From contig JAFGVU010000045.1 in the NCBI GenBank assembly GCA_016937855.1, forward strand, positions 2,045 through 66,044: a stretch of DNA of 64,000 nt, read 5' to 3'. The notes below the pieces were generated by a model. The model had not been told where the DNA came from. It was given only the letters and a program-made list of their open reading frames with translations, and did no database searches. A program made the translations under genes and the position numbers. Shown in pieces: positions 1 to 64,000 of the stretch; position 1 is the first letter of the stretch, and each line of letters opens with the position of its first letter. Source of the stretch: Bacteroidales bacterium. Its GTDB lineage: Bacteria > Bacteroidota > Bacteroidia > Bacteroidales > ML635J-15.

Positions 1-3000
1 ATTTAATAAATCATTATCAAAAACATTAAGAATATTTACAGCACCATCAAATCCGTTAATCGGACCGGCAGCATCGTCATTCGCAATAATAACATTTATA
101 GGGTCGGTATTTTCATCGTCCTCATTATTATCATTATCAGGATCAAACTGATCCATATCTGTAATAGTTGATACATTAAGATAATTTCCACCAGGCACAT
201 TTACAGTTGCAGTAATTGTAAGAACCTCATTTCCGGGGAAAGTTACAGTTCCAACTTCCCACAATCCTGTTCCAGAATCGAATGTTCCTGTTGTAACAGT
301 GTGCGAAACGTAAGTATATCCGGTTGGGAGTTGATCAACAACCTCAACATTTGTTGCTTCGCTTGGACCGTTATTAGTTAAAGTAATTGTAAAAGTTACA
401 TCATCACCAACATAAGGAGTGCTATTGTTTACAGTTTTATTAATACTCAAATCAGCTTGAGCCTGAATCGGAGTAACAAAAGTTGATTCATCATTACTTG
501 GATCAGGGTCTGTAACATCATCACTGTGAATGTATGCGGTATTCACTAGATTTCCGGTAGCTTCGGGAACAACCGAGCCTCTAATTACAAGCACACATCT
601 ACCACCGGCGATAATAGTTCCGAGATTTCCAGTTCCAGTCCAGCTTCCATAATTAGCCTGACATCTTGATCCTTCCCAATCAATTACAAAACCGGGAAGA
701 ATATCATCAATAATTACATTTGTTGCATCACTAGGTCCGTCATTCCAATAAAATAATACATAATAAATATCATCCCCCGCAGTAATTTCAACAGGATTTA
801 TGACTATATCATTTGGATTCCCAAAAATTTGCGCTTCGGTTAATGGCAGAATAGATGGATCTATTTGAATTTTAACAATGTTTAAATCAGCGACAACTTC
901 AACAACAGTAATAACAGTAGATGTATTATTTGTCAAGTCAGAATCCGGGGTATTTGTTTCAACCGTAGCAGTATTTATAACATTTCCGGTATGGCTTGCA
1001 ATAACAGTTCCTCTGATTAAAATTTCAAAATTTGCCAATGGCGCCATGTCCCCAATTGTGTAATCGCCTGTCCATGGCAACCAAGTTGCACCAGCATCAT
1101 CGGAATACTCAGCATTTAGGATTATGGCAGAATTTATAACATCATGAATATGAACATTTAATGCATCGAAAGTATTGCTATTATTTGTTGCAGTAATAGA
1201 ATATTGAATTTGTGTTCCGGCAACAACTGTAGCAGGTCCTGACTTTAAAATTGACACATCAGCATCATCATTTAGAGGAGTGTTAATTGTCTCTTCGTTA
1301 TTTGTTGGATCCGGATCTGGATCAGAAGATGTAACAGAAGCCGTATTTGGTATTGGGTCAACATTTGGAGCAGGAGACATGTCTATAACTGTTCCTCTGA
1401 TTAAAAGAGTAAAAATATCACCATCATTCATATCACCCACATTTAAACTTCCTGTCCAAGGACTTAACCAAGTTCCACCGCCATTAACCGAGTATTCGAC
1501 ACTAGAAATAATTGTAGGGTCTATATTATCGGTAATTATTACATCTGTTGCCACAGAAGGACCAAGGTTTGTAACAACAATTTCATAAACTATCTGACCA
1601 CCAATTACAACGGGAGACGTTAATGCTCTTTTCGACAACTCAAGATCGGCAGAAGATAAAATATTTGTAACAACTGTTGATTCGTTATTTGACAAATCAG
1701 GGTCGGTAGTTAAAACGCTATAAATTGTTCCGGTGTTCACCAATGTTCCGGTAGCAGCCGGGTCAACATCACCACGAATCATTACGTAGTTAACTCCCGG
1801 ATAAAGGAATTCGCCTAGATATCTTGTCCCGCCCCATGCAAACCATGAATTTCCAAAGTTAAGCGAATATTCAGGATTTAAAATTTCGGCAGGAATAATA
1901 TCCTCAATTGTTGATTGAAGCGAATTGTCAGGTCCAAAATTTTCAACCATTAAAAAATAATATATTTGCGTTCCGGCAGTAATTACTGAAGGGAATACTT
2001 CGATCAATTGCGTTGGATCTCCAACCGGCAAATTAGAAGGATCTATATGAGTTTTTACTATCGAAACATCCGAAGTTTTAATTACCTCAATTGTTACAAT
2101 TGCATCGTCGCAATTTGTTGGATTCAGGATTTCGCAAATCTGATAAGTTAGTGAGTAAGTTCCACCTGGTGTAAATGGAGCAACATCAACTGAGCCATCA
2201 GGATTTAAGGTAAGCGTTCCGGTTGGATCTGCAACAGTTTCTGTTAAAGTAACATCAATAGGGTTAACAGGATTGCCATTTAATAAGTCATTGTCAAACA
2301 CATTTAACACATTTGTTTGACCAGTCGAACCATTTACACCTGTTGCCGAATCATCATTGGCGATAATTTCTGGGGCTTCTACTGTAATTGTTACCGTTGC
2401 CTGGTCGCAGTTTGTTGGATTTGCAATTTCACATATTTGATAAACCAAATAATATGTTCCTGCCGGTGTTCCCGGAGCAACAACAACATCTGTTCCAACG
2501 AGGCTGATATTTGGATCGGTTGAACTAATAAAAGTTAAATCAACATCTGCGGGATCAACCGGACTTCCGTTAAGTAAGTCGTTCGATAAAACATTTGTTA
2601 CCGCAGTTCCACCTGTCATTCCGTTTATTGTACCTGCATCGTCAACTGCAATTATTTCAAGTGCATTATTTACAGTAATTGAAGCAGTTTCTGAACATCC
2701 TTCTGAATCAGTTACAACAATATTGTAGTTTCCTGCTGGCAAATTATCAAAAACATTAGAAACTTGAGGTGTTCCTCCGTTAAGACTATATGTAAATGGA
2801 GGAGTACCACCGCTTGCAGTAACTGTAATTTCACCCGTTGAACCATTGTAAAAATCTATTTCGGCAGTAACAGCTAAACCAACAACTATTGCAGGCATAA
2901 CAGTTACGGTAACTTCGGCACAAGTTGAAACTCCACAAGAGTTTTCCCATGCAGCATAATAAGTTGTTGTAACCGATGGCGCTGCAATACTTAAATTATT

Positions 3001-5310
3001 TCCTGTTCCAATCAAAGTTCCTTCACAAGAGCCGGTGTACCAATTTAGCACATCGCCCAAACCGCCTGTTGCTGAAAGAACAATATTTCCGGTAGCGTTA
3101 AAACAAACCGAAGAAACATCAGAAGATGCTACGCTTGGAGCCTCTGGTAAAGGATTAACTATTACTTGAATCGGAACTTTGTTAGGACTAATACACGAAC
3201 CCGATAATCCTTCAGCAACATAGTAAGTATATGTCCCCACTACAGAAGTGGATGGAGTAATTGATGTTTGCGGAACTCCTGCAAGACTAGTATAATAATA
3301 TAAAGTGTATGAAGGATCACTTGCAGTGGCAGTTAATGGAACTGCAACATCGTTCTGACAATATGTTACAGGACTGGCTGCTATTGGAGTACTTGTTAAA
3401 TCAAGAACCTCTATTGTAAACTCAAAATAGCAGCTAGTTGACCCGGGAGGAACAGCATAATATGTGCTAACGCCCGGAGTTGCAGGAAAAGGATTCGAAA
3501 TTGTATATTCAGTTGTTGATCCTGTAATAGGATATTGATTGTAATATCTTGAACCGGCAGGGAAATGACCAGAAACTTCTGTTATCGCAATTGAACCACT
3601 TACATTACACTCTAAAAACTCTAGAACAGTTGGGGTTGCGACACAGTTTGCTGTAACAAAAGCCGATTCGTCAATTGCAAATCTAAAAGGTTCTATGATA
3701 GGCTCTCCAGCACAAATTCCAGACATTTCATAACCCTGCATTGTACTATGATTGTCAAAAACAGTTCCGCTAATCTGACCAATACCGTTCATGTGACCAT
3801 GTATTAATATTTCTGCATCACAATTTGTATTTGATAATATTGTACAATCTTCGGTAACTTTCACTTTAAAAGTTAATAGTCCAAGTAAATCATTTGGATC
3901 AGCAGGCATTGGTAAAGTTCCTATTTCCCAAACAATTGAACCATTAGCTCCTAAAGAAGGATCGAAATACAAGTCGTTTGGACTTGGATCGGGAGTAAAA
4001 AATATTTGATTATTACTACTCACATAAGATGCAGCGAAAGGAATTGGAACAACAAGCTCGGCATTATCTATAGGCTCTGTTCCTTTATTGCGGACTTCGA
4101 TTGATATTTCTATCTCCTGACCGGGTTCTGCTACTAATGGATCGCCGGGTATGTATGGAACACCATTAATACTAAGTACAGAATTTTGTGCTTCTGGAGT
4201 TGGAATATATGCATCAACAGACATTGCCAGCATAAAAATTACATAAGTATCTTGGGTACTTCCATAACGGAAAGAGGTTGATGTTTGATTATTCGTTATA
4301 ACTGAATTACCTGCATTTGGCACATCAAACATCGAAATATCCAAACCTGTATTATTTAGAATATTAGGGTTTCTTGAGTTGCCTCCGGTAAAAATAGAAC
4401 TATTAAAAAAGTTATTGTCGGAGTTCCCTGCGTGACTTAAATCAATCCAGTTTGCATCAGAATGATCTCGAATCTGAAAATAATCGCCTGAAATATTGCG
4501 ATCACCTTCACCAGCCACAAGACCAAGTTTTAGATTAACATCACCTGCCTGAACAGTATTGAAGCCGGAAACAGGAATTGTAAAATCGGCAGTTACCGAA
4601 CCAGCTACATAGGCGTGTCCATCAAAAATTGTAACATCTCTCCAATTCATCTTAGAATTTTCGTAAATTACAACCATGGCCCAACCTCCATAATAACCTG
4701 TTCCACCGCCATTACCCTCTCTTAATGCAACATTAGCAACTAAGTATTCACCAACACCATATTGACGAACATAATCAGTGACTTCGGCATACGCTGAATA
4801 CATCTGTCCGTGTTCGGTAACAGGATAATAAATATCATTTGCATTAGCAGTAACTGTTGTATAAGCACCGGCTCCAGGCCCTCTTAATAAGACTTCACGT
4901 TTATTAAAATCAACGGTTACACTACCTTTGGTAACAGAAAATTCCAAGGGACTGTCCCCACCATTGTGCGAGCGTCCTGTCCAATATAATCCGGCATAAA
5001 CTATGTCTGAACATTCTGGAATAGCTCCGTTTTCCGACGAAAACTGCAAACTTGATGATGATGAGTTTAAAGTTGATGCATCTGAATCGACATCAACATA
5101 TTCCATACTGTTATTATTGGACGTATTATCGCCATAATTAACTAAGGTCAGATTTGTGTTCCCAATTAATGTAAAGTCTCCCTTAACATTGTAAATATAT
5201 TTACCGGGAGTATATTGTGAACTGCGTTGTGTAAACGGCTTAATTACCTGTGCGTTTATAAACGAAAAAAATACTGACAATAAAATTATCGTAAGTAAAG
5301 ATTTTTTCAT
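1..5310 (-). CDS. Giant secreted adhesin-like protein with SprB-like, Ig-like and DUF11 repeats; 3' end runs off the window (at least 1770 aa)
   Basis: ATG at 5310 (alternative in-frame ATG at 5349) gives the signal peptide [21 protein letters not shown]. Spot translation shows YAGLYWTGR, SprB-like [19 protein letters not shown], repeated NV(L/F)xNDLLN units and DUF11-type [35 protein letters not shown]. Its absence from the ORF track fits an open frame with no stop inside the window. Confidence 0.85.
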   Translation of the reverse strand, partial: [1770 protein letters not shown]

Positions 5311-5366
5311 GACTACTTTATTTATAAGTTTAGTAATATTGTTTTTCATGCTCTATGTTTTTATGG

Positions 5367-5882
5367 TTATTGTGGTATTGATACCAAATAGTATATTGGA
5401 ATATCGTTCTTGTTTTGTGGTGCTATTAGCTTTTGTATTTGTGATGGTGTACAATTAAAATCACATTGAAAGACAATTGCTTTAAGATTCGACAAACTAG
5501 ATATTTTAGACAAATCTAGGGTCGCTGGTTGGTCTGCCTGATTGTAAATAACTCGAATAAGCTCAATGCTGTTTAGATTAAAACTCTTTTCACTTACCAA
5601 ATTAAGATTAGACACATTTATCTCTAAAACCCTGTTTTCCGAATTAGAATCGGAAGAAACAGATTTCTCAGCACTGATTAAAAGACTCGAATGATTATCA
5701 TAATATAAACTGTATAAATCTGATGAACCTGATCTCATGTCTTTCTCAGCAACAGGTTTAATTGTTTCAAAATTTGTAACTGTTTGTCCAAAGGAGTTTA
5801 AGGTCATAAATACTAGTATGACAATAAATGTAAAAGACTTTAATTTATTAAGCCTTAGGTTTTTATAATAATTGTTTTTCAT
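5367..5882 (-). CDS. Hypothetical exported protein directly upstream of the adhesin
   Basis: 171-aa ORF with an N-terminal hydrophobic segment, co-oriented with and adjacent to the adhesin. Confidence 0.7.
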   Translation of the reverse strand: MKNNYYKNLRLNKLKSFTFIVILVFMTLNSFGQTVTNFETIKPVAEKDMRSGSSDLYSLYYDNHSSLLISAEKSVSSDSNSENRVLEINVSNLNLVSEKSFNLNSIELIRVIYNQADQPATLDLSKISSLSNLKAIVFQCDFNCTPSQIQKLIAPQNKNDIPIYYLVSIPQ

Positions 5883-6078
5883 ATGCTTACTTTTTTAATT
5901 AGATTGGTTCTAAATAATTTTACCCTCACACACAAAACAGATAATAATAAAACTTGTTTAGACAAATTCTAAATAAATTTGCATTATTTTTAACTCAAAC
6001 CATCATGTTGCTGATTTACAGGCACTTATGTGTTTTGTAATTTGGAACAATCTGCTACAAAACACATTTTTGGAACAT

Positions 6079-6102
6079 AAAAAAACAGAGCTTTAAGCTC
6101 TG
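6079..6102 (-). terminator. Rho-independent terminator of the lipoprotein gene
   Basis: Minus strand reads CAGAGC-TTAAA-GCTCTG followed by T7. Confidence 0.75.
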
Positions 6103-6173
6103 CTAAAATAATATTTACAAAATTTGTGCTTAAGATCTGACAATCTTAAAAGAAAAAGTTAAAGTGAAATATA

Positions 6174-6860
6174 TTATTCTTTAACCTCAATATTTACAGC
6201 TGCGGTTTGATAAATTCCTGCACAAATTGCACCGGCGGATGTAGTTTGCTGAGCAGTTGTTTCGTTACGTCTTCTTAAGTAAACAGTATTTGTTCCAACG
6301 CTCAACTTACTTGTTTGTGTTGCAGGAATAACAATAGAAGTCGCTCCCGAAGTATTTTGATAAACATTTATCTCATCTTGCTCCATTTGACCATTAATAT
6401 ATGCATAAACGCCTTCGCCATTTGCAAGAGCTTCACCTGTAAAAAACAATTCGAATGAGCTCCCTTTGACAATAGTATCAAGTGTCTCAGGCAAACCTAT
6501 TCCCTTAATATAAGCCATATTCTCGAAAGAATTACCTTCGGTATCAGTAAAAACAAATGTTCCAGTGTCAACCATACCGGTATATTGCTTTTCATAATAA
6601 GCCAATGCTTCTTTAAACCCCAGTAAATCCTGATTACATGAAACATTACTTGGATCTGCTAATTGCAATTTTGTGCCTGTAATACTTCCAAAAAAGAATG
6701 ATGCTCTGGCATAAGTAATGTCGGCAGATTCTTCATAAACCATTTCGTAAACGGCATAAATTCTATCCTGATTAACATCAGAACTACTTTCGCGTTCGCA
6801 AGCACTAAATATGTACAATGCTGAAATAAATAAAAATAAAATTAAAGTAAGTTTTTTCAT
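6174..6860 (-). CDS. Hypothetical lipoprotein
   Basis: Signal peptide with lipobox FSAC; 228 aa. Confidence 0.75.
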   Translation of the reverse strand: MKKLTLILFLFISALYIFSACERESSSDVNQDRIYAVYEMVYEESADITYARASFFFGSITGTKLQLADPSNVSCNQDLLGFKEALAYYEKQYTGMVDTGTFVFTDTEGNSFENMAYIKGIGLPETLDTIVKGSSFELFFTGEALANGEGVYAYINGQMEQDEINVYQNTSGATSIVIPATQTSKLSVGTNTVYLRRRNETTAQQTTSAGAICAGIYQTAAVNIEVKE

Positions 6861-6897
6861 AGTTTTTTGCTTTATGATTTTTACAAAAATACGAATT

Positions 6898-7749
6898 TCA
6901 GAAATATGATTGAATAAATCTTGGCTTATTATTTAAATCTTTAATAATATTGGTTGAATTAAATCCATGTTTTTTACACAAATTCGAGATTTCTTCAGGG
7001 AATTTTTCATTTATTTCCAGCCATAAGACTCCGTCATCATTTAGCATTTGGGCAGCTCTATTTACAATTGATTCGTAATATATAAAAGGGCTGTCATCTT
7101 TCACAAATAAAGCAATTTCCGGTTCAAAATCGAGAACATTTTTGTGCATAAGAGTTTTCTCCGACTCGGTAACGTAAGGAGGATTACTAATTATTACATC
7201 CAGCTTTTCTACAATGGGAATATTCTTATCAGATAAAATATCGAATTCGAAAAAATCAATATCAACAATATGATTTGTTGCATTTTTTTTTGCAACATTT
7301 AATGCTTTTTGAAAAATATCCAGTGCAAACACTTCTGATTGAGGAAAAGCTAGTTTTAAGCAAATTGGAATACATCCGGAACCAGTTCCAATATCGAGAA
7401 TTCTTAAATTCGAATCAGAGTTTCCTTTAATAATAGAATCCACCAAAATTTCTGTTTCCTGTCGTGGGATTAGTACATTTTCATCGACATAAAACTTGTG
7501 ATTATAAAACCAAGCAGTATGAGTTACATATTGAACCGGCTCACCATTCTCCAGCCTAAGACGTCCTGTTTCAAGCAAATCAAAATCTTGTTCAGACAAG
7601 AGTTCGGTTCTCTTTAGAAGAAACTCGGTTCTGTTAAAACCTAAAAGCTCGCAAACAAAAAATTCGGCAATTGAACCAGCCTCCTGCTCGGAATATAATT
7701 TCGACAGACAGGTCTCCAATTGTTTAATATAGTTCTTTAAAGTAATCAT
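6898..7749 (-). CDS. prmC: Release factor glutamine methyltransferase
   Basis: GEPVQY, VLIPRQETE, LDIGTGSG and SNPPY motifs. Confidence 0.95.
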   Translation of the reverse strand: MITLKNYIKQLETCLSKLYSEQEAGSIAEFFVCELLGFNRTEFLLKRTELLSEQDFDLLETGRLRLENGEPVQYVTHTAWFYNHKFYVDENVLIPRQETEILVDSIIKGNSDSNLRILDIGTGSGCIPICLKLAFPQSEVFALDIFQKALNVAKKNATNHIVDIDFFEFDILSDKNIPIVEKLDVIISNPPYVTESEKTLMHKNVLDFEPEIALFVKDDSPFIYYESIVNRAAQMLNDDGVLWLEINEKFPEEISNLCKKHGFNSTNIIKDLNNKPRFIQSYF

Positions 7750-7760
7750 AAATCCTAGGA

Positions 7761-7768
7761 CAAATATA
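7761..7768 (-). promoter_or_regulatory. Bacteroidota -7 promoter element of prmC
   Basis: Minus strand TATATTTG matches TAnnTTTG, 11 nt upstream of the ATG. Confidence 0.55.
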
Positions 7769-7805
7769 GCAAGGATATCACAAGCTTTTCATAAGTTTAT
7801 ATTTT

Positions 7806-7820
7806 TGGCATCGTATTTGA
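7806..7820 (+). promoter_or_regulatory. Candidate sigma54 (-24/-12) promoter
   Basis: TGGCATCGTATTTGA against consensus TGGCACG-N4-TTGC, with exact spacing. Confidence 0.45.
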
Positions 7821-7861
7821 AAACGGTTAATCGGTAACTTTTTGAAAATGTCTGAATTTTT

Positions 7862-7901
7862 CTCCGGTGGTCATGCCCAACAGATTACCGGAGTTTTTTT
7901 T
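7862..7901 (+). terminator. Hairpin plus T-tract terminator on the + strand (opposite to the flanking genes)
   Basis: CTCCGGT...ACCGGAG stem followed by T9. Confidence 0.65.
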
Positions 7902-8460
7902 ATCTGATAACCTCAATCTGACCATTTTTAAACACTTTTACAATATCTGAGCTTTTGGCAGTACTAAGTTCATTTAGTTGCAATGGTACAATATAGTCAA
8001 CAGCCATTTTAATTTCATTATCAATATCAAAAAAGCCTAATGGAGGCTTTTTCCCTGCAACGTTGGCTGAGGTTGACACTATTGGCTTTCCATACTCACC
8101 AATAAGCTGTTGGCAAAACTCACATTTCGCGACCCTAATACCAATAGTTCCATCAGCAGCAATCAGACTTTTTGACAAGTTCTTTGCCTTTGGGTAAATA
8201 ATCGTAAGAGGTCTTGTTGAAGCGTCTATTAGTTGATATGCAACATCGGGAATAAACTCAACATAATTCTTTAACATTTCTATGCTATCAACCAAAACTA
8301 GCATGCTTTTGCTTTCCGATCGCTGTTTTATGGCATAGATAGAAGCTATTGCTTGGGCGTTGTTTGGATCACAGCCTAAACCCCAAATAGTATCGGTCGG
8401 ATATAAAACAACACCACCCGAGTTAAGCACTTTAATTGTTTCAGCAATTATTTCTTTCAT
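7900..8460 (-). CDS. tsaC: L-threonylcarbamoyladenylate synthase (YrdC/Sua5 family)
   Basis: YPTDTIWGLGCD, IYAIKQR, IVSTSAN motifs. Confidence 0.9.
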   Translation of the reverse strand: MKEIIAETIKVLNSGGVVLYPTDTIWGLGCDPNNAQAIASIYAIKQRSESKSMLVLVDSIEMLKNYVEFIPDVAYQLIDASTRPLTIIYPKAKNLSKSLIAADGTIGIRVAKCEFCQQLIGEYGKPIVSTSANVAGKKPPLGFFDIDNEIKMAVDYIVPLQLNELSTAKSSDIVKVFKNGQIEVIR

Positions 8461-9566
8461 AAAGAATTATAAAAATTATTTAGTTTATTACTAACAGTTT
8501 CCCTGTCAAATAGTTTATATCTTTGTTTTCCTTCTCTAATTAAGTTTTGTGCAAGTTCGGGGCTATCCAAAACAGATCTTATGGCAATTCCAATACTTTT
8601 TGAGTTTAAAGCTTCGACTTGTATTGCAGCATCTCCTCCTATTTCTGCCGGGCTTCCTGTATTTGAAGTTATAACAGGCACACCAGAGCTAAAAGCCTCA
8701 ATTATGGGTATTCCAAATCCTTCGTAAAGAGAAGGGTAAATAAACAACTTACTATTTTGATAAATAGCTGCCAATTCTTCGGTACTTACATTGCTTAAAA
8801 AATGTACACTCTCGTTCATTTTATGAGTATCAATATATTCTTTAAGCTCCTTATAATACGATGTTTTCCGCCCCACAAATACAATATCTGTTTTAATGTT
8901 AAAATAATAAACTGCCTTAAGTATATTTAGTGCGTTTTTTCTCACCTCCAATGTACCGACATTAAGAATGTAATTGTTTTTAAGATTATATTTTTCAAGC
9001 ACATTTTTAGCTGTTGTTTCTTCGACAGGTTTGGTAAAAATCTGATTACACGATTGATAAATCACAACAATTCTGTCATTTTCAATTCCAAAATGCTTAA
9101 TTATATCACTTTTTGTTTGCTCACTTGTTGCTATTATTTTATCTGCTGATTTACAGGAGTGTAGAAACTTTTTGTGATATATTTTTCTGTCAATAAAAGG
9201 ATAAAGCTCTGGTATTTCAAGAAAAATTAGGTCGTGGATAGTAACAACTTTTTTCAATTTGAGTTTTTCAATTCCAAATGGCAGTTCATTGCTTAATCCG
9301 TGGTAAATATCTAGATTTCTTTTTTCGATATCCTTAACAATTGAGAAAGATCGCCAATAGGACTTTCCGGGTTTTGTTTTTGCTTTAGGAAACTCTACAT
9401 TTTTAAGATATTTTTTTTCGAGTAATTCAGTACTTCTTTCGGGGCTATAAAGCACATATTGGTCTTTGGGAAAATACTCATGAAGCGACCTGATAACATC
9501 GCGACTGTAGTTGCCCAAACCACTTCTATTTATAAATGCTCTTTTAGCGTCGAAACCTATGATCAT
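8457..9566 (-). CDS. Glycosyltransferase, GT4 family
   Basis: TIHDLIF, GTLEVRKN and YPSLYEGFGIPIIEA motifs. Confidence 0.9.
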   Translation of the reverse strand: MIIGFDAKRAFINRSGLGNYSRDVIRSLHEYFPKDQYVLYSPERSTELLEKKYLKNVEFPKAKTKPGKSYWRSFSIVKDIEKRNLDIYHGLSNELPFGIEKLKLKKVVTIHDLIFLEIPELYPFIDRKIYHKKFLHSCKSADKIIATSEQTKSDIIKHFGIENDRIVVIYQSCNQIFTKPVEETTAKNVLEKYNLKNNYILNVGTLEVRKNALNILKAVYYFNIKTDIVFVGRKTSYYKELKEYIDTHKMNESVHFLSNVSTEELAAIYQNSKLFIYPSLYEGFGIPIIEAFSSGVPVITSNTGSPAEIGGDAAIQVEALNSKSIGIAIRSVLDSPELAQNLIREGKQRYKLFDRETVSNKLNNFYNSL

Positions 9567-9572
9567 ATTCTA

Positions 9573-9600
9573 GTTCGGCACTTCGACTCCGCTAAGTGAC
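9573..9600. repeat. REP-like short palindrome
   Basis: GTTCGGCACTTCGACTCCGCTAAGTGAC with CACTT/AAGTG stem; related inverted copy at 44624-44642. Confidence 0.55.
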
Positions 9601-9639
9601 CTCACATAACGAAGTTCGGAGTTTTAAGTTAATATATAT

Positions 9640-10458
9640 TTACACAGCCACATCATTATCCCTCAACGCATCGTTAAGAGATGTTTTTTTATCTGTTGAC
9701 TCTTTCCTTTTACCAATAATAAATGCACAAGGAACTTGAAATTCACCGGCAGGGAATTTTTTTGGTACAGTACCCGGTATTACTACTGATCGTTCTGGCA
9801 CAAAACCTTTGTTCTCAATTGGAGTTTCTCCTGAAATATCAATAATTTTTGTTGATGCTGTAATTACAACATTTGCACCAAGCACAGCCTCTTCCCCAAT
9901 TCTTACACCTTCAACAATTATGCATCTGGAACCGATAAAACAATTGTCTTCAATTATTACTGGAGCAGCTTGTACGGGCTCTAAAACTCCGCCAATTCCT
10001 ACGCCACCTGAAAGGTGTACATTTTTACCTATTTGCGCACACGAACCTACAGTTGCCCATGTATCAACCATTGTTCCAGAATCTACATAAGCACCAATGT
10101 TTACATACGACGGCATCATGATTACTCCTGACGCTAAATATGAACCATGTCGGGCAACTGCATGAGGAACAACCCTTACGCCAAGTTTATCATAACCGCT
10201 TTTCAAAGGTATTTTATCGTGATACTCAAATATCCCAACTTCGCTTTTCTCCATTTTCTGAATTGGAAAGTACAAAATGACGGCTTTCTTTACCCAATCA
10301 TTAACTTTCCAACCTTCTGAAGTCTTTTCCGCTACTCGTATTTTTCCTAAATCAAGCAGGCTAATTACCTCACGGATAGCTTTTTGAGTATTCTCTTCTT
10401 TTAACAACTCGCGATTATCCCAAGCAGTTTCAATAATGTTTTTAATCTGTTTAAGCAT
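9640..10458 (-). CDS. dapD: 2,3,4,5-tetrahydropyridine-2,6-dicarboxylate N-succinyltransferase
   Basis: WVKKAVILYF, MPSYVNIGAYVD, GGVGIGGVLEP. Confidence 0.95.
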   Translation of the reverse strand: MLKQIKNIIETAWDNRELLKEENTQKAIREVISLLDLGKIRVAEKTSEGWKVNDWVKKAVILYFPIQKMEKSEVGIFEYHDKIPLKSGYDKLGVRVVPHAVARHGSYLASGVIMMPSYVNIGAYVDSGTMVDTWATVGSCAQIGKNVHLSGGVGIGGVLEPVQAAPVIIEDNCFIGSRCIIVEGVRIGEEAVLGANVVITASTKIIDISGETPIENKGFVPERSVVIPGTVPKKFPAGEFQVPCAFIIGKRKESTDKKTSLNDALRDNDVAV

Positions 10459-10533
10459 GGCAACAATTTATAAAATTCAAAATTAGCAAATAGATTTGAA
10501 GAAATAGAATATTCAGAAAGATTTTGCTAGGAC

Positions 10534-11481
10534 TTAATCCATTTTTTTCTTAGCAATAACTATCATCTCTTCTCCATATTTTAGACAGGACATCGTTTTG
10601 TAGATTATATCGTGAGCCAGTAAACCAATCCAAATTACAAATTTTGGAACTTTTGTTATTTTATTAAAAAAATTCTGACGTTCTGAATTTGATATTGCTT
10701 GTTGTGAGGTTTCGGTTTCCTTCTTTTTACGACCTTTTAACCAAGGCAACACAGTAAACATAAGGAATAATTTTAACTCATAGCTAGATTTAATTTTAAT
10801 TATTTCGAAACCTTCTTTTTCGAGGAGATATTTGATGCTTTCTTTTGAAAAATAATTGATGTGCTCTATCGACATCATGCTCCAGTTCTGTTTTTGCTTT
10901 TTTGCAACTTTACTATCTATCTGAGGAACTTGAAAAATAAAATATCCATCGTCTTTTAATATTGTGCGAGCACGACGAACCACTTCTGCGGGTTTTTCGA
11001 TATGCTCTAGAACATCCCACATAGTAACAACATCCCAATTTTTTTCTGGAAGACTTAGATTAAAAAAGTTGTCGTGAACAACGTCAAGATTTAAGTCGTT
11101 TGCAGCATAATAATGCATTAACTCAGAGATTTCTACACCTGATACATCAAACCCCATAAGTTTCGCGGTGTACAAAAAATGTCCCCATCCAACGCCAATA
11201 TCATACAACTTGCCCTTCTTAACGAATTTTCGAATTAGTTTAATCCTAAGTTTATGACGACGAATTTTTATGTAGTTATTTCCTTGCCTGACAGACTTTA
11301 AAACCTCTTCGTCTCGGTAATCTTCATAGGGAATGCTTTCGCGATAAAATTGCGGAATAAAAACAAATTTGCAATTCTGACATTCACAAACTTTAAAGTC
11401 GTTTCTTTCAAATTTTAATAAAAATGCTTGCGGATCATTATTCCCACATACTTCACAATTTATGTTTTCACGATAACTCAT
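10534..11481 (-). CDS. Class I SAM-dependent methyltransferase with N-terminal CxxC..CxxC
   Basis: DIGVGWG SAM motif and WDVLEH. Start moved to ATG 11481 because the TTG at 11493 lies inside a TATATTTG promoter box (11491-11498). Confidence 0.85.
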   Translation of the reverse strand: MSYRENINCEVCGNNDPQAFLLKFERNDFKVCECQNCKFVFIPQFYRESIPYEDYRDEEVLKSVRQGNNYIKIRRHKLRIKLIRKFVKKGKLYDIGVGWGHFLYTAKLMGFDVSGVEISELMHYYAANDLNLDVVHDNFFNLSLPEKNWDVVTMWDVLEHIEKPAEVVRRARTILKDDGYFIFQVPQIDSKVAKKQKQNWSMMSIEHINYFSKESIKYLLEKEGFEIIKIKSSYELKLFLMFTVLPWLKGRKKKETETSQQAISNSERQNFFNKITKVPKFVIWIGLLAHDIIYKTMSCLKYGEEMIVIAKKKMD

Positions 11482-11561
11482 ACTCGTCGGCAAATATACT
11501 AAACAAAAATGTCAATACAAACATAAAAACATTATCGGATTTTCTAATGATGTCAAATTAA

Positions 11562-12641
11562 CTAATCGTTATTAAACCCTGCAACAATTGCAAAATGGTC
11601 AGAATCTGAGGTTTTAATAATTTCATGTGAAACACAATCGAATTTTTTGTCGAAGAGAATATAGTCAATTCTTTGTTTAATGTTAAAGTTGTCCCAAGTG
11701 TAACCGGGATATTTCCCCTTTGATACATAGGTGTCTTTTAATCCTTTGGCAACAGTAAAATAAGTGTAGGTTAATGGACCATCATTAAAGTCGCCACAAA
11801 CAAAAACAGGATAACTGCAAGAGTCTATTGATGATCTTACCATTTCGGCTTGATGTGCTCTGGTTTTTAAAGATGACAGGTACTTTTTTAATACAATTTT
11901 TATTTTCGTATTATCATCAGATTCTGCAAATTCTTCTATCAGAGTATAATCGTTTTGATTTAGTTGTATTGACTGTAAATGAACATTAAAGACACGCACA
12001 GTATCACTATTAATAACTATATCGCTATAGATATAACCATTAAATGACTGATCAAACTTTTTAGCATACTCATTAATTATTGGAAATTTAGATATTGTTA
12101 CCAATCCAAAATTTTGTCCGCCGACAGCAGTAGCCATTGCAACTTGATGTATATCTTCTGCTCCAATTTTTTGCATTATTGGTGATAATGTAATAAAATT
12201 TTGATTACTATTATTCCAATATGCTTCTTGCAAACATAAAATATCTGGGTTTTCATGCTCTATCGAGGAAATAATATTATTCTTTATTTGTTGATTATTA
12301 TCCCAATTATAAAACCCAAAAACCATAACGTTATACGACATAATCTTAAAATCAGCGGAAGTATCGGAGGTGCTAAACAAAGTCGAAAACGGAAACACAA
12401 GACTGATAAACTTTATACCGGCTAATACTGTAACAAAAGAAATAAATGAATATTTCCATTTTAATATTAACCAGATTATTGCAAAAAACAGATTTAGTAC
12501 TGTTAGCCCAACATAAATAAAAGGCAGAAGCGCTACAGCTATAGTTTTTTCCGGAGAAATGTAAACAGAGAAATAAGTTAAAACAAGAAGAATGGCAACA
12601 ATAATATTAACTGTCAATAATATAATTCTAATTGTTTTCAA
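11562..12641 (-). CDS. Endonuclease/exonuclease/phosphatase family membrane protein
   Basis: MSYNV, CLQE, CGDFND, RIDYI, SDH motifs; N-terminal TM helices; TTG start. Confidence 0.9.
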   Translation of the reverse strand: MKTIRIILLTVNIIVAILLVLTYFSVYISPEKTIAVALLPFIYVGLTVLNLFFAIIWLILKWKYSFISFVTVLAGIKFISLVFPFSTLFSTSDTSADFKIMSYNVMVFGFYNWDNNQQIKNNIISSIEHENPDILCLQEAYWNNSNQNFITLSPIMQKIGAEDIHQVAMATAVGGQNFGLVTISKFPIINEYAKKFDQSFNGYIYSDIVINSDTVRVFNVHLQSIQLNQNDYTLIEEFAESDDNTKIKIVLKKYLSSLKTRAHQAEMVRSSIDSCSYPVFVCGDFNDGPLTYTYFTVAKGLKDTYVSKGKYPGYTWDNFNIKQRIDYILFDKKFDCVSHEIIKTSDSDHFAIVAGFNND

Positions 12642-12642
12642 A

Positions 12643-13545
12643 TTATTTTTTATTACTCATGTTAAACAATTTTTCCTTTTCACTTTTTGATAAACTTGAG
12701 TACCCGGATTGAGCAATTTTTTCCAGAATTTTATCAATTTCGTCCTGTTCAGCCTTCTTTCTAGCATTATATTCCATATCGTTTTCGGGGCGATTTGGCT
12801 TGGTTTTCTTTTTATTGCGATAAGTTATTTTCATGTCCTTCGAAGGCTTAAAGAACTCTTTAATCCCATATAAAAACCTTGATAACCAAATAGTTATATC
12901 TGTTCCTTTTCGATAGTTAATAACAAATAAATAACCCAAAAAAGCTCCGCCCAAGTGAGCAATATGTCCTCCGGCATTGTCTATTGGAATACTTATTAAA
13001 TCGATTACGATTATTCCGATTGCGAGATATTTTAATTTCACCTTACCAAAAAATAGCATATATACTTGCTGGTTGGGAACCAATGTTGCAACAGCAATAA
13101 CAATTGCCATAACAGAAGCAGACGCACCCAAAGCTACTGAGAAAAGTGCATCAAAAGAAAAAGCTGGTATTAAATTAAATGCTGTAATATAAAAAATTGC
13201 TCCGGAAATTCCTCCCAAAATATAAACGCCTAACATTTGGCGTTGCGACAAAAATTGCAAAAAAAGTTTACCAAACCAAAAAAACACTAATAGGTTAAAA
13301 AGGATATGAAAAAAATTTGAATGAGTAAACATGTATGTTACAATTGTCCACGGGCGAACCAAAAGAGAATCTATATCAGCAGGCACAGCAAGCCACGGAA
13401 CAATGTCAAAAAAGTCTGAGCCTGACAAAAAGCCAAGTATTTTAAACACCATAATTATCCCGAAAACAATTAAGTTTAAATAGATAAGTGTGTTAAAATT
13501 GTTACGACCTTTGAGGCTATATTTTATTTCGTCGATAAAACTCAT
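12643..13545 (-). CDS. Rhomboid family intramembrane protease with soluble C-terminal tail
   Basis: HILFN, GASAS, AHLGG; C-terminal IDKILEKIAQSGYSSL. Confidence 0.9.
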   Translation of the reverse strand: MSFIDEIKYSLKGRNNFNTLIYLNLIVFGIIMVFKILGFLSGSDFFDIVPWLAVPADIDSLLVRPWTIVTYMFTHSNFFHILFNLLVFFWFGKLFLQFLSQRQMLGVYILGGISGAIFYITAFNLIPAFSFDALFSVALGASASVMAIVIAVATLVPNQQVYMLFFGKVKLKYLAIGIIVIDLISIPIDNAGGHIAHLGGAFLGYLFVINYRKGTDITIWLSRFLYGIKEFFKPSKDMKITYRNKKKTKPNRPENDMEYNARKKAEQDEIDKILEKIAQSGYSSLSKSEKEKLFNMSNKK

Positions 13546-13546
13546 G

Positions 13547-14278
13547 TTAATCCCACCTGTTAAACTGTTTTTTCTTCCAAAGCAAAATAAAAATTAAACC
13601 AAACAGCATCCCTCCAAGATGGGCAAAGTGAGCAACATTATCTCCACTTCTGTTAGCAAATCCCATATATATCTCTATCGCGGTAAAAATCATCACTAAG
13701 TATTTTGCTTTGATTGGAATTGCAAAATATACATAAAGTAAAACGTTTGGAAACATCATTCCGAAGGCAAGTAACAAACCATAAACTGCTCCGGATGCAC
13801 CAACTGTTGGGGTATTAATCATTAAATTTAAATCGCGCATTTGCGGATCGACATAATTTTTACCACTCATTAAAATGTTTCCACCTTCGTTTAACACAGT
13901 CTGCACTTGTTCGGTTGCCATTTGGTTTATAAGTGCATTTATCTCCAAATGCATAACTCCAAGATGTAAAGCAGCTGCGCCAAGTCCGGTTACAAAGTAA
14001 TAAATAAAAAACCTTTTTTGTCCCCACACATCTTCGAGTATCTTACCAAACATATATAAGGCAAACATATTAAAAAACAAATGCCAAAAGTCGCCATGCA
14101 TAAACATATGCGAGATTAGTTGAATAGGTTTAAAAAACTCTGATTTCGGACTATAAACAGCTAGGAAAAGCTGTAATTCCGGAAACACCATTGTTAACAA
14201 AAACAAGGCAACATTAATAATCAGCAATGTTTTTACCACCGGAGGCAAATCTAAAAATCCTTTTCTTTGATAATACAT
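13547..14278 (-). CDS. Rhomboid family intramembrane protease
   Basis: HLFFNM, GASGA, AHFAHLGG. Confidence 0.92.
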   Translation of the reverse strand: MYYQRKGFLDLPPVVKTLLIINVALFLLTMVFPELQLFLAVYSPKSEFFKPIQLISHMFMHGDFWHLFFNMFALYMFGKILEDVWGQKRFFIYYFVTGLGAAALHLGVMHLEINALINQMATEQVQTVLNEGGNILMSGKNYVDPQMRDLNLMINTPTVGASGAVYGLLLAFGMMFPNVLLYVYFAIPIKAKYLVMIFTAIEIYMGFANRSGDNVAHFAHLGGMLFGLIFILLWKKKQFNRWD

Positions 14279-16104
14279 TAATTCAGTTTCCTTTCAATTT
14301 CGTCTATACTAATTATTTCGAGTATTTTTTTCCCATCGGCAGTATGATTATGATTAGCACACGACATTAATCTATAAAACAAATCCTGCATCTCTTCTTC
14401 GTGCAGATGCTTTCCGATTTTAAAAGCAGCAGTTTTGGCAAGAGATAGAGCAATTTTTTCGTGTAAAACCATTTCTGCACTTGCCGATATTTCTCCCAAA
14501 ACATAAACCATTTGTTCTAGTGTCTTTTGTGGGTCAATATCAGTCAAATCGCCCGGAACACCTCTGATTTCAAATTTATCACTCCCCATCATAACAATTT
14601 CAAAACCAATATTGTTTAGCTCACTCAACACTTCGACAAGAATCGCTCTATCAGAAGGAGCTGGCTGAAAAACAACAGGAAAAAGAGTTTTTTGCACAAC
14701 CCCTTTGCGCGTTTCGAGTAGTTTTAAGAATTTTTCGTACAAAATTTGCTCATGAGCACGTTTTTGATTAATTAAAATCAATCCTGATTTACCCGAAGTT
14801 AAAATATATTTGTTCTTTAGTTGAAAAAATATGTTGCGCTCTTCATTTTTAACACTTTGCTGATCAAGCAAGCTTGTTTGGGTAGGTATATTTTCCTGAG
14901 GTAAATAGAAATCGTCGGGAGTTTGGCTTTTGTTTGTCGTATATACACTCTCCCAATTTTCAGGAATTTTATTTCTTTGATATTTTGGAGTACTGCTTTG
15001 TTCAAAGGGGTTATAATCAGGATTTATCGGGATATTTGGAGCCTTAAAACTGGTTTTAGATGTAAAATGTGCATCGCGTGTAATGTTTTCCTCAAACTCC
15101 AAACTCGGCACAATGTTAAACTTGCCCAACGACTCTTTTACGGCGGCATTTAAAATTTGAAAAATTGCTTGCTCGTCCTCGAACTTAATCTCAGTTTTAG
15201 TTGGATGAATATTTATATCAATATTTGCAGGATCGACATCCAGATAAATAAAAAATGTGGGGTGTTCTCCTTCTGGAATAAGCTTGTTGTATGCCATCGA
15301 AATTGCTTTTCGAAAGTATGGATGATACATATACCGATTATTGACAAAGAAAAACTGCTCGCCGGTAGATTTTTTTGACCTTTCCGGCTTCGCAATAAAG
15401 CCCGACACATTAACTATTGAAGTATCGGTATTGATACTGATTAAATTTTGATTAAGATTTTTTCCAAATACAGTTACAATTCTTTGTCTTAGGTTTTCGG
15501 GCTTAATCTGAAAAACAGGATTGCCATCAGACACAAATGTAAAAGATATTTCTGGGTTGGTAAGTATTATTCGATGAAGTTCGTTTAAAATGTGCCTATA
15601 TTCAGCTCTATCAGATTTTAAGAATTTTCGCCTTGCTGGCACATTATAAAACAGGTTTTTGATCAAGAAATTTGTTCCTACTGGGCAAGCAGTAGGTTCT
15701 TGAGATATTATTTCGGAGCCGGATATGCAAATATGAGTTCCAACACTTGAAGTCTCTGTTTTTGTTTTGACCTCTACCGAAGCAATTGCTGCAATCGAAG
15801 CCAAAGCTTCGCCACGAAACCCCATTGTTTTTATGGCAAATAGATCTTCGGCTTTGGATATTTTTGATGTTGCATGGCGTTCAAAACACATTCTGGCATC
15901 AGTTTGCGACATACCACAACCATTATCTATAATCTGTATAAATGTTTTTCCGGCATCTTTAACCTGTATCTGTATTTCGGTTGCACCTGCATCAATAGAA
16001 TTTTCGACGAGCTCTTTAATTACAGAAGCCGGTCGCTGAATAACCTCACCGGCAGCAATTTGGTTTGCAACGGCATCGGATAGTAATTTGATCAAGTCTG
16101 ACAT
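14278..16104 (-). CDS. mutL: DNA mismatch repair protein MutL
   Basis: NQIAAGEVIQRP, GFRGEALASI, DINIHPTK. Confidence 0.97.
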   Translation of the reverse strand: MSDLIKLLSDAVANQIAAGEVIQRPASVIKELVENSIDAGATEIQIQVKDAGKTFIQIIDNGCGMSQTDARMCFERHATSKISKAEDLFAIKTMGFRGEALASIAAIASVEVKTKTETSSVGTHICISGSEIISQEPTACPVGTNFLIKNLFYNVPARRKFLKSDRAEYRHILNELHRIILTNPEISFTFVSDGNPVFQIKPENLRQRIVTVFGKNLNQNLISINTDTSIVNVSGFIAKPERSKKSTGEQFFFVNNRYMYHPYFRKAISMAYNKLIPEGEHPTFFIYLDVDPANIDINIHPTKTEIKFEDEQAIFQILNAAVKESLGKFNIVPSLEFEENITRDAHFTSKTSFKAPNIPINPDYNPFEQSSTPKYQRNKIPENWESVYTTNKSQTPDDFYLPQENIPTQTSLLDQQSVKNEERNIFFQLKNKYILTSGKSGLILINQKRAHEQILYEKFLKLLETRKGVVQKTLFPVVFQPAPSDRAILVEVLSELNNIGFEIVMMGSDKFEIRGVPGDLTDIDPQKTLEQMVYVLGEISASAEMVLHEKIALSLAKTAAFKIGKHLHEEEMQDLFYRLMSCANHNHTADGKKILEIISIDEIERKLN

Positions 16105-16430
16105 TATTTGCTAAAAAATTTAATTAAAGGCGTTAAGTCAACTACTAATAAAATGTATGCCATAAAGAATAAAACTGCCATAATGACAAAAAGTCTTATT
16201 GTTGAGCTTCGACTTCGATATGCTTTTCGCGGCATTTTTGGACGAAAACTGCCTTTAATTGTACTCCCGGGTTTGTACCCATCTTCATTGCTGTCAACTT
16301 GTGCTTTGCCTCTCATTTCACGTAATTCTTTACGTCGCTCATCTCTATCCTCCTTGTCTGGATCGTAAAAACGAGGTTTATAATCGAAAACGTTATATTG
16401 TGGTAATTTAAAAAAACTTCCTACACCCAT
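16104..16430 (-). CDS. Conserved-looking hypothetical protein with C-terminal TM helix
   Basis: FDYKPRFYD motif; stop codon overlaps the mutL start by 1 nt. Confidence 0.75.
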   Translation of the reverse strand: MGVGSFFKLPQYNVFDYKPRFYDPDKEDRDERRKELREMRGKAQVDSNEDGYKPGSTIKGSFRPKMPRKAYRSRSSTIRLFVIMAVLFFMAYILLVVDLTPLIKFFSK

Positions 16431-16518
16431 AATTAAATTTTTTACAAAAGTATCAATTTTTTAGTACTGTTCTTAGACTTAATAACACTATTTTATTGCT
16501 TTTATTTTTATTCCGTAA

Positions 16519-18009
16519 TTATTTATTGTCCCTTTTTACGAAAAACTGAAAGATCTTTTTTAGCATGTCGCTTGTCTCAGGGGAATATCCAGCTATTAAA
16601 AGAGGAAGGATATAGATTATTGATATGATGGCACTTCTAACGAACAAATCAATTATTAGTGATCCAAAATCCGGTATCAACCAAGAAATAAAATAAGCAA
16701 AACCACCCAATAATATCATTACCAAATGCTTGTAATTATATGGTTGCGCATTAAACTTTATTTTTACATAAACAATTTGAATAAGACCAACTGAAACAAA
16801 AGAAATAAAAGATGCTAGAGCAGCTCCGTCAATTCCATAATCGGGTAATAGAACAATGTTTAATACAACAATAAGAACTATAAGAAAGAGCATCAAATAA
16901 CTATGTTGTCGATAATATTTACTGTACTGAATTATTACACCGCTAATTGCAGAAACACTTTGAACAACAAATGCCAACGAAATAAATAGAATTACATATC
17001 GTCCTGATTCAAACTCGGCAGGTAAAAATTTCATAATGTTATTTATATTCCCCCAAATAAGAATAAACATAAAAACACTTAGCAATAGTAAATTGTGAGT
17101 GCTTTGAGAATAAATGTTTTTTATTTTACCCCAATTATCTTGTTTAATATCTTCGCCAATAATTGAACTGGATATTCTGATAAGTGCACGTGCCGGTAAA
17201 AGAATAATTGTCCCAAAAAAGAATGCAGTAGAATAAACTCCTGTTGCACTAAGATCGCAATAGTGATTGATTAAATATCTATCAACTTGAAAAACTGCAA
17301 TTGTACTAAAACCGGAAATAAGTCCAAAAGCAGCCACACTAATTATTTCTCGAATAAATTTTTTATCCAGAATCAAAAAAGATGGTTTTATGCTCAGTTG
17401 ATTTTTATACAGCAGCAATAAGCAAATCAGCAATAAAGGCACACCATAAGCTATGGTATAGTAGATTATAAATGCATGAAAATCGAAAACATCTAAATAA
17501 AACAAAATAATTCCTGCAAGATTTAATATCCGCAACAGAAACTCTTTTACAAAAAGTCCAAAGGATGCATTAAATAGAACTCTATTGTATGAATCAACTA
17601 ATAAATAAAATATAGAAATAAAAATTAGCGGAATAAGCAAATAAACATATTCTGCAAAAAGTGGTGAGGACTGAACATTTGAATTGACGAGAAAAGGTTT
17701 CCAGATGTAATATGCAATTGCACAAATTATAAAACCTAGAGTTCCAACTGATAATAGCAGAAAAAGAAAACCATTGTTTTTGTTTTTTGAGTCTTTAAAA
17801 TATGGAAATAGCTTAACGCTAACATTCATAAAACCTAAAGTCCCAAGTTGTCCAAATATTGCAGAAAGAGAGATTAACAAATTTGTTAAGCCGATTTCGG
17901 CTGTCGAAAAAATCTGTGGCATTATTAGTCCAATATTGATAAAACCAATAATTGCGCCTAATGCCGAATAGGCAGAACCCTTTATAGTTTGTCTAGCAAT
18001 AATGCCCAT
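16519..18009 (-). CDS. Polysaccharide biosynthesis flippase (Wzx/MOP superfamily)
   Basis: About 14 hydrophobic segments; MGIIARQTIKG start; LPDYGIDGAALA. Confidence 0.85.
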   Translation of the reverse strand: MGIIARQTIKGSAYSALGAIIGFINIGLIMPQIFSTAEIGLTNLLISLSAIFGQLGTLGFMNVSVKLFPYFKDSKNKNNGFLFLLLSVGTLGFIICAIAYYIWKPFLVNSNVQSSPLFAEYVYLLIPLIFISIFYLLVDSYNRVLFNASFGLFVKEFLLRILNLAGIILFYLDVFDFHAFIIYYTIAYGVPLLLICLLLLYKNQLSIKPSFLILDKKFIREIISVAAFGLISGFSTIAVFQVDRYLINHYCDLSATGVYSTAFFFGTIILLPARALIRISSSIIGEDIKQDNWGKIKNIYSQSTHNLLLLSVFMFILIWGNINNIMKFLPAEFESGRYVILFISLAFVVQSVSAISGVIIQYSKYYRQHSYLMLFLIVLIVVLNIVLLPDYGIDGAALASFISFVSVGLIQIVYVKIKFNAQPYNYKHLVMILLGGFAYFISWLIPDFGSLIIDLFVRSAIISIIYILPLLIAGYSPETSDMLKKIFQFFVKRDNK

Positions 18010-18019
18010 AAATTGACTT

Positions 18020-18439
18020 TTAGAAAAGGAGTTTTTCTTTTGACTTTAGCTTTTCAGGCTCCAGACTAAAGACAGCAGTAATACCATCTTCTTTTTTTAA
18101 ATTTGTCATTATAATCTCGTCAATGTGTGTTTCTTCGTCACTATTTACAATAATAAAATAATCAATATTTTTTAACTCTTCAATTAAAAAACCTTCCATT
18201 CCTTTATTTGCAACTAGTTTTATGTCTGGGAATTTATATTTGTCTTCAATTTCGAACACACTAAAAACCAAATATTCGGTAAACCTTGGGTCGATAATTT
18301 GCAGCGATTCGGATTTTACAAATTCGCTTTTAAGTATTTTGCTCAATCGCCAAGAAATTTTGTAGTCTTCTTCGGCAGAAGAAATTCCTATTAGTTTAAA
18401 ATTGAACTGTGGTTTATATTTAAGCTTTTTCGTCTTCAT
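18020..18439 (-). CDS. IPExxxVDY-like family protein
   Basis: LIGISS..EDYKI and LIEELKNIDY motifs; position after rnc. Confidence 0.7.
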   Translation of the reverse strand: MKTKKLKYKPQFNFKLIGISSAEEDYKISWRLSKILKSEFVKSESLQIIDPRFTEYLVFSVFEIEDKYKFPDIKLVANKGMEGFLIEELKNIDYFIIVNSDEETHIDEIIMTNLKKEDGITAVFSLEPEKLKSKEKLLF

Positions 18440-18478
18440 TTATGCAAATGTAAACATTATAACTTAAACTTCAGAGTT

Positions 18479-19198
18479 TTATTTACTATTACATTTTATT
18501 TTTTTAAGTGCATTTTTCGATGCAATCTGCTCTGCTTCTTTCTTTGACCAACCCTTACCGCTTGCCACATATTGGCTATTAATACAAATTTCGCAAATAA
18601 AATGTTGGTTTTTTTCGTTAAGTTCAACGTTTTCGAATGTATCAATCAAAAGATCGAGTTTACACTTCTGAATATGTTGCAAAAGTCTTGATTTATAATC
18701 TGTATTCTGTGTAATGAGATTTGATAAGTCGAAATGTTTGTCAACTATTGATTTCAAAAATTTACCACAATAACTATATCCTCTATCATAAAAAATCGCT
18801 CCAACAATAGCTTCAAAAGAGTTCCCTCCCATGTTTTTCATTACATTCTGAGTCGAAGTTCTGTATTCCATTAGTCCAGGTATATCGAGGTCGCTAGCGA
18901 TTTTGTTTAATGTTTTTCGGTTTACGATTGTTGATCTGAGAATAGACAGTTTTCCCTCGTCAGCTTTTGGAAAATAAACAAATAAAATATCGCTTATAAT
19001 AGCATTCATTATGGCGTCACCAACAAACTCGAGTCGCTCATTATTGCTGTTTCTGTTGTTGTTTTTCCCAACAGCTGACGCATGTCTTAGGGCTTGTTTA
19101 TAATAAAACAAATCCCGAGGTTTAAACCCAAGGATTTGAATTAGTTTTTTTTGAAGTAATTTATCGGATTCTGATTTTTTACCGAAAAAAGAAAACAT
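18479..19198 (-). CDS. rnc: Ribonuclease III
   Basis: NERLEFVGDA signature; dsRBD SKKEAEQ. Confidence 0.95.
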   Translation of the reverse strand: MFSFFGKKSESDKLLQKKLIQILGFKPRDLFYYKQALRHASAVGKNNNRNSNNERLEFVGDAIMNAIISDILFVYFPKADEGKLSILRSTIVNRKTLNKIASDLDIPGLMEYRTSTQNVMKNMGGNSFEAIVGAIFYDRGYSYCGKFLKSIVDKHFDLSNLITQNTDYKSRLLQHIQKCKLDLLIDTFENVELNEKNQHFICEICINSQYVASGKGWSKKEAEQIASKNALKKIKCNSK

Positions 19199-19206
19199 TT
19201 GATACT

Positions 19207-20457
19207 TTATTCGTATTTTTTGAAAATAACTGATGTATTGTGTCCTCCAAATCCAAAAGTATTACTTAGAGCATATTTCACATCTCTTTTTTGTGCAGTA
19301 TGCAAAGTCAAGTTTAGTTTTGGATCAATTTCGGGATCTATTTGTTGGTGATTAATAGTTGGAGGAATAATGCTATCGTTTATTGCTTTGATGCAAAACA
19401 TTGCTTCCATAGCTCCGGCAGCACCTAATAAATGACCGACTATAGATTTAGTAGAACTTATATTTAAGTTATATGCATGTTCACCGAAAATTTCTTTAAT
19501 AGCAAAAAGCTCCGAAAGATCGCCACGAGGAGTTGCTGTACCATGAGCATTGATATAATCAATGTCTTCAGGTTTAATACCTGCATCAGCTAATGCGTTT
19601 CTCATAACAATTGCAGCACCACGTCCTTCAGGATGTGGAGCAGTAAGATGGTGTGCATCAGCAGACATACCAACACCTACAACTTCGGCGTAAATTTTTG
19701 CACCTCTGGCTTTTGCATGCTCATATTCTTCAAGGATCATTGCGGCACCGCCTTCACCCATAACAAATCCACTACGAGTTGCACAAAATGGTCTTGATGC
19801 AGTTTTATATTCTTCGTTATTTGCTGATATTGCCATCATAGATTGAAATCCACCCATGCCAATTTCGTTTATTGCAGCTTCGGAACCTCCGGTAACCATT
19901 GTATCGGCCATACCAAGACGAATGATATTAAAGGAATCGATAATTGCATTAGTTGAAGATGCACATGCAGAAACAGTACAATAATTTGGTCCCATCATAC
20001 CATATTTCATGGAAATGTGACCTGCTGCGATATCAGAAATGATTTTTGGAATGAAAAAAGGACTGAATCGAGGAGTGTAATCACCCTCGATATAGCCCTT
20101 AACTTCTTGATAAAAAGTTTCAACTCCACCAATACCCGATGCCCAAATTACACCCGTACGCTCTTTGTCAACAGATTCGAGGTCAAGACCTGAGTCTAAA
20201 ACAGCTTCGTCGGCTGCAATCAAAGCAAATTGTGTAAATCTGTCGATTTTCTTTGCTTCTTTACGATCGAAATACTGGTTGGGGTCATAGTTTTTTACTT
20301 CGCAAGCAAATCTTGTTTTAAACTTACTAGCATCATAGTGTGTTATCCAATCTATGCCGCTAACTCCGTTTTTTACGTTCTCCCAAGTTTCATCTGTGTT
20401 TGAACCAACGGGCGATAATGTGCCCAGACCGGTTACTACAACTCTTTTCAAAGTCAT
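19207..20457 (-). CDS. fabF: Beta-ketoacyl-ACP synthase II
   Basis: SACASS, HGTAT, GHLLGAAG, NTFGFGGHN. Confidence 0.97.
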   Translation of the reverse strand: MTLKRVVVTGLGTLSPVGSNTDETWENVKNGVSGIDWITHYDASKFKTRFACEVKNYDPNQYFDRKEAKKIDRFTQFALIAADEAVLDSGLDLESVDKERTGVIWASGIGGVETFYQEVKGYIEGDYTPRFSPFFIPKIISDIAAGHISMKYGMMGPNYCTVSACASSTNAIIDSFNIIRLGMADTMVTGGSEAAINEIGMGGFQSMMAISANNEEYKTASRPFCATRSGFVMGEGGAAMILEEYEHAKARGAKIYAEVVGVGMSADAHHLTAPHPEGRGAAIVMRNALADAGIKPEDIDYINAHGTATPRGDLSELFAIKEIFGEHAYNLNISSTKSIVGHLLGAAGAMEAMFCIKAINDSIIPPTINHQQIDPEIDPKLNLTLHTAQKRDVKYALSNTFGFGGHNTSVIFKKYE

Positions 20458-20484
20458 ACTAGTAAAGTTTAGTTAACAATAAAA

Positions 20485-20721
20485 TTACTTAACGTGTTCT
20501 TCCATGTAGCTTATCGCATCGCCTACGGTGCCGATTTTCTCAGCATCCTGATCTGAAATGGAAATCTCAAATTCTTTTTCAAATTCCATAATCAATTCAA
20601 CTGTGTCTAATGAGTCTGCTCCAAGATCATTTGTGAAACTTGCTTCTGGAGTTACTTCTGTTTCGTCAACACCTAGTTTATCAACGATAATACTTTTTAC
20701 TCTTGATGTAATGTCTGACAT
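20485..20721 (-). CDS. acpP: Acyl carrier protein
   Basis: [11 protein letters not shown]. Confidence 0.98.
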
Positions 20722-20873
20722 AATTAATAATTTTGAATTAATAAATTAATTACTTTTGCGGTGCAAATTAACGAAAATCATTTATTACAGTCAAAACTTT
20801 TAACAATATTTTTATCAACAATTTTTGTAAGTGTCTGATTTTCAACACTTAAGATGCAAAGAAATATCAGTTT

Positions 20874-21464
20874 ATGAAAAACACAGTCAATTTAGCCCTA
20901 TTTGCCTCAGGATCAGGCACTAACGTCGAAAACATAATTCATTATTTTAATGATTATTCAACAATTAATGTTTGCTGTATTCTATGCAATAACAGCAATG
21001 CAGGAGTTATTGAACGAGCTAATAGACTTGGTGTAGATATTTTGGTCTTTAATAGGGCAAATTTCTATGATTCGGACATCGTAATCGACTATTTACGTCA
21101 TAAAAACGTTGATTTAATTGTTCTTGCGGGATTTTTATGGCTCATTCCCGAAAAAATTATTGTATCGTATAATAATAAAATCATAAATATCCACCCTGCC
21201 TTATTGCCAAAATATGGTGGTAAAGGTATGTATGGAAATGCTGTCCATAAAGCTGTTTTTGAAAATAAAGATGAATATACGGGTATAACCATACATTATG
21301 TAAATAAAGACTACGACAAAGGAGATATTATTTTTCAGGAAAGCATTAAAATTGATGCGGAAGACAGCCCTGATTCTATTGCCGACAAGGTTCACAAGTT
21401 AGAATATACATATTATCCTACAATAATTAAAAAAATAGCAGTAAATTTGCAACATAACAATTGA
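20874..21464 (+). CDS. purN: Phosphoribosylglycinamide formyltransferase
   Basis: ASGSGTN, INIHPALLPKYGG, YDKGDII. Confidence 0.95.
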   Translation: MKNTVNLALFASGSGTNVENIIHYFNDYSTINVCCILCNNSNAGVIERANRLGVDILVFNRANFYDSDIVIDYLRHKNVDLIVLAGFLWLIPEKIIVSYNNKIINIHPALLPKYGGKGMYGNAVHKAVFENKDEYTGITIHYVNKDYDKGDIIFQESIKIDAEDSPDSIADKVHKLEYTYYPTIIKKIAVNLQHNN

Positions 21465-21529
21465 TTATTAACTGCAGAAGAATCTCAAAATTATAATCGA
21501 GATAAATATCTGCATCAAAATATTTACGT

Positions 21530-22573
21530 ATGATGAACATTTTTAAACAACTAATTGTATTTGGTTTATTATTAATAAGTATAAACTTGTTTTCTCAAAT
21601 CCCTGCAGGGTATTACGATAGTGCGGAAGGGCTTGAAGATGAACTGTTAAGACAAGCCTTACATAATATTATTGATGATCACGACCCTGTATCGTATGAT
21701 GATTTGTGGGATGTTTACGAGGACTCAGACAAACGAGCCGATGGTAAAGTTTGGGATATGTATTCTACATGTAATTTCAACTTTGGATCTGATCAATGTG
21801 GAAATTATCAAAATATTTGCGACTGTTTTAATCGCGAACACACAGTACCTCAAAGTTGGTTTAATGATGCCAGCCCTATGGTTACCGATGCCCATCATGT
21901 TGTTCCCACAGACGGCAAGGTTAATGGGTATAGATCAAATTGGCCATATGGAGAATGTACATCAGGGACCAGTTATGGTACAGGACGATTAGGCTCGTGC
22001 ACCTACCCGGGTTATAGCGGGACAGTTTTTGAACCTGATGATGAGTATAAAGGAGATTTTGCAAGAATTTACTTTTATATGGCTACTCGTTATATGGATG
22101 TAATGTCAAGCTGGCCCGGCGGAGCTTCGTTTAGCGGTAATAATTTTAGCGAATGGACAAGAAAAATGTTGCTTGATTGGCACCACGACGACCCCGTTTC
22201 ACCAAAGGAAGTTGCTCGCAATAACGCAGTATATTCGCATCAAGATAACAGAAATCCATTTATCGACAATCCAATATGGGCAGATGCTATTTGGGATCCG
22301 GACTACATGCCAAGTTTTACAGCAATTTCTGAATCATATTTTGCAGTTTATCCAAATCCGGCAAAAGATTTCCTAGAAATTAAACAAAATATTATTCTTC
22401 ACGGACAGTCTGTCGTAATTATGTCTGACGTAAGCGGTAGAGTAATTGTAGAATCAAAGTTAGAAAATAATTTACAAATAGATTTGTCGAAATTCCCTGA
22501 AGGCCTATACATTATTTCCATTATTAATAATGGAAAACAGGTCTATTGCAAAAAGATTAGTGTTATCAGATAG
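21530..22573 (+). CDS. Secreted endonuclease I family nuclease with T9SS type A C-terminal domain
   Basis: NREHTVPQSWF, VNGYRSN, KGDFARIYFY, RNPFID; C-terminal VYPNPA...GLYII. Confidence 0.9.
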   Translation: MMNIFKQLIVFGLLLISINLFSQIPAGYYDSAEGLEDELLRQALHNIIDDHDPVSYDDLWDVYEDSDKRADGKVWDMYSTCNFNFGSDQCGNYQNICDCFNREHTVPQSWFNDASPMVTDAHHVVPTDGKVNGYRSNWPYGECTSGTSYGTGRLGSCTYPGYSGTVFEPDDEYKGDFARIYFYMATRYMDVMSSWPGGASFSGNNFSEWTRKMLLDWHHDDPVSPKEVARNNAVYSHQDNRNPFIDNPIWADAIWDPDYMPSFTAISESYFAVYPNPAKDFLEIKQNIILHGQSVVIMSDVSGRVIVESKLENNLQIDLSKFPEGLYIISIINNGKQVYCKKISVIR

Positions 22574-22666
22574 TTCCTCTAATTCTCAGTTTGTGTACAA
22601 AAAGTATTAGGTTTCTACCTCACTAAACTTTTTTATTGTTTATACAACAATATTCTCCATTTTTTA

Positions 22667-22674
22667 TAAGTTTG
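22667..22674 (+). promoter_or_regulatory. -7 promoter element upstream of riboflavin synthase
   Basis: TAAGTTTG matches TAnnTTTG. Confidence 0.5.
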
Positions 22675-22700
22675 TAAATTAAATTTTAAAACTTAAAATT

Positions 22701-23312
22701 ATGTTTTCAGGTATAGTAGAAGAAACCGCAAAAATCGTAAAAATCGAGCAAGACAAAACAAATTTTCACTATTATCTTAACTGTTCGTTTGCCGACCAGT
22801 TAAAAATAGATCAAAGTGTTGCACATAACGGAGTTTGTCTCACGGTTGTTGATGTTGACAAAAACGAAAAAGTTTACAAAGTAACTGCTGTTCAGGAAAC
22901 ACTCGACAAGTCAAACCTGGGCTTACTAAATGTTGGCGATAAAGTAAACATCGAACGCAGTATGACAATGGACAAACTTCTCGATGGACACATGGTTCAA
23001 GGTCATGTTGATCAAACAGCTGTGTGCACTGAGATTAAAGAAGTGGACGGAAGCTGGTATTTTACTTTTCAATATGATAAATCGAAAGGAAATATTACTG
23101 TAGAAAAAGGATCTGTTTCTGTAAATGGTGTTAGTTTAACAGTGGTTAATTCCAGAGATGATAAATTCTCAGTAGCAATTATTCCTTTTACATACGATGT
23201 TACAAATTTTCATACCTTTAAATTAGGTAGCGTTGTAAATCTCGAATTCGATATTATTGGCAAATACATTCAAAAAATAATGGCTGGATATCTTGAGAAT
23301 TTGCAAAAATAA
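22701..23312 (+). CDS. ribE: Riboflavin synthase (alpha chain; RibE/RibC nomenclature varies)
   Basis: MFSGIVE, NGVCLTV, GHMVQGHVD, VNLEFD. Confidence 0.95.
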   Translation: MFSGIVEETAKIVKIEQDKTNFHYYLNCSFADQLKIDQSVAHNGVCLTVVDVDKNEKVYKVTAVQETLDKSNLGLLNVGDKVNIERSMTMDKLLDGHMVQGHVDQTAVCTEIKEVDGSWYFTFQYDKSKGNITVEKGSVSVNGVSLTVVNSRDDKFSVAIIPFTYDVTNFHTFKLGSVVNLEFDIIGKYIQKIMAGYLENLQK

Positions 23313-23540
23313 AATTCAAAAATTCAAAATCCAAAATTCTAAATCCTAAAATCTAAAACCTAAATTCAAAAATTCAAAATCCAAAATTCTAAATCCTAAA
23401 ATCTAAAACCTAAATTCAAAAATTCAAAATCCAAAATTCTAAACTCAAAACTATAAATTCTAAACTATAAACACTAAACACTCATAACTTTAGGCACTCA
23501 AGGCACTTTAAAAACTCAAAACTCTATACACTCATAACTA
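23312..23540 (+). repeat. Left tandem array of heptamer units (AAATTCA/AAATTCT/AAATCCT type) with exact 50-bp higher-order repeat, degrading into 7/9-mers
   Basis: 23312-23443 repeats exactly with period 50 (about 2.6 copies), then AAACTCA AAACTAT AAATTCT AAACTAT AAACACT AAACACT CATAACT TTAGGCACT CAAGGCACT. Confidence 0.95.
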
Positions 23541-23551
23541 AAAATATAAGA

Positions 23552-23932
23552 ATGGAATTTAACGAGCCAAATGTGATATATAACTTAGAAGAAAGGACAT
23601 TACAATTTGCGAAAAGAGTAAGGGCCTTTACAAAAAAACTTCCAAGGAGTATTGAAAATATTGAAGATATTAAGCAACTCACAAAAGCATCAGGCTCGCA
23701 AGGAGCAAACTATATAGAAGCAAATGAAAGCATAAGTAAAAAAGACTTTGTTTACAGAATAAAAATAAGCAGAAAAGAAGCAAAAGAAAGTGGTTTCTTC
23801 CTTAAACTAGTTGACACAAATAATGATGTTGAATTAGAAAATGAGAGGCAATCATTGATTCAGGAAGCAGTTGAATTAACAAAAATATTCGGTTCGATAG
23901 TTACTAAAACCGAACGAAATTTAATCCAATAA
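23552..23932 (+). CDS. Four helix bundle protein (23S rRNA intervening-sequence protein / Avd-like family)
   Basis: LEERT..FA, QLTKASGSQGANYIEA, SKKDFVYRIKISRKEAKES, ELTKIFGSI pattern typical of TIGR02436-like proteins. Confidence 0.9.
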   Translation: MEFNEPNVIYNLEERTLQFAKRVRAFTKKLPRSIENIEDIKQLTKASGSQGANYIEANESISKKDFVYRIKISRKEAKESGFFLKLVDTNNDVELENERQSLIQEAVELTKIFGSIVTKTERNLIQ

Positions 23933-23974
23933 CTTTAATCACAGAATGTCTGGAAAGTTTCACATAATTTTACA

Positions 23975-23982
23975 TACTTTTG
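23975..23982 (+). promoter_or_regulatory. -7 promoter element upstream of the flippase
   Basis: TACTTTTG matches TAnnTTTG; predicted start near 23988-23990. Confidence 0.45.
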
Positions 23983-23987
23983 ATTAT

Positions 23988-24020
23988 TGTTTAGAATTTT
24001 GAGTTTAGAATTTTGAATTT
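23988..24020 (-). repeat. Right heptamer array, inverted relative to the left array
   Basis: Reverse complement reads AAATTCA AAATTCT AAACTCA AAATTCT AAACA; 23997-24015 is a perfect 19-nt inverted copy of 23432-23450. Confidence 0.85.
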
Positions 24021-25332
24021 AAAAAAACATATTACCAACGTTAGAGCCCTGCAGTTCTTTCAGATATTTCGATTCGGAGTATTATTATTAATTAGTATTA
24101 TTTTTACTAAATCCGATTTGGGTATTGGTCAGATCGGAGTTTACGAAACTTTCTTATTAATTGCAGGTGCTGTTAGTTTCTTTTGGATTGGAGGAATGTT
24201 GCAATCGTTATTAAGTATATCAGAAAACAACAAGAGTTTTGGAACAGAAAAAAACTCTCCGGTTTTCTTTAATACCTTTTTACTATTTACGATTTTTAGC
24301 GCATTTGCGGCAATTGTAGTATATGTCATGCAGCCGGTTTTTGCCGACATGTTTAGCCTAAACGGACATCAAATACCTTACATGAAAATTTTATTCATGT
24401 ATATTATTGTCTCAGGCCCTGTAAATTTGATTGAGTATATCTATTTATTGCGGAATAAGAGTTTAAATATTCTATTATACGGCATATTAACATTTGGAGC
24501 TCAACTTTTTTGTGTAACCGTACCAATACTTTTAGGTTACGATCTTGGATACGGCCTATACGGACTGGTACTTATTAATATTATCCGATTTATCTGGCTA
24601 GTTATCATTGTTTTTAAATACTCTCGAATACAATTCTCCTTTGAGTACATAAAAGAATATTTAATATTATCGACACCATTGGTTTTAAGCATATTAATAA
24701 GTGGAAGCGCTCAATACATAGATAGCTTCATAATATCATACAAATACGACGAAGCAACTTTTGCTGTTTTCAGATACGGAGCAAGAGAACTCCCTTTTAT
24801 TGTATTACTCATATCTGCATTTGGAAATGCAATGACTCCCAGATTTTCGAACCCATCAAATATAAATTCTGCCAGTACTGAATTAAAAAGCGGGACAAAG
24901 CGCCTGATGCATTTTTTATTCCCAACATCTATCCTCTTTATTTTAACAAGTAAATACCTTTATCCTATAGTTTTTAGTCCGGAATTTGGCGAAAGTGCTA
25001 TAATATTTAACATCTATATTCTGATAGTTGTAACGCGGTTTGTCTTTGCCAGAATAATACTAATTGGCCTTAAAAAAACAAAAACCATATTTTATTCTTC
25101 GATAATAGAAATCGTTCTTAATGTTGCTTTAAGCTTATTGTTTATTCAGTATTGGGGAATAGCCGGAGTAGCATACGCAACAGTAGTTTCCTACATTATT
25201 GAAAAGCTATACCTTGTAATTGTTTTATCAAAAAAATACAAAATCGACTTAATACAATATTTAGACATAAAAGTTTATCTAATTTATTCAACAATTTTGA
25301 TTTTAGCATTTATTTTAAGCATATTTCTTTAA
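24013..25332 (+). CDS. Oligosaccharide flippase / MATE-like polysaccharide exporter
   Basis: About 12 TM segments, FAVFRYGARELP, WGIAGVAYAT; TTG start. Confidence 0.8.
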   Translation: MNLKKHITNVRALQFFQIFRFGVLLLISIIFTKSDLGIGQIGVYETFLLIAGAVSFFWIGGMLQSLLSISENNKSFGTEKNSPVFFNTFLLFTIFSAFAAIVVYVMQPVFADMFSLNGHQIPYMKILFMYIIVSGPVNLIEYIYLLRNKSLNILLYGILTFGAQLFCVTVPILLGYDLGYGLYGLVLINIIRFIWLVIIVFKYSRIQFSFEYIKEYLILSTPLVLSILISGSAQYIDSFIISYKYDEATFAVFRYGARELPFIVLLISAFGNAMTPRFSNPSNINSASTELKSGTKRLMHFLFPTSILFILTSKYLYPIVFSPEFGESAIIFNIYILIVVTRFVFARIILIGLKKTKTIFYSSIIEIVLNVALSLLFIQYWGIAGVAYATVVSYIIEKLYLVIVLSKKYKIDLIQYLDIKVYLIYSTILILAFILSIFL

Positions 25333-25341
25333 TATTCAGAG

Positions 25342-26922
25342 ATGGTTAATGTTATAATACAAGAGAACAAAACATTTACCTGGTTTAATTCAGGGAAATA
25401 CTATTTTATCGGTTACGTGTTTGATGATCATGACACACTGCTGATAGAGCAACAGGCTATTGATTATTTGACTAAATATCAACTTAACAAATCTATTGCC
25501 ATCGGCTTGTACACTCTAATTGAGATAAACGAAAAGGCTATCCACATTTTTACCGATTCAATTAATTATTTCCCGGTTTTCTATTATTTTGACTCAGGAA
25601 TTTGGGTATTAAGTAATAGTTTTGATAAAATAATTACGCATAAAGGAGAATTCAATCCAAATTCAGATGCAGAACAAGAATTTCTTATGGGAGGATTTGT
25701 CTTAGGATCTGAAAGCTTAGATAAAAGTATAAAAAGAACTCAAGCCGGAGAAAAACTAGTTCTCACTCCTGACGGCAAAATTCAAAAACATAATGTTTGG
25801 TTTTTCTCAGATTCTGATAAAAATGAAGCCAATTACTCTGAATTGATTACTGAAACAAAAACACAAATAGATAATTCTGCAAAAAGAATGATAAAATTCT
25901 TGAATGGCAGAACTGCAATTTTACCTCTAAGCGGTGGTTTCGACAGCCGACTAATTGCATGCATGCTAAAGCAAAATAACTATAATAACGTTATTTGTTT
26001 TACTTATGGACAATACAATGCCGAAGTTCCGATTAGTAAAAAAGTTGCCGAAATTCTTGAGTATAATTGGTATTTTATTGATTACAAAGATTTGGAAATA
26101 ACTAATTTTCAAAAAGAAAAAGATTTTATTCAATACTTTAGTAACGCCGGCAATGGTTTTGCAATGCCATATCTCCAAGAATACTTTGCTGTTAGAGAAT
26201 TAAAAAAACAAAATCTAATTCCTGAAGATTCTGTCTTTCTGCCTGGTCATTCAGGCGATTTTTTGGGAGGAAGCTACGTAAAAAAAACAGTAAAAACGAA
26301 AACATATATCGCTAACCTCTACAAACATATTTTAAAAAAATACTTTGTCTTTTTTAACCTAAAAAACTCCTATGTAATTGAACAGAGGATTAGTAATAAT
26401 TTAAAGGGATACGATTGTAAAACCGACCCACACATTCCTTATAAAACAATTATTGAAGATTGGGATGTAAAAGAGAAGTTATCTAAATTCATTTTCAATT
26501 CATCTCTCGTATTTAATTACTTTGGATATCAACATTATTTTCCTCTTTGGGATACTCAGTTGGTAAAACATTTCAGCTCCTTAGATTACAAATATCGTGA
26601 AAACAAAATGCTTTACGACGAAACACTTATATTGAATTATTTTAAACCATTTGGGGTTTATTTTGAATCTGATGAGTTGTCCGTATCCCGTTTTAAAAAA
26701 TCAATTCAAAAAACAAAAGATTTTTTGCGAAGACTTGTACCTTGGAAAATTGTTTATAAACGAATGTTAAAAACTGATTGGATTTATTATTCAGCTTTTT
26801 GTTCAGAATTGGAAAAAGAAATGATTTACAAAGGACAACCTAAAATAAAAAACTATAAATATTTTAATGCCGTAATATGTAAATATTACTTATTTTGGTT
26901 AGGTTTCTACAATAAAGACTAA
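25342..26922 (+). CDS. Asparagine synthase-related (PP-loop) protein, probably glycan amidation
   Basis: LPLSGGFDSR PP-loop, CFTYG, PGHSGDFLGG. Confidence 0.8.
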   Translation: MVNVIIQENKTFTWFNSGKYYFIGYVFDDHDTLLIEQQAIDYLTKYQLNKSIAIGLYTLIEINEKAIHIFTDSINYFPVFYYFDSGIWVLSNSFDKIITHKGEFNPNSDAEQEFLMGGFVLGSESLDKSIKRTQAGEKLVLTPDGKIQKHNVWFFSDSDKNEANYSELITETKTQIDNSAKRMIKFLNGRTAILPLSGGFDSRLIACMLKQNNYNNVICFTYGQYNAEVPISKKVAEILEYNWYFIDYKDLEITNFQKEKDFIQYFSNAGNGFAMPYLQEYFAVRELKKQNLIPEDSVFLPGHSGDFLGGSYVKKTVKTKTYIANLYKHILKKYFVFFNLKNSYVIEQRISNNLKGYDCKTDPHIPYKTIIEDWDVKEKLSKFIFNSSLVFNYFGYQHYFPLWDTQLVKHFSSLDYKYRENKMLYDETLILNYFKPFGVYFESDELSVSRFKKSIQKTKDFLRRLVPWKIVYKRMLKTDWIYYSAFCSELEKEMIYKGQPKIKNYKYFNAVICKYYLFWLGFYNKD

Positions 26923-28541
26923 TATACTTTACGGTCGGACATTAAGATATTTACTGCTGAATCCAGAGCAACATCATATTCGTTTGCAACTTCGTAAAAT
27001 GCATCATCTCCAAGAACCATTCGTGCAATATAAGCAACAACACCATTTTCAATATATTTTCCGGATATTGCTACATCAGAGGACTTTGCATTTATTCCTT
27101 GTAATGCTATAAACTGCCAAAATTTGCCATATACATTCCTAGTACTCAAGAACAATTTGAGCTCCTCGAGACTTTCGATTTCATCTAGCTCCGTCCTATG
27201 ATTATCTACATATTCTATGGCAAAATAGTACTCAAGATTTGCTCTTGATATGTTTGCATAAAGATTAGAGTATCCGATTGTGTCAATTGGAACAAAAACA
27301 TCTGGCATAATTCCGCCACCACCGTAAACAGCTCTGCCTTTATTAGTATAGTAAATAAGTGAATCTATTTGATGAATACTGTCTGCTTCCAAAAACTCGC
27401 CATGAGCATACCTATTATAGATGTCAGAATAATACTCATCAATGCCTTCGTCATACGACTTTTGAATGCACCTCCCCGAAGGAGTATAGTATCTGGCAGT
27501 TGTTAATCTAATAATTGAACCATCGTCAAAAGTGGTTGATTCTTGAACAAGTCCTTTTCCGTATGATCTTCTCCCTACCACAAAACCTCTGTCATTATCC
27601 TGAATTGCTCCGGCTACTATTTCGGAGGCAGAGGCAGAAAACTCATCAATCAATACTACGATATCTAAATCGAGACATGCACTTCTTTTCTTTGTAGAGC
27701 TTATTACATTTTTTGGTCGGGAGTTCCCCTCGGTATAAACCAAAGTCTTTCCACTTTCAAAAAACTCGTCTATAATATCAGTTGCAGAGTTAAGGTAACC
27801 TCCCGAGTTATTCCTCAAGTCAATAATTACCGACTCAATTCCTTTTCTTCGCATTTTAAAAACAGCATCAATAAACTGATTATGAGTGTTTCTTGAAAAT
27901 GTACTAATTTTGACATAGCCTATTTTCTCATCGATAATATAAAAACCATCGATACTTCTCAAAGGAATACTACCCCTAACCACATTATATTCAATCAAAT
28001 TGTCCTGGTCTTTTCTCTTAACCTTAAGCTTTACTTTTGTCCCCGAGGTACCTTTTAACATCGACATTACATCATTATTAGTTATGCCAATACCTGCAAT
28101 AATTGAGTCATTCACCATTACTATTCGGTCACCATCTTTTAATCCGTATTTTTCGGAAGGTCCACCAGGGATAACGCTAACTACTAAAACTGTATCTCGA
28201 AAAATATTAAACTGCACGCCTATTCCGCTAAATTCTCCTTGCAATTCTTCCTCAACAGCTTTTGCCTCATCGGCTGTAAAGTAAACAGTATGTGGATCAA
28301 GAGTTTCAAGAAACTTTGGGATAGCAATTTCTGCAAGATAATCTCTATCAACTTTATCAACATATTCGTTGGCAACATAATCGACAACCATATTTAACTT
28401 ATCTTTTGGAGGAGATATTAATATGCTTTTTGAGGTATTTCCCTTATTTAAAACTTCGGCAATTATAATTCCCAACACAATAGAAAAAGATATCACCAAA
28501 GGTAAAACGATGCTAAATCGAGTGTTTTTATATTTATTCAT
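26919..28541 (-). CDS. S41 family carboxyl-terminal processing protease with PDZ domain
   Basis: LDPH, GIGV, IDLRNNSGG, SASASEIVAGAIQD, GKGLVQ. Confidence 0.93.
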   Translation of the reverse strand: MNKYKNTRFSIVLPLVISFSIVLGIIIAEVLNKGNTSKSILISPPKDKLNMVVDYVANEYVDKVDRDYLAEIAIPKFLETLDPHTVYFTADEAKAVEEELQGEFSGIGVQFNIFRDTVLVVSVIPGGPSEKYGLKDGDRIVMVNDSIIAGIGITNNDVMSMLKGTSGTKVKLKVKRKDQDNLIEYNVVRGSIPLRSIDGFYIIDEKIGYVKISTFSRNTHNQFIDAVFKMRRKGIESVIIDLRNNSGGYLNSATDIIDEFFESGKTLVYTEGNSRPKNVISSTKKRSACLDLDIVVLIDEFSASASEIVAGAIQDNDRGFVVGRRSYGKGLVQESTTFDDGSIIRLTTARYYTPSGRCIQKSYDEGIDEYYSDIYNRYAHGEFLEADSIHQIDSLIYYTNKGRAVYGGGGIMPDVFVPIDTIGYSNLYANISRANLEYYFAIEYVDNHRTELDEIESLEELKLFLSTRNVYGKFWQFIALQGINAKSSDVAISGKYIENGVVAYIARMVLGDDAFYEVANEYDVALDSAVNILMSDRKVY

Positions 28542-28980
28542 CTTCTGAAAAATTTATCACTTCAATTCCGGCACGCCTAAGCAAATCTAAACCTTCGGTG
28601 TTGTGATACTCGTTTAAGTACACAACTCGTTCCACTCCTGCCTGAATAATTAGTTTTGCACATTCAATACATGGCGATGTTGTAACATAAAGAGTTGCAC
28701 CGCAAGAATTGTTGCCAGATTTTGCCACTTTCGTAATAGCATTTGCTTCGGCATGCAAAACATAAGGTTTTGTCTTAAAATCGACATCCTCACATTCATT
28801 TTCAAATCCGGCTGGGGTTCCATTATAGCCATCCGAAATTATCATTCGATCTTTTACAATTAGCGCACCGACCTGACGACGTTTGCAATAAGAATTTTTA
28901 GACCAAATCGAAGCCATCTCTAGATAGTGTTTATCAAACTGCTTTTGCTTTTCTTCCGATTTTTTGATACTCATAACCAT
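28534..28980 (-). CDS. dCMP deaminase family protein
   Basis: HAEANAI and SPCIEC zinc motifs. Confidence 0.93.
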   Translation of the reverse strand: MVMSIKKSEEKQKQFDKHYLEMASIWSKNSYCKRRQVGALIVKDRMIISDGYNGTPAGFENECEDVDFKTKPYVLHAEANAITKVAKSGNNSCGATLYVTTSPCIECAKLIIQAGVERVVYLNEYHNTEGLDLLRRAGIEVINFSEDE

Positions 28981-28989
28981 AATATTAAT

Positions 28990-29013
28990 AAAAAAACCCC
29001 TCTTAAGAGGGGG
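28990..29013 (-). terminator. Terminator after tRNA-Leu
   Basis: CCCCTC-TTAA-GAGGGG hairpin followed by T7 on the minus strand. Confidence 0.8.
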
Positions 29014-29015
29014 TG

Positions 29016-29098
29016 TACCCGGGGCCGGGGTCGAACCGGCACTCCAAAAAGGAACTGGTGTTTGAGACCAGCGCGTCTACCAATTCCGCCACCCGGGC
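29016..29098 (-). tRNA. tRNA-Leu(CAA), CCA not encoded
   Basis: GCCCGGGTGGCGGAATTGGTAGACGCG-CTGGT-CTCAAAC-ACCAG, long variable arm, GGTTCGACCC T-arm, acceptor CCCGGGT-A. Confidence 0.95.
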
Positions 29099-29110
29099 TC
29101 TTTTGTGCTG

Positions 29111-29118
29111 CAAAGATA
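29111..29118 (-). promoter_or_regulatory. -7 promoter element of tRNA-Leu
   Basis: Minus strand TATCTTTG, 12 nt upstream of the tRNA. Confidence 0.65.
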
Positions 29119-29229
29119 ATATTTTTTTTAATGCACAAGATTTTTTTTCAAATTTTGTGATTATTGAGCATTCGATATGTCTAAATTGTTTATTTTTGAA
29201 CTTATTGTTAAAATAATAAATTCTATGCA

Positions 29230-30678
29230 ATGAAAAAAGCTAAAACTATTTCTTTAATAACACTCGTTCTGCTAAGGTTAACATGCTACCCTCAACAATT
29301 CTCAGTTTCTGTAAACAACGGCTATGGTTCAGGATTGTACGAGCAAGGTGAAACTGTTTATGTTTTTTCTCGCGAAACAGCAGAAAACGAAATTTTTGTG
29401 GAATGGGAAATTGGTACTCCTCTGGAATTCATTAACGATGAGGGCGAATGGCGTTTTTCATTTGTTATGCCGCCTGAAGATATTACAATTACTGCTGTTT
29501 TTGATGAATTACCCGAAGACTTTGTGGTTTATGAAGAAATTCAAGGAGTAAACATTTTAAAACCAGTGTTTTCTGCGATAGTGGAAGAGTCTAAAGGCAC
29601 AGTTTTTCTTTTTCATGGTACAGGTGGGAGTGCAGCAGGTTGGATTGGAATAAATAAAGATCAAAATTACACTTTGCTAAAGGATTTGTTTTATAACGGG
29701 TATTCTGTTATTGTTACCGAATGTGAAGAGTCAACTTTGGGAACAGATACTAATGGCGATGGCAAAATCCGTTGGTTTACTTTCCCTATTGACACAGTAA
29801 ATAATGTCGATTATGCCAATATTAAGGCAATAATTGATACTTTTGATAATCGCGGACTAATTGACAGAAATAAACTTTTCTCAATTGGTATGTCGGCAGG
29901 TGGAGCATATTCAACTGCATTTTCTGTAGCTTTCTCGAGTATTGCATCTGTTACTTATTGTGCCTCAGGACAAGCAGCTGTAATTGAGGCTACAAATTCG
30001 CCAATTCTGTTTTGCATGATGCCTAATGATGAAGTAATTGGGCAAGAAGGAAACGACGATGCCGTAACAAATTATAACATTCTTCTCGACAGAGAGATTT
30101 GCACCGGTTATTTTATGAATTATGCATTTCCTGTTTATCCCCAATACTTTATGAGAGTTGGACTATCTCAATCAGAATCCGAAGCTGTATGTAACGAACT
30201 TAATACAAATGGATTTTTAGATTTAGATAATTTTTTAACAGGAACCGACATAGATATTCAATCACATATACAATCAAATCCGCAATTATGGACTGGTTTT
30301 AATGCACTAACAGGCTTGCAAAAAGTGGCTGTTGCTAATTTAGTCGGTGTTGCTTACGGCTCTCATAATTTTTACTCAAATCATAATAAAAGAACAATTG
30401 ACTTTTTTGATAATCTTTGCGAAACTCCGGTTTTTAATAATGAATTTATTGCAAATAATAATTTTGTTAAAATATATCCAAATCCCGCCTCAAATCTAAT
30501 TTTTATAGATACTGACTTAATCGATTATGAAATCCAAATAATCAACCTAAGTGGACAAGTTTTATTATCGGATAGGAATACTAGAAAAATAAATATTTCT
30601 GGATTTGCTGAAGGAGTGTATTTGGTGAGAATCAAATCGAGAGAAAGAGTTGAAACAATTCGGTTATTGGTTTTATAG
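29230..30678 (+). CDS. Secreted alpha/beta hydrolase with N-terminal InlB-B-repeat-like domain and T9SS type A CTD
   Basis: FHGTGGS, GMSAGG nucleophile elbow, C-terminal IYPNPA...GVYLVRI. Confidence 0.8.
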   Translation: MKKAKTISLITLVLLRLTCYPQQFSVSVNNGYGSGLYEQGETVYVFSRETAENEIFVEWEIGTPLEFINDEGEWRFSFVMPPEDITITAVFDELPEDFVVYEEIQGVNILKPVFSAIVEESKGTVFLFHGTGGSAAGWIGINKDQNYTLLKDLFYNGYSVIVTECEESTLGTDTNGDGKIRWFTFPIDTVNNVDYANIKAIIDTFDNRGLIDRNKLFSIGMSAGGAYSTAFSVAFSSIASVTYCASGQAAVIEATNSPILFCMMPNDEVIGQEGNDDAVTNYNILLDREICTGYFMNYAFPVYPQYFMRVGLSQSESEAVCNELNTNGFLDLDNFLTGTDIDIQSHIQSNPQLWTGFNALTGLQKVAVANLVGVAYGSHNFYSNHNKRTIDFFDNLCETPVFNNEFIANNNFVKIYPNPASNLIFIDTDLIDYEIQIINLSGQVLLSDRNTRKINISGFAEGVYLVRIKSRERVETIRLLVL

Positions 30679-30680
30679 AA
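30474..30680 (+). repeat. Direct repeat copy 1 (T9SS CTD coding block); copy 2 at 31944-32150
   Basis: Ungapped alignment at offset 1470 with about 17 differences over about 207 nt. Confidence 0.9.
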
Positions 30681-30732
30681 ATAAATGAGTTTTGAAATAG
30701 AATAAAGAAATTAACAATTATAAGTTATCATT

Positions 30733-32148
30733 ATGAAAAACAAGTTAAACATTTTAATATTAATATTTTTTGCAATTGCTCTCAATCTTTCTGCTCAACT
30801 TGATTACACAAATATGGATAATTGGGCATTTCATCCTGACAAGCCTGGAACAATGATGGCTAATTATAATACAAATATTGTGGTGGTCAACGAGTTTATG
30901 GAGATCGACAGTATTATATTCAATATTAATAATTCTATGACCAATACAGGCATTGATGTTTTTTTTGTTCATCCAACTGTGCTAGACGGAACTTTTACCA
31001 CACGCCGAAATACTGAATTACACGAGCAACCAGAGTTCTATGTTCTTGCCACAATTGTCGGTCAAGCAGGTTTGCTTTGTAAATTCGGAAGAATGTTTGC
31101 TCCAAGGTATCGGCAATCAACTCCATTAACTTATTTTGGAGTAAACGATGAGATCCAAGCCGAAGTTATCGGAGAAACCGTTAAAGACATTAAAGCGGCA
31201 TTTTTGCATTATCTCGAAAATCATAATAACGGGAATAAAATAATTCTTGCTGCTCATTCTCAAGGTGCATATATAACTGCATTGATGCTAAGGAATTTAG
31301 CGGATAGTAATCCTGAAATAAAAGATAAAATAATAATCGCAGCTTTAGGTGGTATGTGGCAAATTTTTGCCGAAAAATATGATTTCACAGGCGGATGGAT
31401 GGAGAATATTGAATTGTGTACTGAAAATAATCAGTGTGGTTGTATTTTAACGTGGCGATGTTTTAAAGAAGGGCAAACTATTGACATTGCAAATAGTCCA
31501 AAGATAAGTGCAAACCAAAATCTTGTTGATGAAAATTATTTGTATAGAACATATAATGAAACAAATGACTGGGGTTTGCATGATTTTCTTTATTATTCAG
31601 AAGAAACGAATCCGTTGAGATATTACATTTTGCCATCAAGTCAAACTCCCTTTGCTGGAACAGCAGGTTTTGTTGCATACGATAGTTTATATAACATCAG
31701 ACTCGACAGACAAGCAGACGATCGTGTTGGTTTTATGCTAGATTTTAATCCAAAACCCAACGATTTAAGAGAAGACGATTTAATTGGAGAAGAAGAACAC
31801 GATTTATATGATATGTGGGGATATCATCGCAAAGACTATAATATATATGTGTGGGCTTTAATGCAACAAATTGAACAACGAATTGATAATTGTAATCCTA
31901 CCAAAATTTCTGATTTTGAAAAAGCAAGAAAGTCTTTTATAATATACCCAAATCCAGCAACAAATCAAGTTTTTATAGATACAGATTTAATAGATTATGA
32001 AATTCAGATAATCAACCTAAGTGGACAAATTTTATTATCGGATAGGAATACTAGAAAAATAAACATTTCAGGACTTGCAGAAGGAGTGTATTTGGTGAGA
32101 ATCAAATCGAGAGAAAGAGTAGAAACAATTCGGTTATTGGTTTTATAG
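30733..32148 (+). CDS. DUF3089-like hydrolase with T9SS type A CTD
   Basis: DVFFVHPT, FAPRYRQ, LAAHSQG, YHRKDY; C-terminal IYPNPA. Confidence 0.8.
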   Translation: MKNKLNILILIFFAIALNLSAQLDYTNMDNWAFHPDKPGTMMANYNTNIVVVNEFMEIDSIIFNINNSMTNTGIDVFFVHPTVLDGTFTTRRNTELHEQPEFYVLATIVGQAGLLCKFGRMFAPRYRQSTPLTYFGVNDEIQAEVIGETVKDIKAAFLHYLENHNNGNKIILAAHSQGAYITALMLRNLADSNPEIKDKIIIAALGGMWQIFAEKYDFTGGWMENIELCTENNQCGCILTWRCFKEGQTIDIANSPKISANQNLVDENYLYRTYNETNDWGLHDFLYYSEETNPLRYYILPSSQTPFAGTAGFVAYDSLYNIRLDRQADDRVGFMLDFNPKPNDLREDDLIGEEEHDLYDMWGYHRKDYNIYVWALMQQIEQRIDNCNPTKISDFEKARKSFIIYPNPATNQVFIDTDLIDYEIQIINLSGQILLSDRNTRKINISGLAEGVYLVRIKSRERVETIRLLVL

Positions 32149-32150
32149 AA
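31944..32150 (+). repeat. Direct repeat copy 2 (T9SS CTD coding block)
   Basis: See 30474-30680. Confidence 0.9.
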
Positions 32151-32367
32151 AATAGAGAGTATTTATAGTGGCTGGTGAAACGGGGACTTCGAGACAATTT
32201 TTTAACAGTGGGACTACGGTTAGTAGCCTGCGGCTACACCTCCGTCCCACTGATAAAAAATCCCTCAGCCCCCTTACATTTGTGCTCCAAGGTGGCTGAG
32301 GTATTTTCGGAGTTTACGGAGAAAATTGTCTCGAAGCCACCGATATTTACAAAAAATACTCTATTTT
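32149..32367. mobile_element. Nested-palindrome intergenic element (MITE-like or structured RNA)
   Basis: Terminal AAAATAGA(GA)GTATTT / AAATACTCTATTTT; perfect 15-bp IR 32187-32201 / 32322-32336; two internal hairpins. Confidence 0.55.
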
Positions 32368-32409
32368 TAAGTTTTCAAAAACCAAGTAGTTGCCTCTAAA
32401 TTTTAGAAA

Positions 32410-32880
32410 ATGAAAATGACCACAATAAAAAACATCCTCATTAGCCTCGTACTCCTACTAATTACCTCCACTTGCTTAGCCCAAAGCAATATCTATCTCG
32501 AGATAGCCGGAACCGGAGGTTTAGGGTCAATTAATTACGAAAAAGTGTTTAAACCTGAAAAAGATTTGAGCTATTCTCTTAGAACTGGATTTAGCATTGC
32601 CCCAATTGATAAAAATAATGGTGTTGCACTAATATTCCCTGTGATGTTTAATGGTATTTACGGGCAAAATAAACATAAACTAGAGTTTGGTCTTGGTCAA
32701 AGTTTTACATTATCAACCAAAGGCAGTTTTTTTATTATGGGAGTTTCAAATCTTGGATACAGACTTGAGCCGGATGATAAAAACTACTTTTTTCGATTAT
32801 CATATACTCCAATTATTTCATATTTAATAGATTTTCAATGGCAACATTGGGCAGGTATAAGCATAGGATATAAACTTTAA
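32410..32880 (+). CDS. Hypothetical small outer-membrane beta-barrel-like protein
   Basis: Signal peptide, alternating beta pattern, terminal GISIGYKL. Confidence 0.7.
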   Translation: MKMTTIKNILISLVLLLITSTCLAQSNIYLEIAGTGGLGSINYEKVFKPEKDLSYSLRTGFSIAPIDKNNGVALIFPVMFNGIYGQNKHKLEFGLGQSFTLSTKGSFFIMGVSNLGYRLEPDDKNYFFRLSYTPIISYLIDFQWQHWAGISIGYKL

Positions 32881-32890
32881 ACTTAGCAAA

Positions 32891-33655
32891 ATGAAAAAAT
32901 CAACAACATACTTCACTCTTATAATGCTTGTTCTATTTGTAAGCTGTAATAAATATGAAATTTTTGATGGAGATAATTTCTACAACGAAGGATTTGAAAA
33001 TTATACAAGTTATAATGATTTAATGTCCGATGAGAGAAATTATTTCAGCCAGATTACTTATCCCGAAAACTACATTGCTCCTGATAGTATTATCAAACAC
33101 AGCGGAAATCAGTCGATGAAATTTTTCGGAGTTGGCACAAAAAACGATTTTCTATGTAAGTGCTCATATTCACATCGCTATTTGGCATTTTGGGAAGGAG
33201 AAACAATTGTAGTTTCTGCATGGTATTACATCGATTCGGACGAAGACTTACCATGGTTGTTTATTATGGATTTAGAAGAAAGAACTAATATTGGCGCAGG
33301 TCCCGGTATTCGACCATATATTTCAAAAAATAATTCTTTCGGAATAAATTTCAAGTACAATCAGCCTAATGTCGAGCAAGATGTTGACAATCAGGTTACT
33401 ATTCCTCGAAAACAATGGTTTAAACTTAGCATGGAAGTATATCTTTCACAAAAAAAGAACGGATGGATAAATCTTTATCAGAACGATACTTTAGTTTTAA
33501 ATTTAGTGGATGTACAAACTTTACCCACCGACATTTTGTATTTTCAGCAAGGTACAAAAGGGATGTACAATTCTGCAGAATTTGGGATAACTGCTAATCC
33601 AACAGAAGTTGATCTAACTTTATATGTTGACGACATTGAGGTTTATGTGAAGTAA
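32891..33655 (+). CDS. Lipoprotein with polysaccharide-lyase-like beta-jelly-roll fold
   Basis: Lipobox FVSC; HSGNQSMKF, IPRKQWF, LYVDDI patterns (fold assignment tentative). Confidence 0.55.
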   Translation: MKKSTTYFTLIMLVLFVSCNKYEIFDGDNFYNEGFENYTSYNDLMSDERNYFSQITYPENYIAPDSIIKHSGNQSMKFFGVGTKNDFLCKCSYSHRYLAFWEGETIVVSAWYYIDSDEDLPWLFIMDLEERTNIGAGPGIRPYISKNNSFGINFKYNQPNVEQDVDNQVTIPRKQWFKLSMEVYLSQKKNGWINLYQNDTLVLNLVDVQTLPTDILYFQQGTKGMYNSAEFGITANPTEVDLTLYVDDIEVYVK

Positions 33656-33879
33656 TGATGAGCAATTCAAACAAAGTATATTTTTTATTCTCAAAACAAT
33701 ACCATATAAAGACTGATAGAGCGAAGAAAACATTTTAGCATTAACATATTAACCTAAGTCATAATATCATTTTTGCGTTTGTAATCGGGGGGGCTATGCT
33801 TGATTATGCCCGAATAATTGCAATTTGATTGATTTTTCCGTATTTTTGCCCACAGGAATTAAAACCGCCATTTAAGTTT

Positions 33880-34917
33880 ATGAATAAAAAGTGTATCAGG
33901 GATTTAAGCATCGAAGATTTAACCAGTTTTTGCAAGGATAGCGGACAAAGACCATTTAGGGTTCGTCAAATTTTGTATTGGTTGTGGCGCAAAGGGGTAA
34001 GTGATTTCGATCAAATGTCTGATATTTCAAAAGAATTTAGAGTAACACTCGAGAACAATTTCTATTTTGACAATATCAAAGTTGACTCAATTTCTCGTTC
34101 ATCCGACAAAACAACAAAGTTTTTATTTAGCTCGACAGACAACAAATATTTTGAAGGAGTATTGATTCCTGATAAAGACAGGGTTACAGCATGCATATCA
34201 ACACAAGCCGGATGTGCCCTAAACTGTGCATTTTGTTCAACCGGCAAAATGGGTTTTATACGAAACCTTAGCGTAGGGGAAATTTTTGGTCAGGTTTTTG
34301 AATTAAACCAAAACTGTAAAAAAGATTTTGGCAGATATTTAACGAATATTGTTATTATGGGGATGGGAGAGCCACTATTAAATTACGAAAACACAATTAA
34401 AGCCATTGAACATGTAACAAACAACGATGGTTTAGGCTTTTCTCCTCAACGAATAACATTGTCAACAGCAGGCATAGCGCCAAAAATCAAAAACCTAGCT
34501 GACGACAATATAAAATTTAATCTATCTATTTCGTTACACTCTGCCGACAACAAAATACGAAGTAGCATTATGCCGATAAATAAAAAATATGATCTCGAAA
34601 CTCTAAGTACAGCACTAAGTTATTTCTACAACAAAACTGGCAAAAGAATAACTTACGAGTATCTTTTGCTAGAAGGAATAAATAACAGTTTAGAGGATGC
34701 AGAAAAACTTGCCAAATTTACTAAAATTTCTCCATGTAAAATCAATTTAATTGAATATAATCCTAGCGATTCTGACATATTTTCACCTTCGAATAAGCAA
34801 AAACAACAATCATTTATTGATTTTTTAGAATCCAAAAATCTTGTCGTAACTCTTAGAAAGTCGAAAGGACAAGACATTAACGCTGCCTGTGGTCAATTGG
34901 CAAATAAAAAACAATAA
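33880..34917 (+). CDS. rlmN: 23S rRNA m2A2503 methyltransferase
   Basis: CxxxCxxC (CALNCAFC), MGMGEPL, AACGQL. Start set at ATG 33880, downstream of TATTTTTG at 33841-33848. Confidence 0.95.
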   Translation: MNKKCIRDLSIEDLTSFCKDSGQRPFRVRQILYWLWRKGVSDFDQMSDISKEFRVTLENNFYFDNIKVDSISRSSDKTTKFLFSSTDNKYFEGVLIPDKDRVTACISTQAGCALNCAFCSTGKMGFIRNLSVGEIFGQVFELNQNCKKDFGRYLTNIVIMGMGEPLLNYENTIKAIEHVTNNDGLGFSPQRITLSTAGIAPKIKNLADDNIKFNLSISLHSADNKIRSSIMPINKKYDLETLSTALSYFYNKTGKRITYEYLLLEGINNSLEDAEKLAKFTKISPCKINLIEYNPSDSDIFSPSNKQKQQSFIDFLESKNLVVTLRKSKGQDINAACGQLANKKQ

Positions 34918-34974
34918 TTTTAGTATGTGAAAAAAAAATTCTATATTAGCAACCTATTAAGAAAACAAGATATT

Positions 34975-36537
34975 ATGAAAAAATTAGCATTATTATTTAT
35001 CGCAGCAATTTTTTGCACAGGGATAGTTTTTTCTCAAGCATCAGCAAGTTTTGGATATGACAGAGATATCATCATGGAAGATATGAATGAGTATGTAAGG
35101 CTTATCGGAGCAGACTCCGACGGCTTTTATGCTTTGAGAATGGACGAAAAAGACAATTTGAATCTTGAGTTCTTCAACAGTGCAACAATGAATCGTGAGT
35201 CAACAAATCAGCTTATTCTGCCTATGGTTGGTGGAATAAACTCTGAGTATGTTGCAATGTTTTATCTCGATAGCAAATTAGTTCTTTTTACTCAAGTTGT
35301 AAACAATACGATTAAAGAAAAATCACTCTACATCCAACAAGTTAACAAAAGTGGTCAGATAATGGGTGAACCTAAAATTATTGGAAAACTCACAAATCAA
35401 AACATTGGCGTTGATTTCAATGTAGAACTAACACCAAATCAGCAAAACATTTTTGTTTACTACAGCAGACCTTTCCAAACATACAACGAAGAACCTTTCT
35501 TTTTCAAAGTTTATGACGCAGACATGGAAGAAATCTACAACAATACCATCAAACTTCCTTTAGTGGACGAAGCTTTCACTCTATCTCAAATTGAGATTTC
35601 AAATAATGGCAATATTTATATGCTTGCCAAAATTGAACCTGATGCTAGAAGAGCGAAAAGAATGAAAGAAATTATTTATGACTACAAGCTCTTGGTTTTT
35701 GATAATACTACTAAAGTCGTCGAACAATACGAAGTTAAAGGTAAAAAATACATTCTTGTTGATGCAATTTTTGGATTAGATGACGAAGAAAATGTTGATA
35801 TTTATGGTTTTCTTGTAAGAAAAGGAAAAACAAATTACGAAGGGATTTTCCACCAAAAATTAAACACAAAAACCAAAGAGTTTGAAATGCCTTCAAACGC
35901 AAAACAAGCCGATTACATGTTCGCTAAAACTGAGACTCCTGATTTTAGATCCGAAAGACTATTGAAATTCTACGACGAAATGTATAACTATAAATTATTA
36001 GATGTACTACATTTATCTAATGGCGGATCTGTTGTAATTGCTGAGCACTACAATCATTGGGTTGATTCAATAATTGTCCCCGGAAGCAAAGAAATAATCT
36101 ATAATGATTATTATTTACACAATGATGTTTTAGTTGCTTATTGTAGTGCAGAAAACAATATGGAATGGATGACAAGAATTCCAAAAAGCCAGTATAGTTA
36201 TGATTATAAAGGAGAATTATTCTCTTCAATTGCTTATACCGCTGTTGGCGAAAAGGTATTCTTGTTTTATAACGACAACAAAAAGAACATTAAATTATTA
36301 GAACAGCAAAATCTAGATGGATTTGAATACAAAAGCATAACGGCTCCCGACCGCAAAGGAACTGCTGTTGTCGTTTCAATTTTCTCTGATGGAAAAGTGC
36401 ACGGAACCTCCTTATTCACAAAAAAGAATAAAAAATATAAAATTATTCCTGAACTAATGAAAGAGTATAATTACAAATATTATATGTGTACTCAAAACGG
36501 AGCCAAAGTTAAATTTGCTTTGTTTACCGGCCAGTAA
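34975..36537 (+). CDS. Hypothetical secreted beta-rich protein
   Basis: Signal peptide MKKLALLFIAAIFCTGIVFSQ from ATG 34975; no recognisable catalytic motif. Confidence 0.75.
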   Translation: MKKLALLFIAAIFCTGIVFSQASASFGYDRDIIMEDMNEYVRLIGADSDGFYALRMDEKDNLNLEFFNSATMNRESTNQLILPMVGGINSEYVAMFYLDSKLVLFTQVVNNTIKEKSLYIQQVNKSGQIMGEPKIIGKLTNQNIGVDFNVELTPNQQNIFVYYSRPFQTYNEEPFFFKVYDADMEEIYNNTIKLPLVDEAFTLSQIEISNNGNIYMLAKIEPDARRAKRMKEIIYDYKLLVFDNTTKVVEQYEVKGKKYILVDAIFGLDDEENVDIYGFLVRKGKTNYEGIFHQKLNTKTKEFEMPSNAKQADYMFAKTETPDFRSERLLKFYDEMYNYKLLDVLHLSNGGSVVIAEHYNHWVDSIIVPGSKEIIYNDYYLHNDVLVAYCSAENNMEWMTRIPKSQYSYDYKGELFSSIAYTAVGEKVFLFYNDNKKNIKLLEQQNLDGFEYKSITAPDRKGTAVVVSIFSDGKVHGTSLFTKKNKKYKIIPELMKEYNYKYYMCTQNGAKVKFALFTGQ

Positions 36538-36553
36538 ATTATAATCCAGATAT

Positions 36554-36583
36554 AAAAAAACCGACTATCGTCGGTTTTTTTTT
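36554..36583. terminator. Bidirectional terminator between convergent genes
   Basis: A7-CCGAC-TATC-GTCGG-T9. Confidence 0.85.
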
Positions 36584-36614
36584 GCTAGTAATTCTCGTGA
36601 ATATCTAACAGTCT

Positions 36615-37835
36615 TTACATTGCTGCTAAAAGCAAATCTATATCTTTTGAAAATATCCCGTGGATAATTCCAATATGCTCATCGGTTAAAATTCCGTTAT
36701 ACAAATAAACTCCTGTTCTAATTCCCGGATTAGACTTAAGATAGTAATTTAAGCCCCCACAAATTTGCATTTTTTGCAATTCGGAGGCTAGAATATTACT
36801 AATCGAATAAGATGCAGTGCGAGAAACCCTCGATGCAATATTAGGTACACAATAGTGAATTACTCCATGCTTTGTATAAACAGGATTTTTATGAGTTGTT
36901 GGCTTTCCTGTTTCAACAATTCCTCCTTGGTCAATACTTATATCAACAATTATTGAGTTGTTTTTCATCTGTTTAACCATATCCTCAGTAATAATAATCT
37001 TAGGTCTTTTGTCTCGAATGCGAAGAGCCCCAACGACAACATCGGCAGTTTTAAGGGCATTAGCAAGAACTTTTGAATGGATTGTAGATGTATAAACTTT
37101 TGTACCCAGATTTTTCTGAAGTTGATCGAGATTAGAAACTGAATTATCAAACACTTTCACAAGAGCACCCAGCGAGAAGGCTGTTTGTGCAGCATAAGTC
37201 CCTGCTGTTCCAGCCCCAATAATTACGACTTCTGTAGGCGAAACACCGGTCAAACCACCGAGCATTTCACCTTTTCCCTTATGAATATTGCTAAGATATT
37301 CCGAAGCAATTAATATTGATGACCGACCAGCTATCTCACTCATAGATCTCATTATTGGATTAATTCCATGATTATCTTGAAGTGTATCAAATGCAATTGC
37401 TGTAATTCGCTTTTTTATCAAGCTAGTGAAATACTCCTTGTTTTGACAATTTGAATGTAAAGAAGTAATAATGATTTGATTACCTGTCAAAAGTTCAATT
37501 TCTTCAATTGTAAGAGGCATTACCTTAAGAACAATATCACATTTTGCCACTTCAGGTTTAGAACTAACTATTTGTGCTCCATAATCAGAAAACTGTCTGT
37601 CGGTAAAATTGGCACCAACTCCGGCTCCCTGTTCAATTAGGATTTCAAAACCTTCATTGACCAACTGCTCGACCGCCAATGGAGCAAGCGGCACACGATG
37701 CTCAAAACCACTATTGTCAGCCAATACGCCAATTTTAAACGATTTTTTCTCTTTCTTAATCTCAAGCATTTCCTCTTGAGGCATCAAAACAGAACCATGA
37801 ATAAATGCTCCCGAATTATCAGACGATGCAACCAT
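36615..37835 (-). CDS. ald: Alanine dehydrogenase
   Basis: EHRVPL, MSEIAGR, GAGTAG, VDISIDQGG, HYCVPN. Confidence 0.9.
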   Translation of the reverse strand: MVASSDNSGAFIHGSVLMPQEEMLEIKKEKKSFKIGVLADNSGFEHRVPLAPLAVEQLVNEGFEILIEQGAGVGANFTDRQFSDYGAQIVSSKPEVAKCDIVLKVMPLTIEEIELLTGNQIIITSLHSNCQNKEYFTSLIKKRITAIAFDTLQDNHGINPIMRSMSEIAGRSSILIASEYLSNIHKGKGEMLGGLTGVSPTEVVIIGAGTAGTYAAQTAFSLGALVKVFDNSVSNLDQLQKNLGTKVYTSTIHSKVLANALKTADVVVGALRIRDKRPKIIITEDMVKQMKNNSIIVDISIDQGGIVETGKPTTHKNPVYTKHGVIHYCVPNIASRVSRTASYSISNILASELQKMQICGGLNYYLKSNPGIRTGVYLYNGILTDEHIGIIHGIFSKDIDLLLAAM

Positions 37836-37890
37836 AATATTTTTTGTTATAAAGATACGAAATTTATTAAAACCACTTTATGCAAAAACA

Positions 37891-40047
37891 TTATTCTTTT
37901 TCGGCCAGTTCAAAATCGATCTGTTTTTTTTGCAAGCTAACATTCGTTATAACAACGCTAACAACAGCCCCAAGCTGGTACTTCTTCTTATTGTTTCGAC
38001 CATAAATACAGTAGTCATCCTGATCATAAATATACATATCGTCGTTTAATGTACGCATGTGTACAAGTCCTTCGCAAGCATTTTCTTTTAGTTGAACAAA
38101 AAATCCCCATTCGGTAACCCCCGAAATAACACCTTCAAATACTTGTCCTATTTTATCTTGCAAGAACTCAACTTGTTTATACTTAATTGAGCTTCTCTCT
38201 GCCATCACAGCTTGTTGCTCCTGATATGAACAGTATTTGCATTTCGACTCTAAATTTGATGTGTCCGGATTACGTTTTTTTAGGTAATCAAACAATAGCC
38301 TATGAACTAACACGTCGGGATATCTACGAATAGGTGACGTAAAATGAGTGTAATAGTCAAATGCCAATCCATAGTGTCCTATATTTTTAGTTGTATAAAC
38401 AGCTTTAGACATTGATCGTACGGCAAGGTTTTCGATTATATTCTGCTCGGGTTTACCACTTACATTTTTGACAATTTCGTTCATCGACTTTGAAAGTGCT
38501 ATATTATTTGATGTATCTATCTTATATCCAAAACGTGCGATAAAACCCGAAAAATTTTCGAGTTTTTCCATATTTGGCTCAGCATGAATTCGATATACAA
38601 AATCTTTAGGACTCTTGGCTGCCCCAATAAACTCGGCAACAGTTCTATTTGCCAGAAGCATAAACTCTTCGATAAGATTATTTGCTTCCTTCGACTCCTT
38701 AAAATATACTCCTGTTGGAATTGCATTTTCTCCTAAAATGAATTTTACTTCATCATGTTCAAAATTAAATGCCCCTTTTTCGAGTCGCTTTTTTCGCAAT
38801 ATCTTCGCTAAATCGTTGATTATCAACAACTCTTTTGCCAAATCGCCGTTGCCAGTTTCAATCACTTGTTGTGCATCTTCGTAAGCAAATCGCCTATCAG
38901 AATTGATAATTGTTTTTTCGATTTTAAAACCAAGTACTTCGGCTTTATCATTCATCTCGAAAATAACTGAGAAACAAAGTTTATCCTCATTTGGTCGTAG
39001 TGAGCACAAAAAGTTTGATAATCTTTCGGGTAACATTGGTACAACTCTATCAACAAGATAAACTGAAGTCGCTCTATCGTATGCTTCTTTATCTAACTCT
39101 GTTCCTGGTAAAAGATAATGCGAAACATCGGCAATATGAACTCCAATACTATAATTATTACTTTCAGTAAGTTCAAAAGAAATTGCGTCATCAAAATCCT
39201 TTGCATCTTCAGGATCAATAGTAAAAGTTAATACATCTCTATAATCGGTTCGTGTTTCATAATCAAATTGGGTAAACTCTTCTTTTATTTTGTTGGCAGC
39301 CTTCTCTATTTCGGGAGAAAACTTTGCAGGAAGACCAAACTCTGCCAAGATGGCATGCATTTCAACCTCGTTATCACCTGGATTCCCAAGTATTTCGACA
39401 ACTTTTCCTGTCGGATTTTTCGACTTCCGATGCCATTCTGTTATCTGAACAACGGCTTTTTCTCCATCCTTTGCTCCATTTAAACCATCTGCCGGAATAA
39501 AAATATCGAAAATCATTTTATAACTGTCCGGTATCAAAAATGCATAAGACCCCGACTTTTCAATTGTACCAACAAATCTATCAGTTGAACGTTTTATTAT
39601 TTCTACCACTTCGCCCTCAACTCTATTTCCACTGCGTTTTGCGTATAAACTAACTTTAACAGTATCTCTGTGCAAAGCTGTATTAAGATTAGCAAACGAC
39701 ACAAAAACATCTTCTGTTATATCGTCAGAAACGACAAACGCATTTCCGGTTTTATTTAAATCTATCTCACCTACAATAAAACCAACTTTTGACTTAAGTC
39801 TATATTTCCCTCTCGAAGTTTCCTTTAAACTACCCACATTAGTTAACTCATCAAGAACTTTAGAAATCATGGCTCTTTGAGCCGACTCGGTAATGTTTAA
39901 CAGTGACGAAAGCTGTTTGTAATTATATTCCTTTTGCGGACTAGACGAAAAAACACTTAAAATCTTTGCTGTTAATGTTTTCTTATTTAAGCCCTTATCA
40001 TTTGTGCTATGTGTTTTGTTTTTTCTTTTACTCATTTTTTTTGGCAT
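37891..40047 (-). CDS. rnr: Ribonuclease R
   Basis: TIDPEDAKDFDDA, YTHFTSPIRRYPD, C-terminal S1 domain. Confidence 0.95.
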   Translation of the reverse strand: MPKKMSKRKNKTHSTNDKGLNKKTLTAKILSVFSSSPQKEYNYKQLSSLLNITESAQRAMISKVLDELTNVGSLKETSRGKYRLKSKVGFIVGEIDLNKTGNAFVVSDDITEDVFVSFANLNTALHRDTVKVSLYAKRSGNRVEGEVVEIIKRSTDRFVGTIEKSGSYAFLIPDSYKMIFDIFIPADGLNGAKDGEKAVVQITEWHRKSKNPTGKVVEILGNPGDNEVEMHAILAEFGLPAKFSPEIEKAANKIKEEFTQFDYETRTDYRDVLTFTIDPEDAKDFDDAISFELTESNNYSIGVHIADVSHYLLPGTELDKEAYDRATSVYLVDRVVPMLPERLSNFLCSLRPNEDKLCFSVIFEMNDKAEVLGFKIEKTIINSDRRFAYEDAQQVIETGNGDLAKELLIINDLAKILRKKRLEKGAFNFEHDEVKFILGENAIPTGVYFKESKEANNLIEEFMLLANRTVAEFIGAAKSPKDFVYRIHAEPNMEKLENFSGFIARFGYKIDTSNNIALSKSMNEIVKNVSGKPEQNIIENLAVRSMSKAVYTTKNIGHYGLAFDYYTHFTSPIRRYPDVLVHRLLFDYLKKRNPDTSNLESKCKYCSYQEQQAVMAERSSIKYKQVEFLQDKIGQVFEGVISGVTEWGFFVQLKENACEGLVHMRTLNDDMYIYDQDDYCIYGRNNKKKYQLGAVVSVVITNVSLQKKQIDFELAEKE

Positions 40048-40165
40048 TATGTTTGTTTAAAATAAATTTCAAAATATATTTTTAATAAAAGTATTGAAAT
40101 TATAATAAAAAAACGTATTTTTAACAAATATTTTAAAATTAGTAACCAAATTAAATTTTATTACC

Positions 40166-40750
40166 ATGAAGACAATTACAAAAAGCATTTTAATCGTAGC
40201 TGTACTAAGTTCAGCAATAGCATTTTCTTCTTGCAAAAAGAACAAAGACGTTATCAGACCAGACAAAGACGCTAAAGAAATTATCATTCCTTGTAAAGAT
40301 GAAGGTCGTTCAGACAAGAATTTCTTTAGAGCTGATGCTCAATCAACATCTCAAGACATGAGTCTTTCAAGAGAAAAAGCTTTAACTATGGCAAAACAGC
40401 GTGTTGCCGGTTTAATTAATACCAAAATCAAATCTGTTACCGATCGTTATGTAAATGAAACAGAAGTTGGAGCAAATTCTGATTTTGAGCAAAAATTTGA
40501 GAATTTAACTAGAGAAGTTGTCAATCAGACTTTAGTTGACATTGCAATTGTTTGCGAAAAGAATTTTCAGGAAGCAACCGGAAAATACACAACCTACATT
40601 GCAATTGAAATTAGCAAAGATGCTATGTTAAACGGAATCAACGGAGGTATTTCAAAAGACCAAAAATTAAGAGTCGATTATGACAAAATGAAATTCGAGC
40701 AAATTTTCAACGAAGAAATGGAAAAAATAGGAAACGAAGCCGGATACTAA
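40166..40750 (+). CDS. Lipoprotein (LPP20-like)
   Basis: Lipobox FSSC; helical body. Confidence 0.7.
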   Translation: MKTITKSILIVAVLSSAIAFSSCKKNKDVIRPDKDAKEIIIPCKDEGRSDKNFFRADAQSTSQDMSLSREKALTMAKQRVAGLINTKIKSVTDRYVNETEVGANSDFEQKFENLTREVVNQTLVDIAIVCEKNFQEATGKYTTYIAIEISKDAMLNGINGGISKDQKLRVDYDKMKFEQIFNEEMEKIGNEAGY

Positions 40751-40770
40751 GAATCTAAAAATACTTATAC

Positions 40771-40802
40771 AAAAACCGTGGTTGTGATCACGGTTTTTTT
40801 TT
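40771..40802 (+). terminator. Rho-independent terminator
   Basis: AAAAACCGTG...CACGGTTTTTTTTT. Confidence 0.85.
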
Positions 40803-40827
40803 ACCTTTATTCTGCTCACTAAACATA

Positions 40828-40857
40828 TTTGTTATAAGTTTTAATTATGTATATTTG
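40828..40857 (+). promoter_or_regulatory. Bacteroidota primary-sigma promoter of rsfS-ftsH
   Basis: TTTG (40828-40831) and TATATTTG (40850-40857). Confidence 0.65.
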
Positions 40858-40874
40858 CAAAAAATTATTTATAT

Positions 40875-41246
40875 ATGGTAAAACGTGGGACAAAACAAGA
40901 AACAGCAATACTCTTAAAAACAATTAACAACGCTATACTTGAAAAAAAAGGTGACGAACTACTTAATCTCGATCTAACTAAAATAGATAATGCAGTTGCA
41001 GCGCACTTTGTTATTTGCCATGGAAACTCATCAACCCAAGTAAAATCAATAGCAGACTTTGTCGAAAAAATGGTTAGAGACAATGTAAATGAGAAACCAT
41101 GGAAAAAAGAAGGTTACGAAAACAGCGAATGGATTTTACTTGATTATGTTGATGTTGTTGTTCACATTTTTCAAGCTCCAGCGAGAGAATTTTATAAATT
41201 AGAGAAGCTTTGGGCAGATGCTAAAACAGTATTAATAAACAATTAA
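40875..41246 (+). CDS. rsfS: Ribosome silencing factor
   Basis: FVICHGNS, WILLDYVDVVVHIF, FYKLEKLW. Confidence 0.95.
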   Translation: MVKRGTKQETAILLKTINNAILEKKGDELLNLDLTKIDNAVAAHFVICHGNSSTQVKSIADFVEKMVRDNVNEKPWKKEGYENSEWILLDYVDVVVHIFQAPAREFYKLEKLWADAKTVLINN

Positions 41247-41304
41247 CAGTTTTGTCCGAACAAAGTAATTAGAAAAAAGGTTAAAAGCAATTACAGATTA
41301 AACA

Positions 41305-43317
41305 ATGGAAGAAAAAAAAGGATTTGAAAATAAAAAGCCACCCCAAAAGCCTAAAATGCCGGGTGGAGCACCGGATAATAAAAATCGTATTTGGATTTAT
41401 ATAGTTCTATTTGGTGTTTTTTTAGTTTTTTCGTTTATCGATTTTGGAGGATCTTCAAAAGAAATTACACGTGAACGGTTTGAGAACGATCTTTTAGTTA
41501 ACAAGAATGTCGAAAAAGTAATTATCGTCAACAAAGAAAGAGTTGATGTTTTTATAAAACCCGACCTTCTTGAAAGCGAAAAATTTAACGACATTAAAAA
41601 TTCCGGACCATTGGGTTTTTCCTCAAACAAAGGGCCTCATTATCATTTTACAATTGGCGATGTAGAAACCTTTGAAAGACAATTTAAAGAAGCTCAAGAA
41701 GGATTTTCACCCGAAGAACAAATAATGACTCAATACAAAACCGAACACAATTACATGGGTGAGATTCTTAGCTGGGTTTTACCTATTGCATTATTGTTTG
41801 GACTTTGGTATTTTATTTTCAAAAGAATGAGTGGTGGTGGTGCCGGAGGAAATCAAATTTTCAATATTGGCAAATCAAAAGCACAAGTATTTGACAAAGA
41901 AAAACGTGTTAAGGTTAACTTTAATGACGTTGCCGGACTAGAAGAAGCCAAAGTAGAGATTATGGAGATTGTCGATTTCTTAAAAAACCCCGGTAAATAC
42001 ACAAAATTGGGTGGTAAAATACCAAAAGGTGCTCTACTTGTTGGTCCTCCCGGTACAGGAAAGACTTTACTTGCAAAAGCAGTAGCTGGAGAAGCCGACG
42101 TGCCATTTTTCTCACTAAGCGGTAGCGATTTTGTCGAGATGTTTGTTGGCGTTGGTGCTTCAAGAGTTCGCGATTTATTTAAACAAGCAAAATCAAAATC
42201 ACCATGCATTATTTTTATTGACGAGATTGATGCTATTGGTAGAGCAAGAGGTAGAAATCCGAATTTTAACTCTAATGACGAAAGAGAAAATACTCTTAAT
42301 CAACTTTTGACAGAAATGGATGGATTTGACACAAATAGTGGAGTAATTTTACTTGCTGCTACTAATCGTGCCGACATTCTTGACAAAGCACTTATGAGAG
42401 CCGGACGTTTTGACCGTCAAATTCATCTCGAACTTCCCGACATTATTGAACGTGAAGCTATTTTTAGAGTTCATACTAAACCTTTAAAAATGTCAAAAGA
42501 GGTACTAATTGAGTTTCTAGCAAAACAAACTCCGGGATTTAGTGGTGCCGACATTGCTAATGTATGTAACGAAGCTGCTCTTATTGCTGCCAGAAAAAAT
42601 AAAAAAAGTATTGAAAAGCAAGACTTTCTTGATGCCGTTGATAGAATTATTGGTGGACTCGAACGAAAAAGCAAGATTATTTCTGCTGACGAAAAGAAAA
42701 CCATTGCATTTCATGAAGCTGGTCACGCAACTGTTAGTTGGTTGCTCGAACATGCAAACCCATTACTAAAAGTAACCATTATTCCTCGAGGAAGAGCACT
42801 TGGCGCAGCATGGTATCTCCCCGAAGAAAGATCCATTACCACAAAAGAACAACTTCTTGACGAGATGTGTTCGGCTCTTGGTGGAAGAGCAAGCGAAGAA
42901 ATTGTTTTTGGAAAAGTCTCTACCGGTGCTCTTAACGACTTAGAAAAAGTCACAAAACAGGCTATTGCCATGGTTAGCTTTTTTGGAATGAGCGAAAAAG
43001 TGGGAACACTATCTTATTACGACTCAACAGGACAAAACGAATATGGTTTCACTAAACCTTATAGCGAAAAAACAGCCGAACTTATCGACGGTGAAATTAA
43101 AAGTATAGTTGAAGATCAATACAAAAAAGCTAAAAAAGTCCTATCCGACAATATGGAAGGTCTTACTAAATTAGCCGAAACTTTGCTTGTTAAAGAAGTA
43201 ATATTTAGCGACGACTTAGAACGCATATTCGGAAAAAGACCATGGTCAAAAGAATCGGACGAAGAACAGAAAAAACCAGAAACAGAGTCGAACGAAGAAG
43301 TAGAAAATGATGAATAA
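41305..43317 (+). CDS. ftsH: ATP-dependent zinc metalloprotease FtsH
   Basis: Two TM segments, [19 protein letters not shown]. Confidence 0.97.
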
Positions 43318-43537
43318 CACTAACGAAAATCTTGAACTGGTTTACGCTACCGGAACAGAATATTTGGCAGAGTTACTAAAACAAATACTCGAAGAAAACA
43401 ATATTACTGCTCTAGTTATTAATAGACAAGACTCTTCATACCATTTTGGTGATATAGAAGTATATGTTAATGCCGAAGATTTGTTTAGGGCAAAAGAGAT
43501 ATGTGAAGAATTTGAAAACAACACACAAATTGAATAA
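43307..43537 (+). CDS. DUF2007-like small protein
   Basis: AELLKQILEENNI...IEVYV pattern; overlaps ftsH and cdsA ends. Confidence 0.75.
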   Translation: MMNNTNENLELVYATGTEYLAELLKQILEENNITALVINRQDSSYHFGDIEVYVNAEDLFRAKEICEEFENNTQIE

Positions 43538-44369
43538 TTTTTTAAAAAGAACTGTTACCGGGAGCCTGATTGTACTAGCAACTTCGGTGCTAATACTGAC
43601 TAATGAATGGACTTTTTTCAGCTTTATCCTCATTGCAGCTATTTGGTTGAGCATAGAATTTATAAGGATTACCAAAAACGACAACAATAAACCTGCTGTT
43701 TTTCTCACAGTATTTTCTGGAATAATTATTCTATCAATTGTTTTCTTTACTACTAAATTTGAATTTAATCCTGCATTTTATTGGCTAATTCCAATACCCA
43801 TTTTAATTCTATTCATTAAAGAATTATTTTCCAATAATAAAACGCCAATGAGAAATATTGCCATATCAGTATTTTCATTAGTGTATATTATTTTACCATT
43901 AGCTTTATCGATATTACTTGTAACAGGAAATTACTTATATTTTCAGGATAGCACAAATTCATTTACTCCAACAACACTAATGGGAATACTTGTATTGATA
44001 TGGGTTTATGATAGCATGGCATACTGTGTTGGAGTACCTCTTGGACGTCATAGATTATTTGAACGTGTTTCTCCCAAAAAATCTTGGGAAGGAACAATTG
44101 GAGGCGCGATACTTACTTTAGTTGCCGGATATTATATCAACTTGTTATTTCCAATAATGTCGCAAGCTGATTGGTTAGTTGTAACTGGCTTAGTAGTTGT
44201 TTTTGGAACCTTTGGCGACTTAATAGAATCGCAATTTAAACGTAGCATTGCAATTAAAGATTCCGGCGATTCTTTGCCAGGACACGGAGGGTTGTTAGAC
44301 CGATTCGACAGTTTTATCTTTACAGTACCTTGGGTTTGGATTTATCTAATTGTCAGGAGTAGCTTATAA
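43530..44369 (+). CDS. cdsA: Phosphatidate cytidylyltransferase
   Basis: SPKKSWEG, KDSGDSLPGHGGLLDRFD; probable TTG start at 43530. Confidence 0.92.
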   Translation: MNNFLKRTVTGSLIVLATSVLILTNEWTFFSFILIAAIWLSIEFIRITKNDNNKPAVFLTVFSGIIILSIVFFTTKFEFNPAFYWLIPIPILILFIKELFSNNKTPMRNIAISVFSLVYIILPLALSILLVTGNYLYFQDSTNSFTPTTLMGILVLIWVYDSMAYCVGVPLGRHRLFERVSPKKSWEGTIGGAILTLVAGYYINLLFPIMSQADWLVVTGLVVVFGTFGDLIESQFKRSIAIKDSGDSLPGHGGLLDRFDSFIFTVPWVWIYLIVRSSL

Positions 44370-44397
44370 AACAATTTCTGTTTTAACTGTACAAATT

Positions 44398-44586
44398 CCA
44401 CCAGCCGCATAGCGGTGACTTTGATTACAATCCTTCGCGTTCTGAACGCAGTTCCGACTGCTCAAGCCTTTCCTGTTTTTAGTGTTTTGCTACAAAAGTA
44501 GCGAGGGTGCAGAATCAGCCAACTGGATGTTCGAGGACACTCGTAAAGACGGTGCTAAAGCCGTTGGTGGTAAAAAAAATCAAAGT
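44398..44586 (+). other. GC-richer multi-hairpin intergenic element (candidate ncRNA or REP mosaic)
   Basis: Closing CCACCAGC/GTTGGTGG plus five internal hairpins, with G-U pairs only on the + strand. Confidence 0.4.
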
Positions 44587-44670
44587 GAGGCAATACTTGT
44601 ACTGAACTCCGATATCTGTCGAAGTCGAAGTAAGTGCCGAACGAAAAATCACTACTGGAAAATCTCAGTC

Positions 44671-45699
44671 TTATTTATCCTTTAGTTTTCTCTCTAATTC
44701 GTCAATTCGTTTCACAATTTTATCGAGGTTTTTAAAATGAACATAAGCACGGTGATATTCTCTTAAATCAAAAGCCGGTGCACCCATCAAGATACTGTTT
44801 TCTGTTTTAATGTTATTTGCTATTCCTGACTGCGCCGACATTTTTGTTCCATTTGCGATTTTCACATGCGGTCCTATACCGACCTGTCCGCCAAACATGC
44901 AATTATCTCCAATTTTAGCAGTTCCTGCTATCCCCGATTGAGCCGCGATTACGGTATTTGATCCTATTTCGACATTATGAGCAACATGATTATGATTATC
45001 TAATTTAACTCCTTTTCGGATAATTGTTGAACCCATTGTTGCTCTATCAATTGTAACAAGAGCTCCGAGCTCAACATTATCTTCAATTATGACGTTTCCA
45101 ATTTGAGCAATTTTAACAAACGCATCGTTACCGTTTGGAGCAAACCCAAAACCATCTGCACCAATAACACTACCGGAGTGTATTGTACAATCCTTACCAA
45201 TAATCGTATTGTAATAAATCTTAACTCCGGGGTGTATTACAGTATTTTCTCCAATTTTTACATTATTACCAATATAAGCTCCCGGATAAATTTGAACATT
45301 GTCACCAACTTCGGCATCTTTTCCAATATAAGCAAATGCACCTATATAAACATTCTTTCCAATTTTGGCTTTTTTATGAATAAAAGAATTCTTTTCAATT
45401 CCGACAGGTTTATCTATCATCGAATTATAAACAGCAAGCAATTGGGCAATTGCTTTATATGAATCTTGCACTCTGATAAGTGTACAACTAATTTTTTTTT
45501 GAGCGACAAAATCATAATTTACCAAAACAACTGATGCTTCAGTTTCGTAAATATAGTTTGTATATTTTGGATTTGCCAAGAATGACAATGAACCTGGTTT
45601 TCCTTCTTCAATTTTTGAAAAGCAATTAACGATAACGCTAGCGTCTCCATCAACTTTACCTAGTAACAATTCTGCAATTTGACCTGCTGTAAACTCCAT
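44671..45699 (-). CDS. lpxD: UDP-3-O-(3-hydroxyacyl)glucosamine N-acyltransferase
   Basis: SFLANPKY, hexapeptide repeats, GADGFG, IDRAT. Confidence 0.95.
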
Positions 45700-45702
45700 T
45701 TA

Positions 45703-46929
45703 TTATCTATTTGAATTAATAATTTTTTCCGGACCACAAACATAATATTTTTTGACGACTTTACTTAAAACGGACAGATTTAACATATCAGAAGCTTCTG
45801 CTATATCGAGCAGCTTATCGCCATAAAGGATATTAATTCTTTCATCTATATCACTATAGGCATTATTTGAGATTTCTCCGCTATAGACATAAAAATCAAT
45901 ATTTTGAGAATTGATATTAAGCTCTTTTATTGCCTGTTGCTTAATGTTCTCAATAAAAGTATCAAGAAATGGCTCTTTTCTGACAATTATTTTTGGCAAA
46001 TCGCGGTTAAGCACAGACTTTGATAAATGGGCTAGTATCTTATCCTTTGAATAAATATTTTGTTTCAGTAAACTAATAATATCATAATCGTCGAGCATGT
46101 AAAAATTTTGAATTACTTCTTTTTGGTTGGACAAATATCTCCTTTTAAGAAAAAACTCAAGATGTTGGTTATCAACGAGAATTTCATCTCTTTCGTAAAG
46201 ATGTTTTAGTCGCTCCAGCAATTTAACAAGCAAAACCTCTCCAACTAAAACCGTTTTATGGAGATAAACTTGCCAATACATAAGTCTTCGTGCAACTAAA
46301 AACTTTTCGATACTATAAATACCCTTAGCTTCGACCACTAAATTATCATCAACAACTTGAAGCATTTTGATAATTCGTTCAGAGCCAACTATTCCTTCAC
46401 TTACCCCTGTATAAAAACTATCTCTTCTAAGATAGTCGAGTCTATCCATATCAAGTTGCCCTGATATAAGCTGATGTAAGAATTTTTTTTGATATTCGTT
46501 TTTAAAGATTTTTATAGCTAAATCCAGTTTTCCATTAAACTCATAGTTTAATTCTTCCATAAACATCAACGAAAGCGCTTCGTGTGGTAATTCAGGAATA
46601 ATACAACTTTCTAATGCATGAGAAAAAGGACCGTGTCCAATATCATGAAGTAAAATTGCTGCCATTGCTGCCTCTGCCTCATCGTTTGTAATAACGTGAC
46701 CTTTGCTCCTAATAACATCTATGGCAATACTCATTAGATGCATTGTTCCGAGGGCATGATGAAAACGTGTGTGAACAGCTCCCGGATATACCAAATATGT
46801 AAGCCCTAATTGCTTAATCCTACGTAATCTCTGAAAATATTTATGTTCAATAATGTCATAAATCAATCCTGCTGGAATATTTATAAAACCATATACCGGA
46901 TCATTTACTATTTTTTTCTTTTTAGACAT
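45703..46929 (-). CDS. HD-domain phosphohydrolase
   Basis: HTRFHHALG, LLHDIGHGPFSH, DMDRLDYL. Confidence 0.92.
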   Translation of the reverse strand: MSKKKKIVNDPVYGFINIPAGLIYDIIEHKYFQRLRRIKQLGLTYLVYPGAVHTRFHHALGTMHLMSIAIDVIRSKGHVITNDEAEAAMAAILLHDIGHGPFSHALESCIIPELPHEALSLMFMEELNYEFNGKLDLAIKIFKNEYQKKFLHQLISGQLDMDRLDYLRRDSFYTGVSEGIVGSERIIKMLQVVDDNLVVEAKGIYSIEKFLVARRLMYWQVYLHKTVLVGEVLLVKLLERLKHLYERDEILVDNQHLEFFLKRRYLSNQKEVIQNFYMLDDYDIISLLKQNIYSKDKILAHLSKSVLNRDLPKIIVRKEPFLDTFIENIKQQAIKELNINSQNIDFYVYSGEISNNAYSDIDERINILYGDKLLDIAEASDMLNLSVLSKVVKKYYVCGPEKIINSNR

Positions 46930-47011
46930 TTATGAATAATTATTGTTTGCAAAAATAAGAATAAAGAAACATTTATGTCGGATAAAAAATAAAAAAAATC
47001 ATGTAACTATT

Positions 47012-47152
47012 CTGGGGCTACTAAACCTTTAGGTCGATCATCCTTTTGTATTTTACCCGATTAAGTATTAAAATTTAAACTCCGATTACGCATTAGGATA
47101 CTAATCTAAGTCAATCTATCATTTTATATTTGTAATCGTGAGTTTAACCCAG
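47012..47152 (-). ncRNA. Probable 6S-like RNA (Bacteroidales-1 motif type)
   Basis: Closing CTGGG/CCCAG, internal AAACTCACGATTAC/GTAATCGGAGTTT helix, and 3' segment TCGACCTAAAGGTTTAGTAG resembling my recollection of Bacteroidales-1 RNAs (not verified by search). Confidence 0.55.
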
Positions 47153-47188
47153 CTAAATATTTACAAAAACATTTACAAACGAGAACAA

Positions 47189-48127
47189 CTACTCTCCTCC
47201 CTCCTTTAATCTGTGTTTATCGTCATCATCCATAATTATGTTTAGATACGACTTATATCGCCACCATGCAATTTCACCAGACTCAACAGCATCTTTAACA
47301 GCACAGTCGGGCTCGTTTAAATGGTTACAGTTGTAATATTTGCAGTCTTTTGCAAAATTAAAAAACTCAGGATAATAATGATATATTTCTTCTTTTTTTA
47401 AATCAACTAATCCAAAGGCCTTAATTCCGGGAGTGTCAATTATCCATGCATCAAATGAGAGTTTGTGCATTTTTGCAAAAGTTGTAGTATGTTTTCCAGT
47501 ATGATGAGCATCTGAAATATCACCAATTTTAAGATTAAGTCCGGGAGAGACGCAGTTAACAAGCGACGATTTGCCAACCCCGCTTTGTCCGGCAATAAGA
47601 CTTGTTTTACCAACTAAAACCGATTTTAGCTCTTCAATTCCAAGATTATTTTTTATTGATGTTGCAATTACGCGATATCCGATATCAGCGTAAACAGCCA
47701 TAATTTCAGCCAACTTAGGATACTCATCCTGACTATAAATATCTGCTTTATTAAATATTATAATTGTGGGTATGCTATACGATTCGGCAGAGACCAAAAA
47801 TCTATCAAGAAATGTTGTGGTAGTTTCAGGATTTCGCAGGGTAAAAACAAAAATTGCCTGATCGATATTTGAAGCAATTACGTGTGAGTGTTTCGACAAA
47901 TTTGTTGAGCGTCTGATTATACAATTTCTACGTTGATGTATTTTGGTGATAACACCGGTGTTAGCGTCAATCATTTGTATGTCAACCTCATCACCCACTG
48001 CAACAGGATTAGTGCTGCGATAACCTTTAAGTCTGAGTTTTCCTCTGATATTACAGAAAATCTCAGCACTATCGGTTTTTACGACATATCCCGATCCTGT
48101 TGATTGTATAACTTTAGCTGTTAGCAT
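47189..48127 (-). CDS. rsgA: Ribosome small subunit-dependent GTPase A
   Basis: NKAD, GQSGVGKS, GKHTTT, DTPG, C-x4-C-x-H-x5-C. Start set at ATG 48127, downstream of the -7 box 48138-48145. Confidence 0.95.
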   Translation of the reverse strand: MLTAKVIQSTGSGYVVKTDSAEIFCNIRGKLRLKGYRSTNPVAVGDEVDIQMIDANTGVITKIHQRRNCIIRRSTNLSKHSHVIASNIDQAIFVFTLRNPETTTTFLDRFLVSAESYSIPTIIIFNKADIYSQDEYPKLAEIMAVYADIGYRVIATSIKNNLGIEELKSVLVGKTSLIAGQSGVGKSSLVNCVSPGLNLKIGDISDAHHTGKHTTTFAKMHKLSFDAWIIDTPGIKAFGLVDLKKEEIYHYYPEFFNFAKDCKYYNCNHLNEPDCAVKDAVESGEIAWWRYKSYLNIIMDDDDKHRLKEGGE

Positions 48128-48201
48128 AAAACAAATGCAAAGATAATTCATTTAAGGAAATATCTTTGCATTATAAATAATTATCCACGACTAGCTAGTT
48201 T

Positions 48202-49920
48202 CTAATCATCATGACTGCTAATCATTTCTTCTTTCTGAAATTTTAGTGCCTCTGCAACATTTAGCAAATGATCGCCTATTGTTTCACAAATCGTAATAAT
48301 ATCAATATAAATAACGCTTGAGTTATAGGTATATTTATTTTCTTGAAGATTTTTGCTATTTTGTTTTTTAAGCTCTGTTCTTAATTCATTTATTCGATTT
48401 TCAACAACGAGAACTTCAGTAAGATCAATTTTCTCGGAATTTATATTCGACAGAAATGACATTGATAACTCAAAATTCTTTTCCAGTAATTCAAACAGTT
48501 CCAAAACATCTGACCTCTGCTCAGGAGTAAACCAAATTTTCTTTTTGTGCTTTCTTATTATTGCTCTTGAAAGGTTAAAACTACCGTCTGCTAAAGACTC
48601 TATATTGTCACTAATTTTTAATAAGGTTCTAATTCTTCTTGCACCACTAATACTGAGTTCTCCCTCCGAAACACTGGTAAGGTAGTTTGCAATTTCGGCT
48701 TCAAGGTCATCCATTATTAGCTCATTTTTTGCAATTTTATCGCTTAGTTTTTTAAATTTTTTCTCATCATTTTCTGCAAACAATTTTCTCACCTGATCAA
48801 ACATTTTTTGAGCTTTTATTCCATATTCGGCAATTTCTTTTCTTGCTTGTAAAATAGAAAGTTCGGACGTTGAAAGCATTCCAGTTTGAATAAACTTTAA
48901 CCCAAATTCTTCTTCTTCGTCTTTTTTCCCTTTTACGATTTTGGTAACAACTTTCTCGATAAATTTGACAAACCAAATTTGGATTAACACGTTTGTTATA
49001 TTAAAAGTAGTGTGAAATAAAGAAAGGGCGATAGGAATTGCAGCCACGGCAACAAAAGGAGATTCCCCTTCAATATTTTCGGTAATTCCGGCAATAAGAT
49101 TAATAATTGGTCGATATAAGATTAAAACCCAAATAACCCCAAAAACATTAAACATCAAGTGCGCTAAAGCTGCACGCTTAGCCGATCGGTTTGCTATTAA
49201 TGCTGCCAAATTTGCTGTTATTGTTGTACCTATATTCTCTCCGAGTATCATCGCTGCTGCCATATCGAAAGATATCCAACCATTATGACACATCACGAGT
49301 GTTAGAGCCATAGTTGCACTTGATGATTGAATAATAATTGTCAACAATGTTCCAATAGCCAAGAAAATTAAAACACTCCCAAATCCTAGGTTTGTATAAG
49401 ATTGTAAAAAAGTTAATATTTCTGGATTGCTACTAATATCAGGTACGCTGTCTTTTAGTAAATCGAGTCCCATAAAAAGCAAGGCAAAACCCATTAATGC
49501 CTCTCCCCATGATTTCCGCATGCTGTTTTTCGAAAAAATCAAAGGAAATCCTATTCCTATTAGAGGTAAAGCTAAAGCAGATATTTTAACTTTAAATCCG
49601 ATTAATGAAATAATCCATGCAGTAATTGTGGTTCCAATATTCGCCCCCATTATTACTCCGATAGATTCGGCTAATGAAAGTAGTCCGGCATTAACAAAAC
49701 TAACAACCATAACAGTTGTTGCCGAAGACGACTGAATTACTGCTGTAATAAGTAGTCCTGTTAATACTCCAAAAACGCGATTTGAAGTCATTGCAGCAAG
49801 GATTTTTCTTAGTTTATTGCCTGCCACCTTCTGCAACGCTTCACTCATAAGTTTCATTCCGAAGAGGAATAACACCAAGGCTCCAATCAGTGTTAGTAAA
49901 TCTAAAATTCCGTATTCCAT
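48202..49920 (-). CDS. Na/Pi cotransporter with PhoU-like C-terminal domain
   Basis: Two QSSSAT repeats with GANIGTT / GENIGTT. Confidence 0.93.
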   Translation of the reverse strand: MEYGILDLLTLIGALVLFLFGMKLMSEALQKVAGNKLRKILAAMTSNRVFGVLTGLLITAVIQSSSATTVMVVSFVNAGLLSLAESIGVIMGANIGTTITAWIISLIGFKVKISALALPLIGIGFPLIFSKNSMRKSWGEALMGFALLFMGLDLLKDSVPDISSNPEILTFLQSYTNLGFGSVLIFLAIGTLLTIIIQSSSATMALTLVMCHNGWISFDMAAAMILGENIGTTITANLAALIANRSAKRAALAHLMFNVFGVIWVLILYRPIINLIAGITENIEGESPFVAVAAIPIALSLFHTTFNITNVLIQIWFVKFIEKVVTKIVKGKKDEEEEFGLKFIQTGMLSTSELSILQARKEIAEYGIKAQKMFDQVRKLFAENDEKKFKKLSDKIAKNELIMDDLEAEIANYLTSVSEGELSISGARRIRTLLKISDNIESLADGSFNLSRAIIRKHKKKIWFTPEQRSDVLELFELLEKNFELSMSFLSNINSEKIDLTEVLVVENRINELRTELKKQNSKNLQENKYTYNSSVIYIDIITICETIGDHLLNVAEALKFQKEEMISSHDD

Positions 49921-50066
49921 ATAAATTTTAATTAAGAATGCAATATTAATACTAAGATGATTAACAAATTTATTTTTAATGTTAAGTTATTGTAAACAAA
50001 TTTAAGTTTACATTTTATTGCATTATCATTGTATTAATCTTATTTTTGCAGCCTGAAATTATTAAT

Positions 50067-52469
50067 ATGTGGCATAAAGTAGCAGGAATTATTTTACGAA
50101 ACAGGATTACACTCTTAATTATTATGGGTGTAATAACCGCATTTATGACATGGCAGGCAACAAGAATTGAGATGGATTACCACTATGCCAATATGTTGTC
50201 GGAGAATGATCCGGTTTACCTAGATAAGATAAAATTTCATGAAATTTTTGGTGACGAAGCTAACGGTATTGTTGTCGGATTTGCAAATAAAGAACTTTTC
50301 GAATACGATAATTTTATTGCATATCAGAAACTCTGCGATGATTTATTGGAAATTGAAAATATTGCCTCAGTCCTAACCATTTCACAGGCAGTTAATGCTC
50401 GCCAGGTTACGGTAACAGACGAAAATGGGGGAAAATCCCGTCAGTTTGAGTTTTATCCAATTTTCCCCGAAAAGATTAATTCTCAAGCAGAACTTGACAG
50501 CATAAAAGATGTATTTTTCTCGCTCCCGTTTTATCAAGGAATGCTATATAATATAGATCGTGATGTTTTTTTAATGAGCATTTCCTTAAACAAAGAAATA
50601 CTAAACAGTAAAGCAAGAATTCCGGTTGTACTAGAAGTTGAGAAAGTTCTCAAAGAGTATGCAGCCAACGAAAATGTAGATATTCATATTTCAGGACTAC
50701 CATTTATCAGAACCAAAATGATGGATTTGATCAAAACAGAAATTATAATTTTTATTATTTTAGCTGTTCTGATTGTGATAATCATTCTTTATCTCTTTTT
50801 TCGCTCGTTTAAGGTAATTGGAGTTGCAATGATAGTTGTTGGAGTTAGTGTTTTATGGGCACTTGGACTAATGGGCTTATTCGGGTTTAAGATAACTGTT
50901 TTAACTGGTATGATTCCACCACTAATTATTGTAATAGGAATCCCCAACACGATATTTTTATTAAACAAGTACCACACGGAAACGGTAGCTCATGGAAACA
51001 AAATCTTAGCGTTACAAAGAGTAATATCAAAAATTGGAAGCGCTGTATTTCTCAGTAATCTAACTACTGCAGCAGGTTTTGCAACATTTACAATAACCAA
51101 CTCTTCGCTATTGGTGCAATTTGGTATTGTTGCCTCCTTCGGAATTCTTTTTGCCTTTATTTCGGCACTTATAATAATTCCGTCTGTATTTAGTTTCATG
51201 CAACCACCATCTAACAAATACACTAAACATTTAAAAAGCAAATTCATTACAAAAGTCGTTGATATTCTTAGTAGAATTGTAACAAAACACAGACCCAAAG
51301 TGTACATTACTGTTGGAGTTGTAATTATGATTGCTGTTTATGGAGTAACTCTAGTTGAGCGGACAGGCTATCTTCTTGATGATGTTCCTGAAAGTGATGC
51401 TTTAAAAATTGACATGAAATTTCTAGAAAAGCATTTTAACGGAGTTAGTCCACTAGAAATTGCTGTTGAAGCCAAAGATTCTTTACAAGGCACTGAGATG
51501 GTTTCTCAAATTCAAAAAATTGATTCACTGCAACAAAAATTATCGGCTTACAGCGAACTTTCTAGATCCTTATCTGTTGCCGACGCAGTAAAATTTCTTT
51601 ACCAAGCATATAGTAAGGGAAAAGTTGAAAACTATTGTTTGCCTCCGAACCCTAAGACATACGAAACCATATTTACTCGCTTACCAAAAGGAACAAACCA
51701 AAATATTACAAAATCTTTTATCGACAGCACTTATACAATAACAAGAATAAGTTTAAATATTGCCGACATCGGAACAAACAACATGAAAGTTTTGCTTCCG
51801 AAAATTAAAAAAGACATATACGACATATTTCCTCAAGACAAGTACAACATAATGATTACAGGATCGACAGTTGTTTACTTTACAGGCACAACATATTTGA
51901 TAAATAATCTTTTTATCAGTTTATCTCTTGCATTGATAATTATTACACTGCTAATGTTTGGGTTGCTCAGATCGCCGAAGATGGTTTTAATTGCATTAGT
52001 TCCAAACATTATCCCTATGCTTGTTACCGCTGCTCTGATGGGATATTTCGGGATTCCGATTAAACCTTCAACGATACTTGTTTTTGGAATAGCATTGGGT
52101 ATATCAGTTGACGGAACCATCCATTATCTTACAAAATACCGACAAGAGCTCTCGAATAACAATTGGGAAATGGGTCCATCGATAAAAAAAGCTCTAAAAG
52201 AAACCGGAACAAGTATGATGTACACATCAGCTATTCTGTTTTTTGGATTCTTAATTTTTACCGCTTCGAGTTTTGGAGGAACAAAAGCATTAGGTCTTTT
52301 AATTTCCATGACTTTGTTGATTGCTATGATTTGTAATCTTATTGTTTTACCATCGATGCTGCTTTCATTAGAAAAACATTTAAATAAAAAAGTGTTTAAA
52401 GAACCATTGCTGCAGATTTACGATGAAGAAGACGAACTTGACCTTGATGAACTAAAAATAGAGAACTAA
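50067..52469 (+). CDS. MMPL/RND family transporter
   Basis: Two TM bundles with periplasmic loops, GISVDGTIH. ATG 50067 follows TATTTTTG at 50041-50048. Confidence 0.88.
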   Translation: MWHKVAGIILRNRITLLIIMGVITAFMTWQATRIEMDYHYANMLSENDPVYLDKIKFHEIFGDEANGIVVGFANKELFEYDNFIAYQKLCDDLLEIENIASVLTISQAVNARQVTVTDENGGKSRQFEFYPIFPEKINSQAELDSIKDVFFSLPFYQGMLYNIDRDVFLMSISLNKEILNSKARIPVVLEVEKVLKEYAANENVDIHISGLPFIRTKMMDLIKTEIIIFIILAVLIVIIILYLFFRSFKVIGVAMIVVGVSVLWALGLMGLFGFKITVLTGMIPPLIIVIGIPNTIFLLNKYHTETVAHGNKILALQRVISKIGSAVFLSNLTTAAGFATFTITNSSLLVQFGIVASFGILFAFISALIIIPSVFSFMQPPSNKYTKHLKSKFITKVVDILSRIVTKHRPKVYITVGVVIMIAVYGVTLVERTGYLLDDVPESDALKIDMKFLEKHFNGVSPLEIAVEAKDSLQGTEMVSQIQKIDSLQQKLSAYSELSRSLSVADAVKFLYQAYSKGKVENYCLPPNPKTYETIFTRLPKGTNQNITKSFIDSTYTITRISLNIADIGTNNMKVLLPKIKKDIYDIFPQDKYNIMITGSTVVYFTGTTYLINNLFISLSLALIIITLLMFGLLRSPKMVLIALVPNIIPMLVTAALMGYFGIPIKPSTILVFGIALGISVDGTIHYLTKYRQELSNNNWEMGPSIKKALKETGTSMMYTSAILFFGFLIFTASSFGGTKALGLLISMTLLIAMICNLIVLPSMLLSLEKHLNKKVFKEPLLQIYDEEDELDLDELKIEN

Positions 52470-52470
52470 T

Positions 52471-53439
52471 ATGAAAACACTAGCTTCGAGACATTCCTTT
52501 AAAAGGAAAATATTGGTCACAGGTGGTGCAGGTTTTATTGCAAGTGCTCTTGCAGAGAAACTGGCTAATGATCCCGACAACCTGGTTATAATAATGGATA
52601 ATCTCTCTACAGGAGCTTACGGGAAAATCCCACAACAAACAGACAATTTACGTTTTGTAAAAGGCGATGTTAATGACTATAAGGAAATACTCGAAGTGAT
52701 GATTTCTTTTCAATTCCACTACGTCTTTCATTACGCGGCAATGGTTGGGGTGCAACGTACACAAGAGCATCCTGTTGGAGTACTTAGAGATATCAGAGGA
52801 ATAGAAAACATCTGTCGTATAAGCAAAAACACAGGAGTTCGCAGAATCTTCTTTGCCTCTTCCTCCGAAGTTTATGGTGAACCTGTCGAGTTTCCACAAA
52901 ATGCACATACAACACCATTAAATTCAAGACTGCCATACGCAATAGTAAAGAATTTGGGAGAAGCATACCTTCGCTCTTACCACAAAGAATATAATCTTGA
53001 TTTTACAATATTTAGGTTTTTTAACACTTATGGACCAAAGCAAAGTAAAGATTTTGTAATAAGTAAATTTCTTATGGCTGCATTAAAAAACGAAGATATT
53101 ACAATATACGGAGATGGCTCTCAAACCAGAACATTTTGCTATATTGATGATAATATTGAAGCCACAGTAGCAATTGCTTATCGCGATTTATTTATTAACG
53201 ATGTTGTAAATATTGGAAATTCAATTGAAACACCAATTATCGAATTAGCCAAACAAATAATAAAGATTACAGGATCTAATTCGAAAATAATAAACTTACC
53301 TCCTCTTGATGATGGAGATATGACACGTCGCCTGCCAGATAACAAAGAAATGGTAAGTGTTCTCGACCGACCACTAATTAGTCTCGAAAAAGGAATTAAC
53401 TTAATATTGGAAAAAGGTTTGTTTGAAATAAACAAATAG
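52471..53439 (+). CDS. NAD-dependent epimerase/dehydratase
   Basis: TGGAGFI, SSSEVYG, YAIVK, RFFNTYGP. Confidence 0.92.
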   Translation: MKTLASRHSFKRKILVTGGAGFIASALAEKLANDPDNLVIIMDNLSTGAYGKIPQQTDNLRFVKGDVNDYKEILEVMISFQFHYVFHYAAMVGVQRTQEHPVGVLRDIRGIENICRISKNTGVRRIFFASSSEVYGEPVEFPQNAHTTPLNSRLPYAIVKNLGEAYLRSYHKEYNLDFTIFRFFNTYGPKQSKDFVISKFLMAALKNEDITIYGDGSQTRTFCYIDDNIEATVAIAYRDLFINDVVNIGNSIETPIIELAKQIIKITGSNSKIINLPPLDDGDMTRRLPDNKEMVSVLDRPLISLEKGINLILEKGLFEINK

Positions 53440-53445
53440 TATTTA

Positions 53446-54417
53446 ATGCAAGACGCAAAAACTCTATATCAAAGATTTAACAACGACTTGTCTAATTTAG
53501 ACTTTGGTCAAAATCCTCAAAGACTTTACGACCCCGTATATTATTCACTTGGTGTTGGTGGTAAAAGAATCCGACCAATATTGTGTTTAATGGCATGTGA
53601 GTTATTTGGCAGCAATTACGAAGATGGAATAAATGCTGCTATAGGTATAGAAATTTTCCATAATTTTACTCTTTTACACGACGACATGATGGACAAAGCA
53701 GATGTGCGCAGAGGAAAACCTGCTGTTCATGTTAAATGGAATGAAAATATTGCATTATTATCAGGAGATGCAATGTCAGTAATTGCCTATAAATATATAT
53801 GTGAGACAAAATCAAATCTCCGACAAGTTTTAGAGGTTTTTTCCGACACGGCACTTAAAATTTGTGAAGGACAACAATACGACATGGATTTTGAAACAAT
53901 GAGTGAGGTTTCCGAAAAACAATACTTATTAATGATTAATTTAAAAACTGCTGTTTTGTTAGCTGCAAGTTTAAAAATAGGAGCAATAATTGCCGGAGCA
54001 AACGAAAAAGATAAAAAAAATATTTATGAGTTTGGCGAAAATCTTGGCATGGCTTTTCAGCTGCAAGATGATCTTCTTGACACATTTGGCGACCCTGACG
54101 TTTTTGGTAAAAATATTGGCGGAGATATTGTCGCAAACAAAAAAACATACCTTTTAATAAAAGCACTTGAAACTGCTGACACAAAACAAAAAAAAGAATT
54201 AAACAATTGGCTTTCACTCAAAACTTTTGATCCAATCGATAAGGTTCATTCCATTAAATATATTTATCAAAATTTGGGTATTCCAGAATTCTCCGAACAA
54301 CTCATGAATCAATATTTTGACAAGGCTTTTGCGAAATTTGATCAGATAAACGAAAAAATATTTAATAAGAGCATTTTATATAATTATGCACTTTCATTAA
54401 AACAGCGTGATTTTTAG
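53446..54417 (+). CDS. Polyprenyl synthetase (geranyltranstransferase-like)
   Basis: GGKRIRP, LHDDMMD, FQLQDDLLD. Confidence 0.93.
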   Translation: MQDAKTLYQRFNNDLSNLDFGQNPQRLYDPVYYSLGVGGKRIRPILCLMACELFGSNYEDGINAAIGIEIFHNFTLLHDDMMDKADVRRGKPAVHVKWNENIALLSGDAMSVIAYKYICETKSNLRQVLEVFSDTALKICEGQQYDMDFETMSEVSEKQYLLMINLKTAVLLAASLKIGAIIAGANEKDKKNIYEFGENLGMAFQLQDDLLDTFGDPDVFGKNIGGDIVANKKTYLLIKALETADTKQKKELNNWLSLKTFDPIDKVHSIKYIYQNLGIPEFSEQLMNQYFDKAFAKFDQINEKIFNKSILYNYALSLKQRDF

Positions 54418-54560
54418 TATTTGCAAGACCTTTATGATATTTAATCAAACTACATTTGTAATCGATAATATTTTTTTCTTAAAAAAAAATAAGAATATGT
54501 CTATTGTTTTTTTGTTTTGTCAATAAAATTTTTAATTTTGTTTTCACTAATTTTATTTAA

Positions 54561-56075
<1,515 letters not shown>

Positions 56076-56077
56076 TT

Positions 56078-56314
56078 ATGAGAGTAGAAATAATTACACC
56101 CGAAAAAAGCCTTTTTGAAGGAGAATCAACAATGATTCGTGTGCCTGGAACACAAGGCTCTTTTCAGATTTTAAACAATCACGCACCAATTGTTTCGACA
56201 CTTGAAAAAGGCGTTATATCGATAAGAAAACCAGATGACGAAGAAATAATATTTGAAATCAAAAGTGGACTTGTTGAGTGTAAAAATAATAAAATAATTA
56301 TTTTAGTCGAATAA
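56078..56314 (+). CDS. atpC: F1 ATP synthase epsilon subunit (short form)
   Basis: IITPEK, PGTQGSFQILNNHAP; follows atpD. Confidence 0.93.
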   Translation: MRVEIITPEKSLFEGESTMIRVPGTQGSFQILNNHAPIVSTLEKGVISIRKPDDEEIIFEIKSGLVECKNNKIIILVE

Positions 56315-56382
56315 TAGACCTATCTATTAAACCTTTTGCAGACTTTTCGGTCTAAATAGCTTAATCAAAATTTCATAATTTA

Positions 56383-58851
56383 ATGAAACACATTTCTATT
56401 TTATTATTCATATTATTTTGTGGCATTTTTGCTAATGCACAAAACCATTCAGGAAGCGGAAAACCAGGTAGTCAAAACATCGCCGATGGAGTAATCTCCG
56501 GATATGTTTTTGAAAAAGAATCAAAAGCTCCAATTGAGTTTGCCAATATTGTTATCTACAGCAAACGAGACTCAAGTATTGTTACAGGCGGAATCACCGA
56601 TAAAAACGGCTATTTTAAAATAGATAAAGTTAGGTATGGCAAATTTTATGTTGATATTAACTTTATTGGATATGGAAGTCATACCATACCCGAAATAATG
56701 ATTAAGCCCGATAGTAAAACACTAAATCTAGGTAAAATTTATCTCGAAATAAATGCCGAAATGCTTAAAGAAGTGAGTGTAGAGGCAACCGTTAACAATG
56801 TTGATTACAGGTTAGACCGCAAAGTTGTTAATGTTAATCAGGATATTATTTCGGCAGGAGCAACAGCAGTAGAAGTATTAGAAAACGTTCCATCAGTTGA
56901 AACAGACATTGACGGCAATGTTAGTTTGCGTGGAACCGAAAGCTTTTTAGTTTTAGTTGATGGCAGACCAAGTCCAATTCAAGGTAGCGAAGCTTTGCAG
57001 CAAATACCTGCTAACACTATCGAGTCAATCGAAATTATTACTAACCCATCTGCAAAATACGAAGCCGACGGAGTTGGTGGGATAATTAATGTTGTTCTAA
57101 AAAAAGAAAAAAGAAAAGGATACAACGGACAAGTTTCTGCTAACTATGGAACATATAATTCTTATGGAGCAGATGCACTATTCAACTTTAGAACTGAAAA
57201 AATAAATTTCTTTGTTGGTGGAGAATATGGAAATAGAATATTTAGAGGCGATGCGATAAGTAACAGCATCTCTTTCCTAAATGGAGATACTACATTTAAC
57301 CTCAATAAATTCTCCGACTCCTATCGTCTTCGCAAATCAGGAAGCGCAAGACTTGGATTGGATATTTATTTAAACGATAATGAGATACTAACTTTTTCGG
57401 GCAGATATGGACTTAGTGGTTACGGTATGGGCTCCGAGGCCTGGGCAGAAAGTTTTTTCATGCATGGTGATTCGTTGTATAACCCATATTATTATCTCAC
57501 CGAAAACGCAATGCTGGCAAAAAGATCATATTTCTCAGGAGATGTAAACTACATGAAAAACTTTAAAAAAGCCGGTCATGAGTTGCAAATATTTGGAAGC
57601 ATCGCAGGTGACTTTAGCGACGAAGAAGACAAATATGATGAGTTTGAAACAGATATTTTAAGAAATCCAATTGGGGCTTTACTCTCAGAATATAGAACTA
57701 TTGAAACCGGTAACGGAAATACTCTAACAGGAAAGGTAGATTATGTTTTACCACTTTTTACAAAGGCTAAATTTGAAGCCGGATATCAAATTAAATACTC
57801 TACCCAAGATAATGACTACCGTTACCAAACAATAGTATCACAAGAATGGACCGACGACACAACACGTTTAAACCCTTATATTTATTCAAGAAATGTCCAA
57901 TCGGGATATTTAATGTTTTCGAATTATTGGAAAAAACTAGGTTATCAATTTGGTTTACGAACCGAATATACCGATCGGTTATTTCATCAAACCACAAGCG
58001 ACCAAAAGTGGACATATAATAAATTCGATTTTTTCCCATCTGCACACATATCGTATCAATTACCAGCCGACATGCAAGTTTTAGCAAGCTACAGCCGCAG
58101 ATTAGACAGACCAAGAGGCTGGTATTTAGACCCTTTTGTAGAAGTAATTGACCCAAATAATATTCGTCAAGGAAATCCCAATTTATTACCTGAGTACACA
58201 AATTCGTTTGATTTGAGCTTTCAGAAAAAATTTGGGCCAAATTTTATTTCACTTGAAGCATACGCACGTCAAACAACAAATAAAATTGAAAGAATTACAG
58301 AAGTTTACGAACCAAACCCCAGTATTTTTGTAATGACATTTGACAACATTGGCGAAGACATATCAATCGGAAGCGAATTGATGGCAAATCTAAATCTAAC
58401 AAGTTGGTACAACCTCAACATTAGCGGAACAGCCTACTATTACGAAATAATATCCGAAGAATACAACTCTGCAAATACCTTTACATGGCGAACAAGATTA
58501 AACAACACATTCAAATTCAAAAAAACTGGAACAAGTTTACAGGTTGGTGGATTTTATCGAGGCCCTTCAATCTCAGCTCAGACCACAGAAGAGGCAATGT
58601 GGATGGTAAATGTTGGTGTCAGACAAGATTTTCTTGACCGCAAACTTGCAATTAGTGCTAATATCAGAAATGTATTTTTATCTATGAAACATGAGTCTAT
58701 TACCGAAACACCGACCATTTATTCCTACAACCTTAGACAACCAAAATATCCAATGTTTAACATCTCTATTACATACAAAATCAACGATTTTAAGAGAAGA
58801 AACGACAACGGAGATGAGCAAATAATGGAAGGTGCTGATGATGGTATTTAG
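56383..58851 (+). CDS. TonB-dependent receptor-like outer membrane protein
   Basis: Signal peptide, carboxypeptidase-regulatory-like N-terminus, IEIITNPSAKYEA plug, GNPNLLPE barrel motif. Confidence 0.9.
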   Translation: MKHISILLFILFCGIFANAQNHSGSGKPGSQNIADGVISGYVFEKESKAPIEFANIVIYSKRDSSIVTGGITDKNGYFKIDKVRYGKFYVDINFIGYGSHTIPEIMIKPDSKTLNLGKIYLEINAEMLKEVSVEATVNNVDYRLDRKVVNVNQDIISAGATAVEVLENVPSVETDIDGNVSLRGTESFLVLVDGRPSPIQGSEALQQIPANTIESIEIITNPSAKYEADGVGGIINVVLKKEKRKGYNGQVSANYGTYNSYGADALFNFRTEKINFFVGGEYGNRIFRGDAISNSISFLNGDTTFNLNKFSDSYRLRKSGSARLGLDIYLNDNEILTFSGRYGLSGYGMGSEAWAESFFMHGDSLYNPYYYLTENAMLAKRSYFSGDVNYMKNFKKAGHELQIFGSIAGDFSDEEDKYDEFETDILRNPIGALLSEYRTIETGNGNTLTGKVDYVLPLFTKAKFEAGYQIKYSTQDNDYRYQTIVSQEWTDDTTRLNPYIYSRNVQSGYLMFSNYWKKLGYQFGLRTEYTDRLFHQTTSDQKWTYNKFDFFPSAHISYQLPADMQVLASYSRRLDRPRGWYLDPFVEVIDPNNIRQGNPNLLPEYTNSFDLSFQKKFGPNFISLEAYARQTTNKIERITEVYEPNPSIFVMTFDNIGEDISIGSELMANLNLTSWYNLNISGTAYYYEIISEEYNSANTFTWRTRLNNTFKFKKTGTSLQVGGFYRGPSISAQTTEEAMWMVNVGVRQDFLDRKLAISANIRNVFLSMKHESITETPTIYSYNLRQPKYPMFNISITYKINDFKRRNDNGDEQIMEGADDGI

Positions 58852-58889
58852 AAATTATTAATTTGCAATCAAAATATTTCGATTATTTT

Positions 58890-58920
58890 TTTGGTAATTA
58901 AATAATGATGTTTATCTTTG
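58890..58920 (+). promoter_or_regulatory. Primary-sigma promoter of L31
   Basis: TTTG (58890-58893) and TATCTTTG (58913-58920). Confidence 0.7.
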
Positions 58921-58957
58921 CAGCCCAAATGTAGAAAAGTTTTAAAAATTTAATAAG

Positions 58958-59230
58958 ATGAAAAAAGGCATACATCCTGAAAAGTATAGATTAGTGGCAT
59001 TTAAAGACATGTCTAACGAAAATGTTTTTATCACAAAATCAACAGCTAATACTAAAGAGACTATCGAAATTGACGGAGTAGAGTACCCTCTATACAAACT
59101 CGAGATTTCTAACACATCTCACCCTTTTTATACAGGTAAAATCAAACTTGTTGATACAGCAGGTAGAGTTGATAAATTCCGTAATCGTTATCAAAAACAC
59201 CTTGATCAAAGAAAAGAAGGCAAAAACTAA
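58958..59230 (+). CDS. rpmE: 50S ribosomal protein L31 type B
   Basis: [23 protein letters not shown]; no zinc cysteines. Confidence 0.97.
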
Positions 59231-59251
59231 ATTTCATAATAATATATTAAA

Positions 59252-59278
59252 GAAGCTCCTGCAAACGGAGCTTTTTTT
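59252..59278 (+). terminator. Terminator after rpmE
   Basis: AAGCTCC-TGCAAAC-GGAGCTT followed by a T-tract. Confidence 0.8.
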
Positions 59279-59309
59279 GTATCTTTGAAACTGTCAAAAA
59301 AATTTAACT

Positions 59310-60476
59310 ATGAATATTATTTTAACTGATAATGGACTCTACAAAAGGTTTTTGCCCTTAACTTTTACACGTTCTGTTGCCGATTACAGAGCGGGAATTC
59401 TCACAATCCGCGAAAAATGGGAACATCATCTGGGGTATTTGCCAGAGATTATTACCGAAAAATATCTCCAGAATAAATATCCGACAGAAATCAAAGAAAA
59501 TTCAATTATTGTTCTTTCATCAGTTATTCCAAATGAAGATTTTGTTAAATTTTTAAACAATATTGGAGATAATGTTTTAACTAAAGATGGAAAAACCATT
59601 GCATATCGGCTCAAAAAGAATGATATCTCTGATATTCCAGAGAACAACACAGAGTATCCTGATGATTTAATCACTTTAGAGTCGAATACAGATATCTTTA
59701 GTTTAAACGGCAGGTTTATCGAAGATGACTTTGCCTTAATAAGCTCCGGCAGAAACTCCATAAAACTTTCGGAAACGAACACAATTTTTGGAAAACATCC
59801 GGTTTTCGCCGAAGACGGTTGCTTTGTAGAGTGTACAACCATTAACACAAACGATGGACCGGTTTACATTGGTAAAAGCGCAAAAATCATGGAAGGCTCG
59901 CACATTAGAGGCCCTTTTGCAATATGCGAAAACGCTGAGATTAAAATGGGATCAAAAATATATGGCCCAACGACCATTGGTCCTAATTGCAAAGTTGGCG
60001 GCGAAATAAACAATGCGGTTTTCTTTGCAAATTCCAACAAAGCACATGATGGTTTTCTTGGCAATGCAGTTATTGGAGAGTGGTGCAACATTGGTGCTGA
60101 CAGTAATAACTCTAATCTAAAAAACAACTATGCCATTGTTAAACTATGGGATTACGAAACCGGCAGGTTTAAAAACACCGGATTGCAATTTTGCGGACTA
60201 ATTATGGCAGACCATTCGAAATGCGGAATAAATACAATGTTTAACACTGGTACAGTTGTCGGTGTTTCGGCTAATATCTTTGGTAGCGGATTTCCTCGTA
60301 ATTTTGTTCCATCCTTCTCTTGGGGTGGACACGCCGGAATGTCCGAATACAAGCTTAATACAGCTTTTGAAGTAATGGAGAAAGTAATGGCTCGACGAAA
60401 TAAAGAATTAACCGATACAGATAAAGAAATTTTTGAGCATATTTTTAACCAAACATCTACATATAGAAATTTTTAA
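59310..60476 (+). CDS. Putative sugar nucleotidyltransferase / GlmU-family hexapeptide protein
   Basis: LPLTFTR...RAGILTIREKW, hexapeptide repeats, NKAHDGFLG. Confidence 0.88.
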   Translation: MNIILTDNGLYKRFLPLTFTRSVADYRAGILTIREKWEHHLGYLPEIITEKYLQNKYPTEIKENSIIVLSSVIPNEDFVKFLNNIGDNVLTKDGKTIAYRLKKNDISDIPENNTEYPDDLITLESNTDIFSLNGRFIEDDFALISSGRNSIKLSETNTIFGKHPVFAEDGCFVECTTINTNDGPVYIGKSAKIMEGSHIRGPFAICENAEIKMGSKIYGPTTIGPNCKVGGEINNAVFFANSNKAHDGFLGNAVIGEWCNIGADSNNSNLKNNYAIVKLWDYETGRFKNTGLQFCGLIMADHSKCGINTMFNTGTVVGVSANIFGSGFPRNFVPSFSWGGHAGMSEYKLNTAFEVMEKVMARRNKELTDTDKEIFEHIFNQTSTYRNF

Positions 60477-60505
60477 ACATTTAAAGATTTTATATGTTTA
60501 GCAAT

Positions 60506-60520
60506 TGGCACAAGTATTGC
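60506..60520 (+). promoter_or_regulatory. sigma54 (-24/-12) promoter upstream of lon
   Basis: TGGCACAAGTATTGC, near-consensus with exact spacing. Confidence 0.65.
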
Positions 60521-60576
60521 CAATACCTTGTGCACAAATTTTTACAAAGCTTAAATGCCATTTTGACAGTATATTT

Positions 60577-63033
60577 ATGGGTAAAATAGAAGATTTTGAT
60601 TTATATGGAATGTTGCCGGGCGGTGATGAGAGAGATTCAGACATAATCCCGATTGTAACAAATTTTTTTGAGGACGACGAAAAGGATTTGAAAAAATATC
60701 CCGAAGAACTCCCAATACTACCTTTGCGCAACACTGTATTATTTCCCGGAGTAGTTATTCCACTTACGATTGGTCGAGACAAGTCTTTTCAGCTTATTAG
60801 AAGCATTCAAAACAATACTAAACTGTTTGGTGCGGTCTCCCAAAAGCAAGCAGAAGTTGAAGAGCCTAAACCAGAAGACCTATACTTAATTGGAACAGTT
60901 GCCGAAATTTTAAAAGTTATCGAAATGCCTGATAATACAATTTCTGTAATTATTCAGGGTAAAAAGCGTTTCATTATCGAAGATGTTTTTCAAACAGACC
61001 CTTTTTACAAAGCAAAGGTAAAATATGTGCCAGAAAGCAAAGCAAGTACTGATGATAAAAACTTTGCAGCAATTGTTTCATCACTAAAAGACCTATCTCT
61101 AAAAATAGTTAAACTAAGCGCTTCAATTCCACACGAAGTTTCATTTGCAATAAAAAATATCGACAATTCCTCGTTTTTAATCAATTTTATATGCTCAAAC
61201 AGCGACATTCCGCCTGCTGACAAGCAAAAACTTCTCGAAATTGGCGATATCAGCAAAAGAGCTGTTAAACTTTTAGAGTATTTGTCAAATCAGGTTCAAA
61301 TGCTTGAACTAAAGAATGACATACAAATAAAAGTCAAAAAAGAACTCGACAAGCAACAAAAAGAGTATTTGCTACACCAGCAAATGAAAACAATACAGCA
61401 AGAGTTAGGTGGTGGACCTGCCGAACAAGAGAAAAAAGACCTTGAAGATCGTGCGTCAAAAATGAAGTGGTCTAAAGAGATTAAAAGTCATTTCGACAAA
61501 GAATTAAAGAAACTCGACCATCTTAACCCTGCCTCTGCAGAATTCTCAGTTCAAATAAACTATTTGCACACTGTTCTCGACCTACCGTGGGGAGAATACA
61601 CTAAAGATAATTTCGACTTAAAGCGTGCAAAAAAAATACTCGACGAAGACCATTACGGACTCGACAATGTAAAAGATCGAATACTTGAACATCTTGCAGT
61701 ATTAAAGCTAAAAGGAGACCTAAAATCGCCGATTCTATGCCTTTATGGACCTCCCGGAGTTGGAAAAACCTCCTTAGGCAAAAGTGTTGCCCGCGCTTTA
61801 GGTAGAAAATATGTCAGAATGTCACTCGGTGGTGTTCACGATGAGTCAGAAATTAGAGGACATCGCAAAACATACATTGGAGCAATGCCCGGCAGGATTC
61901 TGCAAAACATAAGAAAAGCAAAGTCATCAAACCCTGTTTTTGTTTTAGACGAAATAGACAAAGTCGGCTCTGATTTTAGAGGAGACCCATCATCAGCACT
62001 GTTAGAAGTTTTAGATCCCGAACAAAACACAGAGTTTCACGACAATTTCCTGGAGTTGGAATATGATTTATCCAAGGTTTTGTTTATTGCAACTGCCAAT
62101 AATATTTCAACTATTAGTCCTGCTTTGAGAGATAGAATGGAGCTTATTGATGTTAGTGGTTATGTGGTTGAAGAAAAAGTTCAAATTGCAAAAAAACACC
62201 TAATTCCAAAGCAATTTGAAAATCATGGCATTAACAATTTAAAAATAAAAATCGACGACAAGGCTCTTATCAAAGTTGTAGAAGGCTATACTCGCGAATC
62301 AGGCGTAAGAAGCCTCGATAAAAATATCGCTACGCTTGCACGACAAATTGCAAGAAAAGTAGGTATGGACGAAGAAATTCCATCAATAATTACCGAAAAT
62401 CATATTCAGGAATATTTGGGACATCCTAAATTTATTAAAGAAAAGCACAAAGACGACGATATCGCCGGTGTTGTTACAGGACTTGCCTGGACCGCTGCCG
62501 GTGGTGAAATTCTATATATCGAAACTAGTTTGTCAAAGGGTAAGGGAAATCTTACGATTACCGGTAACTTAGGCGATGTAATGAAAGAATCTGCAACAAT
62601 TGCCTTAGAGTATATTAAATCGCATGCCGACAGTTTGGAAATTGACAATAAAGTTTTCGAAAACTGGAATATCCACCTACACGTTCCCGAAGGAGCTATC
62701 CCAAAAGATGGACCTTCGGCAGGGATAACAATGGCTACCGCTCTAGCATCTGCATACACACAACGCAAAGTCCAAAAAAGCATTGCTATGACCGGCGAAA
62801 TAACCCTTCGTGGAAAAGTACTTCCGGTTGGTGGAATTAAAGAAAAAATACTTGCTGCAAAACGTGCAGGAATTAAAGAAATAATTCTATCCGAAGAAAA
62901 CGAAAAAGATATAAGTGAAATTAAAGACATTTATATTAAAGATTTAAAATTTCACTATGTTTCTACAATTATCGATGTGCTTAATATCGCTCTTCTTAAA
63001 CAAAAAGTAAAAAATGCAAAAAAACTTGATTAG
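60577..63033 (+). CDS. lon: Lon protease
   Basis: [34 protein letters not shown]; probable start ATG 60577. Confidence 0.97.
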
Positions 63034-63143
63034 ATTATTGTCGGTTTGATTGATTGGGTTGTGTAAGGTAAGCTTCTCATCTGCCCTCAAAGCTCTCTAA
63101 CTATTGCAATGTTTTTACCTTTCCAGACACCTAATAAATTTTT

Positions 63144-64000
63144 CTACCTCATCAAATACATCTTGCCTATTTCTTTTTTAAAGTACTTGTCGGCTTCGGT
63201 AATACGATTGTCAATATCCTGACCATTTATTTTTGCTTTAACCTGGTAGAAATAAACACCGTTGGCAAGCTGATCGCCATACATGTCCTTACCATCCCAA
63301 GCGTACTCGGTTATGTTGCGACCAATACGTATCGGACCTAACTCATCAATAAATATAACTTTAACCAACTTTCCGGTTATAGTAAAGATTTCTATCTGCA
63401 ATTCATCAGGAATTTCGCTTCCGGTTAACTCAAAAACAAAACGAGTACTTGTACTAAAAGGATTTGGATAATTAAGTAAGCGAGTAATTGAGGACTGTGT
63501 AATAACCTCAAAATCAACAACATAATCGTTTTCACCTGACTCATTAGATGAAACGTCGGTTGCCTGAACTCTAAGCTGATACATACCATCTTCGTAAAAA
63601 ACAGGGTTGTAAATAATCTTGCATGAGTTGTCTGGCAAGTCGGCCGGAATCCACTCTATGGTTTCATCAGGATTTGATTGTTCTCCAAAATATATTCTTC
63701 TTTCATCGCCGGTTTGTAAATCGGTAAGATAGATTCTGAATAAAGATGTATCGTTTAAGGCTAAGTATTGGTTTTCGTCCTTTAGTTTAATAAGAATTTC
63801 GGGTTTTGCAGAAACTATTTCTCCATTCATTATGTAGCGACCATCGAAGCTTACATAAAGAATTGGATTGGTAATGTCTTTTTGAACATAAAAATACTTA
63901 ACTGCAATATTGTTAAAATGCTGCTGTTCTAATTGATAATATGTTCCGGTATTATCGTCGATCGGGTTGTACTCAACCCAGATACTATTAAGTCCGGTAA
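63144..64000 (-). CDS. C-terminal part of a large T9SS-associated protein (C25 peptidase / PorU-like), 5' end outside the window
   Basis: Frame stays open to the window edge (TGLNSIWVEYNP...NPILYVSFDGRYIMNGEIVS); NYPNPFS and WDGKDMYGDQLANGVYFY C-terminus. The catalytic domain is not visible. Confidence 0.7.
   Translation of the reverse strand, partial: TGLNSIWVEYNPIDDNTGTYYQLEQQHFNNIAVKYFYVQKDITNPILYVSFDGRYIMNGEIVSAKPEILIKLKDENQYLALNDTSLFRIYLTDLQTGDERRIYFGEQSNPDETIEWIPADLPDNSCKIIYNPVFYEDGMYQLRVQATDVSSNESGENDYVVDFEVITQSSITRLLNYPNPFSTSTRFVFELTGSEIPDELQIEIFTITGKLVKVIFIDELGPIRIGRNITEYAWDGKDMYGDQLANGVYFYQVKAKINGQDIDNRITEADKYFKKEIGKMYLMR

Follow-up and report, generated by a model that had tools for sequence, protein, structure and literature searches.

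Two long-standing questions meet in this work: why heptamer repeats are over-represented in bacteria, and what the very common S23/intervening-sequence-protein genes do. Among described systems, the closest are the protein-coding intervening sequences found in 23S rRNA (Leptospira, Coxiella and Azospirillum type), which are located in helix 25 or 45, are excised by RNase III and share with the locus described here a gene of the PF05635/TIGR02436 family. According to a passage of PMC4990558, the Coxiella intervening sequence has two to three GACAGAT heptamers before the S23p ORF, which vary from strain to strain, and is excised by RNase III; the same source, citing Lin 2006, describes Xcc0516 as a pentamer. 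The published motif of the family is GxxRxxxSxxxNxxE (PMC3936711).

A second group of related elements is formed by heptamer repeats, such as the STRR of heterocystous cyanobacteria, the TAACTGA repeats of Beggiatoaceae, cyanobacteria and Bacteroidetes, and the GGGAATC repeats of Xanthomonas. These are also tandem 7-nt intergenic units, and as at our locus they are often found beside start or stop codons and vary in length among relatives. Sections of PMC4692102 present Xanthomonas and Nostoc as heptamer-rich taxa, and inverted pairs are noted in sections of PMC4679880 and PMC4692102. In the text sections covered by the search, these two papers name no associated gene family and do not mention intervening sequences or four-helix-bundle proteins, whereas the arrays described here bracket a specific gene. 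No paper tying short-unit arrays to the PF05635 family was found in a literature search. The present locus, together with a survey of the family, joins the two questions: as a general layout, PF05635 genes have on both sides arrays whose units are mostly 7-8 nt long and differ in sequence from locus to locus. This layout may link the gene family to the unexplained 7-8-nt repeat arrays of bacterial genomes.

Organization of the ribE-flippase locus

The analysed window is a stretch of 64,000 nt from Bacteroidales bacterium (ML635J-15), assembly GCA_016937855.1, contig JAFGVU010000045.1, positions 2,045-66,044. All features of the locus lie on its + strand. The upstream host gene is ribE, encoding riboflavin synthase (22701..23312; Pfam Lum_binding, E 1.1e-45, 2 stretches), and a G-poor tandem array, the 5' arm (23312..23545; Tandem Repeats Finder, direct-repeat family D1), begins at its stop codon (23312) with no gap. 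It is followed by a four-helix-bundle gene of 126 aa (23552..23932), an inverted array or 3' arm composed of GTTTAGAATTTTGA x2.4 (23989..24021; Tandem Repeats Finder, inverted pairs I1-I15), and the downstream host gene for a polysaccharide/MurJ-type flippase (24013..25332; Pfam Polysacc_synt_3 and MurJ). The original prediction, made from the letters of the window, had described an array of about 230 bp from the riboflavin synthase stop to the 126-aa gene and inverted units about 55 bp past the stop of this gene; both were recovered, the 3' array having its first base 57 nt after the stop. The predicted lack of adjacent mobility genes was also borne out, as none of the ORFs within 20000-28000 encodes a transposase, integrase or reverse transcriptase. 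A gene for RNase III is located at 18497-19138 (165.4 bits, below the cut-off of 166.25).

The 5' arm had been described as a run of 7-mer units. The units are indeed 7-mers, but the arm is really built of a 50-nt higher-order unit of AAATTCA/AAATCCA/AAATTCT-type 7-mers (23312-23443, 2.6 copies, 100% matches in Tandem Repeats Finder). A period-7 array is nested in the arm (23320-23464, 20.4 copies, 76% matches), and degenerate 7-mers (AAACTCA, AAACTAT, AAACACT) complete it to about 23545. Just five G were counted in the 239 nt that precede the ORF. With its ~7-nt tandem non-coding units of variable copy number, the 5' arm corresponds to STRR/LSSR-type repeats. A related strain (run X4) yielded a contig, 94-98% identical, that covers the locus from ribE through both arrays and the gene to the flippase; it lacks 98 nt of the 5' arm (23321-23420 skipped) and has 18 additional nt after 23500, so that array copy number differs between the two strains.

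The 3' array has a period of 14 with 94% matches. As a refinement of the earlier description, this arm reaches into the flippase start codon: the TTG start (24013) falls inside it, and this start and the first codons are kept in congeners without the cassette when the junctions are compared side by side.

Pairing with the 3' arm involves 23427..23465 of the 5' arm (+ strand; inverted pairs I3, I4 and I6). Complementarity was reproduced as predicted, being 19/19 between 23432-23450 and 23997-24015, and 28/31 between 23427-23457 and 23990-24020. For the chance controls the downstream piece was cut at 24012, leaving a 16-nt perfect match, which was equalled in 0/1000 shuffles (best 13) and in 0/1576 comparisons of other 80-nt window pieces with the upstream array (best 13). 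The gene also had the top inverted-flank score (49) against 1288 control ORFs from 40 sampled contigs >20 kb of its own genome, whose 99th percentile was 30.

The four-helix-bundle protein

The gene product matched PF05635 with 42 bits (cut-off 33.8) and TIGR02436 with 61.6 bits (cut-off 24), and represents a divergent subfamily of PF05635/TIGR02436. A phmmer match to 2rld_A (E 5.9e-9) was obtained, and the AlphaFold2 model (pLDDT 90.9) has helices at 6-28, 34-58, 63-86 and 93-125, with Foldseek matches to 2rld (TM 0.73-0.85; five chains in the structure), 2gsc, 4dwl and 8ub7. The conserved Ser, Asn and Glu positions of the published motif were found in the family alignment: among 22 aligned sequences, S49, E56 and E79 (numbering of the window protein) do not vary, and Q42, N53 and F66 hardly vary. 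When the alignment was read by eye, the Arg position of the motif was a Lys in the subfamily of the window protein.

The fold is like that of Avd of diversity-generating retroelements, to which the 4dwl and 8ub7 matches correspond. Other features of these retroelements, namely a reverse transcriptase and template/variable repeats, were not found near the gene, and in the assembly as a whole RVT_1 matched best on another contig, below the cut-off (E 5e-5). The window protein showed no match to the Avd model, and one canonical family member matched it weakly (31.6 bits).

Empty sites in related genomes

An empty riboflavin synthase-flippase junction had been proposed as something to look for in relatives, and the PF05635 gene was missing at this site in 10/10 congeners with both genes on one contig. 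In nine of them the ribE-flippase spacer was roughly 26-55 nt according to hit coordinates. A ~300-nt gene-less insert composed of other repeat hairpins was found between ribE and the flippase in G004, and in G017, the closest congener, the spacer resembles a gene-less miniature of both arms. With the gene missing from this site in all ten congeners, the cassette is an insertion, and these genome comparisons support the original prediction that the repeats and the gene form a single inserted unit, of ~700 bp.

Relatives of the window gene were found at other loci in G017, G018, G049 and G029, where their 5' arms are likewise G-poor and their 3' arms inverted. At another locus of the own genome (C51), at least 15 congeners had an empty site, and G009 alone a filled one. 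Comparison of the junctions with the empty sites showed no clear target-site duplication, the edges being blurred by repeats.

Arrays around PF05635 genes

The PF05635 family was present in 234/301 sampled genomes of the phylum. The suggested survey of TIGR02436/PF05635 flanks revealed a strong enrichment of flanking arrays around family members. In the own genome, inverted arrays flank 3/4 members, with a different unit at each; a six-frame hmmsearch for decayed gene copies beside the other arrays of this genome returned the four known copies and nothing else. The genus and phylum surveys used the best 30 PF05635 matches per search. Within the genus, an inverted or direct flank score >=30 was reached at 19/29 scored loci versus 1/40 neighbouring genes, and in the phylum at 11/30 loci versus 1/48, with a median inverted score of 25 versus 16 in the latter. 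Comparison of upstream flanks with their own downstream flanks gave a median of 30, with 30/59 reaching 30, versus a median of 17 and 56/3422 for swapped partners. A score of 30 was not attained at 11/29 genus loci (ten with lower scores, and L020 unscored) and 19/30 phylum loci, many of which have short arms by eye. In other phyla, reached via plasmid tblastn, 8/10 loci scored >=30, one of them a 23S rRNA intervening sequence of Azospirillum with 7-mer arms. The layout was seen on cyanobacterial and Gemmatimonadota plasmids, and in other phyla it also occurs with G+C-rich units.

The expectation of inverted 7-mer arrays around the family was correct as to the enrichment of arrays, but not as to their uniformity. 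Unit length was mostly 7 or 8 nt, and 4, 6, 9 and 10 were also found; a strict-heptamer idea was rejected, period 8 being equally common. Direct arrays take the place of inverted ones in about one third of the array-flanked genus copies, and were counted at 10/29 scored genus loci and 2/30 phylum loci among the best 30 matches. Genes lying inside one direct array are common (L017, L019, L021, L028, L031, L039 and L045). Direct arrays leave no stem that could be closed around the gene.

At orthologous loci the arms remain complementary despite a changed unit (L063/L084 versus L067/L073/L075; L025/L032/L033/L035/L042), and arm base composition tracks the protein subfamily. The upstream neighbour is co-directional at 53/56 loci, the downstream neighbour at 49/57, and both at 45/53. 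Cassettes occur in operons, cas loci and rRNA. Genes of the unrelated small family GxxExxY show the same layout, with 7/8 scored loci reaching 30; none was found in the own genome. In practical terms, the cassettes break assemblies and can be mistaken for CRISPR-associated genes.

Predicted RNA stem and arm mismatches

The region 23300-24040 folded with -105.8 kcal/mol (z -2.0, a modest value), and 0/20 shuffles folded as well, a set of only 20. A long-range closing stem was predicted in both the minimum-free-energy and the centroid folds, so that in the model the terminal inverted repeats close a stem as in 23S intervening sequences. No Rfam family matched 22400-24200 at E<=1. The locus was found in no RNA sequencing run. 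A sigma-70 promoter scan gave 12 sites versus 8.0 ± 3.0 in shuffles, a type of scan that is uninformative in this phylum. Within 22500-24300 there was no terminator-like site, and because the cassette is also co-oriented with its neighbours, read-through from ribE is probable.

In 41 inverted-arm alignments there was no G·U excess, with 45 G·U-type versus 54 A·C-type transitions (p 0.42), and transversion mismatches (124) exceeded each transition type. Arm mismatches bear no mark of selection on sense-RNA pairing, and without a G·U excess arm complementarity looks DNA-level.

A proposed intervening-sequence-like cassette outside rRNA

By analogy with 23S rRNA intervening sequences, the locus can be described as an intervening-sequence-type cassette located outside rRNA, with a candidate mechanism. 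In both, inverted repeats of tandem 7-mers enclose the gene (Azospirillum L093; the Coxiella heptamers of the PMC4990558 passage), the gene is co-oriented with the host transcript, and occurrence among relatives is sporadic. The likeness proved much stronger than could originally be known, as locus L093 of Azospirillum, a genuine 23S rRNA intervening sequence, contains a family gene and has inverted 7-mer arms. The differences are that the cassette occupies the spacer between ribE and the flippase and not helix 25 or 45, that microsatellite arrays of variable length form its long arms (about 230 nt on the upstream side), that some family cassettes have direct arrays, and that excision of the cassette is putative.

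The reading that we favour, and to which we give about even chances, is that of a widespread cassette type with a PF05635 gene between two arrays of one short unit, similar to a 23S intervening sequence but placed in an mRNA operon. The cassette would have entered the short ribE-flippase spacer in this lineage and would be transcribed by read-through from ribE. Within this transcript, the 5' arm, poor in G, is predicted to pair with the 3' arm, poor in C, in a long imperfect duplex from which the gene of ~550 nt loops out and which also takes in the flippase start codon. The window contains an RNase III gene at a distance of 4 kb, and by analogy with rRNA intervening sequences the enzyme could cut this duplex and release a small message. 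In the DNA, the arms behave as hypermutable microsatellites that lengthen and shorten through slippage, as seen from the array difference between strains. Given the mismatch spectrum, the arms would be kept alike at the DNA level, for instance by recombination or by template switching from one to the other, and not by selection on RNA pairs, and because no transposase is present, new sites would most likely be reached via array-array homology. Cassettes may also insulate or regulate their neighbours, the 3' arm in the window containing the flippase start codon. Evidence against this explanation comes from the mismatch spectrum, from the loci with direct arrays and those below a score of 30, from the modest fold z-score, and from arrays of the same kind at about 50 other places of the own genome without a PF05635 gene.

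A different explanation is a REPIN/RAYT-like partnership in which the protein, whose solved relatives form a pentameric ring, acts in trans on short-unit arrays, by binding, protecting, spreading or expanding them, and the RNA stem is a by-product. The gene would lie between two arrays of its own type just as a RAYT gene lies between its REPINs. We consider this explanation unlikely. As in REPIN/RAYT, a short single gene is flanked by repeats that are dispersed in intergenic DNA, and gene and repeats co-occur in genomes. Array density was measured as period 7-8 arrays per 200 kb at fixed coordinates in 12 genomes chosen for assembly quality. Five genomes with 11-13 PF05635 genes had 10, 8, 6, 8 and 4 arrays, whereas seven without a PF05635 match at E<=0.01 had 0, 0, 1, 0, 1, 0 and 1, that is, 36 arrays per Mb versus 3 per 1.4 Mb (Mann-Whitney p 0.0046, ignoring kinship). 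Arrays were thus frequent only in PF05635-bearing genomes among those sampled, although the comparison would fit equally well if these genes depended on arrays as their habitat, and GxxExxY genes co-vary with arrays as well (5/5 versus 0/5 genomes). Just 2/36 arrays in the PF05635-bearing genomes adjoin a family gene.

Within the own genome, 20/53 period-7 arrays cluster with the unit type of the window and 17/53 with that flanking the C197 copy, in favour of a partnership; a one-to-one pairing of the three array-flanked copies with three array families of this genome was suggestive but not significant. The heptamer-rich taxa also hold PF05635, 2gsc being from Xanthomonas campestris and 20/40 matching plasmid records from Nostoc, and, according to the title of entry 8ub7, solved complexes show relatives of the Avd type bound to RNA and a reverse transcriptase. 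On the other hand, units vary from locus to locus, the eight sampled arrays of G078 having eight different units, unlike the single REP family per RAYT, and the repeats are tandem arrays rather than one conserved palindrome. The protein, a four-helix bundle without HUH/tyrosine transposase motifs, shows no motif known from nucleases or transposases. In its broadest form, also a tentative and doubtful proposal, PF05635 proteins would be the missing partner of 7-8-nt intergenic arrays (STRR, Xanthomonas/Nostoc heptamers, Bacteroidota), as a self-propagating gene-array pair. The protein ring would recognise tandem units or expand them, with its own gene riding between two arrays, and intervening sequences of the classical 23S rRNA kind would be copies that happened to land in rRNA.

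It is also conceivable, but rather improbable, that slippage-prone microsatellites or hairpins arise alone in the intergenic spacers of certain lineages and act as landing pads where small selfish genes (PF05635, GxxExxY) come and go by homologous recombination between similar arrays, stem and protein having no role at the arms. One and the same spacer has unrelated gene-less arrays in different congeners, as in L009 (ribE site) and in G017, G015 and G013 (C51 site), and a different gene in G039. The frequent genes set in one direct array, the similar layout of the unrelated GxxExxY family, the DNA-like mismatch spectrum and the miniature of the arms in the G017 spacer are consistent with such a history. 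It leaves unexplained the strong co-orientation with both neighbours (45/53), the same layout inside 23S rRNA, the persistence of arm complementarity at orthologous loci through unit change, and the tracking of protein subfamily by arm base composition.

Finally, a chance likeness of two A/T-rich low-complexity spacers beside an ordinary gene, for which a genome of 34% G+C with many A/T repeats would be a suitable background, is extremely improbable given the shuffle, window-piece and control-ORF comparisons and the occurrence of the layout with G+C-rich units in other phyla.

Structure of the cassette

Directly 3' of ribE (22701-23312, + strand, two lumazine-binding domains) lies a G-poor repeat tract, in which Tandem Repeats Finder detected a 50-nt unit at 23312-23443 (2.6 copies, 100% matches) and a period-7 array at 23320-23464 (20.4 copies). 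The 50-nt unit is itself built from 7-mers, which become looser and reach ~23545. This 5' arm is followed by a 126-aa four-helix-bundle ORF (23552-23932, + strand) matching PF05635 and TIGR02436, and then, starting 57 nt past the ORF stop, by the 3' arm (23989-24021), in which the 5' arm units are inverted. The original prediction described this region as the sequence has it, and its arm matches are exact (19/19 and 28/31 complementary positions). None of 1000 shuffles and none of 1576 other 80-nt pieces of the window approached the arm match, and the inverted-flank score of the gene (upstream versus downstream flank) was 49, the highest among 1288 control ORFs from its own genome (99th percentile 30).

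A short GGCACT-containing motif, TTAGGCACTCAAGGCACTTT, is located between the array and the gene (23490-23515), and its copy number differs in metagenome run X4. Visual inspection of short ORF translations suggests a similar motif beside A/T-rich arrays on contigs C186 and C207.

Empty sites and strain-level variation

The cassette is an insertion of a recurrent type. A DNA search of 30 relatives with the ribE-cassette-flippase sequence detected ribE in 17 of 18 congeners, and the gene was absent between ribE and the flippase in all ten congeners with both flanking genes on one contig; the original prediction had proposed to look for an empty junction in relatives. Judged from match coordinates, the spacer is ~26-55 nt in nine of them and ~300 nt in G004, where it holds hairpins of other short units and no gene. 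The right edge of the insert adjoins the flippase TTG start, and the first flippase codons are kept in the empty sites. In the closest congener, G017 (ribE 81% identical), the spacer resembles a gene-less miniature of both arms, and a copy of the window protein subfamily occurs at a different locus. A second cassette of the same genome, on contig C51 with maf and a peptidase gene as its neighbours, is shared only with G009 among the congeners, while maf and the peptidase gene are adjacent in at least 15; the spacer there is plain in some congeners, holds unrelated gene-less arrays in G017, G015 and G013, and has a different gene in G039. These empty sites show that repeats and gene form one inserted unit. 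The G004 spacer (contig C100) shows three gene-less hairpins, with TTTAGTG-type and CACAAAA/GCACGAAA-type units.

Contigs from four public metagenome runs were aligned to the locus. One 8.7-kb contig from run X4 (94-98% identical) covers ribE, array, gene, array and flippase, lacks 23321-23420 (two 50-nt units), which 11 other letters replace, and has 18 added letters after 23500. Contigs from X3 and X6 include the gene and flippase at ~90-95% identity and end at the arrays. The cassette is therefore kept in the species-level lineage while array length changes, and its arms are hypervariable.

Arrays accompany the gene family

Four PF05635 members were found in the own genome. Three have inverted flanking arrays, with units of AAATTCT (window), GCATGGA (C197) and GAGTTCG type (C51), all different; no arrays flank the fourth, which does not reach the Pfam cut-off. 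The family is present in 39/39 genomes of the genus (1-11 matches each), and nearly all of the best 30 loci have two-sided arrays, whose unit differs from locus to locus while the period is equal on both sides (most frequently 7 and 8, also 4, 6, 9 and 10).

The survey of family flanks called for by the original prediction revealed array enrichment, with genus and phylum loci being the top matches per search and not a random sample. Among 29 scorable genus loci, ten reached 30 with inverted and ten with direct arrays; with either, 19/29 did so versus 1/40 neighbouring genes. Across the phylum, where 234 of 301 sampled genomes carry the family, 11 of the best 30 loci reached 30 compared with 1/48 neighbouring genes, and the median inverted scores were 25 and 16, respectively. 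Flanks scored against their own partner had a median of 30 (30/59 reaching 30), versus 17 for swapped partners (56/3422, many of these high-scoring pairs being orthologous loci).

Other phyla and related systems

A tblastn search of plasmids with a canonical member returned 40 records, mostly Nostocales, and eight of the ten loci inspected scored at least 30. In Anabaena sp. 90, ~45 GGTGACAG units lie upstream and their inverse downstream, the cassette being placed between cas6 and cas4. Bracketed layouts with G+C-rich units were found in Pseudanabaena (between cas6 and cas4), Picosynechococcus (between cmr2 and cmr3), Geminocystis, Stanieria, Leptolyngbya, Oscillatoria and Gemmatirosa (Gemmatimonadota). 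Family genes within cas loci were noted previously, in passages that leave repeats unmentioned (PMC3936711), and cassettes in cas/cmr loci may explain earlier reports of the family as 'CRISPR-associated'. Three cyanobacterial plasmid cassettes (L085, L087 and L091) occupy such cas6/cas4 or cmr2/cmr3 positions.

The Azospirillum lipoferum match lies within a 23S rRNA gene and is a true intervening sequence, its arms consisting of four 7-mers of GAGGACG type and their inverse. The Coxiella intervening sequence, as described in PMC4990558, has two or three GACAGAT heptamers before the ORF, varying among strains, and is excised by RNase III. The architecture is common to the window cassette and rRNA intervening sequences. 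The closest known systems are protein-coding 23S intervening sequences, which have the same gene family and arms but a different host molecule, and REPIN/RAYT pairs (PMC3337134), in which dispersed repeats likewise flank their own gene but protein and repeat type are different. A literature search, supplements aside, found no link between heptamer or short-unit arrays and the PF05635 family; passages of two papers on bacterial heptamer repeats (PMC4679880, PMC4692102) do not mention it.

At three loci (L055 in G340, L061 in G207 and L065 in G111), the cassette seems to lie within a larger reading frame, which continues through both arms, so that the host gene would be split. Recognised by eye, the split genes presumably encode methyltransferase-like (L061, L065) and PglX-like (L055) proteins.

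Orientation, RNA stem and upkeep of the arms

The cassette sits in operons in sense orientation. Among 60 loci, the nearest upstream gene was co-directional with the cassette gene in 53/56, the downstream gene in 49/57 and both in 45/53, with median gaps of 78 and 59 nt to the upstream and downstream neighbours, which places cassettes within transcription units. No terminator-like sites were found at the window locus, and both the minimum-free-energy and centroid structures predicted for 23300-24040 close a long-range stem. The cassette would be transcribed by read-through, its arms could pair in the transcript, and RNase III might cleave them. The predicted stem would cover the flippase TTG start codon (24013-24015), which lies inside the 3' arm. 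In cassette-free congener spacers (L011, L013 and L014), a small ATTCAA...TTGAAT hairpin also includes this start codon, and the window 7-mers are similar to its arms. An RNase III gene (18497-19138, - strand; TIGR02191, 165.4 bits, just below the 166.25 cut-off) is located ~4 kb upstream of the cassette, beside fabF and acpP.

Selection on RNA pairing does not look like the force that keeps the arms alike. Aligned arms from 41 loci, with 1178 Watson-Crick pairs in total, showed 45 transition mismatches of G·U type versus 54 of A·C type, and 124 transversions; the lack of a G·U excess argues that arm likeness is maintained at the DNA level. Direct arrays, being unable to pair, also favour this view. 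Orthologous loci of different genera have different units yet matched arms (L063/L084 versus L067/L073/L075; also L025, L032, L033, L035 and L042), which requires concerted change of both arms.

The four-helix-bundle protein

The AlphaFold2 model of the window protein is a four-helix bundle (pLDDT 90.9), with BT_0352 (2rld), Xcc0516 (2gsc) and the retroelement protein Avd (4dwl, 8ub7) as best structural matches; a sequence search also retrieved 2rld (E 5.9e-9). The protein is divergent, with 15-25% identity to canonical members, 58-60% to the copies of three congeners and 43% to the C51 copy, and retains the invariant Ser and Glu positions. A retroelement-accessory role is unlikely, since there is no reverse transcriptase near the gene and even the best RVT_1 match of the assembly, which is 95% complete, falls below the cut-off.

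Arm polarity tracks protein subfamily: in that of the window (23312-23545, L047-L050) the 5' arm is G-poor and the 3' arm C-poor, whereas in canonical members (Bacteroidota, cyanobacteria, Gemmatirosa and Azospirillum) it is mostly the 5' arm that is C-poor and the 3' arm that is G-poor.

Arrays away from the gene

The own genome contains ~54 complexity-filtered period-7 arrays with 3.3 copies or more, many at contig ends. Fifty-three have a 7-nt consensus; 20 of these group with the window unit type and 17 with the GCATGGG type, which also flanks the C197 family copy. A multicopy non-coding element of ~350 nt (GCATGGG-type array, ~250 nt of conserved sequence and CCCCATG-type array) was observed at many contig ends (C18, C55, C174, C243, C253, C33, C76, C94 and C232), with a compact copy on C156 (about 170-300); it probably breaks the assembly, and a search within it found no fragment of the protein family. 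Gene-less pairs of inverted 7-mer arrays, separated by only tens of nt and forming empty hairpins, occur at C131:4268-4330/4388-4581, C204:15986-16024/16063-16095 and C53:106700-106735/106752-106781, and very long solo arrays at, for example, C171:3249-3553, C186:23423-23696 and C31:2937-3165.

Array density was compared between genomes with and without the family in ten 20-kb pieces each, at fixed coordinates of the main contig in ten (near-)complete genomes and at positions 5001-25000 of contigs C1-C10 in G177 and G205. Five genomes with 11-13 copies had 10, 8, 6, 8 and 4 period 7-8 arrays per 200 kb (36 per 1.0 Mb), versus 0, 0, 1, 0, 1, 0 and 1 (3 per 1.4 Mb) in seven with none at E≤0.01 (Mann-Whitney p 0.0046, kinship ignored, in a small sample of 12 picked for assembly quality). 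Just two of the 36 arrays from the positive genomes have a family gene beside them.

GxxExxY (TIGR04256), an unrelated small family absent from the searched genome of the window, was found in 5/5 positive and 0/5 negative genomes tested. Its genes are bracketed likewise, 7/8 scored loci reaching 30 (the last four were left unscored). These loci (L209-L220; G293, G078, G269, G089 and G113, only genomes that also have the family and arrays) encode PD-(D/E)XK-like proteins of ~125 aa, with inverted or direct short-unit repeats on both sides.
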